DNA from: Candidatus Thorarchaeota archaeon
Lineage (GTDB): Archaea > Asgardarchaeota > Thorarchaeia > Thorarchaeales > Thorarchaeaceae
Assembly: GCA_003345555.1 (NCBI GenBank)
Contig: PRDJ01000057.1
Coordinates: forward strand, 60,001-92,000
DNA length: 32,000 nucleotides
Direction: 5' to 3'
Shown: positions 1 to 32,000 of the stretch, piece after piece
How the letters are laid out: each line of letters opens with the position of its first letter
Position numbering within the stretch: the stretch's first letter is position 1
Position numbers and translations under genes: made by a program
The notes under the pieces: generated by a model
Seen by the model: only the letters and a program-made list of their open reading frames with translations
Databases searched by the model: none
Told to the model about the DNA's origin: nothing

Positions 1-1023
1 GACAGCATGGCTTTTCCAGACCACTTTTCGGGTTTTGTTCCCGAAAGCATCTGGACACCTGACATAACGCCCTTGGCCATGATTCAGCAGTCTCCTCATA
101 CGTTCTTCGAGATGAGCACGATAATGGCAGCATGCGCGGCTGTGACAGAGAGAGTGAAACTCATCTCGTCGGTGACTGAGCCGATAAGACGGAGCCCAGT
201 GCTATTGGCACAGACATTTCTGACGCTTGACCACGTGAGCGGTGGCAGAGCAATTATGGGAATTGGTGCAGGAGAGGTTGAGAACGTCGAGCCCTACGGG
301 TTCAGTTACTCAGGGCAAGTAGGGCGGCTCAAAGAGGCTCTTGAGATCATTGAACGAATCTGGTCGACCCAAGAACCTTTCGACTACGAAGGCCATTTCT
401 ACAAGCTCAAGGATGCCGTCATGTCTCTTCGTCCCGCGATTCAGGATCGTCCTCCTCAGATATGGGTTGCAGCTCATGGTCCGAGAATGCTTGACATTGC
501 GGCGGAGTTTGGTAATGGGTGGATACCTACCTTACTTCGTCCTTCTATCTATGGTCAGAGTCTCAAGAGAATCTTGGGCAATAGGAAGAAGCTTGGAAAG
601 ACCGGCCCATTCACCGCTGCCATATGGAACTGGAGCATTCTCGATGACGATGAATCGGAATGCGAACGTCTGATGCACACTCCTCTTGCCAAAGCGTTCG
701 CATTACTCTATCCGGGAAGCGAGTGGAAGAGACTGGGACATAAGCATCCGTTTGGAGACGATTTCTATCCGCTTCGAGACTATGTTCCGATGCGCTGTGA
801 ACGGGAGAGAGTCCTAAGAGCAATCGAGGAAGTACCTGATGCTGTTCTTCACGAGTTCTACATGTGCGGTTGTTGTGATGACATGATCAAGAAGCTGGAG
901 GAGTACGTCCGACAGGGGCTTCAGCACATCATCCTATGGAACACTACAGGCATGTTCGACCTTGACAAGACACGGTCTTCATACAAGGTAATGAAAGAGG
1001 TTCTCGCCTACGTCAAAGGATAG
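1..1023 (+). CDS. LLM-class flavin/F420-dependent oxidoreductase (luciferase-like), probably 5'-truncated by the window edge
   Basis: Frame 1 is open from base 1 (gac agc atg = DSMAFPDHF), matching the LLM N-terminal 'DSvw.pDH' motif, so the true start is probably upstream. Further LLM motifs: TLDHVSGGRAIMGIGAG, PPQIWVAAHGPRMLDIAAEFGNGW. Confidence 0.85.
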   Translation, partial: DSMAFPDHFSGFVPESIWTPDITPLAMIQQSPHTFFEMSTIMAACAAVTERVKLISSVTEPIRRSPVLLAQTFLTLDHVSGGRAIMGIGAGEVENVEPYGFSYSGQVGRLKEALEIIERIWSTQEPFDYEGHFYKLKDAVMSLRPAIQDRPPQIWVAAHGPRMLDIAAEFGNGWIPTLLRPSIYGQSLKRILGNRKKLGKTGPFTAAIWNWSILDDDESECERLMHTPLAKAFALLYPGSEWKRLGHKHPFGDDFYPLRDYVPMRCERERVLRAIEEVPDAVLHEFYMCGCCDDMIKKLEEYVRQGLQHIILWNTTGMFDLDKTRSSYKVMKEVLAYVKG

Positions 1024-1024
1024 T

Positions 1025-1573
1025 ATGATCGTGGTCACGGGGAACCCGCACAAGCTACTTGAGATACGGCCACTCTTCGAGAAACATGGGATACGGATTG
1101 AGGTCTCACAAGTTGACAAGATGGAAGTCAAGTCTGATGATGTTGTTGTAGTAGCACGTGAGGCTGCAAAGGCGGCCTATCGTGTCCTCAAGCGTCCGCT
1201 CGTCATCGATGATACGGGTCTTTACATATCTGCATTGAGCGGTTTTCCCGGGGCTTACGCGTCATTTGTGCAGAAGACAATCGGTAACCTTGGTATTCTC
1301 AAGCTCATGGAGGGGATTACCGATAGGACAGCGAACTTTGTCACAGCAGCGGCCTATGCGGATGGCAAGAATATCGAAGCATTCGTAGGTGAAATGCCCG
1401 GTCGAATCGCGCTTGCGCCATCAGGTAGAGAGGGTTTTGGGTATGATCCAATCTTCATCTGTGATGGTGAGATGCGAACATATGCCGAGATGAGTTTCTC
1501 GGAGAAGGTTGCAGTATCGCACAGGACCAAGGCGTTTGCTTCGTTACTTGACTGGTACGACCGAGTTCGCTAA
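1025..1573 (+). CDS. rdgB: Non-canonical purine NTP pyrophosphatase (RdgB/HAM1, XTP/dITP diphosphatase)
   Basis: VTGNPHK, DDTGLYISALSGFPGAY, GFGYDPIF and SHR motifs. Confidence 0.95.
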   Translation: MIVVTGNPHKLLEIRPLFEKHGIRIEVSQVDKMEVKSDDVVVVAREAAKAAYRVLKRPLVIDDTGLYISALSGFPGAYASFVQKTIGNLGILKLMEGITDRTANFVTAAAYADGKNIEAFVGEMPGRIALAPSGREGFGYDPIFICDGEMRTYAEMSFSEKVAVSHRTKAFASLLDWYDRVR

Positions 1574-1612
1574 CAACGCTTAAGACAGGGGTCAGTAGTA
1601 ACATCTCTGCTG

Positions 1613-2389
1613 GTGCACCTATTGTCTGCTAGCGAGAAGGCAGTGAGGGCTCTGAAGAACTTGGGTCTCACTGAATACGAGACTGCTTCCTACTTGGCTC
1701 TTGTTGAAAAGGGTCCCATGTCAGCATCTGAGATAAGCACAAAGTCACTCGTGCCATACTCACGAATATACGACGTGCTGACCCGGCTTGAGGAGAAAGG
1801 CTTCATACAAGTGAGGCGTGCTCGTCCGACCGTGTATGTTGCGAAAGCACCCACCGAAGTTGTACGCCTCGTTCGGTTGGCATGGGAGGACAAGATTGAC
1901 AAGTCAAGCAAGGTAGTAGTCGGAGAGCTTCAGCCGCGTTTCGAACGAGAGGTCCAAGCAACGACCCGAGACGTCTGGGTCATGCATGGCAAAGCGTCCA
2001 TTCTGGCAAAAGCCATCGAGATGCTGACCTCCGCTAGGGAGGAAATCAAGTTATCCATTCCACATCTTGACCCAGACTCTGGTGATATTGCCTCGCTCGC
2101 TGACAGAGTTCTTCAGGTCAAGACGGAGAGAGTCTACATTCTGACATCTCAGGTTGCTGAATCGGTTAGAAACCTGATTCCGAGCAACTTCGAAATCAGA
2201 ATCCGACATGTGTTCGGGGCTGGGCTTGTTGTCGACGGGCGGGAGACACTGATAATGCTCGCAGGTGCGACCGAGGACTGGGACTCAGAGTTCTTAGGTG
2301 TATACTCGAGTCATGCCGTATTCGCAGCTATGGGTGGCGCGTATTTCGATAGTCTATATGCTTCCTCGCAGCCCTTCAAGACACGCTAG
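1613..2389 (+). CDS. TrmB-family transcriptional regulator
   Basis: N-terminal LGLTEYE..SYLAL...SAseIS..S.VPYSRIYDVL..LEEKG wHTH plus a C-terminal effector domain. GTG start; TATA-like cttaag near 1579-1584. Confidence 0.9.
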   Translation: MHLLSASEKAVRALKNLGLTEYETASYLALVEKGPMSASEISTKSLVPYSRIYDVLTRLEEKGFIQVRRARPTVYVAKAPTEVVRLVRLAWEDKIDKSSKVVVGELQPRFEREVQATTRDVWVMHGKASILAKAIEMLTSAREEIKLSIPHLDPDSGDIASLADRVLQVKTERVYILTSQVAESVRNLIPSNFEIRIRHVFGAGLVVDGRETLIMLAGATEDWDSEFLGVYSSHAVFAAMGGAYFDSLYASSQPFKTR

Positions 2390-2464
2390 TCGTTTAAATC
2401 AAAGGCATAGCACTACCAATCGGCATAATGCAAAGCGGCAGAGCGGATTGCCGAAAAGGACTTG

Positions 2465-3841
2465 ATGTCAGTGCCGGAAAGCGACATCTCTCAGGACCTA
2501 GGAGCTGGTCTCTCGCCTTCCGCGAAAGCCTTGCTTCAGGTGCTTGCACGTATGGAGCTTGGAGAAGAGACCGAGGTTTTCCAAGAGAACCCCGACACAA
2601 GAAACCTCAGTATGATGGTTAGTACATTTCGCGGAAGTCTACCGTCGGCCCTCCAGAGACGACTAGCAGGTCTCCCGGGAGTGGGCAGGTTCTCTACAAT
2701 CACACAGAACGACCTCATTTCGTTAGTCACCGAACTCTGGGCAGACAACCTATCGCGTTTCAGCGGCACCGAGATTGCAGTATTGAAGGCTTATGCAGAG
2801 ACACCTAGTGTGAGTCTGAATGATTTGGCAACGAAGATGCACATGAGTTACCCACAGGCAAGGAGGGCCTACAAGAGACTGCGAGATTCAGGCGTTCTAC
2901 AGGTAAGAGGGCTGCTGAATATCGATCAATATGGAATAGAGCGGATGCTACTGGCTCTCAAATCGCCCAGTCTCGCTATTAGCGGACCATACGTGGAAAA
3001 ATCGCTCTTTATCGATGGCCCTTCACCCTCCGCATATCTCGTTACTGCTCATCCCACAGAACGAAAGGAGGAGTTCCTTCAATTGGTCAAGACCTTGAGG
3101 AGTGCAGCGGATGGGGTTTCGCTTTGGCATCTGTCAAAAGGCAAAGTTGGATTCTCAGATGCATACCTTCATCCCGGAAGAGGACAATGGAAACTAGACT
3201 CTCTTCAGTTTCGCTTGGCATGTCGTGGTGGTGGAGATTCCATTGTGCTTGGTGAGTCCACTTCCCCGCCCGCAGGTGCCCCTAATCCCACACCAGCTGA
3301 GCTTCCGATAATCGATCAACTCCGTATGAATTATGAGTGTACAGCAGCAGAGGTCGTGGCATCGACAGGAGTGTCTGAGAGCACTGCGTTCAGGAAGTGT
3401 CGAGAACTGAGAGAGAGCGGCCTTGTCGAACCCCGGGCACAGATTGCCATCCCAAACCTCACAGAACATGTACTTGCTGTGGTCTCCCCAAGTGCCGCTG
3501 ATGACGTGGTACGCGCTTGGAAAGCTCTACCGGTGACCTACGTCACAAAGATTCGGAACATTGAGAACCCGGCAGAGAACAGAATACTGCTTATTGCTGC
3601 TCTTCCACGAGGTACAAGCAGAGACCTTGTGAGTATATTACACTCTGAGTTCAGCCGCGCCGACAACTATGTGGCTCAGATCGTGTCTGCAGGAACCGAG
3701 AGTTTCGTCTCGACAGCTGCGATGTTCGACCGGAAGAGCAGGTCTTGGCGATGGAGTCAAGGAGACTTCTTTGATGTTCGGTCATACGGTGTTGTTCGAA
3801 ATGAGGCAGAGACAAGCAAGGTCCCGATTGACTTGGCTTAA
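2465..3841 (+). CDS. Tandem (two-module) Lrp/AsnC-like winged-helix regulator
   Basis: Two Lrp-type HTH segments: VSLNDLATKMHMSYPQARRAYKRLRDSG and TAAEVVASTGVSESTAFRKCRELRESG, each followed by a ~100-aa alpha/beta region. ATG 2465 (TTG 2462 is an alternative); TATA-like tttaaat near 2394-2400. Confidence 0.65.
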   Translation: MSVPESDISQDLGAGLSPSAKALLQVLARMELGEETEVFQENPDTRNLSMMVSTFRGSLPSALQRRLAGLPGVGRFSTITQNDLISLVTELWADNLSRFSGTEIAVLKAYAETPSVSLNDLATKMHMSYPQARRAYKRLRDSGVLQVRGLLNIDQYGIERMLLALKSPSLAISGPYVEKSLFIDGPSPSAYLVTAHPTERKEEFLQLVKTLRSAADGVSLWHLSKGKVGFSDAYLHPGRGQWKLDSLQFRLACRGGGDSIVLGESTSPPAGAPNPTPAELPIIDQLRMNYECTAAEVVASTGVSESTAFRKCRELRESGLVEPRAQIAIPNLTEHVLAVVSPSAADDVVRAWKALPVTYVTKIRNIENPAENRILLIAALPRGTSRDLVSILHSEFSRADNYVAQIVSAGTESFVSTAAMFDRKSRSWRWSQGDFFDVRSYGVVRNEAETSKVPIDLA

Positions 3842-3901
3842 TGTGAGGCAGAGGCACAAGCGATATCTGCACTAGCATGTCCCAGTAGTCCGGTCCTGTC
3901 G

Positions 3902-4837
3902 ATGTTGCGAGTTGTCTTCCTAGGCACGGGGGGTTCAATGCCAACCGAAGGAAGGAACTTGCCAGCATTTGCGGCAGAATTCAACGGTTGGGTTCTGCTG
4001 TTTGACAGCGGTGAGGACATACAGCGGCAGATAGGTCGAGCAGGAATTGGTCTGAACAAACGTATGTGCGTATTCATTACGCACATGCATGCTGATCACA
4101 TCTTGGGTCTCCCGGGTCTTCTTCTCCGTTTATCGCTGCTTGGCCGCATAAGACCTCTCAGAATTTTCGGCCCTGAAGGATTGATTGAGTATGTCAAGAT
4201 GAACCAAGAAACAATCAACCTCGGAACGACTTTCGAAGCAACCGTTCAAACGATCAAGACGGGGCTCATATTCTCAGCAGAAGATCTGTCGGTCAACGCC
4301 TTCGAGGTTGATCATAGAGGGACTGCATTTGGTTATAGAATGACCTATCAACGCCCCACAGGCAAGTTTCTGCCAGAAAGGGCTCTCAATCTCGGTGTGC
4401 CCCGGGGTCCTCTCTGGAAGGCTCTGGCCTCCGGGGACTCCGTGACGCTTGATGATGGACGACTAGTGACCCCCGAAGAGGTTACAGGTCCGAAGCCTCG
4501 GCCCCTTACTCTTGTATACTCAGGAGACACAAGGCCCTGTCAGGCCCTAAGGGATGCCGCGGCCGGATCGGATTTGATGATTTGCGAGGCGATGTACACT
4601 TCTGACGAAGCTGGCATTGCCCATGAAAGGGGTCATATGACAGCAGAATCCGCGGCTCAGATTGCTCTTGAGGCTGATGTCCGTTTACTCGCGCTAACGC
4701 ACTATAGCCCAAGGTACGGTGACGGCTCAGTCATTCTCGCTGAGGCGTCTGCGATTTTCCCTCGGACAATCTTAGCGCGCGACTTGATGCGTATTGAACT
4801 TGGGAACACGGACGAGCCCGTCGTCCTTGAACATTAA
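3902..4837 (+). CDS. rnz: Ribonuclease Z (tRNA 3' endonuclease)
   Basis: FLGTGGSMPT, THMHADH (HxHxDH), GVPRGPLW exosite, YSGDTRP, GH.T and THYSPRY motifs. Confidence 0.96.
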   Translation: MLRVVFLGTGGSMPTEGRNLPAFAAEFNGWVLLFDSGEDIQRQIGRAGIGLNKRMCVFITHMHADHILGLPGLLLRLSLLGRIRPLRIFGPEGLIEYVKMNQETINLGTTFEATVQTIKTGLIFSAEDLSVNAFEVDHRGTAFGYRMTYQRPTGKFLPERALNLGVPRGPLWKALASGDSVTLDDGRLVTPEEVTGPKPRPLTLVYSGDTRPCQALRDAAAGSDLMICEAMYTSDEAGIAHERGHMTAESAAQIALEADVRLLALTHYSPRYGDGSVILAEASAIFPRTILARDLMRIELGNTDEPVVLEH

Positions 4838-4864
4838 GAAGGCGTCACCGCCATCAGAACTGAA

Positions 4865-6070
4865 TCACCCCAGGCCCATTAGGGCGCTCTCCAATGGATG
4901 ATGAATGAGCATCCGTTTCAACATACTGTTTCTCGATTTCTGAGCGGATCTCGAACCGGCAACGAATTGGATGATTAAATCACGTATGATTCGATCTTTC
5001 TGAGCAACCTCACAGGCGATTTCAAGGCTCCTCGTAGATTTCATCAGTCTGCGCGCAATGAACTCTGCTGATTCAAGCTCAGGTATCAGCTCCTTTCTCA
5101 TTCTTTGCGAGAATGCTAGCACCTCTTGAGCATTCTTGGATTCTATCGCCTGCACTGATACATCAGCTGCGATTGACCCCGAAACGATAGCATAGTAGAT
5201 GCCTTCTCCTGTCAAAGGGGATGCCAAGCCAGCAGCATCTCCTGTCAGCATTATTCTACGACCGACGAGACTCCATTCAGGATATCCGACCGGCACTTTG
5301 AATGTATCTTCTACTGCTGGTCTAATTGAAAGGCCCTTTTCCTCGTTTATCCTCTTCAGAAACCTCATCCATGCTACTTGCAGATTTCGCATCCTGTCCA
5401 TTCTACATCCTATTCCGATGCAGACGGATTCAGCCTTGGGAAAGCACCATCCATACCCCCAGTCTACTGTTCCAAGATAGAATTCCATCGCAAGCTCATC
5501 GGACTCTCCATCGACAGCAGTTAGCTTTCGAATATCAGCTTCATCCATGCTGACATCTGCAGCCATACAGAGAGCCATTCGGTTGGGCGGCCAGCTAGAC
5601 CTAATCCCACTCTCTCGCGCAACAATCCCCTCTGCACCGTCCGCACCAACAAGAAGATGCGACTCATACGAGTCTCCTCGACAGAGAGCTCGCACCGCAC
5701 TTCGTGTCTGCTGCAATGCTACTACTTCGCTATCCTGGATAACTTGGGCTCCAGCCTCTTCGGCTTTCTGCACCAAGTAGCTATCAAACCGATTCCTCCT
5801 AATCATATAGCTAGAAAGCCCGTGATTTGTAACGAGGAAGTTCCTGCCAGAAGGAGCATGTATCCTTGCGCTGTGCACTTCCCGATCTAGGACAGGTCTG
5901 ATATCGAAGCCAAGAGCCTTTGGCACACGAGGATTGAGCGCTCCTCCACATAGCTTCTCCCTCGGGTGTCTCGATTTTTCCAGAAGCAGTACGTCGAGAC
6001 CTCTTAGGGCGGCCTTTCTGGCACAAGTTGCACCGGCAGGTCCGCTCCCCACGACTATAAGGTCTCTCAT
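4865..6070 (-). CDS. Geranylgeranyl reductase family FAD-dependent oxidoreductase
   Basis: Minus strand although the track says +: 6061-6070 ggtctctcat reverse-complements to ATG AGA GAC (MRD), and tca at 4865-4867 is the TGA stop. Motifs GSGPAGA, KLCGG, VGADG, GYGWCFPK, GDAAGLASPLTGEGIYYA. Confidence 0.92.
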   Translation of the reverse strand: MRDLIVVGSGPAGATCARKAALRGLDVLLLEKSRHPREKLCGGALNPRVPKALGFDIRPVLDREVHSARIHAPSGRNFLVTNHGLSSYMIRRNRFDSYLVQKAEEAGAQVIQDSEVVALQQTRSAVRALCRGDSYESHLLVGADGAEGIVARESGIRSSWPPNRMALCMAADVSMDEADIRKLTAVDGESDELAMEFYLGTVDWGYGWCFPKAESVCIGIGCRMDRMRNLQVAWMRFLKRINEEKGLSIRPAVEDTFKVPVGYPEWSLVGRRIMLTGDAAGLASPLTGEGIYYAIVSGSIAADVSVQAIESKNAQEVLAFSQRMRKELIPELESAEFIARRLMKSTRSLEIACEVAQKDRIIRDLIIQFVAGSRSAQKSRNSMLKRMLIHHPLESALMGLG

Positions 6071-6138
6071 GTGGAATCCCTTGTGGTTGACACCATATCT
6101 TTAGCGCAACATCAATAAATCGATGTTCACTGACGCTG

Positions 6139-7203
6139 ATGAGGGTGTTCTTAGCGTTGACGAAGGATGCACCGCAGGTATGCCTCATAACCACAGGCGG
6201 CACGATATCTAGTGTGTATGACCCGAGCATTCAGGCGCTACGACCGGGCCTATCGGTTGATGCTCTCCTTGCGGGTCTTCCAAGGGGCATGGGGAATATC
6301 ACGGTTGTGAAGAGAGAGCTATTCCAGCTGGACTCTGCAAATGCACAGCCGCACCATTGGCAAGAAATCGCCAGCGCAGTAAGGGCGGCCTATGATGAGA
6401 TGCCTGACATGGACGGAGTAGTCGTAACTCACGGGACTGATACCATGGTCTATTCAGCATCGGCACTTTCTTTCATGATACAGGACTTCGGGAAGCCGAT
6501 TGTCTTCACAGGTTCCCAGATTCCTGCCTCCACCCCTTGGAGCGACGGACCGCGAAATCTGATTGACTCTCTCCGTGTAGCTGCATTTGGCGATTTGGGC
6601 GAGGCATGTATAGTCTTCAACGGCGAGATTCACAGGCCCACAAGAGCGAAGAAGGTCCGAGTGATGTCCTATGACGCCTTCGATTCAGTTGATCCTTCTC
6701 CTCTCGGAATGCTGGCACGAGACATAATCCTGTACGAGGGGCGGAAGAAACGCCGCAACATTGTTCCGCGGTTCGACACTCGATTGGACGACCGCGTGTT
6801 TCTTCTGAAGGTCTTTCCGGGAATGCCTCCTGGAATCCTTTCAAAGATAGTGGATATGGGCTATCATGGGATCGTGATTGAGGGCTTCGGAGCTGGGAAC
6901 ATACCAACCGAGGAGAACGCATTGACGGGTTCGATCATGCAGGCCGTGTCCCGCGACTGTTTCGTCGTAGTGAGCTCGCAGTGTGCATTCGGCCAAGCAG
7001 ACCCGATGACTTACGAAGTTGGACGAGTCGCACTTGACGTTGGAGCCATGAGCGCCTACGACATGACATCTGAGGCCGCACTTGTCAAGCTCTCCTGGGT
7101 GCTAGGCCATACACGGGATCCGGACCGAGTACGTGAAATGATGCTTACGGATTACACCGGTGAGCTGTCTTTCAGAGAAACGCTGTCTTCTTCAACGAAG
7201 TAA
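6139..7203 (+). CDS. ansA: L-asparaginase type I
   Basis: TTGGTIS, HGTDTM, TGSQIP and GFGAGN motifs. The real start may be TTG at 6157. Confidence 0.9.
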   Translation: MRVFLALTKDAPQVCLITTGGTISSVYDPSIQALRPGLSVDALLAGLPRGMGNITVVKRELFQLDSANAQPHHWQEIASAVRAAYDEMPDMDGVVVTHGTDTMVYSASALSFMIQDFGKPIVFTGSQIPASTPWSDGPRNLIDSLRVAAFGDLGEACIVFNGEIHRPTRAKKVRVMSYDAFDSVDPSPLGMLARDIILYEGRKKRRNIVPRFDTRLDDRVFLLKVFPGMPPGILSKIVDMGYHGIVIEGFGAGNIPTEENALTGSIMQAVSRDCFVVVSSQCAFGQADPMTYEVGRVALDVGAMSAYDMTSEAALVKLSWVLGHTRDPDRVREMMLTDYTGELSFRETLSSSTK

Positions 7204-7231
7204 TCTCACATATGCTCGCATCATCATCATG

Positions 7232-7238
7232 CTTAAAT
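7232..7238 (+). promoter_or_regulatory. TATA box of the tRNA-Ser gene
   Basis: cttaaat about 28-34 nt upstream of the mature tRNA 5' end. Confidence 0.55.
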
Positions 7239-7265
7239 GGAACTCTCCATGCGTGTTCTTATGAT

Positions 7266-7384
7266 GCCCAGGTAGCCAAGCGGTCACGGCGGTAGCCTGG
7301 AGTCGTCCCTCTACGTAATATATGGGAAACCGAAAGCTACTCTCCTTCTAGGAGACACGAGTTCGAATCTCGCCCTGGGCGCCA
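7266..7384 (+). tRNA. tRNA-Ser(GGA) with a ~32-nt intron at position 37/38 (7303-7334) and encoded CCA
   Basis: Acceptor stem GCCCAGG/CCTGGGC, discriminator G, then CCA. D arm GCC..GGC. Anticodon stem GTAGC/GCTAC with CT-GGA. Long variable arm TCTCC-TTCTA-GGAGA. T loop GTTCGAATC. Lies upstream of rps13, the usual archaeal context. Confidence 0.93.
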
Positions 7385-7440
7385 TCTATCATATCGCTTT
7401 TCTAGAGATGAGGCCAAGAATGCAATCTGCCCGATGATAA

Positions 7441-7450
7441 CCGTTATAAG
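7441..7450 (+). promoter_or_regulatory. TATA box for rps13-rps4-rps11
   Basis: ccgttataag about 55-65 nt upstream of the rps13 ATG. Confidence 0.5.
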
Positions 7451-7504
7451 CCGACTCCAAGAAGCGAACAGAGCCTCAGGTCAGATGGGATGACGTAGTA
7501 TACA

Positions 7505-7957
7505 ATGTCCGAGCGAGAATACAGGCACATCATACGTGTAGCCGGTACTGACATAGATGGACAACAGAACCTTCTCCAAGGTCTCACTAGGGTTAGGGGA
7601 GTGGGTCTAAGGTTGTCAAAGACAGCCATTGCTAGGTTGAATCTGAATCCAACATCTCGCCTCGGCTACCTCACGGATTCAGAGGTTCACAAGATTGAGA
7701 AGCTCCTCAACGATCCGAGTACTGCCGGATTCCCTATCTGGTATGTGAACCGGCCGAAAGATCGTAGCAGTGGCAGAACGCTTCATCTAATAGGGCCAGA
7801 CTTGGACTTCGCCCACCGTAGCGACATCGATCGTCTCAAGAGAATCAAGTCATGGCGTGGAATCAGGCACTCTTTCAACTTGAAGTCTAGAGGACAGCAT
7901 ACACGGTCGACCGGGCGGCACGGAGTTGCCGTTGGTGTGTCAAGGGAGAAGAAGTAG
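7505..7957 (+). CDS. rps13: 30S ribosomal protein uS13
   Basis: EYRHIIRVAGTDIDG, RVRGVG and WRGIRHSFNLKSRGQHTRSTGR. Confidence 0.97.
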   Translation: MSEREYRHIIRVAGTDIDGQQNLLQGLTRVRGVGLRLSKTAIARLNLNPTSRLGYLTDSEVHKIEKLLNDPSTAGFPIWYVNRPKDRSSGRTLHLIGPDLDFAHRSDIDRLKRIKSWRGIRHSFNLKSRGQHTRSTGRHGVAVGVSREKK

Positions 7958-7972
7958 TCGGAGGAATCAGCG

Positions 7973-8659
7973 ATGGGGGATCCACGTCGACCGAGAAAAC
8001 AATACGCGACGCCAAAGCGCCCATATGAAACTGACAGGCTTGAGCAGGAGCTCCAGCTGATTGGTTCTTACGGACTGAGAAACAAGAGGGAACTGTGGAG
8101 ACACAGGGCCGCATTGTCGAACTACAGAAGAGCGGCAAGAAGCCTGCTCGCTCTACCGCCCGCCGACCGTGCAAGCCTTGAGAAGGAGATTGTCAACAAG
8201 CTTGTCCGACGAGGGATCCTGAAGAAGGAGCCGACACTCGACAACGTTCTAGATTTGACCCTCCAAGATGTTCTTGAGAGAAGGCTTCAGACCATTGTGT
8301 TTAGGAAAGGGCTTGCCTCTTCGCCATACCATGCTCGACAGCTTGTCGTGCATGGTCACATCGCGCTTGACGGGTCTAGAATCACAACCCCTGGCCGGAT
8401 TGTCACAGTCACAGAAGAAGACAGAATCGGATATGCGGGCAACTCTCCCCTGAATGATGCTGCTCATCCTGCGAGGGTTGCTGCAACGAAGGCAGCCCAA
8501 AGGGCCACAATGCCGCCTGAAGAGGCTGCAGAGGCGCGCGAGGAAGGTCCTCGTCGACCACCTCGTGAGAAGGCCGTGAAGGTCAAGGAGGGGTACAAAG
8601 AGGACATTGCAGCCGAGGCAGTAGAGGAAGAAGAGGGCGGAGGCGCGGAAGATGAGTAG
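7973..8659 (+). CDS. rps4: 30S ribosomal protein uS4 with a C-terminal acidic extension
   Basis: [59 protein letters not shown] upstream. Confidence 0.97.
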
Positions 8660-9074
8660 TGAAGAAGAGCGTCCAAAGAGGAGAGATGAGCCTCAGAAGT
8701 GGGGTATTGCTCACATTTTTGCTTCATACAATGATACCATCTGTCACATTACGGACATCACAGGTGCCGAGACAATCGCACGGTCTACGGGCGGCATGAT
8801 GGTCAAGGCTGACCGGAATGAGTCTTCTCCGCACGCTGCAATGCAGGCTGCATTTCAGGCAGCACGTGAGGCAAAGGACAAAGGCATCTACGGAATTCAC
8901 ATACGCGTTCGTGCACCGGGCGGTCATGGTCCAAAGACTCCTGGTCCGGGCGCACAAGCTGCTATTCGTGCCCTAAGCCGAGCGGGTCTGAAGATTGGAA
9001 TCATCGACGAGGTTACACCACTACCTCACGATGGCACAAGGAAGCCCGGCGGGCGTCGAGGCCGCAGAGTCTAG
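8652..9074 (+). CDS. rps11: 30S ribosomal protein uS11
   Basis: [60 protein letters not shown]. Confidence 0.98.
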
Positions 9075-9109
9075 GTGCCTACGCTCTGCCATCGGGAACC
9101 GGAGTTACC

Positions 9110-10438
9110 TTAGGGGAAATGCCACCTTTCCACGAGACTCGTTGGCATGCCTGAGTTCGTCTTGTTAATTCGTGCTATGGGTCTGGTTAGGTGTCTCTGG
9201 GCTCCCAAGGGCGGCAAGTAAAGGCCTCTTTCAAGGGTTCTGTCAATTGAGATTTCGTTCTTCCCTGCGTCCCGAGTTCTGAACCCACACGCATCACATT
9301 TGAAGCCCTTTCCACTACCCGCGCTTTTCATTCTCTTTCCGCATTGTGGGCATATCGGGTTCATGACGGCAACTTGTTCAGACAGTGTAATCACTTCAAC
9401 ACCCTCAACATTCAGAGTCAGACCGTGACTGCTTGATGAAGGTCGCACACCGGAATGAAGACATACTTCGTCGCCCACAGTGAGCAGCAGTGCCTTCTCC
9501 CTCAAATCCCGTGTGGGTTCATAGACCGCGCAGTCAATTCTGCCAGAGCCATCCGAAATCGAAAACATGACGTGTCCTCCTTCAATCATCGTAGGTGTTG
9601 ATGCGACTTCTCCTTGAACGAGCGCAGCCATGTATGGTCTCAGATCGCAGACTCGCACTATGTGTGTCAGATGTTCGCCAGTCCCTTGATTCGTCCTAAA
9701 GACAGTCCATCTCTCTCTGGCTTCGGAACTGCGGACATAGGATGCAGCCTCTATTACATACTCGGGCTTTTCACCCCGAATGCCGTATATGACGGGGTCG
9801 GGTCCACGAGGTCCTATAAGTATCTCACCCGACGATGGGTCCATGTTGGAGAACACACGGTCTCCCATGATTCTGTCCATCTCAATAACCGAATCGTGGT
9901 CGACTCCCCTTGTTCGTGAACGAGTACTGATTGGCCTGTAGGCAAGATACTCGTAAGTGTGGTCATTGGCAAGCCGATTTCCGATTGCAGACAATGCACC
10001 GATGAGACCACGTCCATTACCCATAATGAAGTGCTTCAGCAAGAGTCTGTCGACTATTCTCTGAGCCGCAGCGATGGGGAGCGCTCTCCATAGTGCGAGC
10101 TTTGCCAGTTCCGTAACCTGTTCGGGTATATCGTTGATCACCATAACAAATCCTGGGTTTGTGTTTGGGTAGCCTCTCTCAGTATATCCCTCGACCATTC
10201 TTCTTGCTTCTGAGAAGAGCTCCGACATTCTCTTGGCCTCGATACAGAATCGCAGGGCAACCGCCCCATTACCGCGTGTCCGGTAGGGGATGTTTGGATT
10301 CAAGCGGACCAAGTTTGGATAATCGAGCCACTTGACATGCCATCCATCGAGTCGCTCAACAAGAGTGCTCGCAAAATGTGTCGTGCAGCCACCGCTTGGG
10401 CTGTCTATGTCATCCATTCCTAGGTGCACAATCGTCAA
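9110..10438 (-). CDS. tiaS: tRNA(Ile2) agmatinylcytidine synthetase TiaS
   Basis: Minus strand although the track says +: cat at 10460-10462, tta stop at 9110-9112. Motifs GMDDIDSPSGGCTTH, LVRLNPNIPYRTRGNGAVAL, GRGLIGAL, TNQGT, EGGHV, an OB fold and a C-terminal CPQC..CDAC Zn ribbon. TTG 10438 is preferred as start because it overlaps the upstream TGA (TTGA) and gives the family N-terminus. Confidence 0.93.
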   Translation of the reverse strand: MTIVHLGMDDIDSPSGGCTTHFASTLVERLDGWHVKWLDYPNLVRLNPNIPYRTRGNGAVALRFCIEAKRMSELFSEARRMVEGYTERGYPNTNPGFVMVINDIPEQVTELAKLALWRALPIAAAQRIVDRLLLKHFIMGNGRGLIGALSAIGNRLANDHTYEYLAYRPISTRSRTRGVDHDSVIEMDRIMGDRVFSNMDPSSGEILIGPRGPDPVIYGIRGEKPEYVIEAASYVRSSEARERWTVFRTNQGTGEHLTHIVRVCDLRPYMAALVQGEVASTPTMIEGGHVMFSISDGSGRIDCAVYEPTRDLREKALLLTVGDEVCLHSGVRPSSSSHGLTLNVEGVEVITLSEQVAVMNPICPQCGKRMKSAGSGKGFKCDACGFRTRDAGKNEISIDRTLERGLYLPPLGAQRHLTRPIARINKTNSGMPTSLVERWHFP

Positions 10439-10722
10439 ACTTTCTCGTCTCCAGGTTTGCATCTGTCACAGAAGGTGGCCTCTCCAATTCTAACTCCATG
10501 GTCCTCACACACTAGTCTCCCGCATGTATTGCAGGCTCTGGACGAGAGATTCTTCTTGCATATCTGACATCTAGCTTCGAGGCAAACAAGGCATAGGCTC
10601 TCATTTGCAGACATACAGTCGGGACAGACAGAAGCTCCGCACATGGGACATCTCTGCAGTCTGACTCTCACCGAACCACATATCTCGCATGACTGGCCGG
10701 GCACAAAGAACACGGATAACAT
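10435..10722 (-). CDS. Small protein with a tandemly duplicated cross-brace Zn-finger (8 CxxC/H knuckles)
   Basis: CEIC-x9-CPMC-x4-CPDC-x7-CLVC followed by CQIC-x8-CNTC-x4-CEDH-x9-CDRC. ATG 10722 or GTG 10704. The stop overlaps the tiaS start. Confidence 0.8.
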   Translation of the reverse strand: MLSVFFVPGQSCEICGSVRVRLQRCPMCGASVCPDCMSANESLCLVCLEARCQICKKNLSSRACNTCGRLVCEDHGVRIGEATFCDRCKPGDEKV

Positions 10723-10779
10723 CCTCGACTTTGCCAAGCATGGGAACGTTGAAATCCGTTTCGAAGTGAGTGTCTCTTG

Positions 10780-11370
10780 ATGGTTTCCATTCAAGGTACG
10801 GGTCCGCTCAAGGTGGTGATATTTCATGCGGACCAGTGTGATCCGAAGAAGTGCACCGGAATTCGGCTTGGGCAGATGAAACGCGCTATCTTGGTGCGTG
10901 ACTTAAGGAAGATACCGGAGAGGGCTGTTGTGCTAAATCCCGTATCTGAAGTAGCACTCTCTCCGTCGGACAGAGAGACTGTGCGACGAGCAGGCATCGT
11001 TGCATTGGACTGCTCATGGAATCAAGCCGAGGAGATATTCAGCGAAGCGAAATCAGGCGTTCAGAGGGCATTGCCTTACCTGCTGGCCGCCAACCCCGTC
11101 AATACCTACAAACCAATACGTTTGTCGACGGCAGAGGCAATAGGAGCCGCCCTGTACATACTCGGATTCAAAGAGGCTGCTCGTGATATCATGTCTGTCT
11201 TCAGATGGGGCCCTACTTTCATAACGCTGAACCGTGAATGGCTCGATGCCTATGCTGAGTGCGTAACGAGCACAGAGGTTGTCACCGTGCAACAAGAGAT
11301 AATGGCCGCCCACACGAAAGCCCAATCTGATGAAAGGGACAATTCCGATGGTCAAGACCCCGTTCTTTGA
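10780..11370 (+). CDS. tsr3: 16S/18S rRNA aminocarboxypropyltransferase Tsr3 (DUF367)
   Basis: HADQCDPKKCTG, LSPSD, LDCSWN, RALPYLLAANPVN, LSTAEAIGAAL, FRWGPTFITLN. Confidence 0.94.
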   Translation: MVSIQGTGPLKVVIFHADQCDPKKCTGIRLGQMKRAILVRDLRKIPERAVVLNPVSEVALSPSDRETVRRAGIVALDCSWNQAEEIFSEAKSGVQRALPYLLAANPVNTYKPIRLSTAEAIGAALYILGFKEAARDIMSVFRWGPTFITLNREWLDAYAECVTSTEVVTVQQEIMAAHTKAQSDERDNSDGQDPVL

Positions 11371-11384
11371 CACGGGAATGTAAG

Positions 11385-11740
11385 TGGCCTTGGTTCGAAG
11401 AGTAGCCCCAATTCTGTTTCGTCCATCGCTGTTGCCAAAGATGAACCTCGCGACATCAGACTAAGCCTCCTACCCTACGCCTCGGGTCGACACGTCATGG
11501 GCGTATTCTTGGAGTTGCTATCCAGTGTTGGGCCGTTTCAACTGTTCCAGTCAGATCCTCAGCGCATTGAACGTCTGCGCATCATAGTCTTATCCTGGCC
11601 GGATGTGCCGTTTCTGTTCCCAGAGCGAGACTCTCGCCTCCCTGTTCACACAGGACCGGCATCGACACATAGTTGGGAGCTTCCTCAGTTCCAGCTCCAG
11701 GGGAGCTGGTTCCGTTAGTCGCTCTTTCGCTCCAAGGCCA
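11385..11740 (-). ncRNA. rnpB: RNase P RNA (archaeal, ~356 nt, type-A-like with P8)
   Basis: Minus strand. Terminal P1 UGGCCUUGG/CCAAGGCCA. CR-I GAGGAAGCUCCCAA pairs with CR-V AACAGAAUUGGGGCU to form P4 with the bulged U. CR-II ACAGAAA and CR-III UGAAAC present. P3 CCAGCUCC/GGAGCUGG, P8 CCUGU/ACAGG, P9 GCGAG/CUCGC. AUGAUG...CUGA K-turn in P12. Confidence 0.93.
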
Positions 11741-11833
11741 ATTATGACTCTGAAAGGAAAGGAAATGAACTTCTCGGTTGTCAGCCCTAAGGCCGCCGAC
11801 ATGCCTTATGTCTTTATGCGCATTCTCTACAGC

Positions 11834-12844
11834 CTATTCTTGTGTCGTTCGTTTCTTCCACATCTGCGGATATCGTCCTCGTTCCATCAACACTCTTTCC
11901 ACCGACGCTACAATGCCACTACCTGCTTTCGCAATTCTATCCGTGGTCTCTGAGCTCTTGGCTATGGCGACGGCCTCACCCTTAAGCGTCTTGACTGCCA
12001 CCAAGTCGCCTTTCTTGATTCCTGTATGGAGGCTCACGACACCACTCGCCGCCAAGCTGGCTCCATGGCAGATGGCATCAACTGCACTATCACGAATCGT
12101 GATGACTGGAAGGTGGCTCAGAGCAAACTCCGTCGGCAGCAAGTACTTGCGGAGTTCTGTCTCGTCACCATCGCTGGTCCAGAAGTGGTAAGCATCTTTC
12201 AAGTCGTAAAGCGAGCACATGTGTTCGTCTTCCTTGAACGGACCAACACGTGTACGGCGGAGTTCCGCCATACTGGCCCCAGTCCCCAATGCCTCGCCTA
12301 AGTCAAAACATAGCTTTCTGACGTATGTTCCGGCCTGACAGCCAACGTGGAAGAGAACAAGCCGACCGGCGATCTCAATCACGTCTATGTAGTATATCTC
12401 TCGAACTCGTAAAGCTCTCTTCACCGATGACTTTAGTGGGGGTTTCTGGTAGATCTTTCCAACGAACTGCAGGATAACTTCGCGTAGTGTTTCCTCATCG
12501 ACCGAACCATGAAGCTCCATTACGCAGACATACTCTTTGCCTGCTGGAAGTAAGGCCTGCATGGCCTTTGTTGCATTGCCAATTCCGACGGGCAGTATTC
12601 CTGTGACTGCAGGATCGAGAGTACCTCCATGGCCAACCCTTTCACAGCCAAGCATGGAACGAACCCAGCTAGCCACTTCGTGGCTCGTGGGACCTGCTGG
12701 CTTGTCGAGGCAAATCACGCCGTTCTCCAGAAGGTATTTTATTGGAAGTGACTCAAGCGATGAAAAGCCGAACGATTGATTAGTTGTGTCGTTTGCTCTC
12801 ACAACAAGCTCACGCGGCTCGTCTGCAGGCAGCATTCTTGACAT
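11834..12844 (-). CDS. cbf5: H/ACA RNA-guided pseudouridine synthase Cbf5 (TruB family)
   Basis: LDKPAGPTSHEV, GHGGTLDPAVTG, IYQKPPLKSSVKR, GTYVRKLC, ELRRTRVGPF, and a PUA domain. GAGGT SD. Confidence 0.97.
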   Translation of the reverse strand: MSRMLPADEPRELVVRANDTTNQSFGFSSLESLPIKYLLENGVICLDKPAGPTSHEVASWVRSMLGCERVGHGGTLDPAVTGILPVGIGNATKAMQALLPAGKEYVCVMELHGSVDEETLREVILQFVGKIYQKPPLKSSVKRALRVREIYYIDVIEIAGRLVLFHVGCQAGTYVRKLCFDLGEALGTGASMAELRRTRVGPFKEDEHMCSLYDLKDAYHFWTSDGDETELRKYLLPTEFALSHLPVITIRDSAVDAICHGASLAASGVVSLHTGIKKGDLVAVKTLKGEAVAIAKSSETTDRIAKAGSGIVASVERVLMERGRYPQMWKKRTTQE

Positions 12845-13026
12845 GCGAGCTTACCTCGTGACTGCTGGCTTCTTGTACGCGAGTCTGTAATGCATTGATG
12901 TCAGTTCCAAGCGTCGTCTTTGCTCTCTCGAGCCTTTCTGTGTTTTGGAGCAGCTCCCGAATCGGGATTGTCGACCTGGATTCGATGTGAACGGCGACTA
13001 GTAGATTAACGTGATTCTCGTGTGAC

Positions 13027-13308
13027 CTACTGAGGCAGTCTGACTTTGCTTCGGAACTTTTCTAGGAGGCCAGCATCTGTGATCGCCTTCTCGACAGTCT
13101 CGTCATCGGCATCTTCCGCAATCTCAAGCTGCGTCTCAAGCGGTTCGAGGTGCTTGATATTGCAGGGCCGTCTGCGGACCCCGCTAATCTTCTTCGGCCC
13201 GGTCACTACAACCATATTCTCGTCTTTGGAGGCCACGATTACACAGTAGCTACCGGTCTCGCGACCCATGGTCTTGACACAAACACGTCCAGTTTCGTAT
13301 ATCTTCAT
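13027..13308 (-). CDS. rpl14e: 50S ribosomal protein eL14
   Basis: ETGRVCVKTMGRETG, VTGPK..SGVRRRPCNIKHLEP. GGTGA SD. Confidence 0.96.
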   Translation of the reverse strand: MKIYETGRVCVKTMGRETGSYCVIVASKDENMVVVTGPKKISGVRRRPCNIKHLEPLETQLEIAEDADDETVEKAITDAGLLEKFRSKVRLPQ

Positions 13309-13432
13309 TGTACATCACCTTGGTGTTTCCTCGGTCATACGAGACCCCGGAGTCGCCTCCGGTCTCATCCCTTTGGAACGACTGGAGATTGAGGTATCCG
13401 ATTCAGCTGACAATATCAGTCTTACGCTACAA

Positions 13433-13984
13433 TCATGCGGATGCTCTTTCGGACACGAAATATGCCCTGATGGCACCAACCACCACAACAATCACGCCCT
13501 CGAGGTCGTACTTGCCAGTGTTCAAGACCAAGTCGTAAACAGACTGGTCTTCGATTTTAATGCCATAGAGCTTGTGATACCTCGCTCTCTCACTCTTCTC
13601 TCGTGTAGTCGTCTGACTCTTTGCCTGCTCGAAGCCGATCCCATCGCGGTCAGAGATTCGTCGGTGCCGTATGTCGGGCGGTGCCGTCAACAGAACTCGG
13701 AAGTCCGCCGCGTCACCCGCCATCCAAGCAGCCAACTGACCATCAAGAACCACATCGCCTTTCTCGGCTTCCTGCTTCAGACGGTCGTCCAAGATTCGGT
13801 CAATACTGGCGTCATGCTCGGCGACCCTGCTGAACTGTTCGAGAGTTAGGCCTCTCTCTTTGGCAAGAGATCGAAAAAGTGAGCCAACGGATACAATCCT
13901 TAGACCGAATTCTTCGGCAATTCTGTTGGCAACGGAAGTCTTGCCTGTTCCGTGAAGCCCGCTGATTGTTATGACGCGTTTCAT
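13433..13984 (-). CDS. cmk: Cytidylate kinase
   Basis: ITISGLHGTGKT P-loop, VLDGQLAAW, SERARY..LYGI...D.SVYDLVLNT. ATG 13984 is 1 nt after the rpl34e stop. Confidence 0.93.
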   Translation of the reverse strand: MKRVITISGLHGTGKTSVANRIAEEFGLRIVSVGSLFRSLAKERGLTLEQFSRVAEHDASIDRILDDRLKQEAEKGDVVLDGQLAAWMAGDAADFRVLLTAPPDIRHRRISDRDGIGFEQAKSQTTTREKSERARYHKLYGIKIEDQSVYDLVLNTGKYDLEGVIVVVVGAIRAYFVSERASA

Positions 13985-13985
13985 G

Positions 13986-14252
13986 TTATTGTCCACGCAA
14001 GGACCTTATAGTGCCTCGTCTGACGGCCCTTGAAGTGGCGACGCCGCCATATGGGCGGTTCGGTCTCTTGGAAGAATGGCTTGCCGTGCGACTCAAACCA
14101 TGCTTAGCTTCTCTTGGAAGTTCCATCTTTGAGTCACAGAGAGTACAGGTGCCTCCCGGCGAGTACATCTTCCTCCTATGGACCACTGTCCTGCCGCCCG
14201 GAGTTCTCACCATGCGGTTTGATCTGTTTCTGGTGAGTTCGCCATGTCGCAT
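13986..14252 (-). CDS. rpl34e: 50S ribosomal protein eL34
   Basis: VRTPGGRTVVH, CTLC, KRPNRPYGG, in the conserved position before cmk. Confidence 0.9.
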   Translation of the reverse strand: MRHGELTRNRSNRMVRTPGGRTVVHRRKMYSPGGTCTLCDSKMELPREAKHGLSRTASHSSKRPNRPYGGVATSRAVRRGTIRSLRGQ

Positions 14253-14305
14253 ATTGCCTCATCAATCCTTTTGTCCGTGGTTCTCAGGAAACCCGCTCTT
14301 GTGTC

Positions 14306-14313
14306 CTTTTAAG
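14306..14313 (-). promoter_or_regulatory. TATA box for rpl34e-cmk-rpl14e
   Basis: CTTAAAAG on the minus strand about 55-60 nt upstream of the rpl34e ATG. Confidence 0.55.
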
Positions 14314-14428
14314 TGAAGCGGTGAGTCATGAATGGCCATCTTCGGATTGTTGAGTCTCCAGACGATTACAGACACTTGATTGTGAGCTGTCCAATTCGCG
14401 CTGCCAAGTCGATTATTCTGGGCTAGTG

Positions 14429-14986
14429 TCAACATCTCGTTCCTGAGAGTAACCGGCGAATTAGCAGGCGAGCCCCTTCTTTGTCTGATCGAACGTAGGT
14501 TAGCGTGAGGCCAAGCCTTCCGGAGACTGCTCCGAGGACGGCCTTAGCAGATGAAGACCATCTCGACGCATCAATCTCGCAGGGGACAGGAAGTTCTCTG
14601 AGCATCCTTTCGAATGAAGATGCGTGGTCTGAAGTAAGGCAATGGGCTACCTTCTGCACTATGAAAGATTTGTCGTCGGGGTCAGACTGGCAGTACAATG
14701 CAATCAACCTCTCAAGTGCTGCGACTGTCTTCATTTCGGCGAGAGCATTCACTGCAACTTGCCATTCATCCGCATCGGTTGAGCCCAAGAGGATTTCGCA
14801 TAGGTCGAGGACAGCAGGGGTTTTCTTCCGGGCAAGCTCGGTGATGGCAGGTTCGCGCAGAAACAAGTGAACGGTTCTGTCCGTTGCGCGTTGCCATAGC
14901 CGCGTGTTACGGTGGTCCGCAGCAGATGAGTGTTCCCGAGTGTCGACCTCTTGACCTTCAACGACTTCCAGCCGTGGTCTCCTCAT
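14429..14986 (-). CDS. Hypothetical protein with HEAT/PBS-lyase-like helical repeats
   Basis: EPAITELARKKTPAVLDLCEILL...EWQVAVNALAEMKTVAALERLIALY resembles HEAT repeats. TATA-like CTTAAATAA (15007-15015) lies 21-29 nt upstream of the ATG, consistent with a leaderless mRNA. Confidence 0.6.
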   Translation of the reverse strand: MRRPRLEVVEGQEVDTREHSSAADHRNTRLWQRATDRTVHLFLREPAITELARKKTPAVLDLCEILLGSTDADEWQVAVNALAEMKTVAALERLIALYCQSDPDDKSFIVQKVAHCLTSDHASSFERMLRELPVPCEIDASRWSSSAKAVLGAVSGRLGLTLTYVRSDKEGARLLIRRLLSGTRC

Positions 14987-15122
14987 GCAGTCTGGTTTCG
15001 CTTAAGTTATTTAAGGTCGCCATCGCTGATTTGAGACCTTCCCTCTGAGGCGGCGGCGCCCCGAAAGCTTTTTTTCACAGCTGGGGAAGGTTAGGCTTAC
15101 TCTCTTGAAAGGAGGTGAAACG

Positions 15123-15287
15123 TTGCCGAAGAAAGAGAAGCATGGCAAGGCTATAGGCAAGGCCGGAAAAGGTGCTGAAAGGGGTCTGCACAAAGGGTGG
15201 GATGTAGCCAAGGGTACTGCCCATGATGTTGGCAAGCGTATAGAAGAGCACGGCGAAAAGCCTGAAGAGGAGGAGAAAGAGGACTAG
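15123..15287 (+). CDS. 54-aa hydrophilic protein with three 11-residue amphipathic repeats and an acidic tail
   Basis: Perfect SD AAAGGAGGTGA directly before TTG 15123. Sequence MPKKEKHGKAIGKAGKGAERGLHKGWDVAKGTAHDVGKRIEEHGEKPEEEEKED. A hairpin/U-tract follows. Confidence 0.75.
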   Translation: MPKKEKHGKAIGKAGKGAERGLHKGWDVAKGTAHDVGKRIEEHGEKPEEEEKED

Positions 15288-15354
15288 GCCCTGCGAAGCC
15301 CAGACAACGATTCAACCCCTCATCTCAAAGCTGCGCCTTTTTGTTGATTTCTTC

Positions 15355-15392
15355 GAGGGAGCGTTTGCCTCCCTCCTTTCTCATTTTTCTCA
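15355..15392 (+). terminator. Hairpin plus pyrimidine tract downstream of the 54-aa gene
   Basis: GAGGGAG-cgtttgc-CTCCCTC followed by ctttctcatttttctc. Confidence 0.5.
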
Positions 15393-15507
15393 GTTGTTTC
15401 TTGCGGACGGTTTCATTGCTGCGTGTGGTGGAGGATTTCGGCTCGGCAGCGAAAGACACTGGTTTGACTTTCGTTACTTAAGGCTGCCATCGTTGATTTT
15501 GCTGATC

Positions 15508-16053
15508 TCATGTCATGCTGACGCCCATAGCGCGTTGAAGGATTTGCCCCAGTCCAAAGCCAACAAGCATGTAGAACCAAACATAATATAGACCGAATCC
15601 TCCCGCGGTAGGATAGCCTATGAGTCCAACCGCCCACGGCATAAGCTTGTGAAAATTAAACGGAATAACTGCGACTATCTGCTGTACGCCGCCGACTGAA
15701 AAGAACCCTGAGAGTAAGTAGAATATCATCATGAACGGGATGAAGAACATCAGAAGCGGTTTGCACCTTGCGCCCAGCATCTCCTTCTGAATTCTATCGA
15801 TGTAGGCCTTTCTTCTTCTTATCTTTCGAGCCAGTTTCTCGTCCTGACTCTTCTTTGCCTGCTTCACCATGTCTTGGTACTGCTTAATCTCCGTTTGATA
15901 TCTCTTCAACCGACGCACATCTGTGAAGCGTTTCATAGCCAGATTGCTGGTTAGGGTCACACCCATAGAGACGAGAGTAATCAAAACGCCCGAAAGCGGT
16001 GGTGTACGGAAGATCTCAAACCAAGATAAGAGAGCTGCGAACAGGTCCTGCAT
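15508..16053 (-). CDS. DUF106 / EMC3-TMCO1 (Oxa1-superfamily) membrane insertase
   Basis: TM helix, then a cytoplasmic coiled coil (RLKRYQTEIKQYQ...KPLLMFFIP), then TM helices with WFYMLVGF. Canonical position after secY-adk. Confidence 0.9.
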   Translation of the reverse strand: MQDLFAALLSWFEIFRTPPLSGVLITLVSMGVTLTSNLAMKRFTDVRRLKRYQTEIKQYQDMVKQAKKSQDEKLARKIRRRKAYIDRIQKEMLGARCKPLLMFFIPFMMIFYLLSGFFSVGGVQQIVAVIPFNFHKLMPWAVGLIGYPTAGGFGLYYVWFYMLVGFGLGQILQRAMGVSMT

Positions 16054-16059
16054 TCTCGT

Positions 16060-16650
16060 CTACTCCATTAGTGTTTGATATAGCTCGGTCGCAGCCGCCT
16101 CGACTTCTCCCTGACGATTGTTGATTATCCTCACCGTTGCTCCAGTGATCGTCCCTGCGGCGACAGCAGCGGCTCTGCACATCTGTTGATGGATCTCTAT
16201 CACCGCAACATCTTGGCTGTCACGTGCACGAGTGGGGTCCTCGCTCCTTCGCGCAGCAATCTTATCGGGTGCTGCTTCGACCAAGACTATGGTCTTTGGT
16301 CCAAGTGCAGTCACTACCCACTCAGGCAGCCCAATCAAGTAACCGTTGTTCGTTTGGATGAGCGTATGTGTGTCAACAATGATACGCGCTGACTTGGCCT
16401 TCTGAGCTATGCTCTGACCTGCCAGCTTCTGGATTTCGCGCTGCGTCTTTGTTGCCAGCTTTCTCATCTCGTCTCTGTCTTTCACCAAGCCCTTCTTGGA
16501 CGCGACTTCGAACATGGCTGTCCCAAAGTTCAGCACAAGGACTTCCTCTCCGTGCTTCTGCTTGACCATATCTACAGCTGTTGTGATTACGGTCGTCTTG
16601 CCGACACCTGGGATTCCTGTGACTATGACAAGGTTCTTTCCTTCGGGCAC
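16060..16650 (-). CDS. adk: Adenylate kinase (archaeal type)
   Basis: VTGIPGVGKTT, NFGTAM, RDEMRKL, VDTH, GYLIGLP, RRSEDPTRARD. Confidence 0.96.
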   Translation of the reverse strand: MPEGKNLVIVTGIPGVGKTTVITTAVDMVKQKHGEEVLVLNFGTAMFEVASKKGLVKDRDEMRKLATKTQREIQKLAGQSIAQKAKSARIIVDTHTLIQTNNGYLIGLPEWVVTALGPKTIVLVEAAPDKIAARRSEDPTRARDSQDVAVIEIHQQMCRAAAVAAGTITGATVRIINNRQGEVEAAATELYQTLME

Positions 16651-16795
16651 AAATATCAGACATCCAGCAATCGAGCTGTTCCGGGGGTTTTAGCGTCCCC
16701 GTTATATGTCCTTCTGTAAGAGGTAATGGAGAACGGCCTGTCAAGAACCCGTGTACGGACCAGGATGCCGAGTTGTGAGGCTACAAGTAGGTCGA

Positions 16796-18292
16796 CTACA
16801 GGATTCCCAGCAGACCCTCGATTCCCTCGCCGCCCATCTGCTTGAGCTGTTCCTTGGCAATCTGTTCGTAGTACTGCTTGATGATCGATACCATCAGCAA
16901 TATGCCCGTACCGCTTGCTAGTGCACCCATAACATCTGCTGCTGCTGCCAGGATGCCTATCAGAGCTCCGCCGAATCCCGCCACCACTGGGATGTATCGG
17001 TCAAGCAGCCTCTCAAGAACCTTCTCGCTTCTTCTGAAGCCCGGAACGATGTAACCGGAATTCAGCAACTGCCTCGATACATCACGGGGAGCTATGCCGC
17101 TGATGTCAATCCAGATTCTACTGAATCCCCAGCATAACAGAATGGTGATTGCAGAATAGATGATAACATGTGGTAAGCCGTCCCACTGCTGGAAGACCGC
17201 AAATATGCCCTGAGGCGGCGTGACGTATCTTGCCAGACCCGAGATAGCTATTAGTCTGCCGCTGGCGGCATCCTTTTCGAAGACTCCTAGCCAGTTAAGG
17301 AAGACGTTCGAGGGATATGCATTGTAGAGGATCTGGGCGAAGAATATGACGTTAGCAAAGAGAGCCTGCGCAAGGATAACAGGTATGTTTGACGTATAGA
17401 GCAGCTTGATCGGGTATTTTGCTCTCATGCCTCTGTACTTGGCGTACTGCAGAGGTATCTCCACTCGCATGGATTCCATATACAGTACGAGGAAGAATAT
17501 CAACAGAGTGATACCAAGCGATAGGAGACTTGGATTAAACCCGTCTCTCACGATTAACCAGGAAGCATCAACAGTCGGACCAGCATCGGTACCAATGCCA
17601 AAGAATCTCAGGATGTTCGCGATAATGGCTGCGATAATGCCTTTGGGCAACCCCGTACCTGTTTGAGGGTAGCCCAGCGGCTGGGCGTTTGTCTCGTACT
17701 GTGTGATATCAAACATGTTGAATATGACTTGACCTGCTACGTTAGTCATGATGAACAGCGAGACGCCTGATCCGAGCCCCCAGCCCTTCTGTACAAGTTC
17801 ATCCATCAAGATGACGATTATGCCTGCCGCAAAGAGCTGGAAAAACACAAGCACAGCTTCTTCGGCAGTGAGGGTGCCATATGCGTTCCCGATTATGTAA
17901 GCCATTGCCTGGAATGCTGTCATAAGCATGGCTAGCACTTTCTGACCGCCTGTAAACAGAGCTCGGTCATCGGGGTCGCTGAAATCCACATTGATTATCT
18001 TGGAACCTGAAAGGAGCTGCATTACTAGGCCTGCAGTGACTATTGGTCCTATTCCAAGTTCCATTAGCGTGCCTCTTGTGCTTGCAAGAATCACACGCAT
18101 GGCCCACAGATAGTCGGTGACGGTCGCCTGGTTCACCCCGTATAGGGGCATGTGGGACATCACAAGGAATACGACAAGTACCAGAATAGTCCAAATCGCT
18201 TTCTCTCGGAAAGACACCTTGCGATTAGGCGCCTTGACCTCGGGCATGACCCGGACCATCGGAGATAGGGCCCTTAGAAATGTAGATGGCAA
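16796..18292 (-). CDS. secY: Preprotein translocase SecY/Sec61alpha
   Basis: GTLMELGIGPIVTAGLVMQLL, GWGLGSGVSLFI, YPIKLLYTSNIPVIL, IPGFRR-like VPGFRRSE, GTGILLMV. TTG start. Confidence 0.98.
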   Translation of the reverse strand: MPSTFLRALSPMVRVMPEVKAPNRKVSFREKAIWTILVLVVFLVMSHMPLYGVNQATVTDYLWAMRVILASTRGTLMELGIGPIVTAGLVMQLLSGSKIINVDFSDPDDRALFTGGQKVLAMLMTAFQAMAYIIGNAYGTLTAEEAVLVFFQLFAAGIIVILMDELVQKGWGLGSGVSLFIMTNVAGQVIFNMFDITQYETNAQPLGYPQTGTGLPKGIIAAIIANILRFFGIGTDAGPTVDASWLIVRDGFNPSLLSLGITLLIFFLVLYMESMRVEIPLQYAKYRGMRAKYPIKLLYTSNIPVILAQALFANVIFFAQILYNAYPSNVFLNWLGVFEKDAASGRLIAISGLARYVTPPQGIFAVFQQWDGLPHVIIYSAITILLCWGFSRIWIDISGIAPRDVSRQLLNSGYIVPGFRRSEKVLERLLDRYIPVVAGFGGALIGILAAAADVMGALASGTGILLMVSIIKQYYEQIAKEQLKQMGGEGIEGLLGIL

Positions 18293-18340
18293 TTAACCGG
18301 TGGTCTCCTGCAGGTTTTCTGGGGCACCATCTGGATTTGG

Positions 18341-18348
18341 CCTTTAAA
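18341..18348 (-). promoter_or_regulatory. Internal TATA box upstream of secY
   Basis: CTTTAAAG about 50 nt upstream of the secY TTG, in a 162-nt intergenic gap. Confidence 0.45.
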
Positions 18349-18454
18349 GATAGTGGTGGTTGCGAGCATGCTCCATCTACGAACAGCTGAATCCGTATTC
18401 GACATGCTATCTCAGCACATTGCCACTTGGCTCAATGACTCGCTGTCCACAGTA

Positions 18455-18904
18455 CTACTCAGCCGGGAGGTCGACTGTGCCGCCCTTGTTCTGAATCTTC
18501 TCTCTCGCACCGGGAGAAATCGCCTTAACGCCGGTAAGGTTCAGCTTGCGCGTCACCCTGCCCGAACCTAGAACCTTGTCAGCACCAAGACGGGCGACAT
18601 CAACCGTGTAAGCACTTCCGGACTTGGTCGCGAGTCCTCGGCTAACAAGTCGGTCCAGAGACTCGTCAATCTCGCCTACATTGATGGTGGAGGGAAGTTT
18701 GAGGATGCTTTCCGGTCTCTTGAAACCATGCTTGCCAAAGTAGTGTGGATTGAGCTTCATGGTCCTCATTCTGTGATGTTTGTCAGTTCCGGCGTTGCCC
18801 ATTCCACCTCGCTGACCCGCAGCACGATGACCCTTTGTATCGCCATAACCCGCGGTACGCAATCCTCTCAATGAACGAATCCTTTTCGACTTCCGCGTGT
18901 ACAT
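18455..18904 (-). CDS. rpl15: 50S ribosomal protein uL15
   Basis: RGLRTAGYG, HRAAGQRGGMGNAG, YFGKHGFKRP, KVLGSG. Confidence 0.96.
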   Translation of the reverse strand: MYTRKSKRIRSLRGLRTAGYGDTKGHRAAGQRGGMGNAGTDKHHRMRTMKLNPHYFGKHGFKRPESILKLPSTINVGEIDESLDRLVSRGLATKSGSAYTVDVARLGADKVLGSGRVTRKLNLTGVKAISPGAREKIQNKGGTVDLPAE

Positions 18905-18918
18905 CGTCCGTCTCTCCT

Positions 18919-19461
18919 CTATGCCTTCTTCAGTCGCACTTCTAAAACACCATTCCGTAGTGATGACTTAGCTTCTTCCTTCTTGACTTTGGCTGGTAGT
19001 TCAAGTTCTCTATGATACGGTCTCTCTTGGTTACTAACGTCAATGGTCAGAATCTTGCCCTTCACATTGACCTTGATTTCGTCCTTCTCAACTCCGGGCA
19101 ATTCTGCAACGACCACTATTTCATCCGTCTCCTCGATCACATCGACAATCGGTTCGAGCTGAGGAGCAACAGGTTCACCGGGGTTCTCCGGGATTCTATG
19201 ACCGAATCTCTGGATGACCGGCTTTCCATCGGGACCTATGGTCATTGAGAATCCAAAGATAAGAGGGTTCAAGTCGTGTGGATTCTTCATCAGCTCATCA
19301 ATGAATCGTTGGTCAAACATCGACCCATTGCCCATTTGGCCGAGCATCTTCTGCATCATGTCTTCGATATTTCGAAGTACATCTTCTGGTAGGAAGTCTC
19401 CCAGCCACTTGCGCAGTGCCTTGCGTGCATCCTCATCATCTGGATTATCGTCCCAAGACAT
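18919..19461 (-). CDS. hsp20: Small heat-shock protein Hsp20 (alpha-crystallin domain)
   Basis: GFSMTIGPDGKPVIQRFG, EPIVDVIE, VVAELPGVEKDEI, LPAKV, NGVLEVRL. GAGGTGA SD. Confidence 0.95.
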   Translation of the reverse strand: MSWDDNPDDEDARKALRKWLGDFLPEDVLRNIEDMMQKMLGQMGNGSMFDQRFIDELMKNPHDLNPLIFGFSMTIGPDGKPVIQRFGHRIPENPGEPVAPQLEPIVDVIEETDEIVVVAELPGVEKDEIKVNVKGKILTIDVSNQERPYHRELELPAKVKKEEAKSSLRNGVLEVRLKKA

Positions 19462-19483
19462 GCTTGTTCACCTCAAGAACCTT

Positions 19484-19966
19484 TCATATCATACGTTGCG
19501 CGAGTTCGTTTATGGCTTGCCCTCTGTCACCTGTTACTCCGCCCATTCCTACTGGAAGATTCCTCTTCCCCCTGAAGCCTTTCTTGGGCGGAGTCAGCCT
19601 GAAGACCGGTTTCAAGCCTTCCATGTCCGAGATATCCGCTGTCCCGGCGACCAATGCCTTGGCAAAAGCGTCAATGGATTTATAGCTAGAGTTCTTTCTC
19701 ACGTAATCATCTGTCAGCATCTCGTTGCCGGGGATTCTTCCTCTCTTTGATATGAGAAGGGTCGCTGTGTTCTCGTCGATTGGTCCCCATGTGATGTAGT
19801 CCTTTGCCCTCATAATCATACCGCGAACATCAGATGTAAGCTTGATCACTCGTGCATTGTGCACCTTTCTGAGCCGAAGGTACCCAAGCGTGTCTTCTAT
19901 CTCCGGCCTGACTCTAGCAGGTCCCCTGATCCGTATCGCCAAGATGGGCTTCTCTTCCTGACTCAT
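19484..19966 (-). CDS. rpl30: 50S ribosomal protein uL30
   Basis: AIRIRG, DTLGYLRL, KDYITWG, KPVFRLTPPKKGF. ATG 19966 overlaps the rps5 TGA. Confidence 0.96.
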   Translation of the reverse strand: MSQEEKPILAIRIRGPARVRPEIEDTLGYLRLRKVHNARVIKLTSDVRGMIMRAKDYITWGPIDENTATLLISKRGRIPGNEMLTDDYVRKNSSYKSIDAFAKALVAGTADISDMEGLKPVFRLTPPKKGFRGKRNLPVGMGGVTGDRGQAINELAQRMI

Positions 19967-20643
19967 CACCCATACACTCCTGGGGCTGACCATTCCTGAG
20001 GCGGCAGCATTTTGTAGGTCTTCATGAGCGCATAGACATATGCTTTTGCAAAGTTTGAGTGCGTCCTAGATCGGCCCTTCGTAACGGACCAGACATCCTT
20101 CAGACCTGCAATCCTGAGCACCAGCTTTCCCACATCTGCAGTAACAAGACCCGTTCCTTTGGGTGCTGGCTTCAGTATCACTGAAATCGATCCGGCAGCA
20201 CCACTGACTTGAAACGGAATACTATGCATATCGCTGCATCTGCACTCCCACGATCCACAGCCTCTGCGAAATACAGTGATGTTCAGCTTGGCCTTCGCCT
20301 CAGCGGCTCTTACAGCGGGCACAAACTCTGAGGCTTTTCCGACACCTATGCCTATCACTCCTTGACCGTTTCCCACTATGACCGTGATTCGGAAACTCTT
20401 CAGCTCTCCTGAGTCCGATTGTCTTTGAACCAGACTGACGTCTGCAACCTCTTGTCGGATGTCGGGGAATAGGGCGTCTAATATCTCGGGCTCGCGTACG
20501 ACAAGATTCTGAGCAAGGATCTCCTCTAGGCTGTTGATGTGGCCGTCCTTGACCATCTGGCCCAGACGTGTCCTCGGAATCCACTCTTCCAGAGCTTCTT
20601 CTTCTTCACGAACTGGTCGGCGTCTTCTCTGTTGTCTGCTCAT
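19966..20643 (-). CDS. rps5: 30S ribosomal protein uS5
   Basis: WIPRTRLGQMV, VQRQSDSG, RRGCGSWEC, PAPKGTGLV. Confidence 0.97.
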   Translation of the reverse strand: MSRQQRRRRPVREEEEALEEWIPRTRLGQMVKDGHINSLEEILAQNLVVREPEILDALFPDIRQEVADVSLVQRQSDSGELKSFRITVIVGNGQGVIGIGVGKASEFVPAVRAAEAKAKLNITVFRRGCGSWECRCSDMHSIPFQVSGAAGSISVILKPAPKGTGLVTADVGKLVLRIAGLKDVWSVTKGRSRTHSNFAKAYVYALMKTYKMLPPQEWSAPGVYG

Positions 20644-20657
20644 CAGCGATTATCCCT

Positions 20658-21440
20658 CTACAACTTCTCACTCTTAGCCTTCTTGCCCTTGACTCTGCCT
20701 TTTCCTTTCGATACGAGTCTCTTTGGTCTTGGCTTGATTGGCTGTGCTCTAGGAGCCTTACGGATGGCTTTTCCTTTCACAGCTTTCTTGGCTAGCTTCT
20801 TGGCTGGAGCAGCTGCCGCTCTTGCTGCAGCCGCCTTCTTCTTAGGCTTGAGATCAGCGGCTGGAATGTCAAGGACTTTCTTCTTGACGGTCTCAAACTG
20901 CTTTGGAATGGTCTGTATGTCGACCTTCTTCTGGGTCAGCTGAGTGAACATCTTGGATGCTCCTTTGTCGCCTTTGAAGTGCTTGTACGCCTCCACAATG
21001 TGCTGACCCTTGATCCTAGACTCGTCCGGCAGGATTTCGGAATCATGAGCCACTTCCAGACCTGCATCAATCGCTCCCTTGAGTGCTGCATAGACTCTCG
21101 ATCCCTTGATTGGTGGGTTGAGTCCTAGATCAAGTACTGCCGTCTCAATGCCTCTTTCCTTTGCTCGGCGTCCTGCCAGTAGTCCTGTAAGATAGGCCGC
21201 TGGAAGGTTACCAGTTGATGCGGACCAACCGTAGGTTCCTAGTTCTCCTGACATCGCGGAGGCAACTGTTCTGTCGCCCACTATGTCCGCATTCACCAGT
21301 TGGACAATCATACTTGTGTTGGTCTTCCTGACTACAAGGCGAGGCATCCTTGACATCAGGAGGCGTCGTCGTCGATAGTAGTCAGTCTTACCCTCTCGGC
21401 GTCTACGAAACTTCACTCGATAAGTCGGGCCGTGTGCCAT
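20658..21440 (-). CDS. rpl18: 50S ribosomal protein uL18 with a Lys/Ala-rich C-terminal extension
   Basis: MAHGPTYRVKFRRRREGKTDY, RLVVRKTN, GNLPAAYLTGLL, VYAALKGAIDAGL. Confidence 0.97.
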   Translation of the reverse strand: MAHGPTYRVKFRRRREGKTDYYRRRRLLMSRMPRLVVRKTNTSMIVQLVNADIVGDRTVASAMSGELGTYGWSASTGNLPAAYLTGLLAGRRAKERGIETAVLDLGLNPPIKGSRVYAALKGAIDAGLEVAHDSEILPDESRIKGQHIVEAYKHFKGDKGASKMFTQLTQKKVDIQTIPKQFETVKKKVLDIPAADLKPKKKAAAARAAAAPAKKLAKKAVKGKAIRKAPRAQPIKPRPKRLVSKGKGRVKGKKAKSEKL

Positions 21441-21889
21441 TACTTCGCCCCCAGTTTGCGTTCTGTTATGTAGGTCTTAATATGGCCCGTATTCCTGAAG
21501 GCGTTGCCCTTGGCCTTGAGGTAGAGATCCCGGTAGACTCTGCTAGTTATCTTTCCGTCTGTCCTGAGCTTCTTCAGTTCCTTCCTCATTGGACGGATTT
21601 TCATCATCCAGCGGTCCTTCTTTGACAAGACTGCTGTATTCTTGCCCTTCTTGCCGCCCGGGCCTTTTCTCTGACCTTTGCGAATCTGATGCTTACGGAA
21701 TCTTGCCCTTCCTCTACTAACGCCCTGCTTCTGCCTCGCTTGGATTGCCCCCTCGTCTACCAAGCGGCGAATGTCATTCTTGGTTATTGCGAGAGAGACT
21801 TCGTCTTCGAAGGCAGGATCAATCCAGACTCTTGTTAATCCGACGTTCATCACGTCTGCAGCAAGACGTTTCTGTGTACTGAGCCTCAC
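21440..21889 (-). CDS. rpl19e: 50S ribosomal protein eL19
   Basis: QKRLAADVMNVG..RVWIDP, GVSRGRAR, GPGGKKG, WMMKIR, YRDLYLKAKGNAF. Confidence 0.97.
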   Translation of the reverse strand: MRLSTQKRLAADVMNVGLTRVWIDPAFEDEVSLAITKNDIRRLVDEGAIQARQKQGVSRGRARFRKHQIRKGQRKGPGGKKGKNTAVLSKKDRWMMKIRPMRKELKKLRTDGKITSRVYRDLYLKAKGNAFRNTGHIKTYITERKLGAK

Positions 21890-22626
21890 TTTTCATCTGC
21901 CTCCGTGTCGAGTTCTGAAAACAGCTCTTCTTCCCTAGCAGATTCAGGAACGCCAGGGTTCAAGACTCTAAGGTGCATCGTTTCAGCTTTCTTGAGGATC
22001 TCCTGACGTTTTCTCATTCCGACAGTGCCGCCAATTCGCACAGCATGGATATTGGAGTCAAGGCCTTCAAGCTGTCCGACATTATACACTGGGACCTCGA
22101 GATGCATTGACGGATGAATATCTCTGGCTGCTCTTGGAGTACGATACCCCGCACATACCATCGCAATTCGCCCTTTGCGCTTCTGCCTAGTGTAGCTATC
22201 ATTTCCGCGCACATTTCTCCACGAGTCACTAAGGCGGATCCAGCGATGTGCATTCTCGCGGCGGAATTCTGGAAGACCGTGTTTCTTGTGTTTTGCAATC
22301 CTGAAAAGTCGCATTTCAACGATTCCTTCCCGCACGCGTTTCGGGGCTTCTTTCTTCGATACCACAGCCGCTTTGGATACTGCCTTCTTCCTTGCGGCTG
22401 TTCTGGGCGCTTCTGCTTCAATCTCACTGGGCTCCTTTTTCCGTGCCGCTTTCGGTTTCTCTGGTGCCGCTCGAGCCTTGCGCGGCGCAGCTGCCTTCTT
22501 GGCGGTCTTCGCTGAAGTCTCTCGGACTTTGGCGGCCTTTGCAGGTGCGGTTTTCTTCGGTTTCTTTTCCCGATCCTTTTCCGACTTCTCGGCCCGCTTC
22601 TTTTCCGTCCTTTGTTCTTCTGACAC
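21886..22626 (-). CDS. rpl32e: 50S ribosomal protein eL32 with a ~100-aa N-terminal low-complexity extension
   Basis: PEFRRENAHR..RL..SWR..RG, GYRTP, IHPS, RIGGTVG.RKR..I. GTG start with AGGAGG SD. Confidence 0.94.
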   Translation of the reverse strand: MSEEQRTEKKRAEKSEKDREKKPKKTAPAKAAKVRETSAKTAKKAAAPRKARAAPEKPKAARKKEPSEIEAEAPRTAARKKAVSKAAVVSKKEAPKRVREGIVEMRLFRIAKHKKHGLPEFRRENAHRWIRLSDSWRNVRGNDSYTRQKRKGRIAMVCAGYRTPRAARDIHPSMHLEVPVYNVGQLEGLDSNIHAVRIGGTVGMRKRQEILKKAETMHLRVLNPGVPESAREEELFSELDTEADEK

Positions 22627-22638
22627 AATCTAAACCTC

Positions 22639-23199
22639 CTATACGACAGACTTGGTTGTCTCACCCTTTCTCTTCTTTAGGACGTAGATGCCATCAAGGA
22701 AGACACGCCTGTCCTTTGACCTCAGTCGCGTGGCATTCTGTATGTTTGCGGCGCTCTGCGAAACATGCTCAAGGTTGATGCCGCTGATAATCACATCATC
22801 TTCTGTTATCTTGGCTTGGACGTCTCCAATCAGCTTTGCCTTTCGGATGCCTCGTTCTCCTATTAGGTTCTTGATGATTACGTCTCTGCCTTTGAGGTCT
22901 ACAGTTATCGGGAAGTGCGAGAAAACGATCTTCATCTGATACTCATAGCCATGTTGCACACCGACGAGCATGTTACGGACGTGTGCTATCATAGTGCCGA
23001 CAAGGGCTCTTGCTTTCTTTCGAGCTACGTCTGTGCTAGCAACTACCTCATTTCCTTCGATTCTAAGGTGCGCATAGGGCTCTGGGAATGTTCTTTCGAG
23101 TTTGCCCTTAGGACCTGAGACGATGATTGTCTTTTCCTGAAACGTGACCTGGCAGCCAGTGGGTATCTCTATGCGTTTCTCATAGATGTCATTGGGCAT
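22639..23199 (-). CDS. rpl6: 50S ribosomal protein uL6
   Basis: VSGPKG, YQMKIVFSHFP, KNLIGE, VSQSAANIQ, DRRVFLDGIYV. Confidence 0.97.
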   Translation of the reverse strand: MPNDIYEKRIEIPTGCQVTFQEKTIIVSGPKGKLERTFPEPYAHLRIEGNEVVASTDVARKKARALVGTMIAHVRNMLVGVQHGYEYQMKIVFSHFPITVDLKGRDVIIKNLIGERGIRKAKLIGDVQAKITEDDVIISGINLEHVSQSAANIQNATRLRSKDRRVFLDGIYVLKKRKGETTKSVV

Positions 23200-23210
23200 A
23201 GCTAATCCTC

Positions 23211-23603
23211 CTAGTACACGTAGGCAAGTAATCTGCCTCCTATTCCACGGCTTTTCGCATCTTCGTGCGTCATCACGCCTTCCGGTGTAGTGACAATGAG
23301 AATGCCGTAGTTGTATGCAGGCAGGAATCTCTTCTCATACTTCTCGAAGCCGTCGCGCTTTACAGGGAATCTAGGTCTTATCACTCCACACTTGTTTGTG
23401 CGACCCATGAGCTGAATGCGGAGCCTACCTTCTCTGCCATCGTCAATCCGCTCGAATTCTCCGATGTAACCTCTGGCCTGCATGACGCGAAGCACTTTCT
23501 CGATGAGCCCTGAGGCTGGCGCCACGACTACCTCGGGCTGTCCAATGAGCTCACTGTTGTAGATGCTCGACATCGCATCAGCCAACGGATCTAGCAGTGT
23601 CAT
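23211..23603 (-). CDS. rps8: 30S ribosomal protein uS8
   Basis: [52 protein letters not shown]. Confidence 0.98.
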
Positions 23604-23619
23604 CTTCTCTCTTTGCCCC

Positions 23620-23790
23620 CTAGGAGTATTTGCGGAAGCCCATCTTCTTCGCTGTTTCCCTGAAACAGCGTCGGCACATGTTCAGCCCGAATCTGCGGAT
23701 GAGTGCCTGGTGTGTACCACACCTAAAGCAGGTTCTGGAACCCTTCCCGACCCTCTTGTGCTCTGTTTCTTCTTTCTTGGTTGTACTCAC
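23620..23790 (-). CDS. rps14: 30S ribosomal protein uS14 (56 aa, not in the ORF track)
   Basis: Manual translation: [59 protein letters not shown] start with GAGGTGA SD. Confidence 0.97.
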
Positions 23791-23801
23791 CCTTGCTCAC
23801 C

Positions 23802-24398
23802 TCAGAACAGATACGTGCGTTCCTTCTCCTTCTCCAGTATCTGGATGCCGAAGTCCCTTCTGACAAGCACCATGCTTTCCTCTGGCGTCACCCTGTGTCT
23901 ATAGGGGACCCTTGACCGCTTCATTCGTCGTCTCTTCACTCTGAAACCGCGGCGCTCAATGCAGACTGTGATATTCATCCCTTGTACACCGAGTTGCGGG
24001 TCATACTTGACATCCGGTATGTCTATGTGTTCACTGATTCCGAATGCAAAGTTGCCATCAAGATCCCAGTTCTTTATGAGTAGTACGTCATCCTTGGCCT
24101 TGAGTGCTCTTGCCAGGAACTCCCTTGCTTTCTGGTGCCTCAATGTCACTCGTACCGCAATCGGTTCCCTCTTCCGGATGCCAAAGTCTCGGATTGTCTG
24201 GTGCGCCTTGGACTGCACGGGTGTCTGACCCGTCAGGTTCTTGAGAATAGTAGCCGCCCGTTCGAGAGTCTCGCCGCCGCCCACACATATATCGACCACA
24301 ACTTTGGCAATCTGTGGCTCCCTCATTGGGAAGGTCTTCCAGTCGTCTATGATCAGCTGCTCGTTGGGTGAAATCATCTGTTCCTCTGAGGTGCTCAC
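23802..24398 (-). CDS. rpl5: 50S ribosomal protein uL5
   Basis: PMREPQIAKVVVDI, TIRDFGIRK, GNFAFGISEHIDIP..KYDP. Confidence 0.97.
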   Translation of the reverse strand: MSTSEEQMISPNEQLIIDDWKTFPMREPQIAKVVVDICVGGGETLERAATILKNLTGQTPVQSKAHQTIRDFGIRKREPIAVRVTLRHQKAREFLARALKAKDDVLLIKNWDLDGNFAFGISEHIDIPDVKYDPQLGVQGMNITVCIERRGFRVKRRRMKRSRVPYRHRVTPEESMVLVRRDFGIQILEKEKERTYLF

Positions 24399-25150
24399 TT
24401 GCTCTGGCCTCCTGTGGGACTTAGGCTAATCTCAGGTTTCCCGGAACCAACGACAAATACATACTCTGTGGCTGTCTGGACCTTGTTTCCGCCAGAATCC
24501 TGGAGGGTCACAGTACTGGCGTGAGTCCCGAACCTCTTGTTGATCGAGACGATTTTGCCTTCGATTCCGATGTTCTTTCCTCGTGACACAAGTGCATAGG
24601 CCCCCTCAGCTAGTGGGAGCGTTTTGATTATTCTCTGATCTGGAATTGAAACCTTGACGGTCTCGAGTGGATGATGCGCGGATGGCTTCTCACCCTTGGG
24701 AAGCAAGATATTCCGTCCGTCATGAAGAGTAATCTGCAGGCGCCCTCCGTTTACTATCATCTTCTTCTCTACTCTGCAAAGCTTGAAGCCCTTCTCATTC
24801 TCGCTTATGGTGACGAGTCGTAAACCTCCCTGTGGCTTAGGGAGCAGTCTGAAACTGTCCCCAGATGACTTAATCTCGATAACATCCATTATACCTACGG
24901 GGTAGCGGGGGTCTTTCCGTGGCTTCCCGTCAACGAAAACGTCTCCACTAGTCAGCATCACCTTGACCTCTCGCATATTCTCTGCATAACCAAGTGTCTC
25001 TCTGAGAAGAACTGTAAGTGTCATGCTGTACTCCTTTGGATGGGGACCAGAGACCGGCCTCGTGGTGAACTTGTATTCCTTCCTCTTTATTGGCCAATGC
25101 TTAGGGGCCGGCAGTCGCTTCAGATGTTTCTTCTGACCCAATCGTGTCAT
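24395..25150 (-). CDS. rps4e: 30S ribosomal protein eS4
   Basis: HLKRLPAP..W, GPHP, VDGK.R.D..YPVG.MDV, QITLHDGRN. Confidence 0.97.
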   Translation of the reverse strand: MTRLGQKKHLKRLPAPKHWPIKRKEYKFTTRPVSGPHPKEYSMTLTVLLRETLGYAENMREVKVMLTSGDVFVDGKPRKDPRYPVGIMDVIEIKSSGDSFRLLPKPQGGLRLVTISENEKGFKLCRVEKKMIVNGGRLQITLHDGRNILLPKGEKPSAHHPLETVKVSIPDQRIIKTLPLAEGAYALVSRGKNIGIEGKIVSINKRFGTHASTVTLQDSGGNKVQTATEYVFVVGSGKPEISLSPTGGQSK

Positions 25151-25537
25151 CTACTCACTCTCCGCTATCGTGGCAGCTCTGGCCTGGATGCGTTTCTTTC
25201 TTTCATCACTCAGTTCCAATTTGACAAGCATCAAATTAGACGGGTGCAATGGTACCCTAGCTTCTTTGCCATCAGACTTGGTAGTCGAGGCACCGTCGAC
25301 AAGCACGCGGATAGTGCGGTAGTCCACTCCGAGTACCTTTCCTTCAGTGTCTCTGAACTGTCCCCTCATGATACGCACGAGGTCTCCCTTCTTCACGTTT
25401 AGAGAACGCAGCCCGTATTCTTCTCTCAGCGAATCGTCTAGCCTGCATCTGAGCATGCTTCTGTGAGCATGCTGACCGGAATCACGTACAAGGCGTCGCT
25501 GTTTGCGGGGGGACTTTGGACTAAGCTTCTTCGTCAT
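25151..25537 (-). CDS. rpl24: 50S ribosomal protein uL24
   Basis: SKSPRKQR-type N-terminus, GDLVRIMRG, PLHPSNL. ATG 25537 chosen over the longer track start. Confidence 0.95.
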   Translation of the reverse strand: MTKKLSPKSPRKQRRLVRDSGQHAHRSMLRCRLDDSLREEYGLRSLNVKKGDLVRIMRGQFRDTEGKVLGVDYRTIRVLVDGASTTKSDGKEARVPLHPSNLMLVKLELSDERKKRIQARAATIAESE

Positions 25538-25548
25538 TGTACAGCACC

Positions 25549-25971
25549 TCATACTATCTTCGACGCTATGGCTGCGACACGCGGCCACATGATCGTGACT
25601 TCTCTTGCCATGGGACCTCTAAGTTCGGAACCTTGTGGCTCACCACCCGCCTTTATCAGGACTGCCGCATTATCCTCGAATTGTATCCAGGTCCCATCGA
25701 CTCTACGAAACGGTTTCTTCTGTCTGACAACTACAGCCTGCAGGACTTGTTTTCTCAGTTCCTGCTTGCCTTTCAACACAGAAACGTTGATGCGGTCGCC
25801 GACACCCGCTTTGCCAATCTTCCTCTGTTTACCCTTGTATCCTAGGACAGTTATCAACTGGAGCTCCTTCGCTCCCGAATTATCAGTACACAGAAGCGTG
25901 GCTCCGACAGGTAACCCTCTTGCGACCTTTGGAATATACTTCCTAATTCCTCTGGTGAGCTTCCTCGACAT
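25549..25971 (-). CDS. rpl14: 50S ribosomal protein uL14
   Basis: DNSGAK, AGVGD, AVVVRQKKPFRR.DG, FEDNAAV, GPMARE. Confidence 0.98.
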   Translation of the reverse strand: MSRKLTRGIRKYIPKVARGLPVGATLLCTDNSGAKELQLITVLGYKGKQRKIGKAGVGDRINVSVLKGKQELRKQVLQAVVVRQKKPFRRVDGTWIQFEDNAAVLIKAGGEPQGSELRGPMAREVTIMWPRVAAIASKIV

Positions 25972-25974
25972 TGC

Positions 25975-26340
25975 TTAACCCTCCTGATTCGTTGCAGGAC
26001 GTTTCACCGATATCACGACACTCTTGACGGTCTTGCTTATCGGGCGGCACTCGGCCACTCTGACTGTGTCGCCTTCATTGACCTCCATGCAAGGAGGCAA
26101 GTGAGCATGTTTGTTTGACTTCCTCCTCTCGTATCGTGAATACTTGTCGACGAGGCTTAGGTAGTCCTGCCTGAATGCTATTGCGCCATGCATTTTCGTG
26201 CTCGTGACAATTCCTTGCATGACCCGGCCTCTGACAGGGAGGCTTCCGTGGAACGGACAATTGGGATCAGTGCAGGTTTTCTTCGGGGGCTCCACTCCGG
26301 GAACGCCGATATCACGCACCTTGTCCTTGGTCTTGCGCAT
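25975..26340 (-). CDS. rps17: 30S ribosomal protein uS17
   Basis: CTDPNCPFHGSLPVRG, KYSRYERR, AHLPPC, ECRPISKT. Confidence 0.97.
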   Translation of the reverse strand: MRKTKDKVRDIGVPGVEPPKKTCTDPNCPFHGSLPVRGRVMQGIVTSTKMHGAIAFRQDYLSLVDKYSRYERRKSNKHAHLPPCMEVNEGDTVRVAECRPISKTVKSVVISVKRPATNQEG

Positions 26341-26342
26341 CT

Positions 26343-26624
26343 CTAGTGCCTCCTCAGAGACTTCTTGAGTCTATCTTCCGGGCGTCCGGTCAGCAATCGC
26401 CCATCAACATGCACGAACTCACCATTCGGTAGTCTGAAACTGAAGACACAAGCTCTCTTTGGAACGGTAATCTCTCGATTGGCCGTGGCCAGTCGGAGAG
26501 TCTCCTTGGACTCATCGATTATCGTACCATCTCTGCATACCAAACTCGGATCACGCGCTTCGACAACGTGAGCGCTCATTCCGATAAGCTCGTGCCTGAC
26601 CAAGTTCGAGAGAGTGGCTTTCAT
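26343..26624 (-). CDS. rnp1: RNase P protein component 1 (Rpp29/POP4)
   Basis: HELIG, GTIIDESKETL, VPK..CVFSF, L.GRPEDRLKK, in the canonical position between rpl29 and rps17. Confidence 0.93.
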   Translation of the reverse strand: MKATLSNLVRHELIGMSAHVVEARDPSLVCRDGTIIDESKETLRLATANREITVPKRACVFSFRLPNGEFVHVDGRLLTGRPEDRLKKSLRRH

Positions 26625-26833
26625 TTAGAGCCCTCCAGTTCAATTTCATGTTCTATCGTAAGCACGCGGGCTATTGCTTTCCTGACACCTTTGATCTTGT
26701 GAGGATTCTGAGTTCCTCCACCTGTTGCGAGTTCAATCCGAGCATTCGTGAGTTCGTTATAGAGCTCCTGAAGCTTCTTTTGTCGCTCAGGTGGGGTAAG
26801 CTTCCTAATGTCAGCGGACTTCAATCGGGCCAA
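26621..26833 (-). CDS. rpl29: 50S ribosomal protein uL29
   Basis: KSADIR, GGGTQNPHKIK.VRKAIARVLTI. TTG start. Confidence 0.95.
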   Translation of the reverse strand: MARLKSADIRKLTPPERQKKLQELYNELTNARIELATGGGTQNPHKIKGVRKAIARVLTIEHEIELEGSK

Positions 26834-26836
26834 TTT

Positions 26837-27748
26837 CTACATCTCCTCGTCGGTCTCGTCAAGTTCATCTGATGGCCCAGCTTCCTTACTGCCTTCTTCA
26901 CCTTGGGCCGTTCGGCTCTCAGGAGCGGATGGGCTCTCTCGTTCAGTCTTCTGTCGGGCTTTCTTCGGTCCAGTCTCCTCGACTAGGTCAAGTGCATCGA
27001 GTTCCTCGAGTTCACGAAGTTCCTCAATGTCTGTGATTCCCTCAAGGCTCTCTCCGACTTCCTCTGCTGCAGCTTCCGCTGTTACCGCCTCAGGCACTTC
27101 CTCGACGCCCTCGGCCTCCCTGGAAACCTCGACTACACCGGCTTTCTTTGGCTTTGCCTTCTTGACATGAATGACTCCCGGAATCTTTGCATCCGGTCGC
27201 ATTATCTTCACTTGGACTCCGATTGTGCCTGGCTTGAGCACTGCGAAGTCACATGCCTTATCGACGAAGAGATCTGCAGGCTGTCCGGTCTTTGCGATGG
27301 TGGCTTCTCTGAACTTCTGGTACCTTGCTCGTCTACTTCCCAGCTTTCCTTTCACGATTATCTCACACCCGTACGCTCCCGCGCGCATCACGCGTCTTAA
27401 TATCCAGTAAGCCATTCTGCGGTAACGTACACCATGTTCAAGCTGTCTGGCGAGCTTCGAAGCCATAACAGGGGCACTAAGCCAAGGATTCTCTATCTCA
27501 ACTACTTCTACCTGAACGTTCTGGATTCCGTATTCGTTCTCGAGCGCATAGGTGAGGTCCCTGATTTTTGCACCACGGCGCCCTATGACAACGCCAGGTC
27601 TGGAGGCCTGAATGACAACCTCGGTTCTCATGGGCATCTTTCTGATTTCGACGCCGCCATAACCTGCTGCGTTGAGTTCCTTGGATAAGAACTCATCAAC
27701 TCGCAGCTTGCGCATGTTCTGTTCGATGAAGTACTTCACTGCGGACAC
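26837..27748 (-). CDS. rps3: 30S ribosomal protein uS3 with a long acidic C-terminal extension
   Basis: AGYGGVEI, RPGVVIGRRG KH domain, GCEIIVKGKL, KPGTIGVQVKIM. Confidence 0.97.
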   Translation of the reverse strand: MSAVKYFIEQNMRKLRVDEFLSKELNAAGYGGVEIRKMPMRTEVVIQASRPGVVIGRRGAKIRDLTYALENEYGIQNVQVEVVEIENPWLSAPVMASKLARQLEHGVRYRRMAYWILRRVMRAGAYGCEIIVKGKLGSRRARYQKFREATIAKTGQPADLFVDKACDFAVLKPGTIGVQVKIMRPDAKIPGVIHVKKAKPKKAGVVEVSREAEGVEEVPEAVTAEAAAEEVGESLEGITDIEELRELEELDALDLVEETGPKKARQKTERESPSAPESRTAQGEEGSKEAGPSDELDETDEEM

Positions 27749-28213
27749 TTAACCCACCTCCTCCAGAACGATCTCTATGTGAGATGTATCCTCATTATAG
27801 GCTGTGCTTCTTCCAAACGCCCTTGGAATGAATTTCTTGTAGGTCCTTCCTCTCTGCGTCGCTGCATGAACAATCTTGAGCCTGTCGATATCAAGACCCT
27901 TATTGTCGGCATTGCTCTCTGCGTTCTTCAGTACTTTGAGAATCTGCTGCGATGCGTTAACTGGATGTCCTCCGGAAGGCCATTTCTTCATTCCTGCATG
28001 ATGTGGTCTCTGCTTCCGATGACGCTTGTAAGGAAGCCACGTCTTTTCTTCGATTACGCTCTCGAGCAGCTTGGTTGCCTTGTCGAGCATCATGCCCCGG
28101 ATAGCATTGCATATCTCCCTAGAGTGCTTGGGAGAGCACCGCATATTCCTGCCACTGGCTATCGCTGTCTTGTCGGGGTCTATCCCGAGTACGGAATATC
28201 CGTATGTTGGAAT
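27749..28213 (-). CDS. rpl22: 50S ribosomal protein uL22, apparently initiating at ATT (154 aa)
   Basis: The track ORF (28144) lacks the family N-terminus. In frame upstream: ATT CCA ACA TAC GGA TAT TCC... = (M)PTYGYSVLGIDPDKTAIASGRNMRCSPKHS. An in-frame TGA lies 9 nt further upstream, and a GTGAGG SD precedes the ATT. Confidence 0.9.
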   Translation of the reverse strand: MPTYGYSVLGIDPDKTAIASGRNMRCSPKHSREICNAIRGMMLDKATKLLESVIEEKTWLPYKRHRKQRPHHAGMKKWPSGGHPVNASQQILKVLKNAESNADNKGLDIDRLKIVHAATQRGRTYKKFIPRAFGRSTAYNEDTSHIEIVLEEVG

Positions 28214-28410
28214 CTTGCCTCACTTCCGGTGTGATTGTTATCCTGTGGGCACATTGACATCCGTCATGTGCTGTATCCGCTCGTCTTGGTGGTTTCAACG
28301 GCCACTCCAAGACCTCACTGGCACACGTCTACAGACCGTTCGCGCGAGCAGAACGAGAGGCCTGCACTGGCTCCAAGGTCTCGAAACAGTCGTTATCCCG
28401 AGAGCGACTT
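28214..28410 (-). promoter_or_regulatory. Long structured 5' leader of the ribosomal superoperon (candidate r-leader with K-turn)
   Basis: About 197 nt between the predicted TSS and the ATT. Contains a 13-bp stem (28302-28314/28377-28389), a K-turn-like CC-UUG-GA / GA-GG motif, nested helices, and a second hairpin at 28249-28271. Confidence 0.55.
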
Positions 28411-28429
28411 GTCGCTTCCGGTCGAGTTT

Positions 28430-28442
28430 ATCTTTTAAAGAT
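28430..28442 (-). promoter_or_regulatory. TATA box of the rpl22 superoperon
   Basis: ATCTTTAAAAGAT on the minus strand in an AT-rich island of the intergenic region. Confidence 0.65.
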
Positions 28443-28526
28443 TACCAATTATCACACTTGCCCTATGTCTTTGGTATGTTCCTACGGGCAGGCAGGCCAA
28501 ACGAACAACAGTGAGTGCACAAACCT

Positions 28527-28916
28527 TCATGGATTGTCGCCGAATTCGTGTGTGACACGCCTTAGGGCAGCCGCCGTTACCGAGTCGTCAATCAAATCAA
28601 CACCCGACTGGGTCAAGGTCGCTCTCACAAAGTGAGTCCCAGTGGATAGCACATCGACAAGGCCTCGTTCCTTCAGTTTCAGGAGACTGGCCAGAATGAT
28701 CTGTGTCAATTCGTCGTCTGTCATTTCGAACCCCTTGCCCGGAGTCTGAAGTGTCTCGCACATCCTCAGGACAGCTTTTGTGCTGCTCAGAAAACGCCGA
28801 TTGCTGTCATAGGGATTTGTGTGCAACCAGAGAAGCACAATGAGATCGATAACGCTGACATTCATGTGCGGATGTCTCTCAAGTGTTCTCTTCGCAACAA
28901 GCTCGACAATCGGCAT
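28527..28916 (-). CDS. Hypothetical winged-helix-like protein
   Basis: C-terminal SLLKLKERGLVDV...RATLTQSGVDLI resembles a wHTH recognition helix and wing. ATG 28916 overlaps the upstream TGA. Confidence 0.6.
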   Translation of the reverse strand: MPIVELVAKRTLERHPHMNVSVIDLIVLLWLHTNPYDSNRRFLSSTKAVLRMCETLQTPGKGFEMTDDELTQIILASLLKLKERGLVDVLSTGTHFVRATLTQSGVDLIDDSVTAAALRRVTHEFGDNP

Positions 28917-29641
28917 CACTGCTCACCACTGCCAACCAAGGCTACTACTCCCGGCTTGGGCTCAAAGATCAATCCGGAGTGCATCAATCTGTCCAGCGAA
29001 TCCTCGACAGATGATTCCCGCACTCCCTGCGACGTAAATGTCTTCACAAGGTCCTCAACCTTACAGCTGCCGCCCGCTTTTCTCACAGCTGCTACAATAT
29101 CCCTTCTGATGTCGGTCTTGCCTTTCACTTTCTCTGCCGTAGGTCCAGCAGATGGCACCATCTGGATAGTCCACGGACGTGGGAAAACAAGCAGACCATT
29201 CTCAGCTAGCCTCGATAGCTGCTCTTCAACCCAAGGCCAGTCTAGCCTATGCTGTCCACAGAGTTCGGCTATCCTGTCGAGCGAGCAGGGCTTATCCTTT
29301 GCTTCTCTCTCAAGAAGCTCCAACAATCTTTTCCTCTTTCCGGGTGGAGGCACTTCCTCTGTCTGAGAGGAAACCTCCTCGACTGTCAATGTCTCATTGG
29401 GCATGAGTGCCCGGAGCCTCTCCTTTGATTTTTCGACCGCTAGCTGGAATTCATTGTCACGCTTCGCATTGAATTCTCTCACTGCAGCTGAGGCAGCGTC
29501 AGGGCTATCGAAGACAGCGCAGGATGCTTCTGTAATGTCAATAATCCTGCCGCAGTAGCTGCACCGTCGGTGTTTCTGACCGGCCGGGGCATTTGTGAAA
29601 TTCCTGCATTGTGGACAAGCGAAGACGAGGTATGATGTCAA
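28916..29641 (-). CDS. DUF1922-like Zn-ribbon protein with two C-terminal winged-helix domains
   Basis: YLVFACPQC..(QKHRR)CSYCG N-terminus. Two wH-like repeats end in EEQLSRLAENGLLVFPRPW and EDSLDRLMHSGLIFEPKPG. TTG start; TATA-like TTAAATAG near 29681-29688. Confidence 0.7.
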   Translation of the reverse strand: MTSYLVFACPQCRNFTNAPAGQKHRRCSYCGRIIDITEASCAVFDSPDAASAAVREFNAKRDNEFQLAVEKSKERLRALMPNETLTVEEVSSQTEEVPPPGKRKRLLELLEREAKDKPCSLDRIAELCGQHRLDWPWVEEQLSRLAENGLLVFPRPWTIQMVPSAGPTAEKVKGKTDIRRDIVAAVRKAGGSCKVEDLVKTFTSQGVRESSVEDSLDRLMHSGLIFEPKPGVVALVGSGEQ

Positions 29642-29745
29642 TGGTCAAGCACCATCTTCTGTCTTCATATCGTTCGTTCGCTATTTAACGCATGCTCTCC
29701 GAGAACACATGAATACGATTATATCACAACTTCCGGAAATCTGAC

Positions 29746-29976
29746 ATGCGAGCTCTCATGCCAAAGAAAGTCAAGCGAATCGTCATTGACCCGAAATTGT
29801 GCAAGGGTTGTCACGAATGTATTTTCGTGTGTCCGCAGAAGGTCCTTGCGGAATCGAAGAAGGTTGACAACAGAGGCTATGTGCTCCCGGTCGTTGTAGA
29901 TTTAGAAGCCTGCAAAGCATGCAAGTTGTGTGAGCTCGAATGTCCTGATTTTGCGATTACGGTAGTTACTGATTGA
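29746..29976 (+). CDS. 2[4Fe-4S] ferredoxin (2-oxoacid:ferredoxin oxidoreductase delta-like)
   Basis: CKGCHECIFVCP and CKACKLCELECP. Alternative ATG at 29758; TATA-like attatat near 29718-29724. Confidence 0.92.
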   Translation: MRALMPKKVKRIVIDPKLCKGCHECIFVCPQKVLAESKKVDNRGYVLPVVVDLEACKACKLCELECPDFAITVVTD

Positions 29977-30104
29977 CTCAGGCATGCTCAATGCCGCGTG
30001 CTCTGGACATCTTTGGATGGCACGCACTCATTTGCGGGAAGTTCAATAATACACAAGAAGATATATTGTTGAACAGAAATGAGAGGACCGCTTGGTCAAG
30101 TCTG

Positions 30105-30698
30105 ATGGTGTTAGAGTTGGAAGACCCGAGGATACGAACGCTGCTCGATCTCAGAAAAGAGCTTGATGAAGAACTTGAGCGGCTAAAAGAAAGAATCGAA
30201 AAACTGGAGGCATATATACAGGCACTTGATGCATCAATTGGTGCCACCAGCTTTGCGACAGCGGATACTGCTCTTGGCAGGCCGACTGAAGTAGCGAGAC
30301 CCATAGCGAAGGGCCCGGCGGCCGCTCCTGCAACAGCCCCTGAGCAGCCTCGGTCGATGCTGATAATGAACAAGGCTCGAGACTTGGAGCTTGCCACGAT
30401 AGAAATCCAAGATCGTGATTTGAGAATAGTGCCAGCTCCTCATGCCTCGTACGACATCAAGAGAGGCGCTTTTGCCCGATTCTTCGTTGAAAGAATCTTG
30501 GGTTTGTTTCAGCAGGAGGACAGGCACAGGGTCGAAAACGAGGAAATCGAATGGGATGATGCGTTTGATTTCGAGGTACGGGTTCAGGACGGAATCCTGC
30601 AAGAGGTCGTTGTCAAGAACTATGGTGGTGAGACCCGTCTCACCGAGATTGAACGTGCGCTAAGATGGGCTCTTGAAAAGACATATCGGGCAAGGTAG
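30105..30698 (+). CDS. Conserved hypothetical protein (N-terminal coiled coil, Pro/Ala linker, C-terminal alpha/beta domain)
   Basis: Heptad LRKELDEELERLKERIEKLEAYIQALD, then SFATA, then FFVERIL and VVVKNYG..RL.EI...RWALEK. ATG 30105 is preferred over TTG 29973 because the first 44 codons look non-coding. Confidence 0.75.
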   Translation: MVLELEDPRIRTLLDLRKELDEELERLKERIEKLEAYIQALDASIGATSFATADTALGRPTEVARPIAKGPAAAPATAPEQPRSMLIMNKARDLELATIEIQDRDLRIVPAPHASYDIKRGAFARFFVERILGLFQQEDRHRVENEEIEWDDAFDFEVRVQDGILQEVVVKNYGGETRLTEIERALRWALEKTYRAR

Positions 30699-30813
30699 AG
30701 CCCCAAAACGCGCGCAATGTCCACGCCTCTATTTCTCGTGCAAAAGCAATATAACCGAGTGCATGCCCTGCTTCTGACCAGCAGGCGCCCTAGCTCTTAG
30801 GAGACTGTGCTTC

Positions 30814-31437
30814 ATGCTGGAGAGCAAGAACGAGAGCCTGATGGTTAACCCTCAGGTAGTTGTCAGCCAAGTAAGAGAAGCACACGGTTTCTATGGCGAA
30901 AACAAGGTTGATGAACGGTATGAACTGATGGCGCTTGACGTGTTGCGCAGATATGTTTCCAAGGAGGGCGTGGCACATGAACCAGAACCCCTGTTCGGGG
31001 CTGCTTTGTACATTGTAACACGTCACCCTTGGAGCCACCCAAATCCCCTCACGAAAACAGAGTTTGCAGCGAAACTGCGCATGAAAGAATCAAGTCTCGA
31101 GTGGTATACGGAGAGTATCGTCGACAAGCTTGGCTTTGTGATTCTTCGTGACAAGGGGCAGCTTCCATTCTACATCGATTCAGATGGAACAATCGCCAAT
31201 GTACTGAACTCGGTTGTTCGAACCAGCGTGAATGAGGAGGTTGTGAGAAGCATAGTCAAAGGCAGTGTGGTGTCGCCTCATGAGCTGGCAGAACGTATTG
31301 TGGATCGGCTGTGCAGTGTTGTGAAGATTATTCCTCCGGTGTTTGAGCAGGATCTGTATGCTCATGTTGAGAAGAGGATTGAGGAGGAAAGCAAGAGACT
31401 CCTGCAAGAGCTCGGCGTCCATCGTCCGCTGCGATAG
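30814..31437 (+). CDS. Hypothetical protein with a single TFB/cyclin-fold-like repeat
   Basis: LFGAALYIVTR...LTKTEFAAKLRMKESSLEWYTESIVDKLG resembles the TFB repeat pattern AAAlYia...Tq.EvA...vtEvTir..ykel.ekL. Confidence 0.65.
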   Translation: MLESKNESLMVNPQVVVSQVREAHGFYGENKVDERYELMALDVLRRYVSKEGVAHEPEPLFGAALYIVTRHPWSHPNPLTKTEFAAKLRMKESSLEWYTESIVDKLGFVILRDKGQLPFYIDSDGTIANVLNSVVRTSVNEEVVRSIVKGSVVSPHELAERIVDRLCSVVKIIPPVFEQDLYAHVEKRIEEESKRLLQELGVHRPLR

Positions 31438-31660
31438 GTAAAGGTTACTAGCGTTTTGATGAGGTTTCCATGAATGGAAACGAGCGGGACAGTGCCGAGT
31501 TGTGGCGATGCCAACCCATCCGCGATTATGAGTTTCTGGCGGGCGCGCTCTGCGAATAGAGTTCGCTTTCTTCCCGAACACTTATAATGCAATCCGCTCT
31601 CAACCATGTCGACCTCAATCCGAGGCAGTCGCCGGGAAGCGAACAAGAAGGGATGCAGAA

Positions 31661-31978
31661 GTGAAGCAGGCTCGGCTCACAGATCGTGGGGTTGCATCTA
31701 ATTCCGATAACCAACCAATCCCTAGGGATAAGAGGACCGTCAACTCTTCCACTCGTTTTACCGACATTGACGGCAAAGACTGCTGGAACAACCCGCTTTG
31801 GCCATATCTGGTTGAGGCCACTAAGAGGAACCCGCTGTATTCTGGTTGGATTGGATATGCCCGTGAAAAGGTGCTTCCAACCGAACCGGACATAACTGCG
31901 AGACAACTCGCCAGCATGCTCTCCATATCTGTTGGCGAAGCCTTGGTCTTGCTTCATGATGCACGACAGAGCAAGTGA
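31661..31978 (+). CDS. Hypothetical protein with a C-terminal HTH-like segment
   Basis: ITARQLASMLSISVGEALVLLHD. The start is uncertain; TATA-like cttataat at 31581-31588. Confidence 0.5.
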   Translation: MKQARLTDRGVASNSDNQPIPRDKRTVNSSTRFTDIDGKDCWNNPLWPYLVEATKRNPLYSGWIGYAREKVLPTEPDITARQLASMLSISVGEALVLLHDARQSK

Positions 31979-32000
31979 CTATTTCCAATCCGTGCATATT

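Follow-up and report, generated by a model that had tools for sequence, protein, structure and literature searches.

Highly expressed ribosomal protein genes strongly prefer AUG as the start codon, and an AUU start, judging by other systems, should reach a few percent of the AUG efficiency. In bacteria, AUU is the start codon of infC, encoding IF3, in E. coli, where it is accompanied by translational autoregulation (Butler et al. 1987, as cited in PMC4705826). In archaea, aIF1 prevents the binding of an AUU mRNA to the 30S subunit of Sulfolobus solfataricus (Hasenohrl et al. 2009, as cited in PMC4705826; PMC6237735). In closely related prokaryotic genomes, a switch from AUG to AUU was observed for 1 of 61,358 ancestral AUG starts, besides a frequent flux between AUG, GUG and UUG (Belinky, Rogozin and Koonin 2017, PMC5622118).

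The rpl22 gene considered here, encoding ribosomal protein uL22, is located on the minus strand of a 32,000-nt stretch of Candidatus Thorarchaeota archaeon DNA (hereinafter the window; the genome is referred to as G000), and has features in common with each of these systems. As in the case of infC, AUU is found on an essential gene of the translation apparatus, and initiation should vary with the amount of a start-codon fidelity factor. In infC, however, the AUU is a conserved feature and the gene encodes the fidelity factor, which closes a feedback loop; in rpl22, by contrast, AUU was found in one of 57 sequences, and the encoded protein is a structural component of the ribosome. Like the mRNA of the S. 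solfataricus 30S system, as it is outlined in the sources above, rpl22 represents a Shine-Dalgarno-led archaeal mRNA with AUU at the start position, but the former is a synthetic model mRNA studied in vitro, whereas the latter is a natural gene of an uncultivated organism, known from its sequence only. The switch described in PMC5622118 is an event of the same type, in which a single lineage has exchanged its ancestral AUG for AUU; in contrast to it, the present one is located in the gene that opens the main ribosomal protein cluster of an Asgard archaeon, and the ATT is backed by metagenome and metatranscriptome contigs of several years. The AUG-to-AUU switch is an already known, very rare kind of event, and rpl22 adds a case to it. 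The data presented below are, in our view, probably explained by a change of ATG to ATT in one species, with AUU still used as a weak start that is tolerated and has not evolved as a conserved sensor.

Start region of rpl22

Table 1. Positions of the features discussed in the text (window coordinates unless a contig or locus is given)
Feature	Position	Strand	Basis or remark
uL22 (rpl22) coding sequence, 154 codons and TAA stop at 27751-27749	27749..28213	minus	Pfam, NCBIfam
ATT at the uL22 start position	28211..28213	minus (plus-strand AAT)	aligned with the starts of relatives
In-frame TGA closing the frame, two codons 5' of ATT	28220..28222	minus	
Internal ATG, Met24 (codon 24), first in-frame canonical start	28142..28144	minus	
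Shine-Dalgarno-like motif CCGGAAGTGAGG, conserved in the family	28218..28229	minus	family alignments
Structured leader core, about 110 nt	28298..28408	minus	RNAalifold on 25 family sequences
TATA-like box TTTAAAA	28433..28439	minus	about 220 nt 5' of the rpl22 start
rps3 (uS3)	26837..27748	minus	GTG start adjoins the rpl22 TAA
uS19	G000:C46:1965-2219 (L001)	minus	5.9-kb contig, unrelated flanking genes
aIF1/SUI1, single gene	G000:C57:100298-100510 (L076, region to 100678)	minus	about 8.3 kb past the window end
Loci with shortened uL22 calls	L073:701-1096; L074:701-1045		ATG and conserved motif upstream

The codons of the minus strand in this region are TGA (28222-28220), GGC (28219-28217), AAG (28216-28214) and ATT (28213-28211), followed by CCA ACA TAC GGA TAT TCC, which encode the conserved N-terminus PTYGYS, and the reading frame from the ATT onward encodes PTYGYSVLGIDPDKTAIASGRNMRCSPKHS. 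No in-frame ATG, GTG or TTG is present between the TGA at 28222-28220 and the ATG at 28144-28142. The codon reading bears out the original prediction that rpl22 has no canonical start ahead of its conserved N-terminus, and the same is true of two observations made along with it, that ATT stands at the start position of the family, where it is aligned with the start codons of orthologues, and that the 3' end of GTGAGG (28223-28218) lies 4 nt before it.

The open frame is 156 amino acids long, and the same 156-residue frame is found in most family members. A start located further upstream, with the TGA being read through, was ruled out, since a second in-frame stop (TAA, 28240-28238) precedes the TGA and no start codon is found between the two stops. 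The rpl22 frame also contains a 9-codon ATG-started mini-ORF (28238-28267, minus strand) that ends 25 nt before the ATT; it has no Shine-Dalgarno site, is located in the variable part of the leader, differing across genera, and is present in a species of the same genus, G003.

Identity of the protein and the internal methionine

The protein matches PRK04223 with 188.4 bits (cut-off 137; profile positions 4-152 of 154, residues 6-155 of the 156-residue frame), TIGR01038 with 182 bits (cut-off 79.85) and Pfam domain PF00237 (L22) with 107.8 bits (3.6e-31). The archaeal uL22 NCBIfam models begin 3-5 residues after the ATT, and the full-length matches over curated cut-offs, N-terminal extension included, place the protein in the archaeal/eukaryotic-type uL22 family. 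Among proteins with solved structures, it aligns with uL22 of Thermococcus kodakarensis (6skf chain BV, 156 aa; E=4e-43) from residue 4 to residue 153, residue 4 being opposite residue 6 of the latter; the solved archaeal uL22 chains comprise 150-156 residues, and their alignment with the window protein begins at residue 4. Compared with this T. kodakarensis protein (L22P/L17e), the product is a full-length homologue and an ordinary protein, and the start codon is the sole difference. According to the model and structure alignments, the first 23 residues belong to uL22, and therefore the ATT occupies the start position. The gene is present in a single copy, as determined by a search of the 82-contig assembly, which is 93% complete.

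An alternative would be a start at Met24, yielding uL22 without the first 23 residues and with the upstream codons left as a decaying remnant. Met24 is the first in-frame canonical start codon, and in many public assemblies, both of this species and of related ones, gene callers select it or even Met41. The predicted N-terminal tryptic peptide of the AUU-started protein is (M)PTYGYSVLGIDPDK, and a protein started at Met24 would begin with MRCSPK. The position of this residue argues against such a start: it is internal, since the Pfam L22 domain begins 5 residues before it, it is opposite Leu in the solved archaeal uL22 structures, and in several relatives it is replaced by Leu or Ile. Moreover, the sequence immediately upstream, ggcaggaat, offers no Shine-Dalgarno motif at a usable distance, AGGA being just 2 nt away. 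Codons 2-23 are open and differ from those of G003 by five synonymous and one non-synonymous changes, compared with 39 and 6, respectively, over the remaining codons, and from this shared pattern the N-terminus is seen as still constrained at the protein level. Taken with this evidence, initiation at Met24 is unlikely.

The choice made by the gene callers deserves a separate comment. Public calls cut the Thorarchaeota uL22 to 131 or 114 residues in many assemblies (e.g. P0073, P0083, P0094). These homologues were considered as further examples of non-canonical starts and rejected, as the two of them with readable DNA have a normal ATG at codon 1. For the same reason the shortened calls represent a systematic gene-caller error, and they lend no weight to Met24 as a start. 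Thus callers of the Prodigal type truncate rpl22, often including ATG-bearing orthologues, while the NCBI pipeline treats it correctly. In particular, the NCBI protein of this contig (P0126, 154 aa) starts with MPTYGYS and differs from the translation only by M instead of I at position 1; it is recorded on a contig of 107,835 bases, which is exactly the length of C57, the contig of the window. It begins at the ATT codon, so the public annotation already places the rpl22 start there.

The ATT codon in metagenome and metatranscriptome contigs

The ATT was checked in contigs assembled from sequencing runs, all belonging to wetland metagenome studies. All sampled words of the stretch are present in four DNA runs from two studies, and about 30% of them in two RNA runs. 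In DNA run X1 (study P1, 2018), a 34.9-kb contig with a word depth of 13 is identical to the window across the region, including the ATT. In DNA run X6 (study P2, 2022), a contig covering 28061-28307 shows no differences, and the ATT is present. The contig from RNA library X7 (study P3, 2017), covering 27919-28217, carries the ATT and a single difference at position 28087 (Leu43 to Phe), and hence represents a second haplotype sharing the ATT. This contig, the only one from RNA, stops at 28217, 4 nt upstream of the ATT and at the ribosome-binding motif, not reaching the leader, and its end is not to be equated with the transcript end.

An error at position 28211, which the original prediction had marked for checking against the reads, is countered by the ATT in separately assembled contigs of three studies (DNA 2018, DNA 2022, RNA 2017), and the ATT is not an assembly error. 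The assembly itself may derive from one of the DNA studies; the remaining contigs are independent assemblies, and the three wetland studies may sample one site or one campaign.

A more general form of the same objection is that the ATT is an artefact of sequencing, assembly or consensus building, or else a minor allele of an organism that really has ATG. The source is a metagenome-assembled genome of 82 contigs, rare variants are lost in contigs, so that an ATG allele may co-exist in the population, and all three ATT-bearing runs come from the possibly linked wetland studies. Still, all three runs agree on the ATT, although they were assembled separately and belong to three different studies and years, the X1 contig does so at the depth given above with zero differences, and the RNA library carries the ATT together with a distinct linked variant, which makes this explanation very improbable. 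A degenerate pattern of the start region, allowing for ATG/ATT strain variants, had no matches in metagenome contigs, from which records close to the genome itself may have been excluded.

Start codons of rpl22 across Thorarchaeota

The aligned start codon was read in 30 loci from species-representative genomes and 40 loci from the genome-contig collection, yielding 57 non-redundant Thorarchaeota sequences after removal of duplicates. The start codon is ATG in 52 sequences, GTG in three, ATT in one (this genome) and a shifted ATG in one, an outgroup sequence with ATG located one codon upstream of the aligned position. None of the 56 non-redundant relatives has ATT, ATA or ATC here. The nearest sampled congener, G003, with 95% amino acid identity of uL22, has ATG behind an identical motif, and two further congeners (79% identity) also have ATG.

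As the relatives, including G003, have ATG or GTG, the ATT is not a conserved regulatory device, and the suggestion of the original prediction that it might be one is contradicted by the aligned rpl22 5' ends (0/56). The ATG of so close a relative as G003 bears on that reading and not on the observation of the ATT itself. Of the non-AUG rpl22 starts that the original prediction mentions as reported for some other archaea, occasional GTG (3/57) is found also in this set, while nothing beyond GTG was seen among the relatives. Judging by these alignments, the ATT is a rare start-codon mutation of a single lineage, unique to one species among those sampled. Since the relatives refute the conserved-device reading, no new regulatory principle is revealed by this locus.

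Ribosome-binding motif

The motif CCGGAAGTGAGG is almost invariant across the family, and with its 3' end 4 nt before the ATT it constitutes a ribosome-binding motif at a working distance, as would be required of a near-cognate start. Within this region, GGAAGTGA matches the consensus GGAGGTGA in 7 of 8 positions, and the spacer is 6 nt long. The Shine-Dalgarno words of the genome were derived from their enrichment before starts and not from the 16S anti-Shine-Dalgarno sequence, as no SSU rRNA, which would provide the 16S 3' end, was found in the assembly. The words most enriched before G000 starts are GGAGG, GAGGT, AGGTG and GGTGA; the rpl22 motif is an imperfect Shine-Dalgarno sequence, containing none of the five most enriched 5-mers.

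The congener G003 reads caccggaagtgaggcaaa ATG, and the window reads caccggaagtgaggcaag ATT; no compensating change in the motif or the spacer is seen between the two. At the level of the whole genome, 2.6% of the ATT codons lying upstream of the first canonical start are preceded by a Shine-Dalgarno motif, compared with the background of 3.1% and 13.8% for ATG, by a measure that is crude and low-powered and that a handful of genuine ATT starts would escape.

Organization of the operon

The position of rpl22 at the head of its gene cluster, which the original prediction assumed, is confirmed by the 313-nt gap upstream of it, containing the TATA-like box (the nearest upstream ORF on the same strand ends at 28527), and by the location of the uS19 gene elsewhere in the genome. 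In all 30 relatives, uS19 is absent from the 1.5 kb upstream of rpl22, and thus the usual adjacency of S19 and L22 is broken across the clade.

The downstream order according to Pfam is S3, L29, RNase P p29 subunit, S17, L14, L24, S4e, L5, S14, S8, L6, with about ten more genes after L6 identified by ORF reading only; up to rpl15, the gaps are between -40 and +22 nt. The place between rpl29 and S17 is occupied by the gene of the RNase P p29 subunit and not by a SUI1 gene, in agreement with the earlier remark that sui1 is missing from its frequent place in this operon. The RNA component of the enzyme is encoded in the window as well, an archaeal RNase P RNA being found at 11391-11734 on the minus strand (145 bits).

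It had been proposed that a weak rpl22 start could set the output of the whole operon. This is not supported, since rps3 and nearly all genes downstream have Shine-Dalgarno-like motifs of their own. In particular, the Shine-Dalgarno site of rps3, GGAGGAGGTG, sits within the 3' end of rpl22, and almost all downstream genes are preceded by a motif of the GGAGG or GAGGT type located 5-10 nt before the start.

The start codons of the operon are variable in general. Comparison of G000 (15508-28213, minus strand) with G003 (L075, G003:C11:41000-58178) shows that they differ in six of the approximately 20 genes, and in both directions: ATT/ATG in rpl22, GTG/ATG in rps3, rpl5 and rpl19e, and ATG/GTG in rpl18 and rpl15 (G000/G003, respectively). 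Across the family, the rps3 start may be ATG, GTG or TTG, compared with ATG in 52 of 57 for rpl22. On this comparison of sequences, the ATT is the extreme of a general start-codon turnover, at a codon that is otherwise well kept.

Leader and promoter

Of the 25 family loci, 24 have a TATA-like box between -210 and -227, and its position points to a 5' leader of about 190 nt. A promoter immediately upstream of the gene, which would give an mRNA with a short leader or none, was rejected, since the region from -20 to -40 is poorly conserved among the relatives and lacks a common TATA box.

The core of the leader has a predicted outer helix, in which 28393-28378 pairs with 28313-28298, and an inner hairpin, in which 28366-28360 pairs with 28336-28330. 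Its conservation exceeds that of coding wobble positions in all 25 family loci. Of the alignment cells, 94.8% are paired, and two-sided changes are seen in 16 of 25 pairs, while sliding the partners by 1-3 columns leaves 31-47% of cells paired and 5-8 pairs with two-sided changes; the structure was derived from the same alignment that was used for these counts, which favours it. A search of Rfam with the rpl22 leader yielded nothing at E<=10, and only one copy of the element occurs in the genome. The modelled structure makes the leader a candidate ribosomal protein leader, or regulatory RNA, of archaea. More speculatively, feedback mediated by the leader could buffer a weak start codon.

Initiation at AUU and dependence on aIF1

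The absence of an in-frame ATG, GTG or TTG, the alignment of the ATT with the starts of orthologues and the recovery of the base in independent contigs are the features of a near-cognate start. Most likely, translation starts at the AUU codon at 28213 by near-cognate pairing. We infer this from the unchanged motif and spacing, the constraint on codons 2-23, and the fact that Met24 has no usable Shine-Dalgarno motif and is not kept as Met.

The sequence of events that would lead to this state is as follows. A single-base substitution of ATG to ATT (C to A on the plus strand at 28211) would have occurred in the essential single-copy uL22 gene after the split of one Thorarchaeota species from its nearest sampled congener, and the ATT allele has persisted in the wetland population sampled in 2017, 2018 and 2022. 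The initiator Met-tRNA would pair with AUU at two of the three positions, with the ribosome positioned by the unchanged, family-conserved CCGGAAGTGAGG motif 4-6 nt upstream and with no rival canonical start codon nearby. The resulting start would presumably be weak and open to discrimination by aIF1, as suggested by other systems, and the switch itself would be nearly neutral or mildly harmful and tolerated by the cell. A weak AUU start looks hard to square with the demand for uL22, unless something compensates for it.

The expectation of a weak and aIF1-sensitive start follows from the blocking of AUU by aIF1 in the S. solfataricus 30S system. The premise of the original prediction, that aIF1 sets start-codon stringency in archaea, is sound insofar as aIF1 discriminates against AUU in that system, as reported in PMC4705826. 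What these data would imply is only the expected aIF1 sensitivity of the AUU start, and not that the start has evolved as a sensor.

The stronger claim is that AUU represents an adaptive, species-specific setting, by which uL22 and the coupled downstream genes would respond to aIF1-dependent stringency in an infC-like manner. Besides the in vitro discrimination just mentioned, this claim can draw on the presence of the ATT allele over five years of sampling and in two haplotypes, and on the aIF1 gene of the genome, which itself lacks an in-frame ATG, GTG or TTG upstream of the zinc-ribbon motif, a CTG behind AAGGAG being its plausible start. Several observations stand against it. A sensor of the infC type would combine a non-canonical start conserved in orthologues with a product that acts as the fidelity factor or exerts feedback on it, whereas the ATT is shared by none of the 56 relatives, three congeners among them, and the product is uL22, and since uL22 is not a fidelity factor, the infC-type feedback loop is absent. 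Moreover, the Shine-Dalgarno motifs of rps3 and most downstream genes, the lack of a compensating change in the motif and spacer relative to G003, and the genome-wide ratio of 2.6% to 3.1%, with no sign of ATT starts, are not what such a setting would lead one to expect. We therefore regard adaptive tuning as quite unlikely, the tolerated substitution with continued use of AUU being preferred.

An even broader possibility is that Thorarchaeota, and maybe Asgard archaea in general, would have relaxed or tunable start-codon stringency, with aIF1 translated from a non-AUG codon, fast turnover of operon starts, and AUU, together with the leader motif, supplying uL22. We consider this improbable. 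If true, rpl22 of this species would be a natural reporter of aIF1-dependent fidelity, and AUU could make uL22 a limiting, stringency-sensitive part of 50S assembly.

Under the preferred reading, a tolerated AUU in one species, the locus provides a natural case of an archaeal ribosomal protein gene, essential and presumably expressed at a high level, that has lost every canonical start and apparently relies on AUU. The leader with AUU and its counterpart with AUG from the congener form a concrete construct for the study of AUU initiation and of the aIF1 effect in an Asgard-type system.

As for the tRNA complement, Aragorn predicts 15-17 tRNAs in the genome, with a single, intron-bearing tRNA-Met(CAT). 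An intron-containing tRNA is also located in the window itself, at 7266-7381 on the plus strand, and is assigned by Aragorn to tRNA-Ser GGA.

Follow-up and report, generated by a model that had tools for sequence, protein, structure and literature searches.

The 32,000-nt stretch of Candidatus Thorarchaeota DNA analysed here, which we call the window and whose positions are used throughout, carries on its minus strand a ribosomal protein superoperon in the order rpl22-rps3-rpl29-rpp29-rps17, followed by other spc-type genes, Hsp20, rpl15, secY and adk. From rpl22 to adk the operon runs from 28213 to 16060, about 12 kb and about 22 genes, and its first gene is rpl22 (uL22; 27749-28213, -), a protein found in 41/41 related genomes searched. 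The uS3 protein encoded next (26837-27748, -; 303 aa) has a long acidic low-complexity C-terminal tail past its KH and S3_C domains, and an Hsp20/alpha-crystallin gene (18919-19461, -; Pfam PF00011, E 2.5e-10) interrupts the run of ribosomal protein genes between rpl30 and rpl15. An archaeal RNase P RNA (11391-11734, -) lies in the same window as the gene for the RNase P subunit Rpp29 (26343-26624), and a 116-nt tRNA match on the plus strand (7266-7381) is long enough to contain an intron.

Upstream of rpl22 lie two overlapping genes (28527-28919 and 28916-29641, -). The nearer one, P0002 (28919-28527), ends 313 nt before rpl22 and encodes a 130-aa protein without a Pfam family, found in Thorarchaeia and in four other Asgard families; the farther one encodes 241 aa with a zinc-ribbon-like N-terminus and a weak winged-helix match. 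A P0002 homologue, a spacer of 240–320 nt and rpl22 recur together in 24 other members of the family and in one member of the sister family, and the spacer holds the leader RNA described below. P0002 was rejected as a partner linked to this leader: besides having no Pfam family, it occurs in the four other Asgard families, from which the leader is missing, and the two are not neighbours in three Thorarchaeaceae genomes.

In the aligned spacers a TTTAAAWG box is conserved; about 22 bases without conservation separate it from a highly conserved block of about 120–130 nt, after which sequence conservation is absent until the Shine-Dalgarno (SD) region. The box is the TTTAAA-type TATA box of the rpl22 operon promoter (TTTAAAAG, 28432-28439, -), kept in 81/81 relatives. 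Sequence conservation starts exactly at G 28408, after the 22 unconserved nt that separate this base from the TATA box, and the distance from the first T of the TATA box to leader nucleotide 1 is 30–31 nt in 70/81 genomes (range 27–33). Considering that 30–31 nt is the canonical archaeal TATA spacing, transcription is predicted to start at G 28408, close to position 28410 where the original prediction had placed the start site, and the helix P0 would then close the very 5' end of the transcript.

Between the leader domain and the rpl22 start, a run of at least five T was seen in 0/81 genomes and a TATA-like box in only 2/81. The locus is covered in two wetland metatranscriptome libraries, by contigs at 28048-28364 and 27919-28217, and the first of these connects the rpl22 coding sequence with the leader, both contigs being short and of low depth, with DNA carry-over possible. 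The contig ends at 28364 and 28217 were rejected as information on the start site because the contigs are short and of low depth. The TATA spacing, the absence of a T5 run and the bridging contig together place the leader, counted from the predicted start site, in the 5' UTR of the ribosomal protein operon and co-transcribed with it.

The leader domain (28277-28408, -), about 130 nt from the predicted start site to the 3' strand of P0, is modelled as a closed rod of four stacked helices, P0-P1-P2-P3. P0 is the 5'-terminal closing helix; its 5' strand UCGCUC (28402-28407, -) pairs in relatives with a segment just past P1. By RNAduplex, the 3' strand in this genome (L001) is GAGCGG (28277-28282, -), and here and in the nearest relative (L002) an extra stretch of about 16 nt, peculiar to these two species, moves it out of its usual place; in most relatives the 3' strand (GAGGGUG or GAGCG) comes 2 nt past P1. 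P1 is a 16-bp helix of CGACUGUUUCGAGACC (28377-28392, -) with GGUCUUGGAGUGGCCG (28299-28314, -), including conserved U.G/G.U/U.G wobbles, and it contains the 13-bp stem named in the original prediction, CUGUUUCGAGACC (28389-28377) with GGUCUUGGAGUGG (28314-28302). An irregular, purine-rich internal loop, J1/2 (5' strand UUGGAGCCAG, 28367-28376; 3' strand GACGUGUGCCAGUGA, 28315-28329; both -), leads to the 7-bp helix P2, formed by UGCAGGC (28360-28366, -) and GUCUGUA (28330-28336, -); the pairing first given for it, GCAGGCC / GGUCUGU at 28366-28360 / 28336-28330, is present. A 5-nt bulge separates P2 from the P3 hairpin (28338-28354, -), in which GUUC (28354-28351) pairs with GAAC (28341-28338) below the apical loop GCUCGCG (28349-28343). 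All of the helices named at the outset were found in their places on the minus strand, and we agree that no credible ORF occupies the region.

Taken alone, the sequence of the leader is not predicted to fold more stably than chance (MFE -67.8 kcal/mol vs -66.8 kcal/mol for shuffled sequences, z = -0.23), so that the case for a structure rests on comparison with relatives. We gathered 81 leader copies, 76 of them distinct, and counted base pairs in two alignments, one made by MAFFT and not fitted to any structure and one fitted to the model. With 25 sequences, RNAalifold and explicit pair counts gave three nested helices, with 92.9% of cells paired vs 35–45% when the partners were slid, and with 16 pairs that change on both sides. 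The MAFFT alignment of the 76 distinct relatives gave 89.2% paired cells vs 38–44% with slid partners and double-sided changes in 25/36 pairs, and 0/500 shuffles matched any of these measures. Over all alignments, 89–92% of cells are paired vs 30–49% with slid partners, which is covariation of the kind looked for in a ribosomal protein leader (r-leader) and bears out the original prediction of a structured leader of about 200 nt upstream of rpl22. By helix, P1 (16 bp) is paired in 92.5–93.2% of cells with compensatory change in 12 pairs, P2 (7 bp) in 99.4% with compensatory change in 3 pairs (GC/AU/GU exchanges), and P3 (5 bp) in 88% with compensatory change in 2 pairs.

P0 joins the first ~10 nt of the conserved block to the segment immediately 3' of P1. 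Its duplex energy averages -9.7 kcal/mol vs -7.0 kcal/mol with shuffled 5' tails, and is better in 73/77 cases; on the alignment not fitted to structure, 73.5% of cells are paired and 8/8 pairs change on both sides. Compensating variants include GUCGCUCUC/GAGGGUG, GCUGCUC/GAGAGCGG, GCAACCCUC/GGAGGGUG, GUCCUC/GAGGA and GUUGC/GCAAC. Covariation thus appears to support P1, P2 and P3 and, more weakly, P0. A further pairing, of 5' GUCG with the CGAC of P1, is paired in 85% of cases with double changes, and competes with P1 and P0. The G-U-rich run of P1, from which strand specificity had been argued, is kept in relatives as U.G/G.U, which means that the fold works on the minus strand only. At the same time, the flanks (upstream of the TATA box, the spacer from the TATA box to +1, and the linker) are unconserved, and the domain has a mean column identity of 72–75%.

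Most conserved within the domain are its unpaired parts: in J1/2, the GGA and CAGU of the 5' strand, nearly invariant or invariant, and the block ACG.GUGCC of the 3' strand; the CUA of the bulge that precedes P3; and the loop GCUCGCG, whose positions are 80–100% conserved. A86, C87, G88, U91, G92, C93 and C94 are invariant in all 76 distinct copies. Irregular helices are typical protein-binding sites, and the free covariation of P1 pairs next to fixed loops points to sequence-specific recognition. The 3x3 loop next to P1 changes as a whole: about 30 copies have GAU/GUA and about 17 have GAA/GAA or GAA/GAG, with both states found inside one genus. This switching accounts for the strongest non-Watson-Crick covariation in the domain, at columns 35/97 (U.U in 39 copies, A.A in 22). 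The GAU/GUA or GAA/GAA loop appears to resemble loop-E-type tandem non-canonical pairs or isosteric 3x3 motifs.

The covariance model of the leader, R1, finds a single copy in the genome of the window (28291-28408, 107 bits, E 1.4e-25). One copy per genome was found in 81/86 Thorarchaeaceae genomes, including 23/23 of high quality, always before rpl22 and 60–80 nt from its start. R1 found none in the 124 genomes from 26 other families of the phylum (Asgard) and none in the lone genome of the sister family. An exact-pattern scan for the most conserved bases, over 185,579 prokaryotic species with a single genome taken from each, returned 63 loci, all in Thorarchaeota-type MAGs (labelled Thorarchaeota, Promethearchaeota or uncultured archaeon); one of these MAGs is mislabelled Hermodarchaeota and belongs to the same GTDB family. 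In a search of Rfam 15 the region 28100-28600 stayed empty even with the limit relaxed to E <= 10, and the whole window gave only the RNase P RNA and one tRNA, so that, in agreement with the original prediction, no described family in Rfam 15 matches the leader. We consider it well supported by these comparisons that the rpl22 mRNA carries a conserved, covarying, structured leader RNA representing a new family specific to Thorarchaeaceae.

In the sister family, represented by one genome, rpl22 is likewise preceded by a leader in the form of a long hairpin (L026:2047-2136, -). Its P0/P1 layout matches and its tip also reads CUA...GCUCGCG, with a different middle, and R1 scores it at an insignificant 5.3 bits; we also considered it as a tRNA-like element, and no tRNA was found in it. 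The shared tip hints that the P3 apical loop may be the oldest recognition element of the leader.

In the class to which the window belongs, rps19 lies apart from rpl22, on another contig or tens of kb away. In this genome it is on contig C46 (1965-2219), and in the relative G013 the two genes are 43 kb apart. They are adjacent, 80–170 nt apart, in several other Asgard families. By gene order, the S10-type cluster is split between rps19 and rpl22 in this class, so that the operon boundary at which the leader stands is a derived one.

The linker between the domain and rpl22 holds a hairpin, P4 (28249-28271, -), already noticed in the original prediction. A stable hairpin stands at this place in every genome; in 78 relatives it folds with a mean z of -2.4 (z < -1 in 94%) and shows no sequence conservation, so that it is kept as a structure though not as a sequence. 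The SD region, GGAAGUGAGG (28218-28227, -), is kept in nearly all relatives. In almost every genome of the family it keeps one A mismatch to the GGAGGUGA consensus (GGAAGUGA), which suggests selection beyond pairing with the anti-SD. The rpl22 frame opens with TGA-GGC-AAG-ATT, an in-frame TGA standing two codons upstream of the ATT at 28213-28211, which is the only possible start. AUU was found in this genome only, where relatives have ATG or GTG (77 AUG and 3 GUG), and the nearest relative, with a 95% identical uL22, starts with AUG. Two contigs from RNA libraries and one from DNA show the same ATT, which is therefore real and not an assembly error. On this comparison, the AUU is a species-level substitution that stands outside any conserved two-layer module, and the proposal that it forms a second layer of control together with the leader is not supported.

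We propose that the domain is a protein-binding 5' leader of the rpl22-to-secY superoperon, with autogenous control by an encoded ribosomal protein as its most likely role, a reading that we regard as somewhat probable on the sequence comparisons. The invariant loops would be where a protein docks, most probably one of the ribosomal proteins encoded by the operon. Among the candidate binders uL22 is the product of the closest gene, and uL24, uL29, eL19 and eL32 bind irregular or kinked rRNA helices. When in excess over rRNA, such a protein may bind the leader and lower expression of the whole operon, perhaps through mRNA stability, through access to the 5' end, or through a structural change that sets the pyrimidine-rich 5' strand free for pairing with the SD. 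With about 70–150 nt between the binding site and the SD, and with the 5' end tied up in P0, direct occlusion of the SD is less likely.

Several observations weigh against this reading. The distance of the site from the SD is unlike that of most translational r-leaders. In addition, resemblance to the regulator's rRNA site is frequent among ribosomal protein leaders, if not obligatory, and our searches of the organism's own 23S and 5S rRNA and of a relative's 16S and 23S rRNA revealed none. Exact motif strings had no match in the own 23S or 5S or in the relative's 16S, R1 with filters off reached at best 7.7 bits on the rRNAs (E 2.6, noise), and a scan for the loop motif gave loose and unconvincing matches only, structural mimicry being able to escape such scans. 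A likeness of the loop strands to the helix IV/V strands of the own 5S rRNA (ACAUGUGCGG, GUGACAGGCC) was dropped as coincidence because the pairing partners do not correspond. The evidence for switching at the SD likewise appears to count against the reading, as partners are inconsistent and complementarity is weak. No unique anti-SD was found, three pyrimidine-rich segments pairing about equally well with the SD region; the thermodynamically predicted SD partners vary between genomes; and the duplex of the 5' strand with the SD is barely better than with shuffled sequences (-7.8 vs -6.5 kcal/mol). For some genera, pairing between the SD and the pyrimidine-rich 5' strand of P0 is possible, which would allow a P0/SD switch.

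The protein could also be L7Ae, which would bind a K-turn located where P1 meets the inner helices and repress the operon, as the original prediction held on the strength of a motif CC-UUG-GA / UGA-GG. The motif is indeed present in this genome, where the J1/2 5' strand can be read as the bulged strand of a K-turn and the copy fits the simple consensus (GACC / UUG / G.A, A.G / G-U, C-G). The same textbook signature of C-stem, 3-nt bulge, tandem G.A/A.G, then G-U and C-G, occurs in three relatives (L002, L006 and L024). Conservation in relatives, on which the claim had been staked beforehand, is on the other hand not seen: a register-free scan found a canonical signature in 9/81 copies, only 4/81 in the register of the window, and L005, of the window's own genus, has G in place of the critical A at 1n. 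The strands that face each other in the family are mostly GAUGGAAG / GGUA or GAAGGAAG / GGAA, and a K-turn there would need a 4–5-nt bulge or G at 2b. In the remaining copies a U or an A faces the conserved A, changes of a kind that Kt-23 variants tolerate. The signature is also low in information, a loose scan giving 107 matches in the own 3,083-nt 23S rRNA. L7Ae does repress archaeal mRNAs through K-turns in their 5' UTRs (Daume 2017, PMC5539422; Huang, Ashraf and Lilley 2019, PMC6298567), and the known leaders of this kind are short stem-loops of marginal stability; the SD lies in or next to the stem-loop and is occluded upon binding (PMC6298567). The motif here lies inside a long stable rod, between the 16-bp P1 and P2/P3, with the SD ~150 nt downstream past another hairpin. 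The small number of copies with the signature and its distance from the SD make the L7Ae reading weak, and we think it quite improbable that such a control layer exists.

Alternatively, the domain might act without a feedback ligand, as a 5'-terminal stabiliser or processivity element whose P0-closed rod blocks 5'-end-dependent decay or loads a polymerase factor for the ~22 genes. In nearly all genomes the transcript's first nucleotides take part in P0, the element is at the extreme 5' end and far from the SD, and the operon (28213-16060) is unusually long. We nevertheless hold this to be unlikely, if worth serious thought, because protection of an end needs a helix and not invariant loop sequences, and because the contrast between covarying P1 and fixed loops speaks for sequence-specific recognition; we know of no comparable archaeal 5' stabiliser or processivity element. 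A trans-acting RNA, independent or derived from the 5' UTR, would be a 130-nt domain released from the transcript and pairing through ACGUGUGCC or GCUCGCG. The domain is compact and closed and has its own promoter, and the invariant J strand ACGUGUGCCG has a perfect 9-nt complement, CGGCACACG, in the own 23S rRNA (L099, ~2381, at the P-loop/H81 border) and also in a second genus. As an antisense guide site this match is probably due to chance, since a 9-mer is expected in about 3% of cases per rRNA and six strands were tried; inspection found no ACA past P1 (consensus UUGAGGG) and no RUGAUGA/CUGA boxes in the consensus, as H/ACA or C/D guides would have. Without a terminator-like T-run past the domain in any of the 81 genomes and with a second rpl22 promoter in hardly any, and given an RNA-library contig that links domain and coding sequence and a fixed position 60–80 nt before rpl22, we find release as an sRNA very unlikely. 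Small-molecule binding by the invariant loops, perhaps helped by a loop-to-J pseudoknot and reporting the growth state, is very unlikely indeed. Many unpaired nucleotides are invariant, and CGUGUGC of the J strand could pair with the P3 loop GCUCGCG at 6/7 positions, with 84% of cells paired, but this pseudoknot shows 0 compensatory changes and variants mostly break its pairs. The rod is moreover linear, with no multi-helix junction, and no expression platform with consistent sequestration of the SD was predicted. More broadly, the leader may be a new kind of archaeal control RNA that does not act by ribosomal protein feedback, namely an element that engages polymerase or ribosome at the 5' end, or one that senses a small molecule or, by way of the 23S complement, free rRNA. 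We would call this distinctly doubtful from what the sequences suggest; if true, such an RNA would set the processivity or stability of a 12-kb transcript of ~22 genes, or couple ribosomal protein output to the growth state.

Any binder of the leader could set ribosome production, since the leader heads a unit of ~20 ribosomal protein genes together with secY and adk. Very few archaeal cis-regulatory RNAs are known, and Asgard archaea are the closest prokaryotic relatives of eukaryotes. The leader would also offer a dated case in which a new control element arose together with a new operon boundary, here the cut between rps19 and rpl22, and as a short RNA well defined by 76 distinct sequences it is directly testable in vitro.

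With respect to known systems, the rpl22 leader shares with the L7Ae autoregulatory leaders (PMC5539422; PMC6298567) its place in an archaeal 5' UTR and, in this genome's copy, the fit to the simple K-turn consensus. It differs from them in that the K-turn is missing from ~90% of homologues, the helix is long and stable, the stem does not include the SD and the gene controlled is not l7ae. Likewise, the P1-proximal part of its internal loop appears to be like the tandem sheared G.A pairs of loop E (the GAU/GUA submotif of bacterial 5S loop E), whereas the rest of the loop (GGA..CAGU / ACG.GUGCC) fits no nameable motif and the pairing partners do not match helix IV/V of the organism's own 5S rRNA. 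Closest are the r-leaders, an established kind of element in bacteria and archaea (Eckert and Weinberg 2020, PMC7247131). That study gives four new archaeal r-leader candidates and calls such elements rare, and none of its archaeal leaders (S15, eL15, L4) belongs to rpl22, in line with the original prediction that no r-leader had been described for this archaeal gene. Within Rfam 15 and the literature searched, this is, as far as shown, the first r-leader proposed for rpl22 and for Asgard archaea. Compared with the archaeal S15, eL15 and L4-Archaeoglobi leaders and the bacterial S10/L4 leader (PMC7247131), the rpl22 leader is unlike in having no match in Rfam 15, in standing before rpl22 and in Asgard archaea, in showing no detected rRNA mimicry, and in keeping its conserved domain at the extreme 5' end, 70–150 nt from the SD. 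At the same time, it is like them a covarying 5'-UTR RNA of a ribosomal protein operon, on the same strand and in one lineage, and it heads a unit of genes that bacteria hold in their S10 and spc operons.
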